From the IMG/VR virus record IMGVR_UViG_3300011559_000001, positions 246,883 to 310,882 of that record: a DNA stretch of 64,000 nt; one strand, 5' to 3'. Each line of letters begins with the position of its first letter. Positions within the stretch are counted from its first letter, which is position 1. Shown piece by piece: positions 1 through 64,000 of the stretch. The translations under genes and the position numbers were made by a program. The notes beneath the pieces are model-generated. The model saw only the letters and a list, made by a program, of their open reading frames with translations, did no database searches and was not told where the DNA came from. The stretch comes from a virus (Duplodnaviria > Caudoviricetes).

Positions 1-1
1 C

Positions 2-247
2 CACCAGGAACTGCTGGTCAAGGCCTGTCAGGTGCGCTCCTCCCGGCACCGTGACTATCGCGTTCCGTTGCGCGGCAACAAGTTGGAGTTCGGCAAGTTC
101 GACTTCAACATCTTCAACCGCTCCGACGGCGCTGCGATGGCGTACCAGAACCACAAGCAGCAGTGGAACAACCCGGCGACGTACTTGGTCGACAAGCGCC
201 CGCCGCATCCGCTGGATCAGATCCTTCTGCCCAGGCCGCGCAAATGA
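2..247 (+). CDS. C-terminal end of non-virion RNA polymerase beta'-like subunit (phiKZ gp74-like), truncated at window start
   Basis: Open frame from the window edge ending RDYRVP..NRS..AMAYQ..RPPHPLDQILL; lies just upstream of the SF2 helicase as in phiKZ gp74-gp75. Confidence 0.6.
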   Translation, partial: HQELLVKACQVRSSRHRDYRVPLRGNKLEFGKFDFNIFNRSDGAAMAYQNHKQQWNNPATYLVDKRPPHPLDQILLPRPRK

Positions 248-444
248 GCGGCCTTTATTCCAGGAAGCCGAACATGCCCGAACTGTACGAAAAGCTCAGT
301 GAACTCAGTGGTATCTCCGCTGAGCGCTTGCAGGAACTGCGTGAAGGGGAAAACGTCCAGATGACGCTGGATGAAACCCAGTTGCTGGCCAACGCGCTGC
401 TGGCCCTGCCGGATCAGCAGCTTTACGGGTTGGTTGATCTGTAA
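244..444 (+). CDS. small hypothetical protein, possibly HTH-like
   Basis: ATG at 244 overlaps the upstream stop (ATGA); LSELSGISAERLQELREG resembles an HTH. Confidence 0.5.
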   Translation: MSGLYSRKPNMPELYEKLSELSGISAERLQELREGENVQMTLDETQLLANALLALPDQQLYGLVDL

Positions 445-530
445 GGTAGAAAGTGAAATGATGTGACGGTATGGCGGTGGGGTAACTCCCACCGCCCATG
501 CTGAAGGTTATTTTCATTTGGAGAATAGGA

Positions 531-2141
531 ATGTCGGCGATTTCAACGGAGCAAGCTCCACCGTCGAAAGGGTTTACTGCCGACGACATCATCAAGGCTG
601 TGATGGCACCACGGGCCCGGATCGATGTCTGGAGCCACGGCTGTCGAATCAGTGACTTCGGTGCGGAGATCCGCACCTTGATGATTGAACTCTGCCGCCA
701 AAGCTGGGGCGAGTACGGCACTGTCAGTGTGGGACGTTTCCGCACTGAGCAGAAAATCAAGCGCGTGTTTGTGGGCACGAACAAAGAACGTTCGCAGTTC
801 CACTTCCACCGCAATCAGCTGGGCTTTGTCCTGAACCGACTGGGCAAGCTGAACATCCTCGAAGACCGCCTCAATATCGTACGTCATGAGACGTACGAAC
901 CGGTCACCGTGGAACACCCCCTTAACGATGACCGACCGCCGCGCGAAAAGCAGGTACCGATCATCGAATACGTCATAGCGCCGCCAGATGCGCGCTACGC
1001 TCCGTCCAAGGTGGTCACGCTGCAAACGGGCGGGGGCAAGACGTTCCTCGCTCTGTACGCCCTGCGCAAGCTGAGCAAGCGCACCGCGATCATCCTCAAG
1101 GGCATGTACATCGACAAGTGGATTGGCGACATCGAAGGCGCATACGGCGCTGAGAAAGGTTCGCTGATGGTCATCCGTGGTATCCCGCAATTGCGGGCTG
1201 CGTTGGAGATGGCCCGCTTGGGTAATTTCAAGCCGCGCGTGGTGGTCTTCTCGCAGAAGACCATGCAGATGTATCTGCAGTACTACGAGCAGCACGGGGT
1301 GGATGAGTTCATCCCCGTCGCGCCCATGGATCTATACCAGTACTTGGGCATCGGCGTACGCCTGATCGACGAAGTCCATCAGGAGTTCCACTGCAACTTC
1401 CGCCAAGACCTGTACACGAATATCCCCCTGACCATCTCCCTCTCTGCAACCCTGGAGCCGGATCAGAAGTTCATCGAGGATATGTACCGGATCCTGTGGC
1501 CGGTGGGCACCTGGGCTCCTGAGATGGAGTATGACAAGTTCATTGCCGTCAAGGCTCTGTGGTATCGCATCCGCGAACCGGAGAAGCTGCGCTGGGTGAA
1601 CTTCATGCGTCAGTACAACCATACTGAGCTGGAGAAATCCATCTTCAAGCGCCCGCGTGTGCTTGAGGCCTACACTGACATGATCATTGACATCGTCAAC
1701 AAGACCTTTATCCAGCGCATGGAGAAGGGACAGAAGATGATCATCTACGTGGCCACGGTTCAGTTGGCAACCTTGCTGTCTGATCAATTGGCAGCCATCT
1801 ACCCGCATCTGCTGGTGAATCGTTACGTCTCTGAAGACGAATACGAGGATCTGGTGGCCGCTGACATCTCGGTGACCACCCTGCAATCGGCAGGCACTGG
1901 CGTGGACATTCCCAATCTGCGTATTAACCTTATGACGACCGCTTTGAGCAGCAAGCAGTCCAACATTCAGGTGTTGGGTCGCACGCGTCGCTTGAAGGAC
2001 TGGCCTGACGTAACTCCCGAGTTCTACTTCCTCTCGGCGCTGGACATCGACAAGCATGTTCAGTACACCAAGCAGAAGAAGGAAAAGCTTGAGGGTAAGG
2101 TTCTTTCGTTCCAGGAATTGCGAACGGATTACGTGGTGTAA
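531..2141 (+). CDS. SF2 DExH helicase (phiKZ gp75-like)
   Basis: Walker A TGGGKT, DEVH, SAT, QVLGRTRR motifs. Confidence 0.9.
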   Translation: MSAISTEQAPPSKGFTADDIIKAVMAPRARIDVWSHGCRISDFGAEIRTLMIELCRQSWGEYGTVSVGRFRTEQKIKRVFVGTNKERSQFHFHRNQLGFVLNRLGKLNILEDRLNIVRHETYEPVTVEHPLNDDRPPREKQVPIIEYVIAPPDARYAPSKVVTLQTGGGKTFLALYALRKLSKRTAIILKGMYIDKWIGDIEGAYGAEKGSLMVIRGIPQLRAALEMARLGNFKPRVVVFSQKTMQMYLQYYEQHGVDEFIPVAPMDLYQYLGIGVRLIDEVHQEFHCNFRQDLYTNIPLTISLSATLEPDQKFIEDMYRILWPVGTWAPEMEYDKFIAVKALWYRIREPEKLRWVNFMRQYNHTELEKSIFKRPRVLEAYTDMIIDIVNKTFIQRMEKGQKMIIYVATVQLATLLSDQLAAIYPHLLVNRYVSEDEYEDLVAADISVTTLQSAGTGVDIPNLRINLMTTALSSKQSNIQVLGRTRRLKDWPDVTPEFYFLSALDIDKHVQYTKQKKEKLEGKVLSFQELRTDYVV

Positions 2142-2151
2142 GGGGTGAGGT

Positions 2152-2787
2152 ATGTCGGACCAAACTGACAACGTTGTGGATGAGGTGGGTACTTTCGTCT
2201 ATGACAACCCGGAGGCTGAGTGGGCGGCGGTGTTGGCCGTCGCTCCTGCCATGGATCGCTTGCCGGATATGGTGGCCAACACCTACGAAGGTTACGGACT
2301 GCCGCAGGGCTACTCCGTAGAGGAGCTGAGGAGCCGGGTTCGCGATCGCATTCGCACCGGCTCGATCTTCGTGTTCAAGCTGATTGACAACAACGTCAAT
2401 CTGCTGTTTGAAAACTTCTCCGTCCATTTCGGTCAGGGCATCGACCTGCTGATGGACGATCTGGAAGTGGCCATGAGCTCGGACATTGAGGCCGTGGAAA
2501 ATTACACGGGCGAGGAAGTCTGTGGCAGGCTGTTTGCCTATATCGCCATGGACATCCACACCCAGAACCGGGATAAAGAAAACCCCAATTTGGACATGGT
2601 CGATGAAGAGACCGGCCTGTACAAGGACATGGACTACACCGCCTGCCGCATGCACTTGGACGATGTCCTCAAGTCGGTACGGATGACCCCTGAGTTTGCT
2701 GCTGAGGCCCGCGAGTGGGGCTTGGCCAGCATTCGAGCACAGATCTTCATGCTGGCCGAACTTCCGGCCGGTGCGCGCTTGCACTAA
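2152..2787 (+). CDS. hypothetical protein (possibly phiKZ gp77-like)
   Basis: ORF with RBS GAGG; position after the helicase. Confidence 0.6.
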   Translation: MSDQTDNVVDEVGTFVYDNPEAEWAAVLAVAPAMDRLPDMVANTYEGYGLPQGYSVEELRSRVRDRIRTGSIFVFKLIDNNVNLLFENFSVHFGQGIDLLMDDLEVAMSSDIEAVENYTGEEVCGRLFAYIAMDIHTQNRDKENPNLDMVDEETGLYKDMDYTACRMHLDDVLKSVRMTPEFAAEAREWGLASIRAQIFMLAELPAGARLH

Positions 2788-2800
2788 AACGAGAGAGACA

Positions 2801-3340
2801 ATGGAATCCACCGCACTGGCTTCTCCGGGCGAGGTACTCACCGCCCTGACCCCATCGCGCCTCCACTGGAAACAGCTGGTGTCCCGATTTGGTGAACTGG
2901 ATCAGCTGGTGCAGGCCATTGCCACCACCCCGCTTTTCCAACACTCCTACTTTGCGCTCTACGGTAGGCACGTGGAGGAAATGCTGCAAGACATCCGCTC
3001 GGCCACCAGCTTGCTGCTGTGTAACATGTTCACCCAGGCCGAGTTGGACGCTTTCAAGGAACGCGACGTGCTGCACTACGTCAACCAAGGACTGGCGTTG
3101 GCTGTACCCCACCTGCGTAAGCGGTTGGTCACGGTCGATCAAAGTCGCTGTGTTGAGGTGTGCCGGATGGCATGCTTTGGCTTTATCTTCAAGCAGATTG
3201 CGGAGGACCTAGCGGATCCTCGCCCCTTGCTCACCGAACTGGTGGAGCAGTTGGAGATCGAACCCAGCCAACGGATGTCCCTGATCGCTTCGGTGGTCAC
3301 GTTGTTCTGCCCGCAGTCGCGTAGCTTCACCCTACATTAG
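2801..3340 (+). CDS. hypothetical protein
   Basis: ATG after a purine-rich leader; followed by a terminator. Confidence 0.6.
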   Translation: MESTALASPGEVLTALTPSRLHWKQLVSRFGELDQLVQAIATTPLFQHSYFALYGRHVEEMLQDIRSATSLLLCNMFTQAELDAFKERDVLHYVNQGLALAVPHLRKRLVTVDQSRCVEVCRMACFGFIFKQIAEDLADPRPLLTELVEQLEIEPSQRMSLIASVVTLFCPQSRSFTLH

Positions 3341-3343
3341 TCG

Positions 3344-3383
3344 CCCACCTCGTACCGCTAGTCACGGTGCGGGGTGGGTTTTT
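3344..3383 (+). terminator. intrinsic terminator
   Basis: CCCACCTCGTACC/GGTGCGGGGTGGG stem followed by T5. Confidence 0.75.
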
Positions 3384-3405
3384 GCTCGCTATACAAGGAG
3401 AGAGA

Positions 3406-3948
3406 ATGACCAGCTTCCACGATAAGAAACCGTCCCAGAAGATCAAGGACATGATGGCGATGTTACCACCGGTGCCCAATCACTGGCATGGCCGTCCGGT
3501 CACCACGCTGTTCCGGGTTCTGGATAGCAGCGGCGGACGGGTACTGTTCACCCAGTGGGAGGAGGATGACCACAGCGACCGACCCTCGGAAGGTATTGCT
3601 GTCTTCCCGCCGGGCTTCAAGGCGGGTGTGGTTCACTCCGATGGTGAGGTCCGCGGTATCGCCGACATTGGCTGTAGTCGCATGGTCATGATGAGCTACC
3701 AGTCCGGCTGGCTCATCACCGTGTTGGAGCTGCCCGAGGCTTGGCCGGTCACTATCGATCCCCAGCGCCTTGCCGCACGCATTACCAAGGAATTGACGCC
3801 TGAGTCCCTGCAGCAGGAGATGATCCTGCGGGTCATGGGTGATGTCCCGCGCAGCTATGAGGAATACCTCACCTGCGTCCACGACTACCACCGCCACCTT
3901 CAGCGCCAGCATCCGCATTACGACGAACCCTCCATCACTTACGCCTGA
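3406..3948 (+). CDS. hypothetical protein
   Basis: AAGGAG RBS before ATG 3406. Confidence 0.6.
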   Translation: MTSFHDKKPSQKIKDMMAMLPPVPNHWHGRPVTTLFRVLDSSGGRVLFTQWEEDDHSDRPSEGIAVFPPGFKAGVVHSDGEVRGIADIGCSRMVMMSYQSGWLITVLELPEAWPVTIDPQRLAARITKELTPESLQQEMILRVMGDVPRSYEEYLTCVHDYHRHLQRQHPHYDEPSITYA

Positions 3949-3976
3949 GTCTAGGCTCGCACGAAAACAAGGCCCG

Positions 3977-4372
3977 ATGAAAAACAACAATACCTTGTCT
4001 CGCATTCGGCAGACTTTGCTGCCGATGGCCTGCAGCCTGATGGAGAAGAGCCCGCATCTCCAGGAGTTGCAAGAGGGAGCCATCTTGCAGTTGAAGGTGG
4101 TCAACAACTTCAAGGCGGTGTTCCAGTGGTTTGGGGAGCACGGTACGGGAGAGGAGCTGTTCATGGCCCTCACTCAGAAAGAGCCGGCGCCCCTGCTCAA
4201 TGAAGTGTACGTGGTCACCAAGGTCCGCAATCCATTCATGCGTTTCTGGCGCAAGCACACCATCGGTGGCAAGTACTACCTGAAGCTGGTGGAGCCGGGG
4301 TTCAATGAGAACCTGCGGATTTACTTCTCCGACACGCTCAAGTCCTTCAAGTACCGCGAAGTGATGTTCTAA
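3977..4372 (+). CDS. hypothetical protein
   Basis: ORF with phage-like codon usage ending at a bidirectional hairpin. Confidence 0.55.
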   Translation: MKNNNTLSRIRQTLLPMACSLMEKSPHLQELQEGAILQLKVVNNFKAVFQWFGEHGTGEELFMALTQKEPAPLLNEVYVVTKVRNPFMRFWRKHTIGGKYYLKLVEPGFNENLRIYFSDTLKSFKYREVMF

Positions 4373-4375
4373 GCG

Positions 4376-4416
4376 GCATAGCGCCCCAGTACCCTTGACG
4401 GGTACTGGGGCGTATG
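4376..4416. terminator. bidirectional hairpin terminator
   Basis: GC hairpin flanked by GCATA/TATG between convergent genes. Confidence 0.7.
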
Positions 4417-4431
4417 TGCTGCCTATTCTTT

Positions 4432-6210
4432 TTAGGCAGCTTCCAGCATGGGCGCTGGGGTGGGGGACGGGTCAGACGGGTGCTGCTTGTCGAACTCGGC
4501 CAACAGATCATTGAAGCTCGGGGCTGCATAGATTTGCTGACAGATTTCAACGGCGTTAACGAAGCCGCCAGAGAGGTTCACACCGACCGCGCGGCGATAG
4601 ATCTCATGGACCCCTTGGATGTAGCACAGCTCCTGCGCAGTGGTCTGCTTGGAGATGTTCATCAGGATCTCAACGTTGGGATAGGTACCTTCCACGTCAA
4701 GGTCGGCCACGTGTGCACGCACATAGCTGCGCACGTCCGGCAAGTCCTCAAACAGGCACAAGCCGTTTTCCTCCACCAGATGGGAGGGTAGGGTGACGAT
4801 CCAGTCGGTGATGTCGATCACATGCTGGTCGTTGTCATCCACCATCTTGTTGGAGGTGGAGGCGCACACCAAGTTGTTGTCCAAAGCCAGGAAGTGCAAG
4901 TCGTCACAGGTACGACGCGGCTGGCTGGGGAAACGCTTGTACTCGGAGTGGGCACACATCAGAGAGATCATCGACTGCAAGTCGGTAGTCTTCTCATCGA
5001 GCATCTCAACGGAAATACAGTCAAACAGGTTGTAGATGCAGTATTCGACCTTGTACTTGGTCTGCATCTCCTTGTGCCAGCTGGGGCCAGAGAGATGATC
5101 GCACTGCTTGAACTTCAGCTTGCGAATACCAAGCACCTTGTTCAAGATCGCATCCAGCGAATACGACGGTTCCTTACCGCCGGCAATACGCAGCTTCAGA
5201 TAGACGCACATCGCATCCAGTGCGTACCACTTGGCCGGGGTGATCACTTCGTGCCAGCGCTCAGCCGGCGCCAGAGCCATGGTCTTACCCGAAGCGGTAA
5301 CCTTCTGGGAGGGACCTTGCTTGTACTCAAACTGCTTGAACGGTTCGGGGATCTCAGGATCGGAGAACACGTGGGCCAGGTTGTAGCCACGCTTGTCCAA
5401 GGCCTGGATCATCTTGTTCATATCGAAGTCGATGTTCCAAAACGCCATGATGTCAGGTGACCACTCATGGGCTGTTTCAATCACCCGCTTGGCCGCTTGG
5501 CCGGCATCGTCGACGAACTCGATTTCCAGCTTGATACCACGCTGCTTGACCAGATCCACTTGGATCGTCTGGCCCTTCTTCTTCGGGTCCGGCGCAGTCA
5601 TGTCGCCCAGGTAGTACTGGAACTGACGCTGGATCTCAACTTCCGGATCACGGACCCCATTGAGGAACTCACGCACCACGATCAGGCGCGCTTGACCCTT
5701 CATGGTGATCGAGGCCATGATGATTTCTTCATGCCCGTGGATCATGTCCGTTTCGGTATCGACCACCGCCACCTTGTTGTTGGACACCCGATGGGGCCAC
5801 TTGGTCAGGTGATGATGCTTGGCCAATACGCAGGAGTTGACGTCAGTACCGTAGACGTACGGAGACTGTGCCACCTGACGCAGGTCCATCCGTCCGCTGG
5901 GGAAGCGGCCCAGCTTGCGCATGATGTCCGCGCACAGGTCAGACTCGGTGGCCTTGTGCATGACCAGCCGCTCCTGCTTCTCCCACTCCTTCTTGTCCTT
6001 GTGGTTCTGGTAGATCTCTTTGGTGATCCAGTACGGCCGCTTCTGGTTGTAGATCTGACGCAGTCGGCTGTACGGCTCCCGGCCATCCATGGGGTAGACG
6101 TTTTCCTTCAACAGCAACAGGTCATTGTTACTGCCATCCTGAGCGGTGAAGTACAAGGCGTGCTTGCACTCCAACTCATCAGTCTTGGAAGGCTTTTGTT
6201 GCTCACTCAT
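4432..6210 (-). CDS. split family-B DNA polymerase, exonuclease subunit (phiKZ gp82-like)
   Basis: Exo motifs VVDTETD, WNIDFD, YNLFD plus a motif-A-like DLDVEGTYP near the C-terminus. Confidence 0.8.
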   Translation of the reverse strand: MSEQQKPSKTDELECKHALYFTAQDGSNNDLLLLKENVYPMDGREPYSRLRQIYNQKRPYWITKEIYQNHKDKKEWEKQERLVMHKATESDLCADIMRKLGRFPSGRMDLRQVAQSPYVYGTDVNSCVLAKHHHLTKWPHRVSNNKVAVVDTETDMIHGHEEIIMASITMKGQARLIVVREFLNGVRDPEVEIQRQFQYYLGDMTAPDPKKKGQTIQVDLVKQRGIKLEIEFVDDAGQAAKRVIETAHEWSPDIMAFWNIDFDMNKMIQALDKRGYNLAHVFSDPEIPEPFKQFEYKQGPSQKVTASGKTMALAPAERWHEVITPAKWYALDAMCVYLKLRIAGGKEPSYSLDAILNKVLGIRKLKFKQCDHLSGPSWHKEMQTKYKVEYCIYNLFDCISVEMLDEKTTDLQSMISLMCAHSEYKRFPSQPRRTCDDLHFLALDNNLVCASTSNKMVDDNDQHVIDITDWIVTLPSHLVEENGLCLFEDLPDVRSYVRAHVADLDVEGTYPNVEILMNISKQTTAQELCYIQGVHEIYRRAVGVNLSGGFVNAVEICQQIYAAPSFNDLLAEFDKQHPSDPSPTPAPMLEAA

Positions 6211-6296
6211 TCTCGATTACCTGCTTTTACCTTGCCCGGTATAGTATTGATATGAAGCATATCTTTTCACTTTCCCTTTAACCTTGAGGCACCCAC

Positions 6297-7616
6297 ATGA
6301 AAAATGTGCCATTGCCGAGGGTCTCACTTGAAGCCATTTCCTACCAAGGAAAGTCGTTGCTGTATTTCGACTTGGTGGCTTTGGTGGACAACCTCAGGCT
6401 TCAGCCCGATCTGAGCCAGCGTTCGCTGGACGGTTCGGGCCTGTCTGCAATCATCAAGAAGCGTACCAAGATGAACGTCATCGTCCGACTGCAGTCGGAC
6501 GGCCAGGATGATGGGTACTTCTACGCCGAACCGCCCCTGTTGGATGCGGGCAATCCCTTCTACGAGTTGATCTCCAAAATCAGCTCGGCAGATGAACGCT
6601 CCCATGCCATCGACCGCTACCAGCGCGCTGTGCGGTTGGCCAAGGAAAGCACCGGTTGGGTGGATCTGAAGCTGGGGCAAGTCGGCGGTCTGTTGGCCAC
6701 GCTGCCCTGCTACCTCTACCTGTCGCGTGATCTGATCTACGACCGCAACTACAGCTCCGAAGAGCTGGCGGCAATGATCCTGCACGAGCTGGGTCACATC
6801 TACTCCTTCTTCGAGACCTTGTGGTACACCTCGGTCAGCAACATGGTGATCTCCACGGCGGTGGATGCCATGAAGACCGAAGCTGATACCACGGTCCGGA
6901 TCAAGCTGGTCTCCCAAGCACTGGGTGCCTTTGGTACGGTCGATCCGGAAGCGGCCAGTCTGATTGGCGGTGCAGCTGATGAAACCAGTCAGCGCGTGCT
7001 GTTCCTGAAGACCTTCGAAGAAGGCGAGCGTCAGCGCGTCAAGCAACTGGTCGATCGCGACGATACCTACAACGTGCGCTCGATTGAGTTCATGGCCGAT
7101 CAGTTCGCCGTGCGTCACGGTGCTACGCTGGCCCTGGCCAATGCACAGCACAAGATGGCCATGCGTACCCGCTCCGGTTACGGTATCAACCACAGTAGCT
7201 TCCTGGCCGCCCAGGCGGTCCGCTACGCCCTGTTGGCCGGCGTAAGCTACGTTGTCCCGCCCTTGGGCTTGGTGATCGGTGTGGTGGCCTCTCTGCTCCA
7301 AGCAGCGCAGGTAGCCAACGACGACGTCAACCCGGACCCGATCGAACGCCTGACGCGTTTGAAGGGCGATCTGGTACAGCTGCTCAAGAACACCCGCCTG
7401 TCCCCGCAGATGCGCAAGCAGATCCTGCAGGACATCGAAGCGTTGGACGCCCTGCGTACCACGATGAAAGAAAACGGCGGCCTGTTCCGATTCATCTGGC
7501 GCAACGTGGCTCCGGCCGGTCGCAGGCGCTCGACGCTGCGCGAAATGCAGAAGGGGTTGGAAGACCTCATCAACAACGACCTTTTCACCCAAGCAGCGCG
7601 CATCCGCTCGTTGTAA
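6297..7616 (+). CDS. virion head protein with zincin-like HExxH motif (phiKZ gp83/84-like)
   Basis: N-terminal VSLE site, ILHELGH, EFMADQFA, C-terminal hydrophobic segment. Confidence 0.6.
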   Translation: MKNVPLPRVSLEAISYQGKSLLYFDLVALVDNLRLQPDLSQRSLDGSGLSAIIKKRTKMNVIVRLQSDGQDDGYFYAEPPLLDAGNPFYELISKISSADERSHAIDRYQRAVRLAKESTGWVDLKLGQVGGLLATLPCYLYLSRDLIYDRNYSSEELAAMILHELGHIYSFFETLWYTSVSNMVISTAVDAMKTEADTTVRIKLVSQALGAFGTVDPEAASLIGGAADETSQRVLFLKTFEEGERQRVKQLVDRDDTYNVRSIEFMADQFAVRHGATLALANAQHKMAMRTRSGYGINHSSFLAAQAVRYALLAGVSYVVPPLGLVIGVVASLLQAAQVANDDVNPDPIERLTRLKGDLVQLLKNTRLSPQMRKQILQDIEALDALRTTMKENGGLFRFIWRNVAPAGRRRSTLREMQKGLEDLINNDLFTQAARIRSL

Positions 7617-7635
7617 CAACCCTTAGGACACTTCA

Positions 7636-8055
7636 ATGAAGATCAACGTTTCCGACATCGCCTCCACCATCAACGAACTGGGCATCCCCTTCGAAGCCCA
7701 GTCGCGCTACCTGGTGGCTGCTCTGGCCCGCGTGCTGGCCTACATGCTGCCGATCCCGGCCAACAACGTGGCCGGCACTCCCGGCGAGATGTTCCAGTCC
7801 ACCTACGGTGCGCAGGTCACTGCCGCCCTGGACGCGCTGAACGAGCGCATGCCGGTGGACTACCAGCAGGTGCTGGAGCTGACCCAGAAGATCTGGGAAG
7901 TGCGCTACCACCTGGTGCACCCGAACCGCGACGCCCAGGCATGGGCGGCCATCGACTGCTGCGTGCAGAAGGCCAACCTGGGCTTTGAGATCGACTTCAC
8001 CGACGCTGCCCTGCAGCGCCTGGGCCAGGTGATCACCCAAGGCGTGGAAGGCTAA
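7636..8055 (+). CDS. putative virion protein (phiKZ gp85-like)
   Basis: AGGA RBS, strongly biased codons, synteny. Confidence 0.55.
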   Translation: MKINVSDIASTINELGIPFEAQSRYLVAALARVLAYMLPIPANNVAGTPGEMFQSTYGAQVTAALDALNERMPVDYQQVLELTQKIWEVRYHLVHPNRDAQAWAAIDCCVQKANLGFEIDFTDAALQRLGQVITQGVEG

Positions 8056-8056
8056 C

Positions 8057-9007
8057 GTGTCCGGCGGTGACACCACCGCCGTGCCCGAACTGTCGCTGGG
8101 CCAGCTGGAGGGCAACCTCCAGCTGGTTATGGCCGTTCGTGCCCAAATCGAAAAGACCGGTACGGTCCACCGCGAACAAATGCGCGTGGCCTGTGAGTCG
8201 ATCGGTTTGGAACTGCCGGCGGATCTGCCTCTGAACTCCTACACCCAAGTGCCCTCGACCACCAACCTGGAACGCACCAAGCATGTGCTCACTGCGCATC
8301 AGGAAAAGGCGTTGGTCAACTTGGTAGGCAGCTTCAAGCGCAATGCGACCCAAACTTGGGGGAAGATCCAAGACGGTCGCTTCCGCGCCTATCCGGACCT
8401 GCGTCCGAAGTTGAACCATCTGCAGAGGGTGGCCTCGCGCTACGATGGTCTTGATGTGGCTAACACGGTTGATCGGGATGAGCCGGCTATCAAGGCCGAA
8501 TGCGATCTGATCAGCCATGTGATGGACACGCTGAGGAGTCTCAACCAGCTGGGTCAGGATTCGATCTGTCCCTTCACTGGTCTGCGTCGGGAAGCCGAAC
8601 AGGTCTTGGTCCACATCAACGAAGCCATCGCCACCAAGCTGCACTTCCAAGGCGATGCTGCGGTGGAGCAGTTCGTTGCGATGATCGGCAAGTTCACCTG
8701 CAAGGTCTCTGCAGCCAGTTACTCGGAGGTGGAGAACGCTCTCAGTGCCGACGGTATCGTACAGGCCGTGACGGAAGCTGGCCAGCACTATGAAGGTCCG
8801 ATTGCTCCCCAAGTGGAGACGATCGAGCTGGATCTGGAAAGTCTCTCTGAACAACAGGTGCTGGAATCGCAACTGGGTAAGGTACTCGATGCCATCAACG
8901 AGTTCATCTTCTACAGCTGGAAGGTGGATGATGCGTTTGCCCAAGCCACCAACACGGCTGTGGAAACGGCCAAGAGCCTGTACCATCTGAAGGTACTGAC
9001 GGCATAA
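8057..9007 (+). CDS. putative virion protein (phiKZ gp86-like)
   Basis: GTG start directly after the upstream stop; LNSYT..PS.TN segment; synteny. Confidence 0.5.
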   Translation: MSGGDTTAVPELSLGQLEGNLQLVMAVRAQIEKTGTVHREQMRVACESIGLELPADLPLNSYTQVPSTTNLERTKHVLTAHQEKALVNLVGSFKRNATQTWGKIQDGRFRAYPDLRPKLNHLQRVASRYDGLDVANTVDRDEPAIKAECDLISHVMDTLRSLNQLGQDSICPFTGLRREAEQVLVHINEAIATKLHFQGDAAVEQFVAMIGKFTCKVSAASYSEVENALSADGIVQAVTEAGQHYEGPIAPQVETIELDLESLSEQQVLESQLGKVLDAINEFIFYSWKVDDAFAQATNTAVETAKSLYHLKVLTA

Positions 9008-9040
9008 AAGCCAGCCCCGCAAGGGGCTGGTCTTTATAGC
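9002..9040. terminator. bidirectional hairpin terminator
   Basis: CCAGCCCC-GCAA-GGGGCTGG between convergent genes. Confidence 0.7.
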
Positions 9041-9042
9041 GC

Positions 9043-9474
9043 TTAGATCAGCGGGGCCGGGATGGCCGGCAACGGCTGCGCCAGCTTCTTGGCCTTGGTC
9101 TGGCCCTTCTTGACCGTCGCCCTGGTGACGTTGTCGACCGTGGTCTTGGCCGCAGCCTTCTTGTCGGTCGGTGCCATCTTCGACAAGGTACGATTCACTT
9201 CGTTGACGATCCTCAAACTCGCTTCGCGCTTCTGGCGCGCCTTCTCACGCCGCCGTCGCAAGACGTCCTGATAGTCGTTCCAAGCATAGCGGGCCTTCTC
9301 AGCCTCATGCCAGTTGGTGGGCATGCCGTCGCTGGCGACCTTGAAGTTCTTACCCCGCAGGAAGTTGGGATCCAGAGTCAACGTGTTGACCCACGTCGGC
9401 TTGCGCTTGGCGAAAGCCTCGCCGACGCGCCTGCCATTGGCCCGGCTGTAATAGATAGTAACGTGCTTGCTCAT
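9043..9474 (-). CDS. very basic hypothetical protein
   Basis: ATG at 9474 (MSKHVTIYY...), K/R-rich, 143 aa. Confidence 0.55.
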   Translation of the reverse strand: MSKHVTIYYSRANGRRVGEAFAKRKPTWVNTLTLDPNFLRGKNFKVASDGMPTNWHEAEKARYAWNDYQDVLRRRREKARQKREASLRIVNEVNRTLSKMAPTDKKAAAKTTVDNVTRATVKKGQTKAKKLAQPLPAIPAPLI

Positions 9475-9576
9475 GGGATCCCCCGGAATGTGAGTACGTA
9501 TATGACACATGTGTTTCCCATGCCGTAAAGAAAAACGGATCCCCGTAAACTTTTGACATTCCGCAGGATTATCCCA

Positions 9577-10047
9577 ATGAGCAACACCTTCAGCACCAAC
9601 ACCGCATTGTTCCCGCCGGAGCAGCAGATCATCCTGCAAGCCGTACAGGATCGTCTGGACGAATATGTCCTCAAGATGGCTCCGGGTCGTCCGATCTCCT
9701 CGGCCGATGGTTCCTTCCAGCAGCGCCAGCTCTGGCAGGGTGTGATCCTGGCACTGCTCAAGCTGCCGGCACCGTCCTTCCTGGCCGGCTGGACCAGCTT
9801 CCTCAACTTCGTCAACGTGCACCGCAAGGGCGCGTTCAGTCCGGCCTATATCCATCGCTTCCGCGAGGAGACCCAGCTGGGCATGAGCGATCGTCGCAAC
9901 TTCGAGCGCCTGCTGCACCTGGCCTACGTCTCGGCTGATCCGGGCACCCGTGCGCTGGCCATGAAGCAGGTGGACATGCATCAGATCCTTTCGATGCTGC
10001 CCTCTGAAGACATGCGCCAGAAGTTCGTGGAGTTCTACTCCCTGTAA
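9577..10047 (+). CDS. conserved phage protein (possibly phiKZ gp79-like)
   Basis: AGGA RBS; near the virion RNAP beta' gene. Confidence 0.55.
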   Translation: MSNTFSTNTALFPPEQQIILQAVQDRLDEYVLKMAPGRPISSADGSFQQRQLWQGVILALLKLPAPSFLAGWTSFLNFVNVHRKGAFSPAYIHRFREETQLGMSDRRNFERLLHLAYVSADPGTRALAMKQVDMHQILSMLPSEDMRQKFVEFYSL

Positions 10048-10050
10048 CTG

Positions 10051-10086
10051 GTATAGACCCCCGCCCCGAAGGGCGGGGGCTTATGC
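10051..10086. terminator. bidirectional hairpin terminator
   Basis: CCCCCGCCC-CGAA-GGGCGGGGG followed by CTTATGC. Confidence 0.75.
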
Positions 10087-10091
10087 TGGCC

Positions 10092-11174
10092 TTACTTGTT
10101 ACGCATGGCGTAGCCGATGATGACGCTCATGTAGGAAATCGAAGTCGCACGCTGCTGCAGCGCCACGCGTGCAGTGCCGACACAGTAGTTAACCGCATTC
10201 GAGACACCATACAGACGTTCACCGTACTCCTCATCGAAATACTGATTGGGGTCGTCGATGGCGGCAGTGATCCAGTTGCTCAGGTCCTCATACGTCTTGA
10301 GAAGGTCCTTACTCAACTTCCTTGCTTCTTCGATGTATTGTTCACTGGTCTTGACTGCAGACTCCAACGTCGACCGAACCTTGTTGCTCGTCAGACGAAG
10401 CTCCATCCGCTTCTCGCCAGCCATCAAAGCACGATACTTGATGTCGGTGGGCCGGGGAATGGCCCGGAAAACACTGCCGACGTAGTTGTGGTCAATGGGG
10501 ATCTCACGGATACGTTCGCCGAAGTCGGCGACCTTGTCCCAATCACCAGCGCCAGCGTTACCCATGAACAACCATCCACGCACACCCACGAGAACCCGGT
10601 CGACCACCGGTACCAGGCTCTGATCGGGAGTCTTCGGATCCTTGGCCAGATCGACCAATTCCTTCAGGCGGCTGCGCATGAACTGCGCATCACGTACGCC
10701 GTCGTGACCTTCACCGCGCAAAATGCGCAGCGCTTCGCATTCCTGCGATTCGGTGGCCACCACGACCAGTTCGCCAACCAAGAGCTTCTCGATCTTGGCC
10801 ACCAGCGGCTGGATGGAACGCTTGGCCTGGGCGATCTTTTGGCCAAACCATTCGATCACCTTGCCGAGTGTCTGAGCGATGAACGTGATCAGCTTGGGGA
10901 TCTTGTCCTTGAGGAAGGCCATGACGCGCTTTACAACGCTCGGCTTGGTTTCCTCGTCTTCGCTCTCCAGACTCACAGCCTGCAGTTCCGGGGTTTCATG
11001 GCGATAGAGTGCCATGAACTCACCCAGCCTTTCCGTCTTGCCGCTCAGGAAATGCTGCAGGAACTCATTGTCCCGGTTGTAGGCTTCGAGCGAAGCGTCC
11101 AATTCCTGGAACAGGTACGTACCTTCATCAACCGCATGTGCGCTGAGGTTGAAGTGTTGATGCAAACGCGTCAT
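10092..11174 (-). CDS. putative internal head protein
   Basis: ASLE and VSLES prohead-protease-type sites followed by an amphipathic helix. Confidence 0.55.
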   Translation of the reverse strand: MTRLHQHFNLSAHAVDEGTYLFQELDASLEAYNRDNEFLQHFLSGKTERLGEFMALYRHETPELQAVSLESEDEETKPSVVKRVMAFLKDKIPKLITFIAQTLGKVIEWFGQKIAQAKRSIQPLVAKIEKLLVGELVVVATESQECEALRILRGEGHDGVRDAQFMRSRLKELVDLAKDPKTPDQSLVPVVDRVLVGVRGWLFMGNAGAGDWDKVADFGERIREIPIDHNYVGSVFRAIPRPTDIKYRALMAGEKRMELRLTSNKVRSTLESAVKTSEQYIEEARKLSKDLLKTYEDLSNWITAAIDDPNQYFDEEYGERLYGVSNAVNYCVGTARVALQQRATSISYMSVIIGYAMRNK

Positions 11175-11217
11175 GATGACACAGCCTTGTGTTTAGTGTT
11201 AACACATGATTAGACAA

Positions 11218-11251
11218 CATAAGCCCCCGCCCGAAGGCGGGGGCAGTATGC
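11218..11251 (-). terminator. hairpin terminator
   Basis: On the minus strand GCCCCCGCC-TTCG-GGCGGGGGC followed by TTATG. Confidence 0.7.
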
Positions 11252-11391
11252 GCTTATGTGGCTCGATGGCCAGCCCCTTGATGCGGGACTCTTGTTAGGT
11301 CTGGAGCTTCCAGCCAGACCACTGGCGAAGGTGATGGCCGGGGCTTCACTTCACAGGTCTGTACCCCGCCGTGGAAAGTTACACAGCCGCC

Positions 11392-12687
11392 TTATGACAG
11401 CATGTTCTCCAGATCCAGCTTCACCGTCTTCATCGACTTACCGTGCATGGCCGCCATGAACAACGCCAGGAACGTCGAGCCGATGGCCGCAGCGTAAGCA
11501 CTCAGTGCCTCCGGCGTTGCAGCGATGTTGTCACCGATACACTTGGTGCAGAAGTTGGCACCTTCGGTATGGCAGTACAGCGGCGAGCGCACTTGGATGG
11601 TCTGACCCACCAACGACTTGAGTTCGTCTTCGGTCAGCACCTTGGGTACGCCACCAACCAGCCGATAGTTGCTGATGTAGTGTGGAACCTTGTCTTCAGT
11701 CATCAGTACGCTGATGCCGCGCTTGGACCCACAGTCATCCTCACCCACCGTGGAGTTCTGGAAGATGCGGTTGTTGAACTTCACTTCCACACCGCCCAGT
11801 GCGGTCTGTGCACCACGGGAGAACGAACCGTCACGCAGCTGGTTGACCATCGCCGGGAGCTTGGAGATGTCCCACGCTTCATCCAGCGAAGTTGGAATCA
11901 GATCACCGGCCTCACCGAAGCCAGAGCTGATGCCCTGCATGATGAACACCTTCAACCGGATCACGTCGTAGGACTTGGCCTTGACGTAGAAGCGATCACC
12001 CGGATCGCCCTTCATCCATGCACGGTCCATCTTGGTCAGTTCGTCCAAGATGCGCGAGAGCACCACCGGATCGTGCAGCTGACCCTTGTGCTCTGCCAGC
12101 AGTTCATCACGGCGCTTGATCATGGCCGGATCAGCAGTCATGGTCTTACGCGTGGCCGAGGGTACGCAGAGCTGGTTCAGACCCGGCAGCTGGCCGACGG
12201 CTTCGTTGAACTTGTGGTACTCAGCCGTGGTGAGCGGTTGCTTGTCCGGCGGGAGCTGATCGGACTGCACGTTGTCATCCCAGCGCCGCTGAATGATCTT
12301 CTCAATCCCCTGCACGCTCATAGGACCGGCGATGTACCCGATCTTGTTGCCGAAGGGATAGACCAGGATCATCTGGTTGACCAGTGCGTTGCCGTAGGTG
12401 GACACCACCGGCTCAGTCACGTTGGCCAAATCACCCGGACGCAACACCAGCTTTTCCAGCGGGCGGAACATCGGCTCACCGGGCATGGCATCTTCGATGA
12501 TCTGATAGCCGTCATCGTGCTCCTTGTCCACCATCGCATAACGACCGTCGTCGATGACGATCAGGTTGTGCACGTAGGCCACCGGACCGGGCTTGGGGCG
12601 GGAGACTGCAAACGCTTCGAGAATCCAGCGCTTGTGCATGAACAGGCCTTCTTGCATGGCCTTCAAGAAATAATCGCGCTTGAACAT
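11392..12687 (-). CDS. virion RNA polymerase beta' C-terminal subunit (phiKZ gp80-like)
   Basis: RDGSFSRGAQTALGG, EDDCGS, VRSPLYC..FCTKCIG beta' zinc-site motifs. Confidence 0.85.
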   Translation of the reverse strand: MFKRDYFLKAMQEGLFMHKRWILEAFAVSRPKPGPVAYVHNLIVIDDGRYAMVDKEHDDGYQIIEDAMPGEPMFRPLEKLVLRPGDLANVTEPVVSTYGNALVNQMILVYPFGNKIGYIAGPMSVQGIEKIIQRRWDDNVQSDQLPPDKQPLTTAEYHKFNEAVGQLPGLNQLCVPSATRKTMTADPAMIKRRDELLAEHKGQLHDPVVLSRILDELTKMDRAWMKGDPGDRFYVKAKSYDVIRLKVFIMQGISSGFGEAGDLIPTSLDEAWDISKLPAMVNQLRDGSFSRGAQTALGGVEVKFNNRIFQNSTVGEDDCGSKRGISVLMTEDKVPHYISNYRLVGGVPKVLTEDELKSLVGQTIQVRSPLYCHTEGANFCTKCIGDNIAATPEALSAYAAAIGSTFLALFMAAMHGKSMKTVKLDLENMLS

Positions 12688-12696
12688 GAGGCGTCC

Positions 12697-13509
12697 TTAA
12701 AGCAGCTTCTTGATCGCCGAGTCCAGCTCGAGCAGATCAGTGATCGACAGGTGGAAGGATTCCTTCAACCGGTTCAGGGTGGGCGGGATCTCATCAGTGG
12801 CCAGTGCCGAGGCAAAGGCGAAGGCCACTAGATCCGCAGCAAGCTTAGCCGGCTTCTGCGCGTACAGCTCTTCCAGCCACGGCTGGAGCATCAACTCAAA
12901 GCTCAGGCCCAGACGCAGGCCCTGATCCAGTGCCTTGACGAACACGCTGTCCTCACCCAGTGCGCCCTTGTTGAGCAGACCACGCAGGCGCATCTGTGCG
13001 GCAGCCACAGCGACCGAATCCGGTTGCGGTTCCGGACGCTCTTCGCTGGTGAGTTCATTGATGCGGGTGATCAGATCCGGACTGACCCGCTCCAGTGCGT
13101 TCATGTAGTCGCCGATGGTGAGTTCACCGACGATGACCAGCATATCGGCCAGTGCCGCTTCCTCGCCTTCCAGCGCCGCCGTCAGGCCGTTGATCGTGGT
13201 CGGGTCGTCCCACTCTTCCAACAGCTGGATCCCCTTGAGGATCGAGTTGGCCGTGCGCAGATCGGTCTCATCGCTGAGGTAAACGCCGAACTGACGCAGG
13301 GTTTGACTGAGATTGCTCATCAGCACCGACTGCAGACTTTCCAGTGCCGCATCCGGTTCCAGACCATCGGCAATGTCCATGGCTTGCTGCAGTTGGTACA
13401 GGTGGATGTCTTGACCTGCGGCCGTCAAGGTACGGGTGGCATCCATGATCAGGTCGCTCAACGCCGGGGTGGTAATGGAGTCGAGATACTCCTGCATGCG
13501 ATCCAACAT
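12697..13509 (-). CDS. hypothetical protein co-oriented with the virion RNAP subunit
   Basis: GGAG RBS; 270 aa ORF. Confidence 0.6.
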   Translation of the reverse strand: MLDRMQEYLDSITTPALSDLIMDATRTLTAAGQDIHLYQLQQAMDIADGLEPDAALESLQSVLMSNLSQTLRQFGVYLSDETDLRTANSILKGIQLLEEWDDPTTINGLTAALEGEEAALADMLVIVGELTIGDYMNALERVSPDLITRINELTSEERPEPQPDSVAVAAAQMRLRGLLNKGALGEDSVFVKALDQGLRLGLSFELMLQPWLEELYAQKPAKLAADLVAFAFASALATDEIPPTLNRLKESFHLSITDLLELDSAIKKLL

Positions 13510-13602
13510 AGCTATCTCCGAAGGTAGATGTATTAAAGTTTACAGCAAAACTGTTCTCATATGGAGAAGCTGCGTCTCACACATTAATTTTGGGTTACCG
13601 CC

Positions 13603-14049
13603 ATGGGCAAGAACAACCGACACAGAACCGGGCCGAACAAGCCGATTTGGGACGTCCTTCTGGGGCTGTCTCGATCCGTTGGCCAAGTCACCAATGTCAC
13701 GGCGATGCTGATTCCGTATCTGCAAGACCGTGAACTGCTGAGTCGTCTCAAAGACCCAGCAGCGTTCAACCGTTTGGGCTCACGATTGGATAGCGACATT
13801 CGCAATCTGACCTTGCGCTTCAACATCATCGCGAAACAGCACGAAGGCCGTCAGGGGCAAACTGCTGATCCGACTGAGTGGATGCGGGCCATCGACATCC
13901 AAGAGCAGTACATCGCTTGGGCATCTGACTTCGACGACATCGCCATTCCGACCTTCACGGAAATGATGGAGATGCTGCGCGCCGCTGGCGCAAAGAACAT
14001 CGTCCAGATGCAGTCGGCCACCGCACTCGCACAGCAGCACTCACCCTGA
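13603..14049 (+). CDS. hypothetical protein
   Basis: ORF divergent from the previous gene. Confidence 0.6.
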   Translation: MGKNNRHRTGPNKPIWDVLLGLSRSVGQVTNVTAMLIPYLQDRELLSRLKDPAAFNRLGSRLDSDIRNLTLRFNIIAKQHEGRQGQTADPTEWMRAIDIQEQYIAWASDFDDIAIPTFTEMMEMLRAAGAKNIVQMQSATALAQQHSP

Positions 14050-14063
14050 CCTGGAATGCTCCA

Positions 14064-15776
14064 ATGAGTAACGAAAACAACCCGCCGGCCTCGGTGGGCA
14101 TGGACGTCGAAGAGGACGTCGTCACCTCCATCCAGACCCCGGCCGAAGCCGCCTATGCTGCCGACGCTTCGGGTGAGCCCGTATCGGTAGCGGACGCTCC
14201 GGTGGTGCCGACCGTTGCCAATGTGCAGGTCGCCGCCGAGACCGTCCTGGAAAACCCCGCCGACGCAGACGTCGGCCTGCCCGCAGACAGCGAAGCTGCT
14301 GCCGAGGAAGACGAGCCGCTGCTGGCCGTGTTCCTGCGTCAGGGCATCAACCAGCTCGCCGAGCTGATGCAGGATCCCAGCACTGCGCTGGATTCGCGCA
14401 AGACCTTCGCAGATAGCGAACGCCTGTTCATCGTGCCGTGCACGTCGCAGGAATTCAACAACCTGGTGCTCAACGTGCGTCGCCTGGATCCCACTGGCTC
14501 GGCCGTGGGTCGTGCCTGGACCAATGCCATCGGCCAAGGCCAGCCGCACATGCCGCGTGCTGACATCGGCCTGAACGCTCTGACCCGTGAAGTCTCGCTG
14601 TGGCGCCAGAAGGTGCAGGCCGAAGGTCCGGGCAGCGTGGAAATCGGTGCCGGTCGTCCGGGCCTGGGTGAACGCAAAGGCAATGCCCCACTGGTGGGCG
14701 AAGAAGCCCTGCAGTACATGCAGACCATGATGGGTACCGGCCAGCTCTCGCGTATCCCGCTGTGGCACTCGGGCATCTGGATCAACATCAAGGCGCCGAC
14801 CGAACAGCAGCTGCTGGAACTGGAACGTCGCATCGCCAACGAGAAGATCACCCTGGGTCGTGCGACCGCCGGCCTGGCGTACTCGAACATGTCGGTGTAC
14901 CACAACGCCTTCCTGTTCAACTTCGTCCTGTCGCTGGTGTTCGACTGCTCGATCTCCGGCTTCACCGTGGACAAGCTCAAGCAGAAGATCCTGCTGCCGG
15001 ACCTGCCGCTGCTGCTGTGGGGCCTGCTGTGCACGATCTACCCCAACGGCTACCGCTACCACCGTCCGTGCATCGCCGATCCGTCGGTGTGCCAGCACGT
15101 GACCGAAGAGCTGCTGGACATCTCCAAGCTGTGCTGGACCGACAACCTGGCCCTGACGCAGTCCCAGCGCAACCACATGGTGCGCAAGACCGCCAAGTTC
15201 ACCGACATCGAGCTGGACAACTACGTGTCCCAGCACCGCTACAACGGCAAGGGTACGGTCAAGGTCAAGGAAGTGGGCGGCAACACCACCGCGGTGGAAC
15301 TGCGCGTTCCCTCACTGGCCGACTACGAGCAGTCCGGCTACTCGTGGGTGGAAGGTATCGTGTCCACCACCGATCAGGCCTTCGGCTCCCAGCTGGGCGG
15401 CGATGAGCGCGATGAGTACATCCTGGATCAGGCACGCTCCACCAGCCTGCGCCAGTATGCGCATTGGCTCAAGCGCATCACCTTCAACGGCACGCACTCC
15501 ATCGACGATCGCACCACGCTGGAGACGATGATCGCCCAGCTGACTGGCGACATCGAGGCGTCGGACAACTTCATGGATGGCGTGAGCCAGTTCATCAACG
15601 ACAGCACCATCTCGTTGATCGCACTGCCCTCCTACAAGTGCCCGAACTGCCAGGCCGATCAGAAGAACCCGGAAGAGGCCAAGCATCCGCACCTCATCCC
15701 GCTGGACATCGGGGCGATTTTTTTTACCCTTCTCGGCCAGCGCACGCGCCGATTGCTGGATTCAGCGGTCATCTGA
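14064..15776 (+). CDS. putative tail/baseplate assembly chaperone (T4 gp26-like, Cys-containing)
   Basis: C..C and CPNC motifs; ends with an IFF-encoding T8 slippery site. Confidence 0.55.
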   Translation: MSNENNPPASVGMDVEEDVVTSIQTPAEAAYAADASGEPVSVADAPVVPTVANVQVAAETVLENPADADVGLPADSEAAAEEDEPLLAVFLRQGINQLAELMQDPSTALDSRKTFADSERLFIVPCTSQEFNNLVLNVRRLDPTGSAVGRAWTNAIGQGQPHMPRADIGLNALTREVSLWRQKVQAEGPGSVEIGAGRPGLGERKGNAPLVGEEALQYMQTMMGTGQLSRIPLWHSGIWINIKAPTEQQLLELERRIANEKITLGRATAGLAYSNMSVYHNAFLFNFVLSLVFDCSISGFTVDKLKQKILLPDLPLLLWGLLCTIYPNGYRYHRPCIADPSVCQHVTEELLDISKLCWTDNLALTQSQRNHMVRKTAKFTDIELDNYVSQHRYNGKGTVKVKEVGGNTTAVELRVPSLADYEQSGYSWVEGIVSTTDQAFGSQLGGDERDEYILDQARSTSLRQYAHWLKRITFNGTHSIDDRTTLETMIAQLTGDIEASDNFMDGVSQFINDSTISLIALPSYKCPNCQADQKNPEEAKHPHLIPLDIGAIFFTLLGQRTRRLLDSAVI

Positions 15777-16234
15777 TCAACCAAGAAGACGTGGAAGGGC
15801 ATGTGCTCTTCCCCGGCTTCGGACAGGCCGCCGCCCAAGAGCTGTCTCCGGTCAAGCAATTGGCCGAGGCAGTGCGGCTGTCGTCTAAGAAGAGCTTGAC
15901 CAGCATCGAAACGCAATTGATGTTGCGTGAGCTCTACGATCAGAACTTTGGTATCTCCCAGCACAACGATCCGCATCGACCACTGTCCATCGTGGCCATG
16001 CAGACCAAAGAAACGCTGGGTCCGTATTCAAGGACTTACCGACTGTACCACCGGTTTGCGTCACTGAACGTAGGGGATCTGTTCAAGATCTCGATCAATG
16101 ACTTCCTTAACCAGCCTCGTGAGCTTGTCGAGATGATGTTCACCATCGCCGAACACCGAGCGCAGGCGAAGGGTCAAGAGGATGGCAACACGCTTCGCAA
16201 CATCGAAAAGCAGTTGCAGCAAGAACTGAAGTAA
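15716..16234 (+). CDS. -1 frame extension of the upstream chaperone (G/GT-like)
   Basis: Open -1 frame through the T8 run; FKISINDFLNQPRELVEMM resembles chaperone GT/gp51-type tails. Confidence 0.55.
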   Translation, partial: DFFYPSRPAHAPIAGFSGHLINQEDVEGHVLFPGFGQAAAQELSPVKQLAEAVRLSSKKSLTSIETQLMLRELYDQNFGISQHNDPHRPLSIVAMQTKETLGPYSRTYRLYHRFASLNVGDLFKISINDFLNQPRELVEMMFTIAEHRAQAKGQEDGNTLRNIEKQLQQELK

Positions 16235-16258
16235 CCCCACCACTCCACAGGAGCGCTG

Positions 16259-16717
16259 ATGATTCAGTACGAAGGGGCAGGTAACTTGTTTGCTTGTCAC
16301 ATGCAGACGATCATTTGCAGTATCAACACCGTTGGTGCAATGGGCAAAGGCATTGCGTTGTCGTTCAAGAACTACGTTCCTGGATTGTACGATTACTATC
16401 GCCAGCATTATCGGGACAAAGAGCCGCACTACCCGAGCGTGAACAAGCTTGAGATCTACACGGTGGACGAGGCCCGCAAGGTCTTGCTGTTTCCCACCAA
16501 GGACCATTTCAAGTACCCATCCAAACTGTGGATGATTGAGCAGAACCTTCGCCAGCTGGCACAGCGCTACGATGAGCTGGGGATTACCTCTCTGGGCTTG
16601 CCGTTGATTGGGTGTGGCTTTAACACCGGCCAGCTCAATTGGGAAACGCAGGTGCGTCCGATGGTCTATGACTATCTGGATCCCCTGCCGCTTCCCGTGA
16701 AGATCCTCACCGGTTGA
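16259..16717 (+). CDS. macrodomain ADP-ribose glycohydrolase (DarG/Poa1p-like)
   Basis: GNLF, INTVGAMGKGIALSFK, LFPTK, LPLIGCG motifs. Confidence 0.85.
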   Translation: MIQYEGAGNLFACHMQTIICSINTVGAMGKGIALSFKNYVPGLYDYYRQHYRDKEPHYPSVNKLEIYTVDEARKVLLFPTKDHFKYPSKLWMIEQNLRQLAQRYDELGITSLGLPLIGCGFNTGQLNWETQVRPMVYDYLDPLPLPVKILTG

Positions 16718-16718
16718 C

Positions 16719-16751
16719 CATAGACCCCCGCCTTCGGGCGGGGGCTTATGC
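16719..16751 (+). terminator. hairpin terminator
   Basis: CCCCCGCC-TTCG-GGCGGGGG followed by CTTATGC. Confidence 0.75.
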
Positions 16752-16758
16752 TGTTGAC

Positions 16759-16793
16759 TTAAAGGAATTTCAAACGTATACTGTTCTGGTGAG
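16759..16793 (+). promoter_or_regulatory. putative phage early promoter
   Basis: TTAAAGGAATTTCAAACGTATACTGTTCTGGTGAG matches a motif seen five times in the window. Confidence 0.65.
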
Positions 16794-16858
16794 TTCGCAC
16801 AGAACTCATTCATCGCCTAGGCAATGGAGTCTAGGTCAACCTTCAATGGAGTTTTATC

Positions 16859-17284
16859 ATGTCCACCATCAACATCCTTGAGACCCTGCTGCTGTTGCAG
16901 GCCACCCAGCTGACCGAGCAGACGGTCGTGATTGAAACGCACATCACTGACCTGCGCCCGAAGGTCGAAGCGCGTGAAGCAATGTTCAACGGCATGGGCG
17001 GCCGTGTGTCGTTGGACGATTCGGCCCGTCGCTACGAGCTGATCGAAGAGCTGAACCGGCAGTACAGTCTCACTCAGGAAATGATCGAGATGAGTCTGGA
17101 GATGAAGCTCCAAGCCGAAGCCGACGCGCGCAAGCACATCGGCGACGTGCGTGTCAGTGGGCAGGTGCTCAATGACATGCTGGAAGCCACCCGCGTGTTT
17201 GCCAAGACCGCCGACGAATACATGGCCCTGATGGCCCGTTCGTCCTTCACCACCACCCAGATGCTCAAGGCCATCGGCGCCTAA
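16859..17284 (+). CDS. hypothetical (probably early) protein
   Basis: GGAG RBS, downstream of the promoter motif. Confidence 0.6.
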   Translation: MSTINILETLLLLQATQLTEQTVVIETHITDLRPKVEAREAMFNGMGGRVSLDDSARRYELIEELNRQYSLTQEMIEMSLEMKLQAEADARKHIGDVRVSGQVLNDMLEATRVFAKTADEYMALMARSSFTTTQMLKAIGA

Positions 17285-17329
17285 GCCCCAAGCGGGACCT
17301 TCGGGTCCCGCTCCTTTTCGGAGATCCCT

Positions 17330-17728
17330 GTGAACAAGACCAACCAAATCAAGCTCGCTCTGCGTCTGGCAGACTTGCACACCGCAACCTTCCTGGCCGT
17401 GGCGCAGTATCTGGCCAACGTGTCCCACTTCGAGGACAACGTCCTGCAGACCAAGGCCGTGCGTGACTCGTTTGAGTCCGAAGCGCTCAGTGCCCGCCGT
17501 AAGCTGGTGCGTCGCCTGAACAAGCTGCGCGAGGTGATCGAGGAGTTCGGTCCGTTCAACTCGGCCTCGGTCGAAGAGAATGCCGCTGGGAAGGCCCTGA
17601 AGAAGCTGTACAACGGTTTCCTCGACGACCTGACCGACGGTGACGCCGACTTCACCGAAGCCCGTAGCACGGCGCTCAGGGCCAATGCACACGGTCGTGC
17701 GCCGGCCATGGGGGTCGACCATGCGTAA
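17330..17728 (+). CDS. hypothetical protein
   Basis: GGAG RBS with GTG start. Confidence 0.6.
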   Translation: MNKTNQIKLALRLADLHTATFLAVAQYLANVSHFEDNVLQTKAVRDSFESEALSARRKLVRRLNKLREVIEEFGPFNSASVEENAAGKALKKLYNGFLDDLTDGDADFTEARSTALRANAHGRAPAMGVDHA

Positions 17729-18164
17729 GGACCTGATCGATGCCCGACGCATCGCCCTGATCCAAGCCCTGAGTGATCTGGATGATGTTCGCCAGTTCCT
17801 TTTCGGCAACGTCAAGGCCCTGGTGGACAAGTCCGATGAGGTGGACAAGGTTCTGTTCAATCAGAACCGTGAGCGTCTGAAGAACCTGACCGCGATCCTG
17901 ACCGAACAGATCACCGGTCTGGCCTACCGCGATCCGATGGACGCCGTCGAACACCTACAGCACCATGGTGCGGTTCCCACCCAGCCGGAGAAGTACGATG
18001 TCTTGACCGTGCGCCAGTTGCGTGCGATCCTGGCAACGTGGCCGTGCGAGGATGATGACGGCAACGACATGAAGGTGCGCGTGGGTGGTCCGGAGAACCT
18101 GGCCATGCCGGTGGCGTCACTGCGCCTGATCAACGACGGCGATCTGCTGTTGCGCCACAAGTGA
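17721..18164 (+). CDS. hypothetical protein
   Basis: ATG overlapping the upstream gene end. Confidence 0.55.
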   Translation: MRKDLIDARRIALIQALSDLDDVRQFLFGNVKALVDKSDEVDKVLFNQNRERLKNLTAILTEQITGLAYRDPMDAVEHLQHHGAVPTQPEKYDVLTVRQLRAILATWPCEDDDGNDMKVRVGGPENLAMPVASLRLINDGDLLLRHK

Positions 18165-18204
18165 GCATAAGCCCCTCCCACCGTAAGGTGGGAGGGGTCT
18201 GTGC
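18165..18204. terminator. bidirectional hairpin terminator
   Basis: GCATAAG-CCCCTCCCACC-GTAA-GGTGGGAGGGG between convergent genes. Confidence 0.75.
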
Positions 18205-18224
18205 CGGACGTTTTCTTTTTGTCC

Positions 18225-21134
18225 TTAGGTGCTGCTGTGCTGGACGAAGCTGACCGAGACGTCGTCTTCCACGCCAATGGTACCATCGGCCTTGGCCACG
18301 GCCTTCTTGCGAATGGACAGACGCGCCGAGTCATCGGTCAAGGAGACCGTGTCATACGGCGTGCTACCGCCCAGACCATCGACCTTGACACCGATCGTAT
18401 CGCCGGACACCGCGCTTTCCAGTGCCGAGATAATGCCCGAGATGGTCACCACCGGATTCTGCAGCTGCTCGTGGATCACCACGATCGCCGCAGTGGTCAG
18501 CGCCGTACGCAGTGCCGCATCGCGGTACTGACTACCCGAGAGGTAGTAGGTGACCGAGAAGCTCTGTGCGGAGTTGATCGACACCGTCTTGTCTTCCATG
18601 ACCCGCACATCGATATTGCCGAGCGTGGACTTGGGATAGAAGTACAGACTGGTCTGCTCCAGCAGCTGGTCTTGCACCAGCGCGATGTCCTCCTGCAACC
18701 AACCGGCAATCGTGGCCGGGATCTGACCACGGTAGTCGATGGTCTGCTGGTCCGTTGCAAACCAGTAGGCACCATCGATCAGCAGCAGGTCCACCTGACG
18801 CAGCATGCGACGACTGGACTCGACGATGGGTTGTCCTTCCACGTCCATCATCACATCCCCAGCGTAGTGACGCATCACCGGGTTGCCCTTGTCATCCAGG
18901 ATCGGTGCGCCCTTGGCGTGCAACACCACGAACTGGATCTGACCGTCAGTGCCCACCACCCACTTGTTCGCACCGGTGAGCGGGTCGACTTCGTAGATGG
19001 TGTACTCGTAGACAGCCGGCACGTCGGCCAGATAGCGCTTGTAGTCTTGCGAGCTGGGGACCGAACGCGAGGCAGCCCACAGGCCCGGCATGGCCGTACC
19101 CAGTTCCACTGCCAGACGCTCTTGGGTCAAACCGATGGCATCGTTGGGCAGGATGTTCTTGCCCATCTCTTCATCGATCGTGGACGGCTCGAAACCTTCG
19201 ATGGTCACCCCGGAGATCGCAAAGAACACTTCCATGTCAATGCTCAGCGGACAGCCGTAGACGTGCACCGGATCATCGAACTGCTGGAACGTGTTGACCA
19301 TCAGGCTGTCATTGGCATCCAGATCGTACTCGGTGCCAATCAGGAAGGTGTACACGCGCTCACCGCTTTGGGTGGTGCCGGCCAGCGTACCGTTCTGGAA
19401 CGCGCGGTTGCGCTCGCCGGTGGGGTAGAAGGCCAACTGCACGTGGACCTGCTCATCGAGCAGTTCCTTCCAGGTCTGGCCAGACTGCAAGACCACCGTG
19501 ACCAGATAACCTTGGGTCACACGTGAGATCTGGTAGCTCTTGACCGACACGGCCAGTGCCGCAGTGGGGTTCTCGGCCACAAAGCTCTTGCTGTTGATCG
19601 CCGGGTTGTCCAGGAAGTACGCACGATGCTCAAAGCGCTCGTTGGTCATGTCCAAGACGTAGTGGAACGGCGAGTACAGGAAGTTGTTCTCGTTGATGCG
19701 ACGGGCACGCACGTCGATGGGCATCGCGTTGAGCGAATCGATCGTGGTCTGCGGGACAATCGAGATCAGGCCGTTGACGTTCTGATACAGCGTGGACGGC
19801 AGCAGCGTGATGCGTTCGCCATTGTCCATCACCGTACCGAGCTGGGAGAGGTTCTCCATGGACTCGGTCATCGTCAGCATCGTACAGCCCGCACCGGAGA
19901 CGGTGGTGCCATCGGTGGGCTCAGGCATCGAGCGGGTGGCCAGGAACTGACGGTTGGTGATGTTGTCCACATCCAACACCATGTCATAGCCCATGTCCGC
20001 AAGACGCGAACCGATGTTGACGTTGGTGATCGGGACGTTGACCTTACCCAGTGAGTTGGTGATCACTCGCTCACGCAGTGCGCTGAGCGTCAGCGGCGCA
20101 CGACCGCCGGAGACGGCGTTGTCGGAGAACAGCGTGTAGGTGGTGAAGTCCTTCAGCGGCGTGACGTACGGACTGGTGCCGTTGTAGTCACGATCCAGCC
20201 ACGTGGCCGTGTACTGACTGGGCGTGTAGTCAGCCAGGTTCAGCTCCAGCACACCCATGGTGCTGTAGATGTCCACGCGCAGTTCGCTGTTGACCATGTT
20301 CGTGGTCTGATAGACCTGAGGGATACTCAGTGTCAACACCTGACCGACCACCTGCAGCACCGCCGTCGGTACGCTGGGGTCAAACACCTGATCGGTATGC
20401 GTGGTGCGCATCTCCACCCACTGACCGGCCGAGTTGGTGTAGTACACCCGAGCGTAGTGGAAGTTGTCCTCGAAGGTCCAGCTGCGTTCAGCCAGCTGTG
20501 CCCGGTTCATCTGGAAGGTCTGCGACTGCACCTTGAACTGGTACATCGGAATTTCCAGCCGCAAGAACACTTGCCCGTCGAAGGTGATCGTGCTGGACTG
20601 CACCACGTTGGAAGCCAGTGCCTGCAACGGACTGGTCTGACTGGTGTCATACACCACCGACAGAGCGTTGTGCGTACCGATGCGGATTTCAATCGGATAC
20701 TGCAGACTGAACACCACACCGGCCACTTCGACCTGGGTATGCTTGGGGATCACCATCTTGCGCGTACCGGTGTTACCCACCGCCACAGCACGCAGATAGA
20801 TTTCATCACGCCCCAGCAAGAAGCTGAAGGTGGCCTTGGAGGGCTGACTGAAACGGTTGGCGTAGTCGCCATCGGACATGTGCAGATACAGGTCCGACTG
20901 CGTCAGGGCCATCGACGGATACATGCGGCGGTTGGTGGCTTCCTGTTCCAAGAACAGCGCCGAGACTTGCACGGCACCACCCTCCATCAGATGCATGTAC
21001 GGGTTGGTGGCATTGGCAATGTCGATCGTACCGTTGAAGGTTGCCTCCAACTGATCCAACGCATCACTGATGACCAACTGCGGGTTCTGCAAATGCCGAC
21101 GCGCGGCGGAAACCCAATTGGGGATACTGACCAT
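18225..21134 (-). CDS. baseplate wedge-type virion protein (phiKZ gp87-like)
   Basis: 969 aa; A(L)TQSDLYLHMS..PSKATF and VSGGRAPLTLSALRERVI resemble BaseplateJ/gp6 motifs; synteny. Confidence 0.7.
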   Translation of the reverse strand: MVSIPNWVSAARRHLQNPQLVISDALDQLEATFNGTIDIANATNPYMHLMEGGAVQVSALFLEQEATNRRMYPSMALTQSDLYLHMSDGDYANRFSQPSKATFSFLLGRDEIYLRAVAVGNTGTRKMVIPKHTQVEVAGVVFSLQYPIEIRIGTHNALSVVYDTSQTSPLQALASNVVQSSTITFDGQVFLRLEIPMYQFKVQSQTFQMNRAQLAERSWTFEDNFHYARVYYTNSAGQWVEMRTTHTDQVFDPSVPTAVLQVVGQVLTLSIPQVYQTTNMVNSELRVDIYSTMGVLELNLADYTPSQYTATWLDRDYNGTSPYVTPLKDFTTYTLFSDNAVSGGRAPLTLSALRERVITNSLGKVNVPITNVNIGSRLADMGYDMVLDVDNITNRQFLATRSMPEPTDGTTVSGAGCTMLTMTESMENLSQLGTVMDNGERITLLPSTLYQNVNGLISIVPQTTIDSLNAMPIDVRARRINENNFLYSPFHYVLDMTNERFEHRAYFLDNPAINSKSFVAENPTAALAVSVKSYQISRVTQGYLVTVVLQSGQTWKELLDEQVHVQLAFYPTGERNRAFQNGTLAGTTQSGERVYTFLIGTEYDLDANDSLMVNTFQQFDDPVHVYGCPLSIDMEVFFAISGVTIEGFEPSTIDEEMGKNILPNDAIGLTQERLAVELGTAMPGLWAASRSVPSSQDYKRYLADVPAVYEYTIYEVDPLTGANKWVVGTDGQIQFVVLHAKGAPILDDKGNPVMRHYAGDVMMDVEGQPIVESSRRMLRQVDLLLIDGAYWFATDQQTIDYRGQIPATIAGWLQEDIALVQDQLLEQTSLYFYPKSTLGNIDVRVMEDKTVSINSAQSFSVTYYLSGSQYRDAALRTALTTAAIVVIHEQLQNPVVTISGIISALESAVSGDTIGVKVDGLGGSTPYDTVSLTDDSARLSIRKKAVAKADGTIGVEDDVSVSFVQHSST

Positions 21135-21143
21135 TGAAGATCC

Positions 21144-22247
21144 TTAAGGTTGCGTGGCGGTGGGGGCGGTGGCCACAGCCGGAGCCAAGCCAGCTTGAGC
21201 GGTAGTGTTCTCCGCCATGCGCTTGTTGTACTCGGTCGTGAAGTCCCACCATTCCAGTTCGTTGGTATCCATGTTGATGCGCGGATAACCATTGTAGTTG
21301 TAGTTGAGCAGTTGCTCGCGGGAGATCTTGGTCATGTACTGATCCCGCATCAGCGAATTCATCGACGGGTTGAACATCTCCACCACGTCATTAAACTCAC
21401 GCATCAGAATCGGATCCTGATACGTTGCACCGAAGCAACGGAACGGAATCGAGATCTGGCTGGCGCGACTTTGCTCGAACGGCGAGTCCGACGAGAAGTC
21501 AAACGCTTGACCCAACGCCGACGAATACGGGAAGGCTGCGCCGCAGGCAGCAATCTTCTGCACGTAGGTGCGCGTGGGGTCCAAGATGAGACGATAGATG
21601 CGCGTTTGATAATCGATCTCACGCAGCATCTCACTGTCCGGGTAGGGCACCATCCGTCCTTGGTACACCATGGACATGTAGATGAGCCAGACCTGGAAGA
21701 GTAAAGATATGGGATCTCCCACGATATTCCGGAAAGTCGCATTCAGATCGAAGCTGCTGTAGATGGAGTCAATACCATCGACCATGCCCCACGTCTCTTT
21801 CGCCAGACCTTCATCGGAGTTGTAGTACTCGGCCATCGGATCGGGCCAGCCACTGAGGGAGACCAGATTGTTGCCCAGCAGCGGGATAAACGGCAGGTTG
21901 GGATCAACCAACCCCGAACGATCACCGCCGTCATACAGCGCCTTGGACAGCTCCGGATCCAACCATTGGCGAATGGCTGATGGGTAGTGACCGAGCTTGT
22001 TGCCCTTACCTGCGCCGAGGATCGACAGGCGTCGGTCAGCACTGAGGTTATTGTATGACAAGTTAAGCCGCGGCCTGGTGAAAAAAGTCAAACCCTGGTT
22101 ATCCTGATTATAGGGTACCGGGTTGCCGACTCCTCGATGGTTGATACCAATCAAGGTATTGACCATGGCCTCGGACAGGTTTCCCAAACCTGAACCGCGC
22201 GCCATCCAGTCGATTTGTTCAATCAGATTGTCGTAGATGTCACTCAT
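21144..22247 (-). CDS. baseplate/tail-tube-fold virion protein (phiKZ gp88-like)
   Basis: GLTFFTRPRLNLS, IDYQTRIYRLILD, GAAFP motifs; synteny. Confidence 0.65.
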   Translation of the reverse strand: MSDIYDNLIEQIDWMARGSGLGNLSEAMVNTLIGINHRGVGNPVPYNQDNQGLTFFTRPRLNLSYNNLSADRRLSILGAGKGNKLGHYPSAIRQWLDPELSKALYDGGDRSGLVDPNLPFIPLLGNNLVSLSGWPDPMAEYYNSDEGLAKETWGMVDGIDSIYSSFDLNATFRNIVGDPISLLFQVWLIYMSMVYQGRMVPYPDSEMLREIDYQTRIYRLILDPTRTYVQKIAACGAAFPYSSALGQAFDFSSDSPFEQSRASQISIPFRCFGATYQDPILMREFNDVVEMFNPSMNSLMRDQYMTKISREQLLNYNYNGYPRINMDTNELEWWDFTTEYNKRMAENTTAQAGLAPAVATAPTATQP

Positions 22248-22277
22248 TGTTTTAAAGTCCAGCAAGGAAAAACGAAA

Positions 22278-23465
22278 ATGGTCGGTACAGTAGCCGCGAA
22301 GTCGATGGTCGTCGGCGCCCTAGGGGCGGTGGCGTCGATCGCCAAGACCCTCGCAACTTCCCAGAAGAACGATTCGTTGGTGCAGTTCACCAGCGTCCTG
22401 CGCGTCGAGCCGGTCACCATGATCGACAAGCGCCTGGAACGCGTGGACTACCTGCCCGACATCCTCCAGACGCTGCTCAGCATGTTCTGCGGTTTCTACA
22501 TGCAGGCGGTGTCGTGTCTGGTCAAGGTGGGTGACATCAATGTCATCCGCATGCTCGACACCCTCAACCCCAGCCGTGATGGTACGCTGGCCGCCGGCTC
22601 GTTGATCGATGCGATCAATGGCAAGGGCTCGGTCGGTATGCTGTCGATGGAGTCCTATCAGCACGGCGCGCTGCCGCGCCCGAACCAAGCCAGCTTGGAA
22701 GCGATCAACCTCGGCAAGGCGCAGGCCTTCTTGAGCGACTCCGATACCTTCGCCAAGCGCACTGACATCCAGTACAAGCTCGATGCCAAGACTGGCGATG
22801 CCTCCAAGAACTTCAAGGCCGCCAGCGAGGCGGTGAACCTGGCAGTGGGCAAGATGCTCGACGTCACCGTCGAGTCCAATGGCAACCGTGGTTCGTTCCC
22901 GGTGGCCGTACGTCTGGCCACGGCCATCGTCGACCATGAAGTCCTGCTTCATATTCTTGGCTCTTCCGGCCAGGACAATAGCCTGCGTGAGCGCTGGCAC
23001 CGCTGGAAATCCGGCGACCTGCAGCTGTGGCGCGACCTGATCTGGTGTCAGGATCTGATCGACAACGAGAAGCGCCTGCTCAACAAGGACAAGACCGGCG
23101 CCCTGGCCGAGCTCAGCCGCCGTCGGGCGATGAACTCCACCGCCGCTGTCCTGTCGGGCACGCCGTCGATCGCTTCGGCCTCGGCACTGGCGGTGATCTC
23201 CAAGGAGACTGCCACCGATCTGGAACGTCAGAACCTCGGTAAGTTCACCGACCTGAAGTTCCGCAACAAGATCATGCAGGAATCGATGTCCATGATTCTG
23301 GTCGTGGTCGACACCGATTACGAGAGCATCACGATTTATACCCGCGACATCCAGCTGCCGTCCAAGTTCGCCATCCGTGAACTGAAGGCGGCCAACAAGG
23401 GCACGGGTCCGGATCTGAACGAGCTGCTCAAGATGTACAAAGCCGGCCAGTCGCCGTCCTTCTGA
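22278..23465 (+). CDS. internal head protein (phiKZ gp89-like)
   Basis: AAGGA RBS; SME/SLE sites; RVEPVTMID; NLAVGKML. Confidence 0.65.
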   Translation: MVGTVAAKSMVVGALGAVASIAKTLATSQKNDSLVQFTSVLRVEPVTMIDKRLERVDYLPDILQTLLSMFCGFYMQAVSCLVKVGDINVIRMLDTLNPSRDGTLAAGSLIDAINGKGSVGMLSMESYQHGALPRPNQASLEAINLGKAQAFLSDSDTFAKRTDIQYKLDAKTGDASKNFKAASEAVNLAVGKMLDVTVESNGNRGSFPVAVRLATAIVDHEVLLHILGSSGQDNSLRERWHRWKSGDLQLWRDLIWCQDLIDNEKRLLNKDKTGALAELSRRRAMNSTAAVLSGTPSIASASALAVISKETATDLERQNLGKFTDLKFRNKIMQESMSMILVVVDTDYESITIYTRDIQLPSKFAIRELKAANKGTGPDLNELLKMYKAGQSPSF

Positions 23466-23486
23466 TTTACGGAGCCAAGACCCAAC

Positions 23487-24386
23487 ATGAACATCAAGTC
23501 CTTCCTGTCCTCGCTGGTTCCGCATTTCGAGCGCAACCGGATCATCGAGGACATCGACAGTCTGGCATCGGACGTCGAATCCAACCTTGCCCCCAGCTAC
23601 AACGCTGCTGGCAAGCTCATCGCTTCGCGCAAGTTCGGCTCCACTGCCGGCAAGACCATGGAAGCGATGTTCCGTCATCGTTTCCGCAACGAGCGTGCCC
23701 TGAACCACATCGCCTTCATCGCCGGCCTGCTCCCGCAGTTGCTGGAGTCGCTCAAGCTGATCGAGCGCATGGTGCCGGAGCTGTTCGGTCGTGACGTCAC
23801 CAAGGACTCGCTGACCTACAAGAAGGCAGCGGTCCTGCAGTACCTGGCGGTGGTGCGCTTCTTCAACGACTACGCCGGCCGTCACCTGCTGCGTGTGCTC
23901 GCCGGTGAAGACGCCGCGACCAAGGGTCAGCCGGAAGACACCGACCTGTTGCCGATCGACAAGAAGTTCTTCCAGGAGAACCTGGAGACCTTCCTGCAGG
24001 CACTGAACGTGCTGGCGCTGTCGCCGGACCAGATCGCTGAACGCCTGGGTCAGATGCAGGACATCCAGATCGTGGCCGACAAGATCGGCATGATCTCCTC
24101 GACGATGGGCGTTGAAAACGTCGACCCGCTGAAGCTGGGCTTCATGGGTCCGTCGGCCTCGTCCAGCCCGATCTACAAGATCCGCTCGGCCATCGCCACC
24201 TACCAGGTGGCCAACCACCAGCGCAACAAGGAACTGTCCAAGACGCTGCAACTGCGTCTGTTCGCGCTGAAGGACGCCTACGCCGGCCGCAGTGATCCCA
24301 AGCTGCAGGAACAGATCGAGTACAACACCGCTCGTCTGGCTCGCCTGCAGGAAGACATGGCCGCCTTCGAAGAGCGTTACGGCTAA
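23487..24386 (+). CDS. internal head protein (phiKZ gp90-like)
   Basis: GGAG RBS; DPLKLGF..PIYKIR; synteny. Confidence 0.6.
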   Translation: MNIKSFLSSLVPHFERNRIIEDIDSLASDVESNLAPSYNAAGKLIASRKFGSTAGKTMEAMFRHRFRNERALNHIAFIAGLLPQLLESLKLIERMVPELFGRDVTKDSLTYKKAAVLQYLAVVRFFNDYAGRHLLRVLAGEDAATKGQPEDTDLLPIDKKFFQENLETFLQALNVLALSPDQIAERLGQMQDIQIVADKIGMISSTMGVENVDPLKLGFMGPSASSSPIYKIRSAIATYQVANHQRNKELSKTLQLRLFALKDAYAGRSDPKLQEQIEYNTARLARLQEDMAAFEERYG

Positions 24387-24407
24387 GCCGCAACCGAGGA
24401 GATTCAG

Positions 24408-24917
24408 ATGAACAGTACGATCATCGTCTACCCTCGCCTGTACACCTCTCGCCTTTTCGAAGGCGAGGGGGTACTGGTTTCTGAAGGTGACCAGAGCATC
24501 GAACTGCTGTTCCGGACGTTGGTGGATCGTACCACCAATACCCGGTCCTGGCCGTTCTACGAATCGGTCCTGACCAATGCGTTGCGCCTGTTTGGCGATC
24601 TCAACGACTGGTTCAAGGAACAACTGTCGAACCCGAACCTGATCGGCTACAACCGTCAGTTCATCCACGACACCATCAACTTCATCGAGGGCGGTCAGCG
24701 CGAGCTGCCGGTCCGGACGTGGTATGACCTCGTCAGTGAAGGCGGTGCGGGCCACCACGCCCATGCCATCCCGCAGCGTCTGCAGGACAACAAGCTGCTC
24801 CTCCGCGCTTCCGAACCTTCGCTGGAACTCATGCAAAAGTGGGTCAGCCAGCCTAATGGTTTGGAGGACCTGCTCAACACGATGCACCTGCTGTTTGGCA
24901 GGGCCCGCAACACCTAA
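24408..24917 (+). CDS. conserved phage protein (phiKZ gp91-like)
   Basis: GAGGAG RBS; synteny. Confidence 0.55.
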   Translation: MNSTIIVYPRLYTSRLFEGEGVLVSEGDQSIELLFRTLVDRTTNTRSWPFYESVLTNALRLFGDLNDWFKEQLSNPNLIGYNRQFIHDTINFIEGGQRELPVRTWYDLVSEGGAGHHAHAIPQRLQDNKLLLRASEPSLELMQKWVSQPNGLEDLLNTMHLLFGRARNT

Positions 24918-24941
24918 CTTTTCCCCTGGAGTCTCAGCACC

Positions 24942-27900
24942 ATGAAGAATTCCCGTATCGCTGCGCAGCTGCGTAGCTTGACGCTCGCACCGTCGCTGGA
25001 GAGCGATGACACTGCCAGCACCACCGAGACCGGCCCGGGCAGCGAAGGCGTGGTCAAGACCGACGTCGACACCGACGCCGAGTCCCCCAACCAGACCACC
25101 GACGAAACCACCCCGGCCGAAGGCAAAGACCTGAGCGTCACCACTTCCGAAGTGGGCGAGCGTTCGGACCTGGAATCGGCCCAGACCCAGATCAAGCCGG
25201 GTGAAGGTGAGCCGACCGAAGTGTCGCTGGAAGCCTTCAGCACTGCCACCAAGGCCAAGATCCGTCGCTTCTTCGGCGGCGCGCTGTACACCGGCAAGCT
25301 GTACGAAAAGGTCGAGAAGATCGACGAGCAGATCCGTGCACTCGAAGAGCAGATCGCGGCCGTGGAGAAGACCAAGTCGGTCTCCAACGAAGGTCTGGAA
25401 GGCGCCAAGTGGGAAGGTGTCAAGGCCGACATGAAGGCCTCGTGGGGCTTCATGCCCGACCCGGATCGCCCCGGCAAGACCAAGTGGCGTTTCACCGGCA
25501 GTCCGATGAAGCTGGCCGCGGCCAAGGCCGAACAGCTGGAAGAGCTGGAGAACAAGAAGGCAAAGCTGGAAGAAAAGCTGCAGGCCCTGCTGGTTGCCAA
25601 CAAGGGCAAGGTCTCCACCGAATCGGTCGTGGACCCGGACGAAATTCCGGACAACTCCAAGAACGTCGACGCCGACCGCGAGACCGGTCCGGGTGGCGAA
25701 GGTGTGGTCAAGCAGACCCTGGACACTCACGGCGAATCGCCGAACCAGACCACCGAAGAAACCACGCCGGCCGAGAACAAGGACCTGACCACCAAGACCG
25801 TCGAAGTCGGCGAGCGCGGTGAGCTGGAAAGCGCCGAAACCAATTCGGACAAGGACGGCGAGAACGTCGTCGTGTCGAGCGAGTCGCTGGTCGCTGCCGG
25901 CATCATCGGCCTGGCCGCTGGCTTCTCCACCTGGGCCGCCGGCAAGTTCGTGAAGGAGGTCGATTCGATCGCCGACCTGCAGAAGCGCATCAAGCAGGCC
26001 AAGGAAGACACCAAGAAGGCCGAACAGGAATTCGTCGATCGCGCCAAGGCTGTCGCCGCCGCCGCCAAGGCCAAGTCGCCGACCGTCTCGCAGGAAGCGG
26101 ACAACGAGAAGGCCTCGCTGGGCCAGCAGCTGCGCGGTGCCGCCAGCGCCACGATCACCTCCGGTATCGGCGTGGTCGGCGGTTTCGCTCTGGGTGGTCC
26201 GATCGGTGCCGCTATCGGTGGTCTGATCATGGCCGGCGCCTGGACGATGGACATGAAGCGCGCTGCCAAGATCTGCCGCGACAAGCGCGCCGAACTGCTG
26301 GCCTTGGAACTGAAGCTGGCCGACCGTCAGCTGGAACTGGCCACCCGCGTGGCTGCTGCTGAGAAGCAGTACAAGGTTTCCAACGAAAGCCTGGACGAGT
26401 TCGAAGCCCTGTCGGTGTCGACCGAATCCTTCAAGTCGGTGATCAAGTTCATCGTCAGCAAGGAGCGCCGCCTGGAGTGGTCGCTGGAGCAGTCGCCGAA
26501 GTGGAACGCCGAGATCGACGCCGACATCGCTGATGTCCGTGAACGCATCGCCGCGGCCAAGAAGGCCGACAACCCGGCCAAGGTCCGCAAGCTGGAAGAA
26601 GAGCTGGCTTGGTACATCGAGCTGAAGGACGATGCGGCCGCCACCGACAAGGAGTTCCGTGAGGAACTGGCCCGTATCCGCGCCAAGAAGGCTGCCGCCC
26701 AGAAGGTCGTGTCCACCGAAGCGTTCGACGACGCCGCCGCTGCTGCCGCCGCTGCTTTCGCCGAAGGCGCTGCTGGTGCCGCTGAAGCCGCTGCTGCCGC
26801 CACCGGCGGTGACGCTGGCGAAGTGACCGAGCACGTGACCGAAGTCGCCGAAACCGTTGCCGAAACCGTGGCTGCCGATGTTGCCGAAGACGCTGGCGCT
26901 GACGCCGGTGCTGAAGCAGGCGAAGCCGCTGCCGAAGGCGACGTGGAAGACGTCTCCGATGACGAGCTGGCCGCCGGCGAAGCCGAGCTGAACGAACTGG
27001 ACGGCTCGATCGAAGAGGCCGAAGGTCACGCCGAAGAGTACGAGCAGGCTGCTGCCACCATGGAATCGCTGATCGACGCGCTGCGTTCGGCCCAGCTGTC
27101 CGGTGGTCTGACCCCGCAGTCGGCGCAGTTCGCTACGATCACCTTCGAGTCGGTCGGTATCCGTCTGACCGGTGCTCCGTTCCAGAACGCCCACGGCGAA
27201 TCGGCCATGCCGTCGCTGGAATCGTTCGGCGGCACGATGCGTCGTGACCAGGCCACCTCGATCTCCCTGGAGAACGCTGGCCAGTGGTTCGCCAAGATCT
27301 GGGAAGTGCTGAAGAACACCTGGGCGCAGATCAGCGCTTGGATTGCCAACTTCATCAAGGTCCTGTTCTCGCAGGGCGAGCGCTACAAGCAGCGCGCACT
27401 GAAGATCCAGCAGCTGTCCAAGGGCAACCTGCCGCAGCCGAAGAACCGCACGGTCAAGGCCGGCGCCGCTGGTGCCAAGATCGCGGTCGGCGACAAGCTG
27501 GACGTGAACAACATGTCCCTGCTGCTGAACTTCGCCACCGCCGTCAAGGGTACGATGAACAGCACTGAGGACGGCGAAGCCAACCTGGTCGCCTACGTCA
27601 ACTCCTTCGACCAGGCCAAGATCGACGGCTACAAGAACGCGCAGGCCGGCGAACCGACCTTCGGTGCGATGGGTCCGTTCAAGAACCCGCAGGATGTGGA
27701 TGGCAAGTCCGGTTTCGCTACCGACGTGATGCCGGGCAACTACCGCCTGGTCATCGTGCCGTCCGAGGCCAACGCTGTGGTCGCCAAGATCGCCAGCGTC
27801 CTGGGTCGCAACGCCGGTCCGACGCGGGTCATCAAGCGCGTGCAGGAAGAGGGTGGTGCCGGTGAAGATGCCACCATGAACCTGTGGTTGGGCCCGCAGA

Positions 27901-28364
27901 TCGGTTCGGTCTGCACCCACGTGATCAAGACCCTGGACATCGTGGCTCAGATGCGTCCGGTCTGGGAAAAGGCAGCTTCGCTGAAGCTGACCCACAGCGG
28001 CAGTGCTGATTTCTCCGAAGAGGACCAGGCGGTCGTCAAGGAAATCATCAACGCCACCCAGCGTCGTTCCCGCGAAGAAGCCGCCGCCATCAAGGCGATC
28101 GGTCAGGCACTGGTCGCCACCAGCGGTCACTACCTGGACGTTTGCGCAGTGCACCTGAAGGAGTACGGCGTGAACGTGGGTCTGGCTGACAAGGCTGTCG
28201 CCGGTGTCAAGGATGCGGCCGCCAAGGCCGGTGAAGCCACCAGCAACGCTGCTGGCGCTGCCAAGGACGCTGCTGGCAAGGCTGCCGGCGCCGTGAAGGA
28301 TGCTGCGGGTAACGCCGCTGCCGCCGTCAAGGGCGCTGTCAGCAAGCCGGCAACGGCTGCCTAA
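24942..28364 (+). CDS. large internal head protein with many protease sites (phiKZ gp93/94-type paralog family)
   Basis: Eight VS-x-E sites plus PSLESF and ISLE..WFAKIWE family signature. Confidence 0.7.
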   Translation: MKNSRIAAQLRSLTLAPSLESDDTASTTETGPGSEGVVKTDVDTDAESPNQTTDETTPAEGKDLSVTTSEVGERSDLESAQTQIKPGEGEPTEVSLEAFSTATKAKIRRFFGGALYTGKLYEKVEKIDEQIRALEEQIAAVEKTKSVSNEGLEGAKWEGVKADMKASWGFMPDPDRPGKTKWRFTGSPMKLAAAKAEQLEELENKKAKLEEKLQALLVANKGKVSTESVVDPDEIPDNSKNVDADRETGPGGEGVVKQTLDTHGESPNQTTEETTPAENKDLTTKTVEVGERGELESAETNSDKDGENVVVSSESLVAAGIIGLAAGFSTWAAGKFVKEVDSIADLQKRIKQAKEDTKKAEQEFVDRAKAVAAAAKAKSPTVSQEADNEKASLGQQLRGAASATITSGIGVVGGFALGGPIGAAIGGLIMAGAWTMDMKRAAKICRDKRAELLALELKLADRQLELATRVAAAEKQYKVSNESLDEFEALSVSTESFKSVIKFIVSKERRLEWSLEQSPKWNAEIDADIADVRERIAAAKKADNPAKVRKLEEELAWYIELKDDAAATDKEFREELARIRAKKAAAQKVVSTEAFDDAAAAAAAAFAEGAAGAAEAAAAATGGDAGEVTEHVTEVAETVAETVAADVAEDAGADAGAEAGEAAAEGDVEDVSDDELAAGEAELNELDGSIEEAEGHAEEYEQAAATMESLIDALRSAQLSGGLTPQSAQFATITFESVGIRLTGAPFQNAHGESAMPSLESFGGTMRRDQATSISLENAGQWFAKIWEVLKNTWAQISAWIANFIKVLFSQGERYKQRALKIQQLSKGNLPQPKNRTVKAGAAGAKIAVGDKLDVNNMSLLLNFATAVKGTMNSTEDGEANLVAYVNSFDQAKIDGYKNAQAGEPTFGAMGPFKNPQDVDGKSGFATDVMPGNYRLVIVPSEANAVVAKIASVLGRNAGPTRVIKRVQEEGGAGEDATMNLWLGPQIGSVCTHVIKTLDIVAQMRPVWEKAASLKLTHSGSADFSEEDQAVVKEIINATQRRSREEAAAIKAIGQALVATSGHYLDVCAVHLKEYGVNVGLADKAVAGVKDAAAKAGEATSNAAGAAKDAAGKAAGAVKDAAGNAAAAVKGAVSKPATAA
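25026..25840 (+). repeat. two copies of a ~54-codon repeat (about 25026-25187 and 25680-25840)
   Basis: ETGPG.EGVVK..DT..ESPNQTT.ETTPAE.KDL....EVGER..LESA.T occurs twice. Confidence 0.85.
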
Positions 28365-28380
28365 GCGATCCAAGTAACAG

Positions 28381-28419
28381 GCATAACGACGGGGCCCCTT
28401 CGGGGGTCCCGTCTTATGT
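28381..28419 (+). terminator. hairpin terminator
   Basis: GACGGGGCCCC-TTCG-GGGGTCCCGTC followed by TTATG. Confidence 0.75.
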
Positions 28420-28486
28420 CGTCTATTGTATGTGTCCCGCGAACTGTGCGCGGACCATGCACACTTTTTTCGCGAGAGAACCTCTG

Positions 28487-28951
28487 ATGAAAAACAATCT
28501 TCGCTCCCATTTCACCCAGAACACCAGCTTGGAGTCGTTCGACGACGAAAGCGCGGTGCTCGGTCACACCGATGCGGTTGCCAGTGCCTATGCTGAAGAG
28601 CAGGTCCTGGATGGCCGTGATCGTGAGCTGCTGGAAGATCAGCTCAAGGCTGCCGAAGCCGACCACGAAACCCTGGCCAATCTGGCTTCGGCCGTGGAAG
28701 GTGAACGTGACGTCGGTCTGGAAGCCGGCTCGGCGGGCTTCATGCAGCTGACCCTGGCTTCGATCCAGAAGCGCCACGGCATCGATGAGAACGTCCAGAC
28801 CCATGCGGCCATGCCGTCGCTGGAGTGCTTCGACGGTCGTATGGCCCGTGTGGCCACCTCGCTGTCGCTGGAATCGGTCCGCAACACCCAGGCCATCGTC
28901 AAGCAGACGGTGGACACCCTGCGGGCGCGTCTGGCTACCGAGACCAACTGA
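28487..28951 (+). CDS. small head protein resembling the propeptide region of the paralog family
   Basis: TSLES, PSLECF, LSLES sites. Confidence 0.6.
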   Translation: MKNNLRSHFTQNTSLESFDDESAVLGHTDAVASAYAEEQVLDGRDRELLEDQLKAAEADHETLANLASAVEGERDVGLEAGSAGFMQLTLASIQKRHGIDENVQTHAAMPSLECFDGRMARVATSLSLESVRNTQAIVKQTVDTLRARLATETN

Positions 28952-28952
28952 C

Positions 28953-30386
28953 ATGAAGCGCCTGGGCTTTGCAATCATGGCAGCGCACAACAACGCTGCA
29001 ACGCGCGTCAGTTTCGAATCCCATGTGGATGAACTGAACGACCTGAACGTGTCGCTGGAAGCACAGCTGCAGGAGATCGATGATCTCACTCAGCTGGCCT
29101 CGGGCTTGGAAGGTGTGGTGACCTCGTTTGAGTCCATCGACCGTCCGACCTACCAGCACCACCTCAATGCACGCTCGCAGGCCCTGTCCCTGCTGCGTAT
29201 GTCCGGCCTGTCGGCCAGTGAAAGCCGTCAGCTGGTTCCGTCGATGGAAGCCGGCGAAGCGTCCTCGGGCTGGCAGAAGTTCAAGGCCTTCCTGCTGAAG
29301 CTGTGGGAGATGGTCAAGGTTGCTGCCAAGAAGGTCTACGCCTTCATCGACAACATCCTCAAGTCCTCCACCGTGGCTGAGAAGGCTGCCATCCTCAAGC
29401 TGCGCGTCCTGCGTCAGAAGCTGGCGGCACGTTCGGGCAGTATGTCCGTCAAGGCCACCGTCCCGCTGCGTTCGGCCCACGGCTATATCGTCGGCAGTAC
29501 TTTCAAGGGCCAGGATCTGACGCTGATGATCCCCCAGAGTGTCGAGGACGTCAACGCCACTGTTGCTGAATGGAAGAAGGGACGGAGCATCATCCAGACC
29601 AAGCTGCCGGCCACCCTCAAGCAGGTGAGCAAGGATCTGAAGGCTGCCATCGATGGACTGGCCCTGACCGGTACGGACGAAGAAGTCAGCACCTCGATCA
29701 TCAACAGTCGCGATGTCATCCACGATGCCATCGACCCGATGTTCGGCGGCTACCTGAAGACCCATCTGGGTCTGGGTGTTCCGGGTGCGTTTGACATGTA
29801 CCCGCTGGTCTACGATCGTGTCCTGAAATTCCATGGCGTCAGTGATGCCTCGGAAGGTCGCGAGTACGACAACCTCAGCGCCGCTGACCGCGAAGCCCTG
29901 CTCTCCGAGTATGGCGTGTCGGTGGAGCAGATTGACCTGGAAGACATCGCCAAAGAAGGCGTGTCCATCAGCGCCGCCTCCACCCGCGACATCGACAGCC
30001 TGCTCAAGTCGGCACAGCTGTTGCTGGATGAAGGCTACTCCTCCGACCAGAGCCGGTCCTGGAATTCCCTCAAGCGCAACCTGGACTTCTACGGCGCTGC
30101 CGTGGAAGGCGTACTGAAGGCTGTGCTCAAGCGCGAGAACCTGGACCAAGATGCCCGCAACCTGATCACCTTCGCACTGCATGCCCGTCGTGCCTTGCTG
30201 AAGTGGGCCTCTGCTCCGTACGCCCAGATCAACACCCTCAATGTTCGCGTGGTCGAATCCCTGCTGGCGCTGTGCTCTGACTTCATCACCAACTTGGACG
30301 AATCCGAGGTGGAGAAGCGTGAGCGCGACGTGGCTGAGAAGAAGACCAAGAAGGACGACAAGGACAAGTCCGGTAAGGACAAGTAA
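28953..30386 (+). CDS. internal head protein paralog
   Basis: SFE/SLE/PSME sites followed by WQKFKAFLLKLWE helix. Confidence 0.65.
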   Translation: MKRLGFAIMAAHNNAATRVSFESHVDELNDLNVSLEAQLQEIDDLTQLASGLEGVVTSFESIDRPTYQHHLNARSQALSLLRMSGLSASESRQLVPSMEAGEASSGWQKFKAFLLKLWEMVKVAAKKVYAFIDNILKSSTVAEKAAILKLRVLRQKLAARSGSMSVKATVPLRSAHGYIVGSTFKGQDLTLMIPQSVEDVNATVAEWKKGRSIIQTKLPATLKQVSKDLKAAIDGLALTGTDEEVSTSIINSRDVIHDAIDPMFGGYLKTHLGLGVPGAFDMYPLVYDRVLKFHGVSDASEGREYDNLSAADREALLSEYGVSVEQIDLEDIAKEGVSISAASTRDIDSLLKSAQLLLDEGYSSDQSRSWNSLKRNLDFYGAAVEGVLKAVLKRENLDQDARNLITFALHARRALLKWASAPYAQINTLNVRVVESLLALCSDFITNLDESEVEKRERDVAEKKTKKDDKDKSGKDK

Positions 30387-30485
30387 GACGGCGGCACTCC
30401 GGGGCGAAAGCTCCGGAGTGCCATCTTATGGCGTTTGCACAACAGGCCTGTGTGCTAGCCTTCCCTTTAAACATGGAATACGCGT

Positions 30486-32633
30486 ATGTCCAACATTGCC
30501 AATGCTCTGCGTCGACTTGCCTCTGGACGGCATGTCAGCCTGGAGAATGATGTCGATCCGGCCGTCCAGGGCCAGGAAGACAACCTCGATGAAAACGAAC
30601 TGAAGGGCGTGGCCGAGAAGGCCGCCGCTTCGGTGGATGGTGAAGAAGGTGCTGATGCCGGCGCTACCGGCGATACTGCCGGTGCCGATGACATCGGTGG
30701 TGACGTGCCGGGCGGCGAAGACGCCGCTGCTGGTGACGGTACCGATGCTCCTGCTGACGCCGGCGTCGACGCAGGTGCTGCTCCCGATGCCGTCGCTGCA
30801 CCGCCGGCTGATGCCGCCCCGCCCGAACCGGGCGCTGACGAAATCCAGACCCCGGCCGAAGCCGAGTTCGAGGAAACCACCGGTGAGCAGACCGACACCG
30901 ATCCGACCGATCCCAATGCCGACCCGCTCGACCCCGCCGGCGAAATCCCCGGCGGCGAAGACACTGGCGATGCTGGCCAGTCCACCGAAACCGCTGAAGC
31001 CGGCGAAGCTGCCGCTGCTGACGCAGGTGCTGACATCGGCGGTGAGATCCCCGGCGGTGAAGTGCCGGGCGCCGACGCTGCGGTGACCGATGCCCCGGCC
31101 GCTGCTGCTCCGACTCCCGAAGCTGCCGCTACTCCGGAAGCCGCCGCCCCGACCGACGTGGTTCCCCCGCCGGAAGGCAGTGCCGCTGCTGCTGATGCTC
31201 AGCCGGCCGAAGCGCCGGCCGCGACCCCCGAGTCGATCGAGAAGTCCGACGCGGTGCGCGAAGTGGTCGAGCTGACCGAAGCTGCTGCCAGTGCTGCCTC
31301 GGCTGAAGAAGTCCTTCAGCAGGCCCGTGGTGTGCAGGACGGTCTGACCGAACTGGCTGACACTGCCGATGCCATCAACGAATCCGGCGGCGTGGACATG
31401 CAGTCCTTCGCCGTGCTGACCCTGGCGGCCAAGGCCTTCACCAGCCAGCTGGATCGCCCCGAGCTGAAGTTCGGCGTGACCATGGAACAGCTGGCCGGTG
31501 GCAAGCGTGCCAAGGTGTCGCTGGAAGCCATCGAAGAGCTGGTCGGTGAAATGCAGCTGATCGATCCGGACCTGGAGCGTGAAGCCCTGAACGAGCTGGA
31601 CCGCATGGTCTGCGCGATCAAGGACTCCCTGCCGGCTGCGCGCGATCGCGTGCGTGCCGTGGTGGCTCGCTCCAAGGCCAAGACTGCCGAGAACACCGGA
31701 CAGATCGACCTGGATCCGAACCTGGCTGCGGCCCTGACCATCGACGGCCAGATGCCCGAAGACCTCTCCGACGGCCTGTTCAACTACATCGAACTGGGCA
31801 AGTCGCTGATCAACAGCTACAGCCCGGCTGCCTTCCGTGCCGCCACCGAAGCGTCCCTGCTGACCAACTCCGTCGAGTTCAACTCGGTGGAAGGTTTCTG
31901 GGAGAAGGTCGGTCAGCGCGTGGACGCCGTCAAGGATCCGCGTCACCTGATCCCGGCCTCGCTCCTGCAGACCTGTCTGCCGGGCGGTTCGGCCCTGTTC
32001 AGCGAAATGGCCGGTGGTGCCGAAGCTTCCAACCCGGTGGCCACCAAGCTGTACGAGTACGCCGACGGCCTGGTGCCGCTGGAAGCTACCGTGGCCGTGC
32101 GTGCGCAGGAAGGTGCTGGTGCTTCGTCCTACGCAGCGCTGGGCAACTCCAAGATCACCTCGATCGGTACGGGCTTCCTGGACGTACTGGACATGGAGAA
32201 GATCAACGACCTGCTCGAGCAGGGCTCCAAGTTGTGGCCGGACGCCAAGGGCGCTATCCGTCACCTGCGTGAAGTCCTGGACGGCGCGCCGGAAGAGATC
32301 ACCAGCGTGGCTGGTGGTGAGTTCCCGCAGCTGGTGAAGTACATGGAAGTCAACTACTCGTTGGCGACCTGGCCGCTGTTGGTCTACCTGACCAACATGG
32401 TCTTCACTGCCAACGCGTTCGTGCTGCTGTCCGAGCTGTCCCTGAAGGCCGTGGAGACCACTCCGGAGCCGGTGGCTGCTGTGGAACCGACCGTGGATGC
32501 TGCCGTGGCTGAACCGACCCCGGTGGAAGGTACCGATCCGCTGGAGACCGAACTGCCGCCGGAACCGGTGACCACCGATGAACCGGCTGCTGATGCGGCT
32601 GTGGTCGACGACGCCGAACTGCCTCCGGCCTAA
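30486..32633 (+). CDS. internal head protein with long acidic Ala/Pro-rich N-terminus (phiKZ gp97-like)
   Basis: VSLE sites, low-complexity propeptide, CLPGGSALF. Confidence 0.65.
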   Translation: MSNIANALRRLASGRHVSLENDVDPAVQGQEDNLDENELKGVAEKAAASVDGEEGADAGATGDTAGADDIGGDVPGGEDAAAGDGTDAPADAGVDAGAAPDAVAAPPADAAPPEPGADEIQTPAEAEFEETTGEQTDTDPTDPNADPLDPAGEIPGGEDTGDAGQSTETAEAGEAAAADAGADIGGEIPGGEVPGADAAVTDAPAAAAPTPEAAATPEAAAPTDVVPPPEGSAAAADAQPAEAPAATPESIEKSDAVREVVELTEAAASAASAEEVLQQARGVQDGLTELADTADAINESGGVDMQSFAVLTLAAKAFTSQLDRPELKFGVTMEQLAGGKRAKVSLEAIEELVGEMQLIDPDLEREALNELDRMVCAIKDSLPAARDRVRAVVARSKAKTAENTGQIDLDPNLAAALTIDGQMPEDLSDGLFNYIELGKSLINSYSPAAFRAATEASLLTNSVEFNSVEGFWEKVGQRVDAVKDPRHLIPASLLQTCLPGGSALFSEMAGGAEASNPVATKLYEYADGLVPLEATVAVRAQEGAGASSYAALGNSKITSIGTGFLDVLDMEKINDLLEQGSKLWPDAKGAIRHLREVLDGAPEEITSVAGGEFPQLVKYMEVNYSLATWPLLVYLTNMVFTANAFVLLSELSLKAVETTPEPVAAVEPTVDAAVAEPTPVEGTDPLETELPPEPVTTDEPAADAAVVDDAELPPA

Positions 32634-32642
32634 GGACTGACC

Positions 32643-33008
32643 GTGCTCACTAGCGAAATGCTGCTGACTGCAGCCGCACGAGCACAGGCAGAAGTGGGCG
32701 ATGCGGTGAAGGAACAAACCTTGGAAGAGGGGCGGGACATCACCGTGGGACTGAGTGAGCTTGTCAATGAGCTCAACACTCAGAATGCCAACGGGGGCGT
32801 GGGAGTTGATTCCCTCGCCCTTGCCCATGTGGCCCTTGAGGCCATTGGGCGGCGTTCGGGTGTTCCGGTGGGTCTGACCATTGTCTCGCTGGAAGAAATC
32901 AGTGAAGACAAGAAGCATCAGATCGATACGGTTACCTTGGAGGCCCTGGTGGACTCCTGGGAATGGACCAATCGTCAGCTGGCCCGTGGCACCCAATCAC
33001 TGGTATAA
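32643..33008 (+). CDS. small head protein
   Basis: AAGGA RBS; TLE/VSLE sites. Confidence 0.5.
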   Translation: MLTSEMLLTAAARAQAEVGDAVKEQTLEEGRDITVGLSELVNELNTQNANGGVGVDSLALAHVALEAIGRRSGVPVGLTIVSLEEISEDKKHQIDTVTLEALVDSWEWTNRQLARGTQSLV

Positions 33009-33011
33009 GTC

Positions 33012-33044
33012 GCTAGAGGCCCTTTCGGGGGCCTCTAGCTATGC
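33012..33044 (+). terminator. hairpin terminator
   Basis: GCTAGAGGCCC-TTTCGG-GGGCCTCTAGC followed by TATGC. Confidence 0.75.
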
Positions 33045-33167
33045 CGCCTAATTGTGAAGAGAGCGTCAAGTTTCAATAAAACTCTACTCAGTAGCTTCAC
33101 ACCTGTGGAGAAGATAACTCGAGGTGTCTTCTTCAAACCCGTCTCACCCTCGAAAGGAGCATACACA

Positions 33168-33563
33168 ATGCGACTTATCGACCAGCGGCCCAATAGCCGT
33201 CAGCCCTCCTTTCCGCTGACTGTTATGGCCTTGGGAGACCAGCAACACGGGGAAGCGTGTCACTATTACAGGACCGTTCTGAACCATGACGATCACGTGG
33301 ACCTTGGCGGGCCCGAGATCGTGTTCAGCAGCGGTGAGAGTCAGGAGCTGGACGGGATCACACCCGACTGTCTTCTGGCAATCTGCGAGGACCGCGCGAA
33401 GAGCCAAGTGCATGAGCATCCGAGCATGCATCTGGTAGTTTTGCAGTTACAAGCGGCTCGCAGGGCGCTTGCAGCTGATGAATCGAGTGGGGCTTTCCAT
33501 CCCACTCAGTCAGGGGGCGATTCAAGCCGAGCTAGCGACGCGCACGCAAACGCACGCCAGTAA
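33168..33563 (+). CDS. divergent Tad1-like (anti-Thoeris sponge fold) protein
   Basis: GEACHYY, IVFSSG..DGIT.DCLLAICEDR match the Tad1 pattern GGAxHxY..IxFQxG..GVxxExLLxIxxDR; AAGGAG RBS. Confidence 0.6.
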   Translation: MRLIDQRPNSRQPSFPLTVMALGDQQHGEACHYYRTVLNHDDHVDLGGPEIVFSSGESQELDGITPDCLLAICEDRAKSQVHEHPSMHLVVLQLQAARRALAADESSGAFHPTQSGGDSSRASDAHANARQ

Positions 33564-33620
33564 GGTTGGGGAATACTCGGGGCATTAACCCACCCATGTA
33601 CTTACCAAAGGAAGACCACC

Positions 33621-34067
33621 ATGCGCCACCTTTCCAGCCACACTGCCCATGGCTCGAGCGCACTGCGTATCACTGCTGACGAAGCACCGTTCCGCGGCAT
33701 GCCGGCTCATCGTTACGACGTTGAGGGGTTTGACACCGCCAACAATCGGGCCGTACGCAGTGGCGGGTTCGTCCCGCGTTTCCGTCAGCTGTCGATCATC
33801 TTCGCGACCGAAGAATCGGCGGCCAATGACATTGGTCCGGACGGCGTTACCATGGAAGCCCTGCTGGCTATCCTCGGTGACCATCTCCAGGGCCTGCAGT
33901 CGGGTCCGACGGCATCCCAAGGCAAGCAGCTCGCCTTGGAATACATCGAGGCTGCTCGTGACATCCTCGCACAGGAGGCCGGAACCCAGCCGGCTTTCGG
34001 CGCTGGCTTTGGTGGTGCTTTCATGGCCCCCACCTTCGGCCGCACGGGTACCACCGGGTCGCTCTGA
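33621..34067 (+). CDS. Tad1-like sponge protein
   Basis: AHRYDVEGFDT, IIF, DGVTMEALLAILGDHLQGLQSGP, ALEYIEAA. Confidence 0.75.
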   Translation: MRHLSSHTAHGSSALRITADEAPFRGMPAHRYDVEGFDTANNRAVRSGGFVPRFRQLSIIFATEESAANDIGPDGVTMEALLAILGDHLQGLQSGPTASQGKQLALEYIEAARDILAQEAGTQPAFGAGFGGAFMAPTFGRTGTTGSL

Positions 34068-34127
34068 TCGAGCGGCACATCTCCCCTGCCCCGACAACGG
34101 GCAGGGGTTTTATGCCGTCGACTGGAT

Positions 34128-34162
34128 TCAACAGTTTTTGAGATACATACCACGGTTGCGAT
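34128..34162 (+). promoter_or_regulatory. putative phage early promoter
   Basis: TCAACAGTTTTTGAGATACATACCACGGTTGCGAT motif copy. Confidence 0.65.
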
Positions 34163-34208
34163 GCGAAAGAGAAATCAATCGCACCCCTTTCCTAACTGGA
34201 GATCTGCC

Positions 34209-34343
34209 GTGAAGAACGATACCAAGCTGGTTCTGGGTTTTGGCACCACCACCGTTGTGGTGCTCACCGCCGTCTATGCACTGGTCAAGCTTTCCCGCAT
34301 TGCCAGTGCTGTGGATGAACTGGTGAGTTTGGCCAGACAGTAA
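34209..34343 (+). CDS. 44-aa membrane peptide
   Basis: GGAG RBS, GTG start, single hydrophobic helix. Confidence 0.55.
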   Translation: MKNDTKLVLGFGTTTVVVLTAVYALVKLSRIASAVDELVSLARQ

Positions 34344-34354
34344 AAGAAGTGGAT

Positions 34355-34389
34355 TCAAAGGATTTTCAGAACTATACCACTACGGTGAG
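34355..34389 (+). promoter_or_regulatory. putative phage early promoter
   Basis: TCAAAGGATTTTCAGAACTATACCACTACGGTGAG motif copy. Confidence 0.7.
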
Positions 34390-34466
34390 TTAGCCTGAGT
34401 ATCTAAAACTAGCTCGTATAACTAGAAACATAATCCTACCTATCTCTCAGAACAAGGACTACCGCA

Positions 34467-34625
34467 ATGAAGAACTTCTTCAAGAACATCACCATCATCG
34501 AACTGGGCCTGGGCGCTCTGGCCGTGGTCGGTGCCGTGGCCATCACCCGTGCCATCGTCAACACCGTCACCAACGGCGAAGCCGCTGCTCTGATCGACGC
34601 CGCCGCCGAGTCGGTCGGCGCCTAA
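34467..34625 (+). CDS. 52-aa membrane peptide (not in the ORF track)
   Basis: AAGGA RBS; MKNFFKNITIIELGLGALAVVGAVAITRAIV...; strongly biased codons; followed by a hairpin. Confidence 0.7.
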   Translation: MKNFFKNITIIELGLGALAVVGAVAITRAIVNTVTNGEAAALIDAAAESVGA

Positions 34626-34726
34626 GCTCCAACGGCCCCACCCTTCGGGGTGGGGCTTTGTGCTGTACAAACCCCCATCGCATCGAGTGCGCATTTTGCG
34701 CCTTTCACTTCCCAAGGAAAATTCCC

Positions 34727-35533
34727 ATGAACACCAAGTCCATCATTGCAACCACCGCTCTGCTGACCGCCATCATCAACGTGGCCGAGCAGGGTTCTGT
34801 CATCACTGTCGAAGAAGCCGGCGCAGCGGACATCAACCTGGTGTTCGTGCATCCCAAGTACGGTACCCAGAAGCTGCTGGCGGTGAACATCACCGACAAC
34901 CTGTACTCGGTGTCCTTCGTCGGCCACCAGGAACTGCTGAAGAAGCTGGACACCGACGGCTGGCTGGCCTCGGCTGAAACCGTGTCGGCCTTCCTGCTGG
35001 AAGCCGGCGTGGACTTCACCGAAGAGCTGTCCAAGATCAAGCAGCTGCCGCTGGGCCCGAACTTCAGCCTGCTGGTGCTGGGCGAAGAGTCCGTCGAGCT
35101 GGCTGCCGCCCAGGCCGTGCTGGAAGCGCTGGATGCGGATCCGTCCGTTTCCGACGTGGTCGATTCGATCGTCCAGGATGCCGTCACCGGTGCCCAGGAT
35201 GTGATCGAAGAGATCCCGACCCTGTCCGCTGCTGTCGGCGCACCGCTGGATGCGGCGCTGGAAAACCTGGCCCACGATGCGGCCACGGCCGCTACCGAAT
35301 CGGTCGAGCACCTGCTGCGTCGTGACGACGAAAGCGAGACCGAGTACAACACCCGCCTGCTGCGTGAGCGCGCTGCCCGTTCGGCCCACAACGCCGCCGA
35401 GAAGGTCGTGCGCTTCTTCAACCATCGTGCCACCCGCGTCGTCGCCGGCGCTCTGGTGGTCGGCGGCGTGATTGCCCTGGGCGTTGCCATCCGCAACCGC
35501 CTGAGCATGGCCGAAGAAGTGATCGAGCTGTAA
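34727..35533 (+). CDS. acidic protein with C-terminal membrane anchor
   Basis: AAGGA RBS; VVAGALVVGGVIALGVAI helix. Confidence 0.7.
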   Translation: MNTKSIIATTALLTAIINVAEQGSVITVEEAGAADINLVFVHPKYGTQKLLAVNITDNLYSVSFVGHQELLKKLDTDGWLASAETVSAFLLEAGVDFTEELSKIKQLPLGPNFSLLVLGEESVELAAAQAVLEALDADPSVSDVVDSIVQDAVTGAQDVIEEIPTLSAAVGAPLDAALENLAHDAATAATESVEHLLRRDDESETEYNTRLLRERAARSAHNAAEKVVRFFNHRATRVVAGALVVGGVIALGVAIRNRLSMAEEVIEL

Positions 35534-35588
35534 CCCCATCGCCCCGGACGTGTGTCCGGGGCTCACCCCTCAGATTCAGGAGAGTCCC

Positions 35589-35714
35589 ATGTCCCAGATG
35601 TCCAAAGAAGAACGCAAGTCGGCCATGATCGCTGGCTTGAAGGAAGGTTTGATCTGGGGCGCATGGGGCGCTCTGGGTATCGCCATCGGTTGCGTCATCG
35701 CCTCCAAGCGTTGA
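35589..35714 (+). CDS. 41-aa membrane peptide (not in the ORF track)
   Basis: AGGAG RBS; GLIWGAWGALGIAIGCVIA glycine-rich helix. Confidence 0.6.
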   Translation: MSQMSKEERKSAMIAGLKEGLIWGAWGALGIAIGCVIASKR

Positions 35715-35715
35715 T

Positions 35716-35750
35716 TCAACCGATTTTCAGATACATACCACCACTGCGAA
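35716..35750 (+). promoter_or_regulatory. putative phage early promoter
   Basis: TCAACCGATTTTCAGATACATACCACCACTGCGAA motif copy. Confidence 0.7.
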
Positions 35751-35785
35751 CAGGACTGATTCCCAGTCCTGACAGGAGCAATGTC

Positions 35786-35899
35786 ATGTCGTACGGTTCC
35801 ATCTTCAAGGAAACCCTCCGTGTCGTCCTGTGCTGCGCTGTGATCGAGACCGGTCGCCGCTGCATCATCAGGGTCACCGAGTCGGCCCTGGGCGTCTAA
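35786..35899 (+). CDS. 37-aa peptide
   Basis: AGGAG RBS; MSYGSIFKETLRVV... Confidence 0.5.
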   Translation: MSYGSIFKETLRVVLCCAVIETGRRCIIRVTESALGV

Positions 35900-35940
35900 G
35901 GACGCCCCGCAACACCTCCCTCCATTCCCAGGTAATCACC

Positions 35941-36075
35941 ATGAACGTCTTCAAGAAAGTGCTTCCGCAGTCCTCGCTGGGTTCGCTGTATGTCGGCGTC
36001 GTTGCCGTCTGCGCTCTCCTGAGCGTGGGCGCTGCGGTGACCGACGCGGTGCTCACCCGCGTTCTCGACGCCTGA
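35941..36075 (+). CDS. 44-aa membrane peptide
   Basis: ATG 35941; hydrophobic helix. Confidence 0.5.
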   Translation: MNVFKKVLPQSSLGSLYVGVVAVCALLSVGAAVTDAVLTRVLDA

Positions 36076-36230
36076 GCGTGACCATGGCCCTCCGTAGGGG
36101 AGAGTCTTCTCCTCGGTATGGTAGCCAGGAGAAGCCCGCTCATTCCATCTACCACGATTCATTCAGCCAGCGACCCATCGAATCCTTCGGCGGGTCCAAC
36201 ATCTATCCCAACAAAAGGCACAACGATACC

Positions 36231-36587
36231 ATGAACACCAATCCGAACAACGCCAATACCAACACCACCGCTGACGCCGCTGCCCTGAACGACGAAGCCG
36301 CGCGCACCGCCGCCCTGGCCAACCAGATGGGCAACAACGTGAACGCCCTGCGTGAAGAAAACGACCGCGCCGCGGTTGCCCCGACCGGCGCCGTCTCCAA
36401 GGCCATGGGTGGCAAGTTCGCCCGCACCACCAAGCGCGTGCTGGGCTGGACCCTGGGCGTGGGTGTGGTCGGCCTGATCGGCGCCTACGCCTACAGCCGC
36501 CTGCGTGCGGCCGGCGTGAACGTGCCGACCGGCCAGGACGTGGGTGACGCCGTCGCCACTGCCGTGGACGCTGCCACTGCCGGCTAA
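36231..36587 (+). CDS. small membrane protein
   Basis: MNTNPNNANT...; VLGWTLGVGVVGLIGAYAY helix; followed by a hairpin at 36601-36630. Confidence 0.65.
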   Translation: MNTNPNNANTNTTADAAALNDEAARTAALANQMGNNVNALREENDRAAVAPTGAVSKAMGGKFARTTKRVLGWTLGVGVVGLIGAYAYSRLRAAGVNVPTGQDVGDAVATAVDAATAG

Positions 36588-36702
36588 GTAAGCCTGCGGT
36601 CATAAGCCCCTGCCCTTCGGGGCAGGGGCTGCTGGTGGTTTCTTTTTTTGTTTCCGGTGGCCGATCTTATGACTGATCTTCAACCCACCCTTAGGAGCGA
36701 CT

Positions 36703-38364
36703 ATGCCTCGGATCGTCGCAGCACTGCCACAGACTTACGAGAACATCATTCGCCCGGTGGCAATCGATGTCGGACGTCAAGTGGCCAAGATGCTCAACCT
36801 GCCGGAAGACATCAACGTACTGATTCCCGGACAGGCCAAGATGGCGCTGTTCCCGAATACGGCGTTGGGCTCAGAAGGCACGGCCAACCCGGCCACGTTC
36901 GGTAACAACGAACGCCTCTTGATGGAAGTGGTGGAAAACCCGATTGAGGATCGCATCCTCACCACGGCTGTCCATCAGCAAGAGAACCTGCCGTTCTTCT
37001 TGGATTCCAAACTCGGCGTGCGCATGTACCCGGTGTACTCCGGTACGGAGCTGAGTTTCAATTTCACCTACCGTGCAGAGAACCGCACGGCCGCACGTCG
37101 TTTCCGCAACAGTTTGCTCAGCCACACCGCTGCCATGCGTCAGGAGATTCTGCACGATGTGCAGTACTACTACCATGTGCCGTATGTGTTCTTGCATCTG
37201 CTCAAGCACATGCACGAGCTGCGTGAGCGCACGGTCGGCTATGGCGACAGTTTCGACAAGTGGGTCACTGACCATATCGTCGATCGCGCCACTACGATCA
37301 CCGACCAGATCGGTGAGAACCAAGCACTGGCCATCGCCGAGTACCAGACCCATGGCATGGGCGTGTTCCAGTTCATCGGTACTGCTGAGCCGGAAGAGAA
37401 GGACAAAGAATCTGGCACGTACAACGTGATGTTCCAGTACCGCTTTACCTTTGACCAAGTCATCGAAGCGATGGCGGAGTATCCGTTGTTGGTGCACCAG
37501 TCACTGGTGGATCATCAGTGGCGCTCCCAGCCGTGGGCTTCGGGTGAACTGACCGACCCCAATCGCCGGCGCCGTGCGCCGAGTCTGTCGCGGCATGCGT
37601 TTGATCACTTCGTCAACGTCTACACCAACCCCTGTAAGGAGTTGTTGATGGACGGCCATGTGATCCCCAACTATGACGAATGGCGTCCCGGGTTTGTGAT
37701 GCCCAACACCAGTACGCTCTTTGTGGCGATGCTGGGCTTGGATCCCACCGCTCCCAACACGCTGTTTGAATTGATGGGTGATCTGGACGGCTACCAACTC
37801 CATCCGGAATTGGAAGAGTTCATTCGTGGCGAAGCGCCGTACATGGGCATCAAGGGCGGCTCGATCTTCGATCTGCGCTTGTATGAAGGCGACTACCCGA
37901 TGGACGATGGTCTGTTGTCGGTCACCCGGCCTGAGCTGATTGTGATCTCCAATGCCGTGATGGATCTGCGTAAGGTCTACCATGTGCGACTGGGTCTGGT
38001 CAATGATCTGTTCACCCTCAACACGGCTGCGTGGGAACGCCTGCGCCGTGGCGGTCAAGCAGCCCTGAAGATCCTCAACTGCCTGCAATACAAGTTGCTG
38101 GGCAAAGCCTTCGAGCCCAAGTTGCTCGGTGGCCATCTGATTTCCAACGCAGATCTGCGCGGCATCGCCCAGCGCATCAACGATCTGAAGGTCCCCCATC
38201 GTGGCCCGTTGGAACATGTCATGCTTACCCTTAACGATGTTGTCATCGTGACTCACAGGAGTTCTGAAAATGTCGCTGATCAAAAGCGGACCGGCGGCAC
38301 CGAAGCCGGTGGATCCGATCCAAGTGAAGATTCATTCACCGAACCAGCAGACTGCGGTTGTTGA
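36703..38364 (+). CDS. virion structural protein (phiKZ gp98-like)
   Basis: AGGAG RBS; synteny and size. Confidence 0.6.
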   Translation: MPRIVAALPQTYENIIRPVAIDVGRQVAKMLNLPEDINVLIPGQAKMALFPNTALGSEGTANPATFGNNERLLMEVVENPIEDRILTTAVHQQENLPFFLDSKLGVRMYPVYSGTELSFNFTYRAENRTAARRFRNSLLSHTAAMRQEILHDVQYYYHVPYVFLHLLKHMHELRERTVGYGDSFDKWVTDHIVDRATTITDQIGENQALAIAEYQTHGMGVFQFIGTAEPEEKDKESGTYNVMFQYRFTFDQVIEAMAEYPLLVHQSLVDHQWRSQPWASGELTDPNRRRRAPSLSRHAFDHFVNVYTNPCKELLMDGHVIPNYDEWRPGFVMPNTSTLFVAMLGLDPTAPNTLFELMGDLDGYQLHPELEEFIRGEAPYMGIKGGSIFDLRLYEGDYPMDDGLLSVTRPELIVISNAVMDLRKVYHVRLGLVNDLFTLNTAAWERLRRGGQAALKILNCLQYKLLGKAFEPKLLGGHLISNADLRGIAQRINDLKVPHRGPLEHVMLTLNDVVIVTHRSSENVADQKRTGGTEAGGSDPSEDSFTEPADCGC

Positions 38365-39667
38365 TACCCGTTACGTCCCTCGTGCTTCGCTGCTCCAGTA
38401 CGTGGACGGCAGTGCGTGGGAAGTAACCTACTACTCGCAGATCCTGGGCCGTGATTCGGAACCGGGTCCGTGGGCCATCGACCGTTCGGCTACCGACCAG
38501 CAGTACGTGCGCATCTCCAACATGGAGTTGAAGGTCACCTCGCCGCTGACTGCTTCGGAAGAAGAGCCCGGCCGCAGCCACAACGTCTCTGGTACCGCTA
38601 CGGTCTATCCGACCCACAAGCCCAACATCGGTGACATGTTCGTGGCCGACATTGGCGATGGTCGGTTGGTTGTGTTTGCCGTGGACGATGTCCAGCGCAA
38701 GACGTACATGAAGGACTCCTACTCGGAGATCACCTACAGCGTGGTGGACTACGTCGACTCGCGCCCGGAGATCACCTCGGACCTGAACCGCAAGACGCAA
38801 AAGCGTACCGTGTTCATGCGGGAGTTCTTGCAGTGGGGTCAGAACCCGCTGCTGCTGGAAGGCGAGTTTGCCGACCTGATGGAGATGAAGAAGATTTACC
38901 GTAACTTGGTGAACTTCTACTTCAAGGACTTCTTCTCGGTCCAGTACAAGACCTTGCTGATCCCCAACCAGAAGCGTGTGGCTTACGATCCGTTCGTCAC
39001 CAACACGATGCTGGAACTGGTGACCTCCGATGAAGTGCAGCTGATCAACCAAGCCCGACGCGTGGTGGTCAGTGCCAACCGTAATACCGACAGCTACACG
39101 CTGTGGGATGCGGTGATGCGCATGGACGTCAGCTACCTCGGTGCAGCGATCCAGCAGGTGCGCCTGCTCGACACCACTGCCTTCCGTGGAATGCCTGAGG
39201 TCAGCAGCATCTACTACACCGGCATCAACCTGGTGGCCTGCCCGCAGGACGCACGCAATGACGTGGACAGCCCCTACGACGCCTCGGCCAATTGCTTCTC
39301 CAGTGGCTCGCTCTTGCAAGCCACTGGCCTGCGTTGGCAGAACCTGCTGCGCTACCTGCCTTCCTCCAATCTGGAAGGCTTCTTCAAGGAGCCGGTCGAT
39401 GCAGGCGATACCCTGCAGGAGCTGCCGGACATCGTCCCGGTCACCATCGATGAGTACTATGTGCTGTCGGAGAAGTTCTACGTCCCCAGCGGACCGATGG
39501 CTTCCAAGCTGGAAGTACTTGTCAAGCAAGGTCTGTCCGGTGAGGCCATCGACAAGGTCACGTTGCTCAGCTTGGCCCGCAATTGCATGAAGTGGCCCAA
39601 CCTTGAGCGTTTCTATTACATGCCGCTGCTCTTCGCATTGATGAAGGTGGCGACGAGGACCAACTAA
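38270..39667 (+). CDS. virion structural protein (phiKZ gp99-like)
   Basis: AGGAG RBS; WEVTYYSQ, PNIGDMFVADIGDG motifs. Confidence 0.6.
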   Translation: MSLIKSGPAAPKPVDPIQVKIHSPNQQTAVVDTRYVPRASLLQYVDGSAWEVTYYSQILGRDSEPGPWAIDRSATDQQYVRISNMELKVTSPLTASEEEPGRSHNVSGTATVYPTHKPNIGDMFVADIGDGRLVVFAVDDVQRKTYMKDSYSEITYSVVDYVDSRPEITSDLNRKTQKRTVFMREFLQWGQNPLLLEGEFADLMEMKKIYRNLVNFYFKDFFSVQYKTLLIPNQKRVAYDPFVTNTMLELVTSDEVQLINQARRVVVSANRNTDSYTLWDAVMRMDVSYLGAAIQQVRLLDTTAFRGMPEVSSIYYTGINLVACPQDARNDVDSPYDASANCFSSGSLLQATGLRWQNLLRYLPSSNLEGFFKEPVDAGDTLQELPDIVPVTIDEYYVLSEKFYVPSGPMASKLEVLVKQGLSGEAIDKVTLLSLARNCMKWPNLERFYYMPLLFALMKVATRTN

Positions 39668-40293
39668 TGCGTAGTCGCGTCATTACGACCTTCTTGCCTG
39701 TCGCGCCGGATCCCAAGTTGCATTCGGCCGCGTACAAGATCTTCCACTACGAGTGGGAGGCCAGTGTGCCCTACACCTACGTGTACACTGAGGATTACAT
39801 GCGTCAGGCGGGACAGCTGGTCAGTGATGCTGGCTACGATGCGCGGTTGCCCAACCAGATGGTGGATGGGCGATACACCATCGCCCAGCTGGCCACGCTG
39901 TTTGAAGAGGGTGCGCAGATCAAATTGCAAAACCCCATCGACGCCAAGAAGTTCTACGATCTGATCGCCGAGCATCTGGAGAACTGGTCCAGTCACTTGC
40001 TGGGTAGCAACAGCTTTGACTATGCCAAGGCGCCGATGGATGACCTGATGCTGCTGTCGCGTTTGGCCGATGAGCTGTATGGGTACGCTGCACGCTTCTT
40101 CCGTCATGAACCGCCACGTGGCCGGTTGGCCCGTCGTCTGGCACAGATGAGCAGTCGCTTCTCTGCGGCAGGACGTACGCGTCGGGTCAAGGCCGATCCG
40201 AATGCACCGGTCGAACGGCCGATCATGCCCAACCACAGTGAGAGCACCAAGATCATTCTCGATAAGGGAATGGGGAGGGATCAGTGGAGCTGA
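39667..40293 (+). CDS. conserved phage protein (phiKZ gp100-like)
   Basis: TAATG coupling; synteny. Confidence 0.55.
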   Translation: MRSRVITTFLPVAPDPKLHSAAYKIFHYEWEASVPYTYVYTEDYMRQAGQLVSDAGYDARLPNQMVDGRYTIAQLATLFEEGAQIKLQNPIDAKKFYDLIAEHLENWSSHLLGSNSFDYAKAPMDDLMLLSRLADELYGYAARFFRHEPPRGRLARRLAQMSSRFSAAGRTRRVKADPNAPVERPIMPNHSESTKIILDKGMGRDQWS

Positions 40294-41639
40294 AGGACTC
40301 GCCCTTGTGGCAAGAGATTCAAGCCATCGCTTTCAACAACGGTGGACCACCGGCGCCGTATGCGTGGAAGGCCACGATCGTGGCCGGTGGCATTGAGGTT
40401 GATCCGTTCAAGGTGATCAGTCTGGACATCTTCCGGGACTTCCGTCAGAACTTTGGCGATGAGGTCGAACTGGAGATGATGATCCCCGCCGGTACGTTTG
40501 CCTACGACATCTACCCCTACCGTCAGGACTTGTTGATCAGCCTGCGTCGGGAAGGCCGTCAGGTGGACTCTGACAACCCGTTGATCTCACCGGACATCGA
40601 AGCCCAGCAGTTGCGTGCAACGCTGGTAGACGACTACTCCGTGGCTGTGGAGGGCATGCGCTCCAGTGCGCAGTCCCGTGAAGCGCTGAACCTGATGGAG
40701 ATCTTGACCGTCAAGGTCCAGCTGATCGATCTGGCGTTGGAAAACGTGCGCCTGCATTCGGTGGGGGGTCTGTTCCGTGACATCACCCCGGCCGATTGCC
40801 TGAAGTACATCTTGACGGCCATTGCCAACGATATTGAGTTGGACGATGAGAACAAGATCAAGGGCGTGGAGATGGTCGAGTCGCCCAACAGCGACAAGTA
40901 CAAACACATCGTCATCCCCTCCGGTACGCGTCTGCCGGACGTACCGATGCTGTTGCAGAAGAAAGTCGGTGGCCTGTACCCCACGGGGATGGGCGCCTAT
41001 CTGTACCGACAGTATTGGTATGTGTTCCCGCTGTATGACCTGACCCGGTTTGACAAGTCGGTCAAGTCGCTCACGCTGATCAACATCCCCACCAACCAGA
41101 TGCCCGGTGTCGAGCGTACCTATCGCACCACGGCCAACCAGGTCATTGCGTTGGTCACTGGCGATGTCAAGCATCTGGACCGTACTGAAGCGGTGATGCA
41201 GAACGAAGGTAACGGCGTGCGTTACTTGGATGCGCGTCGTGCGGTGGACGGCTTTGCCGACACCAGCGAAGGTGAGAACAAAGCCAAGGTGATGCGTGCG
41301 GACAACAACAACGAGTTCATGGCCGAAGGACGTAAGAACGGCCTGAACAACGTGACCACCTCTGGCAACAAGATCACCGCCAACAAGTTTGAAGAGATGT
41401 CCAAGCTCTCCCGCCGTTTGGGTTCGGAGATTCAGTGCATCTGGGAGAACTCGGAGATCGGTGCGATCTATCCGGGCATGCCGGTGAAGTTCATGTACAT
41501 CAAGGACGACCGTGTCCGTGAACTGAAGGGCGTCGTGCTCGGCGCACAGCACTACGTGCAAACCCACGGTGTGGGCGTTACTGAGTCGCGTCATCGTACC
41601 GACTCGACCCTGCACCTTTTCGTTGAACGTGAAACCTAA
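40284..41639 (+). CDS. baseplate hub-type virion protein (phiKZ gp101-like)
   Basis: WYVFPLYD, WENS...IYPGMPVK motifs; synteny. Confidence 0.6.
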   Translation: MELKDSPLWQEIQAIAFNNGGPPAPYAWKATIVAGGIEVDPFKVISLDIFRDFRQNFGDEVELEMMIPAGTFAYDIYPYRQDLLISLRREGRQVDSDNPLISPDIEAQQLRATLVDDYSVAVEGMRSSAQSREALNLMEILTVKVQLIDLALENVRLHSVGGLFRDITPADCLKYILTAIANDIELDDENKIKGVEMVESPNSDKYKHIVIPSGTRLPDVPMLLQKKVGGLYPTGMGAYLYRQYWYVFPLYDLTRFDKSVKSLTLINIPTNQMPGVERTYRTTANQVIALVTGDVKHLDRTEAVMQNEGNGVRYLDARRAVDGFADTSEGENKAKVMRADNNNEFMAEGRKNGLNNVTTSGNKITANKFEEMSKLSRRLGSEIQCIWENSEIGAIYPGMPVKFMYIKDDRVRELKGVVLGAQHYVQTHGVGVTESRHRTDSTLHLFVERET

Positions 41640-41649
41640 AGGAACCCCG

Positions 41650-42162
41650 ATGTCCAATCCCATCCTTACGGGCCAACAGCTGCTGACCAAGCTGGTCAAT
41701 GCAGCCAACCCCGACAAGAAGCAATGGACTGCTGAAGAACTGGTCTTCGGTATTCCCCAGCCGCAGGCAGGTGAGCTCAACTCCAAGGTGAGCGTGCAGG
41801 CCGTCGATACCGCCGCTTACTCTGGCACCAGCTCCATCTCCTTCAACCGCGTGGACCTGGCCTCGGCCTCCCAGTCGCTGCCGGAGGAAATCGAACTGGA
41901 CGGTGAACAGAACACCTTGCAAGTGGCTGCGCGGCTGCGTGAGCTGTACAAGGTGAACATCGAAGATGAAGACATCATCGATGAAGAACTGCCGTTGGGC
42001 GATGGTGGCGTGATCACCCAGGTCATCAAGGCCGCCCCGCGTTCGCTGAAGTGGGTGGGCCAGATCACCATCTTGCTGACCCCGCGCGTCATCCCGTTGG
42101 ATGAGATCTTCGTGGTCACCGAGCTGGACGGCCTGACGCTGGAACAGCTGGCCATTCCGTAA
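41650..42162 (+). CDS. putative virion (tail/baseplate) protein
   Basis: AAGGA RBS; FNRVDL and SLKWVGQ segments. Confidence 0.5.
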   Translation: MSNPILTGQQLLTKLVNAANPDKKQWTAEELVFGIPQPQAGELNSKVSVQAVDTAAYSGTSSISFNRVDLASASQSLPEEIELDGEQNTLQVAARLRELYKVNIEDEDIIDEELPLGDGGVITQVIKAAPRSLKWVGQITILLTPRVIPLDEIFVVTELDGLTLEQLAIP

Positions 42163-42167
42163 GAACA

Positions 42168-42202
42168 GCATAAGCCCCCGCCCTTCGGGGCGGGGGTCTA
42201 TG
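42168..42202. terminator. bidirectional hairpin terminator
   Basis: GCATAAG-CCCCCGCCC-TTCG-GGGCGGGGG-TCTATG. Confidence 0.75.
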
Positions 42203-42206
42203 TCGG

Positions 42207-42647
42207 TTACTTCTTTTCGACCTTGTACCACGGACGCTCGTCGCCCGGCTGCGGGTTCCACGGACTGACGGCCACGAACGTGTAGCCCTTCAGTTCGGAG
42301 AGCATGCACACCTTGTGCTGACGGTTGTCGAAGTAGTACGCCTCGGTGTAATCGGTCGAAGCCACCTCACAGATGGCATGGCCTTCACCGGTTTCCACAC
42401 GGCACACCACCAGGCGCACGTTCAGTCCCTTGGCCCGGGCCTTGTCCATGCTCACCAGTGCGAACTCTTCGCAGTCGCCGGTGAACTTGGTAATGCCGGT
42501 ACGACCAATGTTCTTCAGCGTGCTGGAGTCTTCCCACTTTTCCAGCAGGCCATGCTTTTCCTGATCGGTGATGTAATTGAACTTCTCACGAAGATCACGG
42601 TGCAGGTTGGACAGTTCCGAAAACTGCCCGCGTTCAAAACCGGCCAT
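42207..42647 (-). CDS. transglutaminase-like cysteine proteinase (BTLCP/LapG family) catalytic domain
   Basis: YITDQ..W, GDCEEFA, GEGHAI, FDN Cys-His-Asp triad; GGAGG RBS and TGATG coupling. Confidence 0.8.
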   Translation of the reverse strand: MAGFERGQFSELSNLHRDLREKFNYITDQEKHGLLEKWEDSSTLKNIGRTGITKFTGDCEEFALVSMDKARAKGLNVRLVVCRVETGEGHAICEVASTDYTEAYYFDNRQHKVCMLSELKGYTFVAVSPWNPQPGDERPWYKVEKK

Positions 42648-42808
42648 CAGCATGCTCCTCCACGTTTACGAAGATCCACGCAACCGGGCGGAGGCGTGGT
42701 GACACCATCGGTTTGCAGCGGCGCCGACGGACGCGTTTCCTTCTGCGCGCAGGCGACAAGCCCGCTCAGACACAGCGTCATCACAGACGCCAGCAAAAGC
42801 TTCTTCAT
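42647..42808 (-). CDS. 53-aa predicted lipoprotein (not in the ORF track)
   Basis: MKKLLLASVMTLCLSGLVAC lipobox, ends PPPGCVDLRKRGGAC. Confidence 0.7.
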   Translation of the reverse strand: MKKLLLASVMTLCLSGLVACAQKETRPSAPLQTDGVTTPPPGCVDLRKRGGAC

Positions 42809-42899
42809 GGGGGTGGTACTCCGGCTATGAGGTATCTATACCATGGCGTAATTGCTTACACCCTCTGTGAATGCTGTGTCTACGTCCAGATAAAACGAC

Positions 42900-43574
42900 A
42901 TGAAAACCAGTCCTCTGCATTTCCCGCGTTTCCTCGTGATCGAAGGTCCCGACGGTTCGGGCAAAACCACCCAGCTGGAGATGCTGAGGGATTTCCTGGT
43001 CCGCAAGGGCCAGACGGTGATCGTGGCGCGTGAACCGGGTGGTACCAAAGTCGGTGAAGGCATCCGCACGTTGTTCAAAGAGAACTTCGGCGACACCCAT
43101 CCGATGACCGAAGCGCTGATGATGCTCGCTGCCCGCAACCAGCTGTACTGCGAGGTGATCCATCCGGCCCTGTACGAACAGCAGACCTGGGTGCTGACCG
43201 ATCGTCACCATCCCTCGATGTACGCCTACCAAGGCGCCGGCCATCAGCTGGGCTTTGGTGTGCTCAACGACCTGCGCGCTGGTATGGGCGATATGGATGT
43301 CACTGCCCATGGCACGGTCATCCTGAGTGTGTCCGCTGAAGAGCGTGAGCGCCGGATGGACGAGCGCGGTGGGCGTGATGCCATCGATGATGCGGACTTG
43401 GATTTCCGCAAGCGGGTGGCTGAGGCCTACCACGAGATCATCAACGGCAACTGGCACCTCAAGCTGGGCATCCTGCATGATGTCAACGGCCAGGGTACGG
43501 CGCAGGAAGTCCACGAGCGTATCCTCGATGCGTTCTACTGCGACCTCAAGCATCTGGAGGACGTGGCGGCATGA
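42900..43574 (+). CDS. tmk: thymidylate kinase
   Basis: EGPDGSGKTTQ, REPGGT, DR..S.YAYQG. Confidence 0.95.
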   Translation: MKTSPLHFPRFLVIEGPDGSGKTTQLEMLRDFLVRKGQTVIVAREPGGTKVGEGIRTLFKENFGDTHPMTEALMMLAARNQLYCEVIHPALYEQQTWVLTDRHHPSMYAYQGAGHQLGFGVLNDLRAGMGDMDVTAHGTVILSVSAEERERRMDERGGRDAIDDADLDFRKRVAEAYHEIINGNWHLKLGILHDVNGQGTAQEVHERILDAFYCDLKHLEDVAA

Positions 43575-44086
43575 CGGAGTTCACCGACGTCAACACGCTG
43601 GGCGAACTGCAAAAGCAACTGCGCTCTCCGGAGAACGACCTACAGCACATGAAGCAGCAGTTGTTCGTCCTGTCCCAGATCCTGTTCCTGCAAGGGGACA
43701 AGGAAGAAGGGCTGGAGCGTGCAGCGCTGGGCGGCATGTACTTTGCCATGCAACGGTTGCGTGAGCTGTGGCACCAGCCTGACCAACACACCAAGTCACT
43801 GGAAGAGCTGGCAGAGATCTACGCCGGTGTTGAACTCAAGCGGTTCATCTCCTCCCGCGAAGCGGTGCAGGAGAAAGCCAACGAGTTCAAGGAAGACTAC
43901 ATCCGGGTCAACGCCCATCGCTTTGAAGTCAACGGGCGTGAGTTCTTCGTCCTGTCCAGTCCGGCCAAACAAACCACCCGAGAAGGTAAGCAGCTGCTCC
44001 CCGGCGAAGTGATCGAAACCGCCGATCCTGGCGTGCCGAACTTCATGGAGATCGCGCAGTACCTTATCAACAATCAAGGAAAGTAA
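43571..44086 (+). CDS. hypothetical protein
   Basis: ATGA coupling with tmk. Confidence 0.6.
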   Translation: MTEFTDVNTLGELQKQLRSPENDLQHMKQQLFVLSQILFLQGDKEEGLERAALGGMYFAMQRLRELWHQPDQHTKSLEELAEIYAGVELKRFISSREAVQEKANEFKEDYIRVNAHRFEVNGREFFVLSSPAKQTTREGKQLLPGEVIETADPGVPNFMEIAQYLINNQGK

Positions 44087-44980
44087 TTGATGAGCAAGGT
44101 CCTGTGTCTCTACCACGATGACTGCTACGACGGTCTGGGTGCTGCGTGGGCGCTGTCCAAGCGCTTCCCCGATGCAGAGTTCCTGCCGGTGCGTTACAAC
44201 GAGCCGGCTCCGGACGTGCTGGACCGCGACGTGTATATCGTCGACTTCTGCTACCCGATTGAAGAACTGCGCTTGATGCTGGTCAGCTCGGCATCGCTGC
44301 ACATCTTCGACCACCACAAGGGCATGGACACCACGGTTGCCCAGTTCAACCTGCTGGTGCGTGATCTGGGGCTGCCGCGTTCGCAGTTCTGCGCCATCTT
44401 CGATGCCTCACGCTCTGGCGCCAAACTGACGTGGGAACAGCTGATGCCCGGCCAGCCGGTGCCGCAGATCATCGAACACATCAGCGACCGCGACCTGTGG
44501 GCCTTCGAGCTGGAAGACACCAAGGCGGTGATGGCAGGACTGGGTACGTATGAGATGTCCCTGCGTACGTGGGATGCCTTGTTCCGTTGGGAACCCAATG
44601 ATTGGAATGAACCCGACGGCGCCCACCAAGCAGGCGTGGACATGCTCGAAGGGGAAGGTCGTCCGATCCTGCGCAAGATGCAGCAGGACATCAACCGCAT
44701 TCGCGCCCTGTCCGAACGTACGATCGAACTGGGCGGTTACACCGTCCCGCTGATCAACGTACCGCGCACCCTGATCAGTGAAACCCTGGAACAAGCTGCC
44801 CTCGGTCAGCCGTTTGCGGTGGGGTATTTCGATGGTCCTGAGTATCGCGAGTACTCCTTGCGCTCCACCAAGGGCGAGGGACTGAACCTGATCGAACTGG
44901 CCCAGTCGTTGGGTGGTAACGGTCATCCCCATGCTGCCGGCTTCCGAGTCGACCGTTCCCATCCACTTGCACAGATCTGA
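44087..44980 (+). CDS. DHH/DHHA1 phosphoesterase
   Basis: YH..C.DG, IVDF, DHH, DRDLW, GGNGHPHAAGF. Confidence 0.9.
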   Translation: MMSKVLCLYHDDCYDGLGAAWALSKRFPDAEFLPVRYNEPAPDVLDRDVYIVDFCYPIEELRLMLVSSASLHIFDHHKGMDTTVAQFNLLVRDLGLPRSQFCAIFDASRSGAKLTWEQLMPGQPVPQIIEHISDRDLWAFELEDTKAVMAGLGTYEMSLRTWDALFRWEPNDWNEPDGAHQAGVDMLEGEGRPILRKMQQDINRIRALSERTIELGGYTVPLINVPRTLISETLEQAALGQPFAVGYFDGPEYREYSLRSTKGEGLNLIELAQSLGGNGHPHAAGFRVDRSHPLAQI

Positions 44981-44988
44981 GGTCTGTC

Positions 44989-45579
44989 ATGCTCAACTCG
45001 CTTCAACGGGCCTATCTCAAAGAGAAGGCCACCCAATACCTGCCGGTGATCATCGCGCTCCTGATGGCGTTTGTCACCTGGTCCAACTACGCCTACCATG
45101 GCTGGAAGGGTCTGCTGGGCGCTGTTGCACTGTTTATCGCCGTCATCGCCTACTGTGTCCATCTGTTGCAGGATGGCGATGCCATGAACAAGCGCCTGCG
45201 CGAGCGGGTCTTTGAAGAGACCACCCGGGCCAATCGTGCTGAGCTCGAACGCGATGCGCTGCAATTGCAGGTGGACAGTCTGTCCCGCCCGCCGACGGCC
45301 GAAGACATTCGTCGTGCTGCCGAACAGCTCAATCGCTTCGAGTCAGCCAGTTCGATGCACATCGGCTCGGCCAGTCGCATGGACATCGGTCCGGCAATGA
45401 TTGGCGGTAAGCTGTCGTCGACATTCGTTAAGGTCCGCAAGACCCCCGAGTCGGGCGACACCATCGACGATCAGATGAGGCTTGCCCATGATCTGGCCAA
45501 TGGCCCGACGGTGGCTGAATTGCTGCCGTGTGTCGCACTGGCCGCTCAGATCAAGGACGCCTCCAAGGGAATGTCATGA
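44989..45579 (+). CDS. two-TM protein with coiled coil
   Basis: Two N-terminal hydrophobic helices. Confidence 0.55.
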   Translation: MLNSLQRAYLKEKATQYLPVIIALLMAFVTWSNYAYHGWKGLLGAVALFIAVIAYCVHLLQDGDAMNKRLRERVFEETTRANRAELERDALQLQVDSLSRPPTAEDIRRAAEQLNRFESASSMHIGSASRMDIGPAMIGGKLSSTFVKVRKTPESGDTIDDQMRLAHDLANGPTVAELLPCVALAAQIKDASKGMS

Positions 45580-45845
45580 TCGAGGAAGTCGGCTCTGAAA
45601 TACTGTGTCGTCGCGCCACCGACTTCAAGTCGGAGTACGATCGCTTGGCTGATCTCTACGGTCGTCGGATGACGCAGTCCATCGCGTTGTTCTACCTGCT
45701 CATGATGGTGGGTATCGGCTTGGGCATGTTGGATGTCCCCTACGTCCCCAAGACCTGTGGAGTGTTGGTGGTACTCTCGTTCATTCGACTGTGCTACTAC
45801 AGCTCCAAGTTCAACACGCTGATCCAGCTTGAGAAAGAAGAGTAA
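45576..45845 (+). CDS. small two-TM protein (holin candidate)
   Basis: Two hydrophobic helices; upstream of the endolysin but separated by a terminator hairpin. Confidence 0.45.
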   Translation: MIEEVGSEILCRRATDFKSEYDRLADLYGRRMTQSIALFYLLMMVGIGLGMLDVPYVPKTCGVLVVLSFIRLCYYSSKFNTLIQLEKEE

Positions 45846-45918
45846 CGATAAAGCCCCCACCTTCGGGTGGGGGTTTATGCCCATCCTATGTAGTTTGTCT
45901 TTACTAGGAGATAGTGGC

Positions 45919-46734
45919 ATGTTGCTGCGACTGAATGACCGCGGTGATGCGGTCAAAGACCTGCAGACCAAGCTCGGTCTGAAGGCGGACGGGCACTTTG
46001 GCCCGCTCACCCAAGCTGCTGTGATCGCATTCCAAAAGAAGGTGGGGCTGTCCGCCGACGGAATCGTGGGTCCGGCTACGTTCGCCAAGCTGGGCGTCAA
46101 GGAAGAGATCGTTGTGTCGGCCGGTGTGCTGACCAAGGAAGACTTCATCAATGCCGGCAAGTTGCTGGGTTGCCATCCGGGCATGGTCGAAGCACTGGCC
46201 CTGAAGGAAACCCACGGTAAGGCGTTCCTGCCCGATGGCCGTCCGACCATCCTGTTCGAACGTCACCAGTTCTACAAGCGCATCCCGATCGTGCGTAAGG
46301 CCGGCCAGACCCAAGCCTCACTGATCGCTGTGCGTGACCAAGCGGCCAAGGTTGATGGCGACATCTGCTCGTCGGTGCGTGGCGGCTACAAGGGCGGTGC
46401 GGCGGAGTACGACCGTCTGGCTCGCGCCCAGAAGTACTCGGACACCGCGGCGCTGGAATCGGCCAGCTGGGGTCAGTTCCAGGTCATGGGCTTCAACGCG
46501 GTGGCCATCGGCTATCCCAGCGTGCAGGAGTTCGTGCGCTTGATGTACCAGGGTATCGATCAGCACCTGATCGCGCTGGTGCGTTTCATCCTGGCCACCC
46601 CCAAGGCGCTCAAGGGTATCCGTGAGCAGAACTTCGCCATGCTGGCCGGTGCGTACAACGGTCCGGCCTATGCCGAGAACAAGTACGACACGGACCTGCA
46701 GAAGTACTTCAACCAGGTGAAAGGTAAGTACTGA
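45919..46734 (+). CDS. modular endolysin: PG-binding domain + N-acetylmuramidase (DUF3380-like)
   Basis: DGHFGPLT/DGIVGPAT; ILFERH, SASWGQFQVMGFN, YNGPAY. Confidence 0.9.
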   Translation: MLLRLNDRGDAVKDLQTKLGLKADGHFGPLTQAAVIAFQKKVGLSADGIVGPATFAKLGVKEEIVVSAGVLTKEDFINAGKLLGCHPGMVEALALKETHGKAFLPDGRPTILFERHQFYKRIPIVRKAGQTQASLIAVRDQAAKVDGDICSSVRGGYKGGAAEYDRLARAQKYSDTAALESASWGQFQVMGFNAVAIGYPSVQEFVRLMYQGIDQHLIALVRFILATPKALKGIREQNFAMLAGAYNGPAYAENKYDTDLQKYFNQVKGKY

Positions 46735-47465
46735 TGAATCCCATCTCCGTCCGCGACCACGCCTTTGAAGGATTCGAGGGAAACCTTGAAGGCGGGTTCG
46801 AGATCCATGACCAAGCGTCTATGGAAAAGTTCATGCTGCGCTCTGAGCGCGGCGATGGACTGGGTAAGCGTCTGCTGGTCAAGGCACTGGGACTGTTCGT
46901 CTATATCCCCGAGTTGACCTTCGACAAGGAAGACGTGGATATGAAGATCGTCAACCGCATGCTGCGTCATCCGGAGCTGCTGAAGGTGATCGACGATTGG
47001 ATCTCAGTGCCCGACCAGAACCTGCTGCCCAAGCTGCAAGAGGCGATGCGGGTCTTTGGACCGATGCAGAAGAAGACCAACCACGGTAAGCTCTTCCGTG
47101 GCTTCAATCCCAAGAGTGTCGATCAAGACACGATGGGTCTGCAGCGTCGTGGGTGGATGGGCCCCAAGCCCGCCGACTTCCGCGTCGGGGACAAGTTCTC
47201 CTACGTGACCCAGCGTGCCCTGTCCTTCACCCATCACGAAGGTACGGCCAGCGTGTTTGGTGGTGTGGTCATTTCCATCGACCAGAACCGCTATCGCAAT
47301 CAGCTGCTGGAGATCTGTCCGGAGCTGTGCTACGCCATTGGTGAAGCCGATCCGGATTACGCCGGTGCCGACGTGCCGTACTACGTGACCTACGGTGAAC
47401 TGATCCTGCTTCCCAACAAGAAGCCGGTGGAGTTCCAAGTGGTCAGCGTGGGCAAGAAGAAGTAA
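46734..47465 (+). CDS. putative ADP-ribosyltransferase-fold protein
   Basis: LFRG...SFT...YGELIL (R-S-E pattern); N-terminal AFE/GFE/SME sites. Confidence 0.5.
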   Translation: MNPISVRDHAFEGFEGNLEGGFEIHDQASMEKFMLRSERGDGLGKRLLVKALGLFVYIPELTFDKEDVDMKIVNRMLRHPELLKVIDDWISVPDQNLLPKLQEAMRVFGPMQKKTNHGKLFRGFNPKSVDQDTMGLQRRGWMGPKPADFRVGDKFSYVTQRALSFTHHEGTASVFGGVVISIDQNRYRNQLLEICPELCYAIGEADPDYAGADVPYYVTYGELILLPNKKPVEFQVVSVGKKK

Positions 47466-47503
47466 TGAAGTCCCCCACCCTTCGGGGTGGGGGCATATGC
47501 TGT

Positions 47504-47538
47504 CCAACGGGATTTCAACCGCATACTATCCACTTGTG
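47504..47538 (+). promoter_or_regulatory. putative phage early promoter
   Basis: CCAACGGGATTTCAACCGCATACTATCC motif copy directly after a terminator. Confidence 0.55.
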
Positions 47539-47606
47539 GCCGCCCTTACCGATCTCGGTATTTTCTAACAGTAGGACTCCATTCTTTGTTATCACCACCA
47601 ATTCAC

Positions 47607-47879
47607 ATGGCTATGAACTCTGCCCGCAAACTCCCCGACGCCAAGCCCACCTGGGGCAGCTGGCTCAAGCCGCACACCGCCTCCCTGCCGCCCAAGCCGC
47701 AGGAGATCCTGTATTTCGCAGGCCATGCCCCAAAAGAGTGGGATGCTGACAAGCGCCGCACCTACGAATCGATGGAAGCCAGTCTGCTGCGCGATTCGCG
47801 CTTCCGCCATCTGTCGGTCCTGCCGCCCGACAGCCTGTACGTGTACCATCGCGTCCCTACGCCCTCACGAGTCCATTAG
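47607..47879 (+). CDS. hypothetical protein
   Basis: First ORF after the promoter motif. Confidence 0.5.
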   Translation: MAMNSARKLPDAKPTWGSWLKPHTASLPPKPQEILYFAGHAPKEWDADKRRTYESMEASLLRDSRFRHLSVLPPDSLYVYHRVPTPSRVH

Positions 47880-47881
47880 TC

Positions 47882-48532
47882 ATGTCCGCCTTCTGGGATT
47901 TCCGTGGTCGCCGCTTCGTGGCAATCGTAGGTAGTCGCGAAGCTCCAGAAGAAGCCTTGGCAATGGCACGCGGTCTTGGCCGAGCCTTAACCGATCGAAG
48001 CATTGCCGTCAGTAGCGGTGATGCCGACGGAATGGACTTGGCAGGCTATGAAGGTGCCCTGACCTCACCCAGTTTCGATTTGGTGGGGGCACGGATCTTT
48101 CTGGCCAAGCACTGCGTCCATTACCAGACCCGCCCGCCTCGCTACGCCGATGAACGCATCTTCTTTGATGCATCCCAGTTCTACAATTGGGAGGAGGCGC
48201 AACAGTACGCCTTTGAAGCACGGGGCAGTTTTGAGCGCTTGGGCCCCTACGGAATTGCCCTGCACACTCGCAACGCGTATCAGATCCTGCTGGACGACTT
48301 GAAGTCGCCGGTGGGTTCGGTGGTTTACTGGGCCCGACCGATCGGTAAGAAAGGTCAGGTCAAAGGTGGGACCAACACAGCTGTTCAAATCGCTCGACGC
48401 TTCAACGTGCCTCAGGTGAATCTGTACACCGACGAGGGCATGCGGAAGATTGAGAGCTACATCGAAAGGAGCCGAGAGATCCATGCACAAGAACATCAGC
48501 TACCACAACTGGGGCAACCAGCAGCATCGTGA
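47882..48532 (+). CDS. SLOG/DprA-Smf family protein
   Basis: AIVGSR, SGDADGMD.A..GA, RN, GGT.TAV. Confidence 0.85.
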   Translation: MSAFWDFRGRRFVAIVGSREAPEEALAMARGLGRALTDRSIAVSSGDADGMDLAGYEGALTSPSFDLVGARIFLAKHCVHYQTRPPRYADERIFFDASQFYNWEEAQQYAFEARGSFERLGPYGIALHTRNAYQILLDDLKSPVGSVVYWARPIGKKGQVKGGTNTAVQIARRFNVPQVNLYTDEGMRKIESYIERSREIHAQEHQLPQLGQPAAS

Positions 48533-48839
48533 CAACTACGAGCGCCTGCTGAAGTACAAGATCGCACTGAACTGGATGGCCATCCTGCTGTTCGGTGTGG
48601 GCGTGGTTGCGTTCATCGTCTACGCCTTTGCCGGACTGTCGGCACTGTGGGTCGGAATGGCGATCTGGTCCATCGGTCTGTTGGGTATGGTGCTGCAGAG
48701 CAAGCGCATCGAATCCAACCTTAACCGCTACGAGCGCTTCTACGACATCTACGAAAAGCGCCATCTGGTCCGCCATCAATTCTGCTACCACTGGTGGCAG
48801 TGCTTGGTACTGCACCGCCCACTGGAAACCCAAGCATGA
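48483..48839 (+). CDS. small two-TM protein
   Basis: Two hydrophobic helices. Confidence 0.55.
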   Translation: MHKNISYHNWGNQQHRDNYERLLKYKIALNWMAILLFGVGVVAFIVYAFAGLSALWVGMAIWSIGLLGMVLQSKRIESNLNRYERFYDIYEKRHLVRHQFCYHWWQCLVLHRPLETQA

Positions 48840-49162
48840 TCCCGCGCGTGTCTGATACCTCCACCCGTCTGATGGCGCTGTGGATGAACTACGAGAACTG
48901 GAAGACGCGCTGCCAGTCTGCGCTGCTGGCTGGTGCCCTGTGCATGGCCCTGTCCCTGCTCAGCTTTCTGGCCGGCATGGCATTGCAGTTTGGGTGGTTC
49001 GAGTCACCGGCGCCGAAGGAAGACCCCGTCCCCCTGTTCCTGCTGTCCTTGGTACTGATGGTCGGTGGGATCGTCGCAAACGTGCTCTACCAACGCTGGC
49101 GGCCACATCGCCGGTACGCATTGGAATGCTATCAAAAGGAGAGTGCGATCGATGTCTGGTGA
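48836..49162 (+). CDS. small two-TM protein
   Basis: ATGA coupling; two hydrophobic helices. Confidence 0.55.
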   Translation: MIPRVSDTSTRLMALWMNYENWKTRCQSALLAGALCMALSLLSFLAGMALQFGWFESPAPKEDPVPLFLLSLVLMVGGIVANVLYQRWRPHRRYALECYQKESAIDVW

Positions 49163-49427
49163 GGAACCGAACATTGAAGAGATTCATCGGCTGCTCAGAC
49201 TCCAGGTGTGGGTCTTGTCGATCGGTGGCTATGTGGATCGCAATAACTGGTGGATTTGGAGTCTCGCCACTGTGATCTTCGTGTGTAATGTTGGACTCTG
49301 GTCCGTGGCCTTGTACTGGACTTTCACACTTCCCATGGCATTCATCCCGCGTTGGTCCAAACGACTGGCCGATCGAATCGAACGGCGCATCAAGCGCCTG
49401 CAGCAAGGATACGAGGTAAAAGCATGA
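49152..49427 (+). CDS. small membrane protein
   Basis: AAGGAG RBS; Trp-rich hydrophobic core. Confidence 0.5.
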   Translation: MSGEEPNIEEIHRLLRLQVWVLSIGGYVDRNNWWIWSLATVIFVCNVGLWSVALYWTFTLPMAFIPRWSKRLADRIERRIKRLQQGYEVKA

Positions 49428-49678
49428 ACCGCACCGAAGAGAAAGCACTTCGCGACCAGATGTTCAAGTGGAAGTCCATCCGCGACCTCCTGCGTACACT
49501 GTCATCTTCATTGCTGGGCTTCACCATCCCCTTCTGGGCGATGGTCTGCATGGGCATGTCCGATAAGTACGTGGTGGCCATCGGTATGACCATCTTCTTC
49601 GCCATTGTTGTCTCGGCGGCTGTTTTCGCATGGCGCCGTCTGGTGTATTACCGCACCCGCTATGAGGCGTGCACCTAG
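49424..49678 (+). CDS. small two-TM protein
   Basis: GAGG RBS, ATGA coupling. Confidence 0.55.
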   Translation: MNRTEEKALRDQMFKWKSIRDLLRTLSSSLLGFTIPFWAMVCMGMSDKYVVAIGMTIFFAIVVSAAVFAWRRLVYYRTRYEACT

Positions 49679-49689
49679 GAGCTAGTGGA

Positions 49690-49989
49690 ATGAGTGTTGG
49701 ACACAACAAACGCATCTTGGCCCAAAAGAAAATCGAGCGCTATCAGTTCTTCTCCAAGATCGTCGGCTTCTTTTTCTTCATCAGTGGTGCAGTCTTGCTG
49801 TTCAGCGTTGCCCTCATCGCAATGACGCATTGGAGTCGTGACTTCGCTATGTCGCTGACGTTGGTCGGCTTCACGGCCGGCTCCTTCCTGAGCCTGTTGC
49901 TCTTCGGTGCCCTGAGGAGCAGCATCGACTGCAAGATCAGTGAGGTAGTCGCTGATTTGGATCGCCTACGAAGGGGGACTTACCGATGA
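49690..49989 (+). CDS. small two-TM protein
   Basis: AGGAG RBS; two hydrophobic helices. Confidence 0.55.
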   Translation: MSVGHNKRILAQKKIERYQFFSKIVGFFFFISGAVLLFSVALIAMTHWSRDFAMSLTLVGFTAGSFLSLLLFGALRSSIDCKISEVVADLDRLRRGTYR

Positions 49990-50303
49990 GTGACTTGTAC
50001 ACGCTGCGCAACAAGCTGTTCAGGCGCGGTAACAATCGCGCTGGCCTGTCCACGATGTTCATGGGCCTGTTCTGGACCAGCGGTGCAACTGCGGTACTGA
50101 TCGCAGTGATCACCCTGTTCTTCTCTTTCTTCAACCTCTACCCCGAACCCTCTGCCCTGCTGTTCCCGTTGGTGATGGCCCTTGTTTCATGGGTCAGCCG
50201 CCGGTTGCAGCTGTGGTTCCGCCAACTTGCCCAAGACGATGAACGTCGTGTCAGCGAATTGGACTTCCAGATCTATCGCCCGAAAGGAACTGTTGCACTA
50301 TGA
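49986..50303 (+). CDS. small two-TM protein
   Basis: ATGA coupling on both sides. Confidence 0.55.
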   Translation: MSDLYTLRNKLFRRGNNRAGLSTMFMGLFWTSGATAVLIAVITLFFSFFNLYPEPSALLFPLVMALVSWVSRRLQLWFRQLAQDDERRVSELDFQIYRPKGTVAL

Positions 50304-51586
50304 AGCAATACACCGACCTGCTGCGCCGCATTCAGAAAGAAGGCCGCCTGAAGGAAAACCGCACCGGCGTCAACACCATCAGCCTGCTGGGTCCGCAGAT
50401 GGAGTTCGACCTGTCCCAAGGTTTCCCGTTGGAAGACCTGCGTCCGATCTTCTTCCGTGGTGTGGTCGCCGAGAACCTGTGGTTCCTGGCCGGCACCTGC
50501 AACAACGAAGACCTGCTCAAGCAGGACGTCAAGATCTGGGACAAGTGGGCCCTGAAGGAAGACTGGACCAAGGAAGTGCCGCGCCAGCTGCCGGACGTGG
50601 TCATCAGCTACCAGGACCTGCGCCTGTCCCAGCTGGAAAACCGCGACGAACTGGACGAAGACCAGGTCAAGGAACTGCGCAACAGCTACGTGCAGGAACT
50701 GCATCTGGCCGACGAACGTGACAACGCGCTGGGCCTTCCGACCATCCGCGATCCGAAGGACGCCAAGTCCAACGACGACCTGAAGGGCGGCGTGTCGCTG
50801 CTGCGCGAAGCCGGCATCAGCCTGACCGAAACCCAGCTGCTGCTGCCCAAGGGCTACCTGGGCCCGATCTACGGCGTGTTGTGGCGCCAGTGGTTGGACC
50901 AACAGGGTCAGGTCATCGACCAGATCCAGACCATGATCGACAAGCTCAGCTCGGACAACCCCAAGCTGCGCTATTCGCGCGCGAATATCGTCACCGCCTA
51001 CCAGCCGGGCGCACTGCCCGATGAAACCCTCGGCGCCGAGGAGAACATCAAGAACGGCAAGCAGGCGCTGGCGGCATGCCACACCTTCTTCCAGCTGTTC
51101 GCTGAGCCGCTGACCCTGCAGGAGCGCCTGCAGCTGTACTACGCCGCCCGCCCGGAACTGGAAGACGAGAGCGACCAGCCGGACATGGCGCGCCTGGAGG
51201 AGTACACGGCACGTCTGGATGAGTGCGGTGTGGCCAAGGATCAGCTGACTCTGAAGCTGTACCAGCGCAGTGCCGACTTCCCGGTCGGCGTGCCGTTCAA
51301 CATCGCCGGCTATGCCATGCTGACGATGATGTTCGCCAAGCAGCTGAACATGAAGCCGGCCAAGTTCATCCACAGCTTCGGCGATGCCCACATCTACGTG
51401 GACCAGCTGGACGGCGTGGAAGAGCTGCTGGCTCGTGCCGATGATCCGGCCAACCAGGACCGTCCACTGCCGACCCTGGAAATCGCCGACGGCGTGGCGT
51501 CGATCTTCGACTACAAGCCCGAAGACTTCACGCTGGTGGGCTACAACCCGATCAAGCCGCAGATCGCGTTCCCGGTCGCCGTCTAA
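50300..51586 (+). CDS. thyA: thymidylate synthase with two insertions
   Basis: NRTGV, IWDKW, LGPIYG..WR, LAACH, YQRSAD...GVPFNIA.Y, GDAHIY. Confidence 0.95.
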   Translation: MKQYTDLLRRIQKEGRLKENRTGVNTISLLGPQMEFDLSQGFPLEDLRPIFFRGVVAENLWFLAGTCNNEDLLKQDVKIWDKWALKEDWTKEVPRQLPDVVISYQDLRLSQLENRDELDEDQVKELRNSYVQELHLADERDNALGLPTIRDPKDAKSNDDLKGGVSLLREAGISLTETQLLLPKGYLGPIYGVLWRQWLDQQGQVIDQIQTMIDKLSSDNPKLRYSRANIVTAYQPGALPDETLGAEENIKNGKQALAACHTFFQLFAEPLTLQERLQLYYAARPELEDESDQPDMARLEEYTARLDECGVAKDQLTLKLYQRSADFPVGVPFNIAGYAMLTMMFAKQLNMKPAKFIHSFGDAHIYVDQLDGVEELLARADDPANQDRPLPTLEIADGVASIFDYKPEDFTLVGYNPIKPQIAFPVAV

Positions 51587-51641
51587 ACGGCACATGGCCC
51601 CACCCTTCGGGGTGGGGCTTTCTACTCCCAAAAGGACAGAC

Positions 51642-51974
51642 ATGGACTACGCCAAGTTTCAACGACGCACTTGGTCCAAGAAGCGCTGGGCTTATGGTGT
51701 TGGGATGGTACTGGTGACGCTTCATTGCGTATCGTGCTTTGTTCCAATCATCGCCATGTACGAAGCGGAGAAAGCGGGCTTCGGCTGGATTGGCCTTACT
51801 GCCGGATTCGTGGCTTTCTTTGTCAACCTTGTTCTGTGTGTGCGTGCTCAATGGTACATGCGGATGTGGGAGATGATGCTGGATGGCTATGAACGACGCC
51901 ATGGACTGAACACGGAGTATCATGAATTCGTGGATGACATGAAACGTCAAGGTAAATGGCCAAGGACCTACTAA
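51642..51974 (+). CDS. small two-TM protein
   Basis: AAGGA RBS; two hydrophobic helices. Confidence 0.55.
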   Translation: MDYAKFQRRTWSKKRWAYGVGMVLVTLHCVSCFVPIIAMYEAEKAGFGWIGLTAGFVAFFVNLVLCVRAQWYMRMWEMMLDGYERRHGLNTEYHEFVDDMKRQGKWPRTY

Positions 51975-51982
51975 GGGAACCC

Positions 51983-52156
51983 ATGGATACCTTTCTGAAG
52001 TACCTCAACGAGCACCCGGCTGTTGCTGACAGCCTGTTCTGGACGTTGTTCATCCTCGTCCTCGGCGGGTTGGTCATCTCCATCATGCTCGCCGCTTTCT
52101 TCCCTTCCAAAAAGAACAAGCCCGATCGCCATTACGGTGGTGGGTTCGTGGAGTAA
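51983..52156 (+). CDS. small single-TM protein
   Basis: AAGGG RBS; one hydrophobic helix. Confidence 0.5.
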   Translation: MDTFLKYLNEHPAVADSLFWTLFILVLGGLVISIMLAAFFPSKKNKPDRHYGGGFVE

Positions 52157-52158
52157 CA

Positions 52159-52725
52159 ATGAGCGAGATTCCACTGCGTACCTCCGCCGACGACCAAGCC
52201 CTGTCGACTGTGATCGGGCACATCAAGCACTCCTACGCACTGCGTACTGCCTGTGCCCTGCTGGGCAACTATCGCGACATCATCAGGCGCCGCGATTGGT
52301 TCGTCCAAGACCACGTACTTGTCCCTGGCCAACGCGCCAGCATCGAACAGCAGCGTCAGTACGGCACGATCGTCTACAATGCCGGCCGCAATTCGGGACA
52401 GACCTTCCTCGCCCAAATGCTCTGCCATCAAGGCACGATCGTCTATGCCCCCAACGGCCCCGCCGAAGGTTTCGCCTACATCCGCAGCACCACTGGCGTC
52501 GCTGACCAGCTGCCTGACGGTCTGTACCAAGGCGTGCTTCAGGCTTCGGTCGTCACCGATCACGATGACTTCATCGAAGCACTGCGCGAGGGCGCGTTCG
52601 AATCTGCGCTGATCTACGGCACCCGCTCGCTTCTGGACTTTGACGTCACAAGTCCCAGCGCCTTCCTCGACGAGGTTGCCAGCCACTTGGTTGGTGATCT
52701 GCCTTCCATCCACGTTATCGCCTAA
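52159..52725 (+). CDS. hypothetical protein (degenerate P-loop-like GRNSGQT)
   Basis: GGAG RBS. Confidence 0.55.
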   Translation: MSEIPLRTSADDQALSTVIGHIKHSYALRTACALLGNYRDIIRRRDWFVQDHVLVPGQRASIEQQRQYGTIVYNAGRNSGQTFLAQMLCHQGTIVYAPNGPAEGFAYIRSTTGVADQLPDGLYQGVLQASVVTDHDDFIEALREGAFESALIYGTRSLLDFDVTSPSAFLDEVASHLVGDLPSIHVIA

Positions 52726-52731
52726 GTTGCC

Positions 52732-53604
52732 ATGACCTCCCAAATCACCGCCAAGATCCTCAAGCTGCTGGACAGCACCGACATCACCGGTCGCTACCGC
52801 ACCCACCTCAACACCTATCGTGACGGTCGCGACTACGCCAAGCTGGCCTACCACAATTCCGGCCATGTCAGCCAGGTCCTGAACCTGTTTGAAGTCCTGC
52901 GCAAGCTCTCCGGCAAGGGCTTCTCCAAGATCGACCTGAAGCGTGCCGAGCTGGCTATCGTCTTCCACGACGCCGACCACAGCGGCCACCCGGATAGCTA
53001 CGTCGATGACTACGGCATGCGCAATGTCCACCGTGCCCATCGCCACTTCCTGAAGTGGGCCGAGGAAAACAACCTGCCCGAGTCGGAGCAGGTCATCATC
53101 GCCAACTACATCCACATGACCGAGTACCCGATCTCCGGTGACTGGTCTGTGCACCCGCAGGTGAACGAAGAGTTGGTCGGCCTGATCCGCGACGCCGACT
53201 GCCTGTGGGGTATGATGCCGGGCAATGCCGAGATGTGCATGCTGGGCCTGTGGGCCGAACGCCGCAACGTCGGTTTGGAAGCGGATGAAATCGACATCCG
53301 CAAGGTCCTGACCAATCAGGTCAAGTTCCTGGGCAACTACCAGCCGCACTCGGTCGTGGGTCGCACCTTCCGCAATGCGATGGCTGACAGCGCCGGCCTG
53401 GCATTTGCCACCGTGGCCATGGAATACCAGCGTCAGCTGATGGCCGCTGACATGATCAGCGAACTGTCCGACGATGAAGTCCTGCGCCTGCGCGATGGTC
53501 TCAAGCAGGGCGTGCGCCAGATGGCAGCTGCTGTCGATCCGGCCTCGACGTATCCGACCACCCAGTCGGTCCCCGAACTGCTGCCCGGCGAGAAGGCAGT
53601 CTAA
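52732..53604 (+). CDS. HD-domain phosphohydrolase (class I PDE-like motifs)
   Basis: YHNSGH, FHDADHSG, IRDAD. Confidence 0.8.
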   Translation: MTSQITAKILKLLDSTDITGRYRTHLNTYRDGRDYAKLAYHNSGHVSQVLNLFEVLRKLSGKGFSKIDLKRAELAIVFHDADHSGHPDSYVDDYGMRNVHRAHRHFLKWAEENNLPESEQVIIANYIHMTEYPISGDWSVHPQVNEELVGLIRDADCLWGMMPGNAEMCMLGLWAERRNVGLEADEIDIRKVLTNQVKFLGNYQPHSVVGRTFRNAMADSAGLAFATVAMEYQRQLMAADMISELSDDEVLRLRDGLKQGVRQMAAAVDPASTYPTTQSVPELLPGEKAV

Positions 53605-53620
53605 CCAACAAGGAACCACC

Positions 53621-53857
53621 ATGTGTAACTGTGAACGTGATCCGATCAAGGAAGCGTGGCTGATCATTCTGTGCAGTTTCATCGGTCTTCCGATGTTCTT
53701 CGTCGGTCTGGTCTTGCTGGCCACCGGTGCTGCCTCCGGACTGTTCCCGATGACGGTCACCGGCGGTGGCCTGATGGGTGTGGGCGGCGCACTGCTGTGG
53801 TGGTTCTTCAAGCTGTGCGGGTATCCATTCGCCAATGGCGGCGTGGCCCGCTGGTAA
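53621..53857 (+). CDS. small two-TM protein
   Basis: AAGGA RBS; hydrophobic. Confidence 0.55.
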   Translation: MCNCERDPIKEAWLIILCSFIGLPMFFVGLVLLATGAASGLFPMTVTGGGLMGVGGALLWWFFKLCGYPFANGGVARW

Positions 53858-53911
53858 ACACCGGGGCGGCCTTCGGGCCGCTCTTTTATTCACTCAACCA
53901 AGGAAGTTGTA

Positions 53912-54406
53912 ATGTTTGCCAAGAAACTCTCGAGCTGGAAAGCCTTCGCTGTTGTGATGGTGCTGTTTGCCCTGGCCGCACTCACCCTGTATTCGCCTAA
54001 GGCCCACGCCACCGACAAGGTCATCGGTGAAGTCTCCACCGGCACCCAGATCTTCGGGCCGGACCACAGCGTGGGTGTGATCCGTTTCCAGGACCCCAAG
54101 ATCCCCAACGCGTGGTGCTATCTGGCCCGTGCGCAGACCGGTGGCTTTGCTGCCAACTTCGGTATGGCTGAGGACCCTTCCGAGTTCACCATCGACTGTT
54201 TCTCCAAGGGCGTGCTGAAGCTGCCGGCGGGTCTGCCGGCTAAGGAAGAAGTTTCCCGTACCAGCCGTTCGGCTGTGTTCAAGGAAATGATCGTCCAGCG
54301 CTTCGTCGACACCGAAGCCCAGCGTGTGGTGTATCTGGTCTACACCCGCAAGCTGTGGGAGGGCTCGCCGAAGAACGCCATGTCCTCCATCCCCTACGAG
54401 CCCTGA
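53912..54406 (+). CDS. creA: CreA family exported protein
   Basis: Signal peptide; IGEVST, F.DPKI..C Y..RA.TGG, AEDPS...IDC, S.VFK..V.R..D, LVY.RKL.EGSPKN. Confidence 0.85.
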   Translation: MFAKKLSSWKAFAVVMVLFALAALTLYSPKAHATDKVIGEVSTGTQIFGPDHSVGVIRFQDPKIPNAWCYLARAQTGGFAANFGMAEDPSEFTIDCFSKGVLKLPAGLPAKEEVSRTSRSAVFKEMIVQRFVDTEAQRVVYLVYTRKLWEGSPKNAMSSIPYEP

Positions 54407-54408
54407 TC

Positions 54409-54813
54409 ATGGCCGACTCCCCGAAGTGCGACCACAGCGGTCGTGACCCGAACCCGCTGCAACCACCCCAGCGTTACAAGGGTATGGCCTTCCACCACTG
54501 GGTGGAGCGCATTGACTACGACGGCCGGGCGTGTGGACTGGAAGTCTACCAGTGGCAGCCGGGCGTCCAGAAGTGGTGCTACCCCAACCAGTACGCCTGT
54601 GGTCAGGACAAGGAACTGGTGCATTACCGCTGGGTGGCTCTGTGTCCGATCCCGCCCTTCAAGGAAGAAGTGGCGGATGTCCAGAAGATCATCGAACGTC
54701 TGCGTCAGTCCTTCGCCGAAGGCTCCACCGACGCGCCGGGCGTGCTCACCCGTGAGGAGTTCGCTATGATCTCCATGATGTTCGCTGAAAATATCGCCCC
54801 GAGGAGTGCGTGA
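54409..54813 (+). CDS. hypothetical protein
   Basis: ORF directly after creA. Confidence 0.55.
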   Translation: MADSPKCDHSGRDPNPLQPPQRYKGMAFHHWVERIDYDGRACGLEVYQWQPGVQKWCYPNQYACGQDKELVHYRWVALCPIPPFKEEVADVQKIIERLRQSFAEGSTDAPGVLTREEFAMISMMFAENIAPRSA

Positions 54814-55052
54814 TGTGCGACCGCTTCGGTAAGTGCAGTAAGTACGTGGAACACACCTCGTACTTCATGATCGTGTCGGTAGTGCTGTTGGTTGCATCAC
54901 TGGGTACGTTCGTGCGCCTGTTCATGCGTTTCTTCGAAGGTGCACTGACGCAAGGTCACTTCCCGGAAATGTGGGGCCTGTTTGTGGTGGCCGCAATCAC
55001 TGGCGGGCTGGGTGTGCTCTTTGCTTTTGTGACGGTCCACCGACTGCGTTAA
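54810..55052 (+). CDS. small two-TM protein
   Basis: GAGGAG RBS; two hydrophobic helices. Confidence 0.55.
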   Translation: MMCDRFGKCSKYVEHTSYFMIVSVVLLVASLGTFVRLFMRFFEGALTQGHFPEMWGLFVVAAITGGLGVLFAFVTVHRLR

Positions 55053-55085
55053 ACGAGTAGTTTTTTACTCGACTAGTTTAATCCT

Positions 55086-55270
55086 TTGCACCAGACCGCC
55101 CGTCGCGTTTGTGAAATTGGAACGGCTAAGATCCAGACCATCCTTAGGTGGCCTGTGGAGCTTGACCCAGATCGCGAGCAGTCACGTGGAGAAGCTTCTC
55201 CTAGGTCGAACATCCACGGCAGAGATGCACAGACACGATCAGTAGTGAACGTGGCCGGCGGCTGGTGCAA
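55086..55270. ncRNA. putative 185-nt rod-shaped structured RNA
   Basis: TTGCACCAG/CTGGTGCAA, CCGCC/GGCGG, GTCGCGTTT/GAACGTGGC closing stem; inner CTGTGGA/TCCACGG and TTGACC/GGTCGA. Confidence 0.5.
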
Positions 55271-55288
55271 TCTCATTTAGGAGTTCCT

Positions 55289-55510
55289 ATGAGTCAGTCT
55301 GAAACGCGAATCTCTTTGGAGCATTCGCAAGAGTTGGTGGACAAAGCAAGCGCTGCGGTTGCGGCGTTGCAAGAACTGGCATCAGCTGACCAGAGGATCA
55401 CCCATGGTCTCAGTCCTGATCCGCACCTGACCAAGGCGCTGGATGAACTGGAACTGTATCAGCTGCGCATTAAGTCGCAGCACATACGCATCGCTACACT
55501 TGGTCGTTGA
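55289..55510 (+). CDS. hypothetical protein
   Basis: AGGAG RBS. Confidence 0.5.
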   Translation: MSQSETRISLEHSQELVDKASAAVAALQELASADQRITHGLSPDPHLTKALDELELYQLRIKSQHIRIATLGR

Positions 55511-55526
55511 GCGATGTGAGAGATTC

Positions 55527-55550
55527 ACCGGAAGTGGCGGAATTGGTAGA
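55527..55550 (+). pseudogene. tRNA 5' fragment (Leu-type acceptor/D-arm start)
   Basis: ACCGGAAGTGGCGGAATTGGTAGA with no downstream arms. Confidence 0.45.
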
Positions 55551-55561
55551 TTGACTTTAAA

Positions 55562-55648
55562 GCCCAAGTGTCCAAATTGGTAAAGGAACTGCACTCAAAA
55601 TGCAGCGGCCGTGAGGCCTTGTCGGTTCGAGTCCGACCTTGGGCACCA
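55562..55648 (+). tRNA. tRNA-Leu(CAA)
   Basis: Cloverleaf, CTGCA-CTCAAAA-TGCAG, long variable arm, CCA. Confidence 0.9.
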
Positions 55649-55670
55649 TTCCATCCGGACCAATAGATTA

Positions 55671-55758
55671 GGGTTGATGGCTGAGAGGCTTAAGGTAGGC
55701 GCTTGGAAAGCGTCCGTGGGTAACACCACCACAGGTTCGAATCCTGTTCAACCCGCCA
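55671..55758 (+). tRNA. tRNA-Ser(GGA)
   Basis: Cloverleaf, GGCGC-TTGGAAA-GCGTC, long variable arm, GCCA. Confidence 0.9.
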
Positions 55759-55836
55759 GTTGCATTAAGTTGTAAGGCCGAAAGCTTAGCGATAGGTTTT
55801 TGACCTTACCACTTAAAACAGAACAAGGTAGTCCTA

Positions 55837-56133
55837 ATGAGCACCATTCGCAAGATCCGCACGATTTCCACGGAAGGAATGGTTCGGCAGGACATTGAAG
55901 TCCCGGAAGACAGACTCCTCTACGGCGATGCGATCTTGGAAAAGGTCAAGGCGTTGTTTGAGGCTGATCCGGAAGCGAAAGCTATCCTGGTGGGCATCGA
56001 CGTGAATGGTTTCAACTCACGTCGTGAAGAGGGTAACGCCTTTGCTGCACTGCGTGCAGCGGGCTACGGCTGGACCCTGACGGCTTTTGACCGCAGGTCC
56101 CAGTACGACGGCGTCCTTGTGACCCGCAAGTAA
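55837..56133 (+). CDS. hypothetical protein
   Basis: AAGG RBS. Confidence 0.55.
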   Translation: MSTIRKIRTISTEGMVRQDIEVPEDRLLYGDAILEKVKALFEADPEAKAILVGIDVNGFNSRREEGNAFAALRAAGYGWTLTAFDRRSQYDGVLVTRK

Positions 56134-56397
56134 CATCTCCTTCCTAGACCGTTGGCTGCAAAGCTGAGAAGCACGGCGTACGCCATCCGCCGGAGTGAAG
56201 TGTCTAGGCCGGGAGTTGGCAAATCAGAGTGTAGCTGCGGGTGCAGACTCTGAGGGTCCTGACTTAAAGCAAGCGTGTCGCCAGTCAGCGACATAACTAA
56301 CCCTGCCCTAAACCCGCCCTTCGGGGCGGGTGTTTTTATACCTTAGGTGGTCTGGAGAGGATTCGAAAACAATCTAACTTCCTAAAGGTGTAAGACA

Positions 56398-57048
56398 ATG
56401 CGTAAGATCCCCGTTGTATTTGTGATGGACTTCGATACCGAACAAGTAACGCCGGCTGTCAAGCCGGGTTGTGAGTGGGTGGTTGAAGGGGAAGGTATCG
56501 CCACTCTCAAGGTGGACGGTTCTGCAGCCCGCTATCATGAAGGGAAACTCTGGAAGCGCTTTGACCGTAAGCTCAACAAGCAAGCCCAGTGGCTCTTCGA
56601 TAACGACCGCCTGCCCGCGGTTGAGGAGCACCACTTCCGTGCCAAGCCTGACGGTTTTGTACCGTGTGAGGCAACGCCGGATCCGGTCACGTTCCACTGG
56701 CCGGGCTGGGTGCCCGTGTCGGCCGACAACCCGGCTGACAAGTATCATCTGGAAGCCCTGAGTAACCTGAAGGCTCCCTTGAGCGAAGGACAGACCTACG
56801 AGCTCGTGGGTCCGACCCTGGCCGGCAATCCCTACGAACTCACGACTCACCAGTTGGTGGCTCACGGTGATCCGTTGGAGATTGCTGATCGCAGTTTCGA
56901 AGGCTTGCGTCAGTTTCTGACGGCAACCTACATTGAAGGGGTGGTGTTCCATCACCCGGACGGTCGTATGGCGAAGCTGCGTCGCAAGGACTTCAAGTTG
57001 TTCTGGGTGAAGGAAGATACCCGGGTGAGCAAGCGTAAGAAGCGTTGA
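56398..57048 (+). CDS. RNA ligase (nucleotidyltransferase; Rnl2/DUF5565-like)
   Basis: Motif I KVDG, YELVGP, EGVV, AKLRRKDF. Confidence 0.8.
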   Translation: MRKIPVVFVMDFDTEQVTPAVKPGCEWVVEGEGIATLKVDGSAARYHEGKLWKRFDRKLNKQAQWLFDNDRLPAVEEHHFRAKPDGFVPCEATPDPVTFHWPGWVPVSADNPADKYHLEALSNLKAPLSEGQTYELVGPTLAGNPYELTTHQLVAHGDPLEIADRSFEGLRQFLTATYIEGVVFHHPDGRMAKLRRKDFKLFWVKEDTRVSKRKKR

Positions 57049-57112
57049 CGGAACACACCCCCACCCTTCGGGGTGGGGGCTTTATGCTGTCTTTCATAAC
57101 CAAGGAGTTTGT

Positions 57113-57433
57113 ATGTTCGCTTGGCTCAAGCGACGCTTCCAATCAAAGCGCCGTCAAGAAAAGATCAAAGAAGCTGTGGCTGAGTTGCTGTCCTTGGCCG
57201 ACGCACTGAAGATCTCCCGCGTGGATATGGCACTGGCCGTTTACGAACGCACCATCGACTTTGACACGTTCGATTGGACGGGCGAGGGTCATGAGCGACG
57301 TCGCAAGGTTCTCAACGAGGTCGTGCGCGTGAAGCTGGTGCCGCCGGCGCGTTGGACTGCAATCAACTCCGACCCCAACGAATTCGTGAAGGTGGCTGAG
57401 TGGTTGGCCAAACCTTCATTGATCGGATTGTAA
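57113..57433 (+). CDS. hypothetical protein
   Basis: AAGGAG RBS. Confidence 0.55.
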   Translation: MFAWLKRRFQSKRRQEKIKEAVAELLSLADALKISRVDMALAVYERTIDFDTFDWTGEGHERRRKVLNEVVRVKLVPPARWTAINSDPNEFVKVAEWLAKPSLIGL

Positions 57434-57541
57434 GTTGCAGTTAGTTTTTACCGAGCAGACTGACACTGTGTAGGTAGCAGCCTGCTTTCTACAGCTAGGG
57501 GATAGACCCCTTTCTCCACCCCACCATAGATAGGAATTATC

Positions 57542-58627
57542 ATGGACACGCAACACGATTACTCGGTTTTCATTGGACGCTTCGAACCTTTCCACAACGG
57601 CCACTTGGCCGTGGCCCGCAAGGCGCTGGAGCTGGGCAAGAAGCTGATCGTCATCATCGGTACCGCCAACCGCCCGCGCACGATCAAGAACCCCTGGGTT
57701 GTTGAAGAACGCGCGGTCATGATCCGTTCGGCCCTGGCCGAATACGGTGATCGGGTCATCATCGGACAGGTGCGTGATCACCTGTACAACGAAGACCTGT
57801 GGCTTGCTGATGTGCAGCGCGTGGTGCGCGATGCGGTGGCTTTCGACAAAGAAGCGCCCGAAAAGCCCATCATCCGCATGATCGGTCAGTCCAAGGACGA
57901 CTCGAGTTATTACCTCAAGAAGTTCCCGCAATGGCCGGTGGTCGACGTACAGCACACCGCTGTGCTCTCGGCAACGGATCTGCGCCGGTACCTCTTCGAG
58001 GCCCGCAAGGTGGAGACTCACGGTGGCATGATGTACATCCGTGCCAACGTCCCGGCGTCCACCTACGCCATGATCGATGCTTTCCGTCACAGCTCGCCGG
58101 ATTACGACCAGCTGCTGCGGGAGTACGATTACATCAAGGACTACAAGGCTGGTTGGGCTGGTTCTCCGCACGAAGTGTCCTTCAACACGGTCGACTCTGT
58201 CGTGACGTGTGCTGGTCACATCTTGCTGGTCAAGCGCAAGCCCGAACCCGGTAAGGGCCTGTGGGCACTGCCCGGTGGCTTCATCAAGCCGCACCAGACG
58301 GCGCTGAAAGCGTCCCTGGCCGAGCTGCGTGAAGAAACCCGTCTGAAGGTTCCGGAAAAGGTGATCATCGGTTCGCTGCGCAATCAGCGACTGTACGATC
58401 ATCCCGAACGCAGTCTGCGTGGCCGGACGTTTACCCAAACGTTCCATTACGCGCTGGACTTTGATGAACGACCCAAGGTCCGTGGTGGCGACGACGCCAA
58501 AGAAGCAAGGTGGTTCCCCTTCAGCGAAGCCCTGGAAATGGGCGCCCGGCTGTTTGAAGACCACTTGGACATCTTCGAGAACGAGCTGGGCATGCATGCT
58601 CCGCCGCTCCCCTCGTTGGTGTTCTAA
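57542..58627 (+). CDS. nadM: bifunctional NMN adenylyltransferase / Nudix hydrolase (NadM-Nudix)
   Basis: GRFEPFHNGH, SATDLR, Nudix box LPGGF..ELREET, GGDDA. Confidence 0.95.
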   Translation: MDTQHDYSVFIGRFEPFHNGHLAVARKALELGKKLIVIIGTANRPRTIKNPWVVEERAVMIRSALAEYGDRVIIGQVRDHLYNEDLWLADVQRVVRDAVAFDKEAPEKPIIRMIGQSKDDSSYYLKKFPQWPVVDVQHTAVLSATDLRRYLFEARKVETHGGMMYIRANVPASTYAMIDAFRHSSPDYDQLLREYDYIKDYKAGWAGSPHEVSFNTVDSVVTCAGHILLVKRKPEPGKGLWALPGGFIKPHQTALKASLAELREETRLKVPEKVIIGSLRNQRLYDHPERSLRGRTFTQTFHYALDFDERPKVRGGDDAKEARWFPFSEALEMGARLFEDHLDIFENELGMHAPPLPSLVF

Positions 58628-58700
58628 GTAACACCGTTCCAAAACCCAACGCAACATCACGTGAATCAGCCGGAAGGGTAGACCTCCGGTTCACACCGAC

Positions 58701-60107
58701 ATGAAGGAACTTCAGTCAATGTACATCGAAAACCCGATCCTCAACACCGACAGCTACAAGGCCAGCCATTGGGTCCAGTACCCGCCGAACACGGACGATA
58801 CGTTCTTCTACGCAGAGTCCCGTGGTGGTGAGTACGACCAGACGGTGTTCTTCGGCCTGCAGGCCATCCTCAAGGCCAACCTGCGACCGATCACCCACGC
58901 CGATGTCAACGAAGCTGCGATGTTGTTCGCAGCGCATGGCGAGCCGTTCAACGTGGACGGTTGGCGCCATATCGTGGACAAGCACAACGGTCGTCTACCC
59001 CTGCGCATCCGCGCCGTGGCCGAGGGTACGGTGGTGCCGACGCACAACGCGTTGATCACCGTCCAGCCCACCGATCCGAAGTGCTATTGGCTGCCCTCGT
59101 ATCTGGAACCCATCCTGATGCGTTCGTGGTACCCCACCACTGTTGCAACGGTCAGCTGGGCGTGCAAGCGGGTCATCCGCTCGTACCTTGAGCAGACCAG
59201 CGACATCCCCGACGACGTCCTACCCTTCAAGCTCCACGACTTCGGCGCGCGCGGCGTGTCGAGCACCGAGAGCTCGGGCCTGGGCGGCATGGCACACCTG
59301 GTGAACTTCCAGGGCACGGACACCGTGCTCGGCCTGGTGTACGCCTCGCGCTTCTACAAGGCCGGCATGGCCGGCTTCTCGGTCCCTGCGGCTGAGCATG
59401 CCACCATTACCCCGTGGGGTCGTGATGGCGAAGTGGAAGCCTACCGCAACATGCTGAAGCAATTCGGCCGTGAAGGCGGTATCGTCTCGGTGGTCTCGGA
59501 CAGCTACGACATCTACCACGCTATTAGCGAGCACTGGGGTAAAACCCTTCGCGAAGACGTGATCAACTCGGGGGCAACCCTGGTGATCCGTCCGGACTCG
59601 GGCGATCCGGTGGAAGTCGTGCTGACGTGCTTGGAACTGATCGACGCTGCCTTTGGCAGTACGGTCAATGCCAAGGGCTTCAAGGTCCTCAACCACGTGC
59701 GTGTGCTGCAAGGCGACGGCATCGATCCGGCCATGCTGGAGGCAATCCTCCAGGCCAGTACTGAGCTGGGTTACTCCGCTGAGAACTTGGTCTTCGGCAT
59801 GGGCGGCGGGCTGCTCCAGAAGGTCAACCGTGATACGCAGAAGTTCGCACTCAAGTGCTCGGCTGCGCGCGTCAATGGCGAATGGATCGACGTCTACAAG
59901 GACCCGATTACCGATAGCGGCAAGCGCTCCAAGCGTGGCCGTCTGTCGCTGTTCCGCCACCGTGAATACGGCACCTTCCAGACCTTCCGCACTGACGGCC
60001 GTGATCACATCCCGGCCGGCTATGATGATGCGATGGTGACTGTGTGGGCCAACGGTCAGTTCGTGCAGGAATGGACCTTTGATCAGGTCCGTGCCAACGC
60101 AGGCTGA
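58701..60107 (+). CDS. nadV: nicotinamide phosphoribosyltransferase
   Basis: TDSYKASH, LHDFGARG, PAAEH, SVVSDSYD, IRPDSGDP, QGDG, GMGGGLLQKVNRDT. Confidence 0.95.
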   Translation: MKELQSMYIENPILNTDSYKASHWVQYPPNTDDTFFYAESRGGEYDQTVFFGLQAILKANLRPITHADVNEAAMLFAAHGEPFNVDGWRHIVDKHNGRLPLRIRAVAEGTVVPTHNALITVQPTDPKCYWLPSYLEPILMRSWYPTTVATVSWACKRVIRSYLEQTSDIPDDVLPFKLHDFGARGVSSTESSGLGGMAHLVNFQGTDTVLGLVYASRFYKAGMAGFSVPAAEHATITPWGRDGEVEAYRNMLKQFGREGGIVSVVSDSYDIYHAISEHWGKTLREDVINSGATLVIRPDSGDPVEVVLTCLELIDAAFGSTVNAKGFKVLNHVRVLQGDGIDPAMLEAILQASTELGYSAENLVFGMGGGLLQKVNRDTQKFALKCSAARVNGEWIDVYKDPITDSGKRSKRGRLSLFRHREYGTFQTFRTDGRDHIPAGYDDAMVTVWANGQFVQEWTFDQVRANAG

Positions 60108-60339
60108 TCGCGTAACACCTTTGTGAACGCCAACCCCCTTCTCCGAATGTCGGCTGCGACTCGGCGGTAGAGCTAGGGGGAAGGCACCTTCGGAAAACTG
60201 TAGGTGGATAACCGAAGTAAGTCGCTCCGGCCGCCCTTGTGGCCAAACTTTGTAACTAGTGGTTGACGTGGGTTGGCACAGCGTTTGAGCGACACCTGCC
60301 TTCTCTGATCAACGGAACCTTCACCCCTTACCCCATTCA

Positions 60340-60693
60340 ATGGACGGACCAATGAACGACGCAGTTGTGGAAACCTCGGAAGTGGAACAGCTGCGCGTGC
60401 AGTTGGCTGGCTGTGGCGTGATCGCCATGAGCAACACCCGTAAGGCCCTCGCACAGCAGATGCCTGTGCGCGGCGCCTACGGTTACTCGGCTTCGTTGCA
60501 GGACGTCTACGAAGGCGTGCTGCGCGAGATTGAACACCGTGAGAGCTCTGAAGCTCTCCAGGCGGCGATTGCCAAGATCATCCCGCTGGCCAACAAGGAA
60601 ACGCTGCTGGCTCTGGCCGGTGAGTTCCACGACGGTCCGGTCCGTTTCCCCACGTTGGTCGAACAGCTCACTGAAGCGGCCAACAAGCTTTAA
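60340..60693 (+). CDS. hypothetical protein
   Basis: EQLRVQLAGCGVIA..N..Y.SASLQDV; coding-like codon usage. Confidence 0.6.
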   Translation: MDGPMNDAVVETSEVEQLRVQLAGCGVIAMSNTRKALAQQMPVRGAYGYSASLQDVYEGVLREIEHRESSEALQAAIAKIIPLANKETLLALAGEFHDGPVRFPTLVEQLTEAANKL

Positions 60694-60992
60694 AGAGTTG
60701 GGTTAGTCTGCCCCAGTTGGGCGGGGATCACATGTGTGTTAGGCCTTGCGCCCCCATAGTCGCGAAAGCGAACCTTCCGACCATCAATCGGATTGACCAC
60801 AGTGGTTTTCAAACACAAAGCGGACGCTAAGACCGGGGTCGATATACTCGGTCAGCAAAGGCGAAGGCGTCGTGCACGGCGCCGGATGCGCTAGCATCAC
60901 CTTTGTTTGGATTGGTCTCCTTAGCCTGCAGCACATTGCGTCTTCAGACCCAACGTAGTGTGCTGTGGGGTAAGTGACTTTAGGAGAGAGAC

Positions 60993-61415
60993 ATGGTTGC
61001 ATTCGAAGAGAGCAGGCTTGCAATGACGCCTCAGCAGAGGAACCTGTTTGCACTACGTAAGCCCAGGATCGGTGACAGGTGGCACGAGCGGGTTTGTCTA
61101 CCCGCCGGCGAGGTTGAGCTTGCGATGAATAACAGGTACGTAGTAGTCTTGTTGAAAGAAGGCGATCGTCGCTTCTGGACCGTGGAAGAGTACGCCAACT
61201 ACTACCTGTACAAGTCTGGTCCGCGCGATGCAACGTGGTGCAATGTCACTCTCTCCACTGTGGAGTATGAGCCGTTGGCTCTGGAGTGGTACGTCTATTT
61301 CTTTTTCAATCGTTGGCGCCAGCAGTGGCGAGCACGAATGGATCGCTGGGGTAAGATGCCGCGGTCATTGAAGTTGGGTCGCTGGACGTTGAAGCTGGAA
61401 CGCAACGCGCGTTAA
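60993..61415 (+). CDS. hypothetical protein
   Basis: AGGAG RBS. Confidence 0.55.
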   Translation: MVAFEESRLAMTPQQRNLFALRKPRIGDRWHERVCLPAGEVELAMNNRYVVVLLKEGDRRFWTVEEYANYYLYKSGPRDATWCNVTLSTVEYEPLALEWYVYFFFNRWRQQWRARMDRWGKMPRSLKLGRWTLKLERNAR

Positions 61416-61468
61416 AGTTTACACCGTTCCATAATCCTGCGAGACCCACATCCCGCTTAGGACCTGAC

Positions 61469-61669
61469 ATGTCATCGTTGTTGGAAGGAATTGCGATGAC
61501 CATTGGCGTGCTGCTGCTGGTCGTCTTTACAGCAGCCGCATTGTTGACCATTGTCCTTCTGGCTGCGCTGACATGCGCTACGATCATCATCACCAGTCCG
61601 TTCTGGTTGTTGGTGGCGTTGTTCAGACCTGAGGCGTTCAAGGGGGCCGTCGATGCAGCGATGCGCTGA
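61469..61669 (+). CDS. small membrane protein
   Basis: AGGA RBS; long hydrophobic stretch. Confidence 0.5.
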   Translation: MSSLLEGIAMTIGVLLLVVFTAAALLTIVLLAALTCATIIITSPFWLLVALFRPEAFKGAVDAAMR

Positions 61670-61934
61670 GTGCGGTTGCCGCACGCCATGGGGTGAGTCA
61701 CTCCAGCACTTCATCGGATGTGAGCACACCTCCTCACACGGCAAGGGCCAAGCACAATCACTGGCCGACTTCCTGTCGGGCAAGATCGAACGTGTTGGTG
61801 TAAGTCGTACCGATCTGGATCACACCTACGAACGGTTCAAGCGTATCTTCGGAAACCAACCCGCAGGTCCGAACTTGCTGAACGTAGGTACTGATCCGAA
61901 GCTGCTGAAACACCTGTTGGTAAATTTGCACTAG
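61653..61934 (+). CDS. hypothetical protein with CxxC..HxxxC
   Basis: CAECG...HFIGC; overlaps the upstream gene end. Confidence 0.4.
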   Translation: MQRCAECGCRTPWGESLQHFIGCEHTSSHGKGQAQSLADFLSGKIERVGVSRTDLDHTYERFKRIFGNQPAGPNLLNVGTDPKLLKHLLVNLH

Positions 61935-62011
61935 CGAATTGCCTATGGTATGTAACACACCTCTGCCGACAGTGCAGAGTAATACCCTGTGCCCTTAAAA
62001 CGGTACAGCAC

Positions 62012-62101
62012 GGATCGATGGCAGAGTCTGGCTTATTGCACTTGTCTCGAAAACAAGAGTGGGGAAACTCACCGTAGGTTCAAATCCTACTCGATCCGCC
62101 A
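62012..62101 (+). tRNA. tRNA-Ser(CGA)
   Basis: CTTGT-CTCGAAA-ACAAG, long variable arm, GCCA. Confidence 0.9.
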
Positions 62102-62236
62102 AATGAAACCCTCTAAAGCATCGCAACGCTACGGCACGTGAACCCGAGCGTATACTCCGCGCGCCGCCCTTCCTGGGGGCACCGCCGGGAGGTGTAGATG
62201 GTCGCCCACTATGGTCGATGGGGTTAACCTTCATGA

Positions 62237-62313
62237 TGGGGAGTCGCCTAGAGGCCTAGGGCCCCAGGTTTTGATCCTGGTATTCGTAGGTTCGAATCCT
62301 ACCTCCCTAGCCA
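62237..62313 (+). tRNA. tRNA-Gln(TTG)
   Basis: CCAGG-TTTTGAT-CCTGG, GCCA. Confidence 0.9.
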
Positions 62314-62335
62314 CATTTGTAATATCAGCAACACT

Positions 62336-62411
62336 GGGTCGGTAGCTCAATTGGCAGAGCGGCGAGCTCCAAATTCGTCGGTTGCGGGTTCAAGTCCTTC
62401 CCGGCCCGCCA
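62336..62411 (+). tRNA. tRNA-Trp(CCA)
   Basis: GCGAG-CTCCAAA-TTCGT, GCCA; imperfect T-stem. Confidence 0.85.
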
Positions 62412-62420
62412 CGTTTCAAC

Positions 62421-62496
62421 ACAGCGTTCATCTAGAGGCCTAGGATCGCGCACTTTCACTGCGCTAACACGGGTTCGAATCCCGTACGCTGTACCA
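62421..62496 (+). tRNA. tRNA-Glu(TTC)
   Basis: GCGCA-CTTTCAC-TGCGC, ACCA. Confidence 0.9.
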
Positions 62497-62511
62497 CCTC
62501 AAGGAAGTGCA

Positions 62512-62874
62512 ATGTTCCTCAAGCATTACCAAGTCAAAGCCCCCACGGGGCTGACGCCGGAGCAGGAGCAGTTCTGGAACGAGGAGTTCCTGACCGCCCT
62601 TGGCCGTGCCAGTGGCTTCAGTGTCACCGTCAACGAACGCGGTGTCCAGTCGATGGTCGTGTCCTTCACTCTGAACGAGCGTGAGGCTGTCGCAGCCGGT
62701 GAGTGGTTCATCACCAAGCTGATGATGGACCCGACCACGAAGGAAACGGGTCCGCTGTGGAACAAGAAGGAAAACCTGCCCAAGCTGATCACCGCTGCAG
62801 GCGAGTATTCGTTCTTCGTGTCCATGCTCGCCGACGGTCAGTGGTACCTCCAGATCTACCCGGTAGTGTTCTAA
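62512..62874 (+). CDS. hypothetical protein within the tRNA array
   Basis: AAGGA RBS; coding-like codon usage. Confidence 0.6.
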   Translation: MFLKHYQVKAPTGLTPEQEQFWNEEFLTALGRASGFSVTVNERGVQSMVVSFTLNEREAVAAGEWFITKLMMDPTTKETGPLWNKKENLPKLITAAGEYSFFVSMLADGQWYLQIYPVVF

Positions 62875-62881
62875 GTTTCGT

Positions 62882-62957
62882 TGTGGATTAGCTCAGTTGG
62901 TAGAGCGTTCCCCTGATAAGGGAAAGGTCGATGGTTCGAGTCCATTATCCGCAACCA
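62882..62957 (+). tRNA. tRNA-Ile(GAT)
   Basis: TTCCC-CTGATAA-GGGAA, ACCA. Confidence 0.9.
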
Positions 62958-62964
62958 GTTTTAC

Positions 62965-63038
62965 GGCCCTTGTGTAGACGCCCAGCGGACGGTGCACTCT
63001 GCGAAGGCGAGACGACGACGGTCGACTAAGGGCCACCA
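62965..63038 (+). ncRNA. CCA-ended RNA with an acceptor-like stem but no D/T arms
   Basis: GGCCCTTG/TAAGGGCC followed by ACCA; no TTCRA. Confidence 0.55.
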
Positions 63039-63043
63039 TTTCA

Positions 63044-63131
63044 GGGCATGTGCGTGAGCGGTTTAAACGACCGGGGTGCTAACCCGACGATCCTTCGGGA
63101 TCCGTAGGTTCAAATCCTACCATGTCCGCCA
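63044..63131 (+). tRNA. tRNA-Ser(GCT)
   Basis: CGGG-GTGCTAA-CCCG, variable arm GATCC-TTCG-GGATC, GCCA. Confidence 0.85.
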
Positions 63132-63136
63132 TCTTC

Positions 63137-63222
63137 GTGGAGATCTAGGTATCGAGTCCTAGCAGCCGGTGACCTTCGGGGGCGCTGACTGTAGCTCAAT
63201 AGAGAGCGCTGCGATCCCCCGC
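63137..63222 (+). ncRNA. permuted tRNA mimic (YrlA/Y RNA-like)
   Basis: Order is T-arm (CTAGG-TATCGAGT-CCTAG), UUCG-closed acceptor-like stem, D-arm (TA-GCTC-AATAGA-GAGC), terminal stem. Confidence 0.65.
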
Positions 63223-63281
63223 ACTGTCGTAGAGCTGCAAGGCTTCGGCCGGACTCTACTTCTTTGCGGGTATTACATTCA

Positions 63282-63358
63282 CGCGTCTTAGCTCAGCTGG
63301 TTAGAGCAAGAGAATCATAATCTCTTTGTCCGGGGTTCGAATCCCTGAGACGCGACCA
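63282..63358 (+). tRNA. tRNA-CAT (elongator Met or Ile2)
   Basis: AGAGA-ATCATAA-TCTCT, ACCA. Confidence 0.85.
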
Positions 63359-63360
63359 AA

Positions 63361-63502
63361 ACAAGAACCACAATCACGGACATCGGTCCGTGACCCGCAC
63401 AGGCCTCGGCAGGGTGGAAAAATCTGGAGTATTGTCATCCGGTACTCTGGTGACTGGCAAGCCGCCCACGCAAGTGGGCTAGTCAGCCGCTGTGGTTCTT
63501 GT
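63361..63502 (+). ncRNA. multibranch structured RNA
   Basis: Perfect 12-bp closing stem ACAAGAACCACA/TGTGGTTCTTGT with at least three internal hairpins. Confidence 0.6.
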
Positions 63503-63673
63503 CTGTCCCTGAGTCAAGGCAGGTAGTCCTTGGACGGAAGCATGCTCCGTATTGTCCAGAGTGAAAGGGCAGACGTTAAACCGCTGGAGGCGAACCAAGC
63601 CGACCGGGGATACGCATGTAAGTGTGGGTTGGTAGTGACCGCCTTCGGGCGGTTGCGTTTAGTGTACTAAGGT

Positions 63674-63747
63674 GTGGCCGTAGCTCAGCTGGTAAGAGCG
63701 CTGCACTGTGAATGCGGAGGTCGTGGGTTCAAGTCCCACCGGACACC
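63674..63747 (+). tRNA. atypical tRNA-His(GTG)
   Basis: CTGCA-CTGTGAA-TGCGG; no encoded CCA, no G-1, one acceptor mismatch. Confidence 0.7.
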
Positions 63748-63771
63748 CCTTAGTGCATTTGAGTTTCTGTA

Positions 63772-63925
63772 GCGATAGTAGCTCAGTTGGTAGAGTGTCC
63801 GTCCCGATCCCTTAACTCAGTCAGGTAGAGTACCGGGCCAATACCCCGGGAGTCATCGGTTCAAATCCGATAGGGGTCACCATCCAAACGGAAGGTCGCG
63901 AGTTCGATACTCGCCTATCGCTCCA
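63772..63925 (+). tRNA. interrupted tRNA-Gly(TCC) with a tRNA inserted in its anticodon loop
   Basis: GCGATAG/CTATCGC followed by TCCA, D and T arms, TCCGT/ACGGA anticodon stem enclosing an 85-nt loop. Confidence 0.8.
63806..63882 (+). tRNA. nested tRNA-like element (loop CCAATAC, nominal anticodon AAT)
   Basis: GATCCCT/AGGGGTC followed by ACCA, ACTC/GAGT D-stem, CCGGG/CCCGG, ATCGG-TTCAAAT-CCGAT. Confidence 0.8.
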
Positions 63926-63935
63926 TCGTTTCACC

Positions 63936-64000
63936 GGACAAGTGGTCGAGAGGCTAAAGACAGTGAGCACGGCCTTCGGGACACTCACGGTTCAGGGACA
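63936..64000 (+). ncRNA. tRNA-like RNA with an enlarged anticodon loop (truncated at window end)
   Basis: GGACAAG-TG-GTCGAGAGGCTAAAGAC D-arm; GTGAG/CTCAC stem around a 16-nt loop containing CC-TTCG-GG. Confidence 0.55.

Follow-up and report, generated by a model that had tools for sequence, protein, structure and literature searches.

A complete tRNA nested in the anticodon loop of a Gly-type tRNA of a jumbo phage suggests that one tRNA may serve as the intron of another

Introduction

Can one tRNA be the intron of another, and which enzymes would remove it? The question is raised by a locus in the IMG/VR virus record of a Xanthomonas-type jumbo phage (310,882 bp, a 311-kb record; 58.5% GC). 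The final 64 kb of this record, 64,000 nt, is the whole stretch of DNA analysed here and is referred to as the window. Near its end, a complete CCA-ended tRNA lies inside the anticodon loop of a Gly-type tRNA. An earlier note on this DNA read the inner tRNA as an intron whose excision would leave two paired Gly halves to be joined by a phage RNA ligase, or else the composite as a decoy. The nested tRNA is confirmed as a reproducible sequence, and its anatomy and surroundings suggest that the inner tRNA may be an intron of the outer one, taken out by the usual enzymes of tRNA trimming together with an RNA ligase of the phage.

Anatomy of the nested unit

The outer tRNA is divided into two halves that retain every helix of a tRNA (Table 1). 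The acceptor stem, GCGATAG (63772-63778) with CTATCGC (63915-63921), has seven of seven pairs. The D arm (63781-63796) is canonical. The anticodon stem, TCCGT (63798-63802) with ACGGA (63888-63892), has five of five pairs, the T arm is GCGAG-TTCGATA-CTCGC (63898-63914), and the 3' end is formed by U73 and CCA (63922-63925). All 21 outer stem pairs (7 acceptor, 4 D, 5 anticodon, and 5 T) are intact, and the tertiary positions are canonical. Two remnants make up the anticodon loop: CCC (63803-63805) and TCCAA (63883-63887), the latter corresponding to U34, C35, C36, A37, and A38. Every element of this anatomy listed in the earlier note is present where the note had placed it.

The identity set of E. 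coli GlyRS comprises G1-C72, C2-G71, G3-C70, U73, C35, and C36. If TCC (63883-63885) is the anticodon, the outer tRNA carries the full set, in accordance with the Gly-type identity assigned to it earlier. Folded together, the two outer halves retain their acceptor, D, and T helices (-27.9 kcal/mol). In the nearest-neighbour minimum-energy fold, a local hairpin takes the place of the outer anticodon stem (-53.7 versus -47.2 kcal/mol), which is not taken as counter-evidence to the cloverleaf.

The interruption between the halves is itself a tRNA. ARAGORN calls the inner segment tRNA-Ile(AAT), and Rfam RF00005 matches it with 58.9 bits against a gathering score of 29, bearing out the 77-nt cloverleaf with its own ACCA that the earlier note had recognized. 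The inner tRNA is inserted base-exactly from G1 to A76, with neither flanking DNA nor a spacer: the insert is closed by the acceptor stem of the inner tRNA, whose A-CCA end abuts TCCAA. The GTTTC spacer typical of the array lies upstream of the outer tRNA, and the outer unit keeps the GTTTC spacers of the array. A signature of two T-loops about 43 nt apart (T-loop, 12 nt, CCA, 11-19 nt, T-loop) is present a single time in the window and in 0 of 100 shuffles, and 20 of the 23 T-arm-like hairpins in the genome fall within the tRNA array.

Neither loop of the nested unit has the U33 of a canonical anticodon loop (7 nt, with U33 and a purine at position 37). The inner loop, CCAAUAC, has C33 and A37, and the inner tRNA is the sole one without U33 among the 14 tRNAs of the phage. 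The outer tRNA is not a continuous gene with a 7-nt loop, being interrupted by 77 nt, and ARAGORN never reports it on the native sequence, the intron option included. When the halves are joined in silico by exact excision, ARAGORN calls a tRNA with an 8-nt loop, CCCUCCAA, read 'ctcc'; after removal of one further C, it calls tRNA-Gly(UCC). A 7-nt outer loop is obtained only by a one-base offset on either side, as CCUCCAA if one C is trimmed or as CCCCCAA (anticodon CCC) if the 3' cut is shifted downstream by one base. The outer tRNA would have C or A at position 33, and U33 is impossible in every parse. By comparison, U33 is present in 26 of the 26 other tRNAs of the phage and of its closest described relative, Xanthomonas phage RTH11 (312 kb; 82-91% identical over most of the tRNA array). 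Both reservations in the earlier note, an 8-nt loop upon exact excision and the lack of U33 in both loops, are correct.

Table 1 Coordinates of the features discussed in the text (window positions unless another record is given)
Feature	Location	Strand	Description	Basis
Outer tRNA, 5' half	63772-63805	+	34 nt: GCGATAG, D arm, TCCGT, loop remnant CCC	Sequence
Inner complete tRNA	63806-63882	+	77 nt; loop CCAAUAC (AAU, C33); discriminator A and CCA	ARAGORN; Rfam RF00005
Outer tRNA, 3' half	63883-63925	+	43 nt: TCCAA, ACGGA, variable loop, T arm, CTATCGC, U73, CCA	
RLIG1-family ATP-dependent RNA ligase (predicted)	56398-57048	+	216 aa; KVDG motif; candidate sealing enzyme	
Class-II-like tRNA	63936-64000, continuing L003 59-169		GGACAAG...CTTGTCC-A-CCT	Rfam tRNA, 39.2 bits
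'Two-headed' RNA	L003 181-325; RTH11 orthologue L001 3419-3568		Gly-type tRNA and circularly permuted tRNA	
Gly(GCC)-type tRNA with insert	L003 344-478; RTH11 L001 3270-3407		59-nt insert between nt 31 and 32	
tRNA-Asn(GUU) nested in tRNA-Lys(UUU)	L065 6111-6262		IMGVR_UViG_3300013947_000465	

Reproducibility of the nested sequence

The nested unit occupies the stretch about 75-230 nt before the record end, which follows its last base by 75 nt. The record is labelled "linear" in IMG/VR, yet its final 122 nt (window 63879-64000) are repeated at record bases 2-123. Because the ends overlap by 122 nt, the genome is circular. Record base 1 is T and mismatches window 63878, which is C; other assemblies continue through the closure.

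Since the record end is close and the overlap begins within the ACCA of the inner tRNA, we sought independent assemblies. The flanking 112-aa protein leads to a 36-kb Logan contig (SRR1749349) and to one contig each of the GenBank metagenomes GCA_013565735.1 and GCA_013565755.1. In all three, the 154-nt unit is contig-internal and 100% identical. Two of the contigs match at 100% over a 2,178-nt stretch that spans both junctions and the circular closure of the record; the third, which begins at window 63613, likewise covers the junctions as well as the closure and shows a single mismatch, located outside the composite. Although the position of the unit, the start of the overlap, and the mismatched base 1 could point to an assembly chimera near the record end as the maker of the nesting, such a chimera is very unlikely, indeed scarcely credible, because three other assemblies from other pipelines hold the identical 154 nt internally and read through the closure; the assembly artefact that would have undone the earlier note is thereby countered.

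A predicted RNA ligase encoded upstream of the array

The earlier note pointed to an RNA ligase at 56398 as the joining enzyme. The protein encoded there matches Pfam PF17720 (E 4.4e-16; 59.1 bits against a cut-off of 25), PHROG 14301 'RNA ligase' (E 8e-53), and PDB 9c6l, a viral RLIG1 (RNA ligase 1; E 1.7e-7), whose KTDG lysine aligns with the KVDG motif of the phage protein. By predicted activity, the gene is thus an RNA ligase, as noted, and it belongs to the RLIG1 family. RLIG1 and its bacterial and viral homologues join 5'-P to 3'-OH ends and seal nicks in tRNA anticodon loops, and human RLIG1 prefers the 5' side of the loop, at nicks 31/32 and 32/33 (PMC11494293).

Family searches find no Pnk-type kinase, RtcB, or splicing endonuclease (PF01974) in the phage, and the control genomes (archaea for PF01974) are positive. 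Likewise, no CCA-adding enzyme, RNase Z, or Ro/TROVE protein (Rsr, PF05731) is found in the phage, with positive control genomes. Since the first three enzymes and RNase Z are not found, hydrolytic nicks with 3'-OH and 5'-P ends would be the expected substrates of the ligase.

The ligase cassette (window ~56294-57057) is absent from RTH11, where its flanks are 28 nt apart (68830-68858) rather than ~760 nt, and no ligase homologue is found in RTH11. Ligase and nested unit are both present in this phage and both absent in RTH11, a co-occurrence seen in a single genome pair. Just downstream of the cassette is a ~34-nt motif (window 57058-57091) that has at least seven copies in RTH11, perhaps as a repeat with a role in regulation or recombination. 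The region from the ligase to the array includes window 57542-60107, which encodes an NMNAT-Nudix fusion and NAMPT (NAD salvage) and is 88% identical to RTH11.

The tRNA array and its remodelled units

Four tRNA-shaped genes in a row have rebuilt anticodon arms, the nested unit being the foremost; downstream of the four are a normal tRNA-Gly(UCC), a tRNA-Cys, and a tRNA-Asn. Across the array (window 62400-64000, L003 1-1320), most tRNA units are preceded, at a distance of 3-14 nt, by a GTTTC motif that may be a processing or spacing signal. Upstream of the nested unit, a tRNA-His (window 63674-63749) has a G.A mismatch in its acceptor stem and a CCCC end instead of CCA, is conserved in RTH11, and is itself preceded by ~300 nt of structured non-coding sequence (window 63361-63661) that is 91% identical to RTH11.

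In the class-II-like tRNA that follows the nested unit, the 16 nt within the anticodon stem, GTGAG/CTCAC, contain a cUUCGg hairpin. The ARAGORN call for this tRNA, a dubious 'Val(cac) i16', requires the intron option, and RTH11 has a normal tRNA-Ser(GGA) at the site. In the 'two-headed' RNA, the anticodon stem of the Gly-type tRNA is stacked on the anticodon stem of the permuted tRNA, with linkers of 1 nt and 6 nt. The inner acceptor helix is closed by G-CCA and then G1 in this phage and by a plain loop in RTH11, and both stems covary between the two phages through compensatory changes. ARAGORN reads the same locus as 'Ile(UAU) with canonical 37/38 intron'; we reject this call as a coincidence because that parse yields no canonical loop in the RTH11 orthologue and the two-stem reading covaries. 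The insert of the Gly(GCC)-type tRNA contains a T-arm-like hairpin, an 8-bp helix, and a capping hairpin. The 7-nt loop of this tRNA, UUGCCAA, is intact on the 3' side in the present phage; in RTH11, the orthologue is without a canonical loop, and its acceptor stem is weakened.

G1C2G3, U73, CCA, and an xCC-AA that adjoins the 3' strand of the anticodon stem are common to the normal tRNA-Gly(UCC) and the three Gly-type scaffolds. In RTH11, the permuted and 59-nt units have orthologues, and the nested unit has none. Since the neighbouring composites are kept in RTH11 without ligase or canonical loops, at least part of the array is probably non-decoding, tRNA-shaped RNA rather than a set of decoders.

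The phage already encodes Gly(UCC), ~570 nt downstream of the nested unit, and Ile(GAU). Its codon use per thousand is 8.9 for GGA, 7.6 for GGG, and 7.9 for AUU; supplementary tRNAs for these rare codons are plausible, not compelling.

Relatives and other nested tRNAs

The nested unit is not found anywhere in the whole RTH11 record, the plain tRNA-Ser(GGA) sitting at its site, and no carrier is found among GenBank phages. Searches of IMG/VR by the conserved upstream 32-mer or the flanking 112-aa protein return no relative carrying the unit, and a search by the ligase leads to no more than one gene of 39% identity, which lies at a contig end without tRNAs. For a 17-mer that spans the 3' junction, there are four chance matches, with no further similarity. 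These searches give no divergent relative with the nested arrangement, and all four assemblies are identical; therefore, the unit yields no covariation. The earlier note had proposed to look for the same nesting, with covariation, in related phages; these searches return no such case.

A census of IMG/VR for the pattern T-loop..CCA..T-loop listed 80 loci, for which excision offsets of 0-3 nt were tried. Among the matches listed, 29 have a tRNA ending at the CCA, and only L065, a 6.7-kb contig, yields an outer tRNA after excision. A double D-arm pattern recovers L065 again, together with L130. In L065, tRNA-Lys(UUU) is split exactly at 36/37 by tRNA-Asn(GUU), excision restores the loop CUUUUAA, and both tRNAs are canonical. 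As in the present unit, a complete CCA-ended tRNA is placed base-exactly in an anticodon loop within a phage tRNA array. Unlike the present unit, L065 has its insert at 36/37, canonical loops, and an outer tRNA without encoded CCA, and the two have no sequence similarity. The nested design is not unique to this phage.

The L065 contig also encodes a DUF2828/DUF7788 protein (L065 539-1993). L130 was rejected as a nested tRNA: it consists of a tRNA 5' fragment and a second tRNA 5' half (L130 2020-2140, - strand), the loop of which, CTTTT, runs into a long insert that may be a group I intron.

A possible splicing route

RNase P cuts 5' of an acceptor/T-arm stack with a 3' RCCA, so that the upstream piece ends in a 3'-OH; after a cut by RNase Z/BN or RNase E, the downstream piece begins with a 5'-phosphate. 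With these enzymes, the following route can be proposed. The 154-nt unit would be made as one transcript within the phage tRNA array, and host RNase P would cut 5' of G63806, leaving an outer 5' half that ends in CCC-3'OH. A second hydrolytic cut at or just past the inner CCA, by RNase Z/BN or by RNase E with trimming, would free the 77-nt tRNA(AAU), after which the outer 3' half would begin with a 5'-P. The outer halves would be held by 7 acceptor and 5 anticodon-stem base pairs, and the nick directly 5' of U34, the wobble base, would be sealed by the phage RLIG1-type ligase. The sealed product would be a Gly-type tRNA with the loop CCCUCCAA, or with a 7-nt loop if one base is trimmed. Since maturation of the inner tRNA would leave 3'-OH and 5'-P, the ends would suit RLIG1, and no healing enzyme or Pnk would be needed. 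We infer every processing step of this route, which is built on what is observed: the anatomy, a sequence that is reproducible, and the family to which the ligase belongs.

Several findings argue for splicing. The insert runs exactly from G1 to A76 without a spacer, while the GTTTC spacers stay with the outer unit. No mismatch breaks the outer helices, and the joined halves pass as a tRNA in ARAGORN. The phage encodes a predicted RLIG1 ligase, and both it and the nested unit are missing from RTH11, where the flanks are 82-91% identical. The independent nesting in L065 restores CUUUUAA exactly. In addition, the intron of a Lak megaphage tRNA-Thr 'may itself encode a tRNA' (PMC6784885).

Other findings argue against splicing. 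The product loop has 8 nt, with C or A at outer position 33 and C33 in the inner loop, versus U33 in every one of the other tRNAs compared. A normal tRNA-Gly(UCC) is already present a short way downstream. For the 3' cut, RNase Z/BN and RNase E are no more than candidates. The co-occurrence of ligase and unit comes from one genome pair, and the four identical assemblies provide no covariation. The neighbouring composites survive in ligase-free RTH11, and the array may serve something other than decoding.

On balance, we tentatively take it that RNase P and a 3' cut free the inner tRNA and that the ligase reseals the outer one, the inner tRNA being the intron. We hold somewhat more tentatively the general form of this proposal, in which a phage splices tRNA without ribozyme or splicing endonuclease, the maturation of the tRNA intron making both cuts and an RLIG1-type ligase closing the gap. 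The intron-and-ligation reading of the earlier note is thus partly supported: the anatomy, the RLIG1 ligase, the joint absence from RTH11, and L065 speak for it, and the non-canonical product loop and the lack of a divergent carrier speak against it. As an interpretation of sequence, it is chemically coherent and has circumstantial support.

Alternative explanations

The composite may instead function as a whole. Intact, or nicked by RNase P and held together, it would be a two-domain, non-decoding, tRNA-shaped RNA that keeps a chargeable Gly-type acceptor end and could, for example, bind or draw away a host defence aimed at tRNAs or a tRNA-binding enzyme. It heads the run of four units with rebuilt anticodon arms; two of these units are found in RTH11, with compensatory changes in both stems, no canonical loops, and no ligase. 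U33 is missing from both loops of the nested unit, and all three Gly-type scaffolds keep U73 and the xCC-AA by the 3' stem strand. Two papers describe phage tRNAs as countering tRNA-cleaving defences (PMC10264068, PMC11555353), which is in keeping with such a role. However, no target is known, no Rsr/TROVE partner is found in the phage, the Rfam score for YrlA is far under threshold, and the nested unit is not conserved in RTH11. Moreover, the inner tRNA has all that RNase P requires, so the intact composite is unlikely to last. We regard a mimic as doubtful; the decoy alternative of the earlier note, of which it is a form, gains some weight from the remodelled neighbours kept in ligase-free RTH11.

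Alternatively, only the inner tRNA matters. The outer Gly-type body would then present the inner tRNA to RNase P and stabilize the precursor, and its halves would be discarded, or kept as a nicked non-decoding tRNA, and never ligated. Insertion of an RNA in the anticodon arm of a tRNA is a known stabilizing approach in bacteria (the tRNA-scaffold method). The inner segment scores as a full tRNA with both ARAGORN and Rfam, whereas the outer product, with an 8-nt loop and no U33, would duplicate the normal tRNA-Gly(UCC). However, the 13 other tRNAs of the array need no scaffold, and the inner tRNA, with C33, is itself non-canonical. The perfectly kept outer helices and Gly identity set and the co-occurring ligase also speak against a mere carrier. 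Both parts of this explanation, a presenting outer body and halves that are never ligated, are unlikely.

The nesting could also be a neutral accident, in which a tRNA gene, or the cDNA of a mature CCA-ended tRNA, recently killed a redundant tRNA-Gly paralogue, with no selection. It is confined to one lineage in the searches of GenBank phages, RTH11, and IMG/VR, it is redundant with the normal tRNA-Gly(UCC), and its loops are non-canonical. An accident is nevertheless improbable in view of the base-exact insert (G1-A76, zero flanking DNA), the 0 mismatches in 21 outer stem pairs, the same design with a perfect restored loop in the unrelated L065, and the co-occurrence of the ligase with the unit.

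Comparison with known systems

The closest parallel is with Lak megaphages, in which 'enigmatic' tRNA introns have been described and no pathway proposed (Devoto et al. 2019, PMC6784885, Fig. 4). There, as here, a phage tRNA is interrupted in the anticodon region by a tRNA-shaped insert far smaller than self-splicing introns. The genomes differ, Prevotella megaphages of 26% GC there and a Xanthomonas-type jumbo phage of 58.5% GC here. The present insert also differs in being a full 77-nt CCA-ended tRNA, in leaving 8 loop bases without U33, and in having an RLIG1 gene nearby. The nested unit belongs with these barely described tRNA-shaped inserts in the tRNA genes of large phages, and is unusual in that group for its full-length CCA-ended inner tRNA, its non-canonical loops, its linked RLIG1, and a relative without both unit and ligase.

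In T4 tRNA repair, PrrC cuts, Pnkp heals, and Rnl1 seals. The splicing route proposed here would resemble the last step only, in that a nick 5' of the wobble base would be sealed by a phage ATP-dependent 5'-3' RNA ligase. Unlike in T4, the break would be programmed by gene architecture, its ends would be hydrolytic 3'-OH/5'-P with no need for Pnkp, and the ligase is RLIG1-type. Of the T4 Pnk/Rnl1 model invoked in the earlier note, the phage ligase therefore stands, as an RLIG1-type enzyme and not as Rnl1, and the Pnk-type kinase family has no match.

Bulge-helix-bulge introns and the permuted and split tRNAs of archaea and red algae likewise involve an anticodon-loop insert, removal by proteins with ligation (proposed here), and rearranged genes. 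Unlike bulge-helix-bulge introns, the insert is at 33/34 rather than 37/38, and the host is bacterial. We reject a bulge-helix-bulge intron, as the junctions flank a 7-bp acceptor stem rather than such a motif and PF01974 and RtcB are absent.

Group I tRNA introns of bacteria and phages are also sited in the anticodon loop of a bacterial-type tRNA gene. They have a conserved catalytic core, are longer than ~200 nt, and match an Rfam intron model. The present insert is a 77-nt cloverleaf with no such core, and an Rfam search of the region gives only tRNA matches. A group I intron is therefore rejected, and the insert cannot self-splice by group I chemistry.

YrlA and other bacterial Y RNAs contain tRNA-shaped modules in a larger non-coding RNA that may be substrates for tRNA enzymes (PMC4201824, Chen et al. 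2014). The likeness is relevant mainly to the neighbouring permuted units, since the nested insert is not permuted. A YrlA or Y RNA is rejected: the best RF02553 match, which lies elsewhere in the array, reaches 29.8 bits where the gathering score is 69, and PF05731 is absent.

Implications

If it proves to be a mimic, the composite would join a cluster of remodelled tRNA bodies whose possible targets are host defences directed at tRNAs. If the splicing route holds, one nested gene would give two tRNAs, and maturation of the outer one would be conditional on a phage enzyme, the ligase. The pathway would be a third way of splicing tRNA, after self-splicing introns and endonuclease/RtcB splicing, and would be assembled wholly from universal tRNA end-processing enzymes and a ligase. 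Tools for finding tRNAs would then systematically miss genes of large phages, as the outer tRNA is missed by ARAGORN. It would also provide a natural substrate for the widespread, functionally obscure RLIG1 ligases of phages and bacteria.
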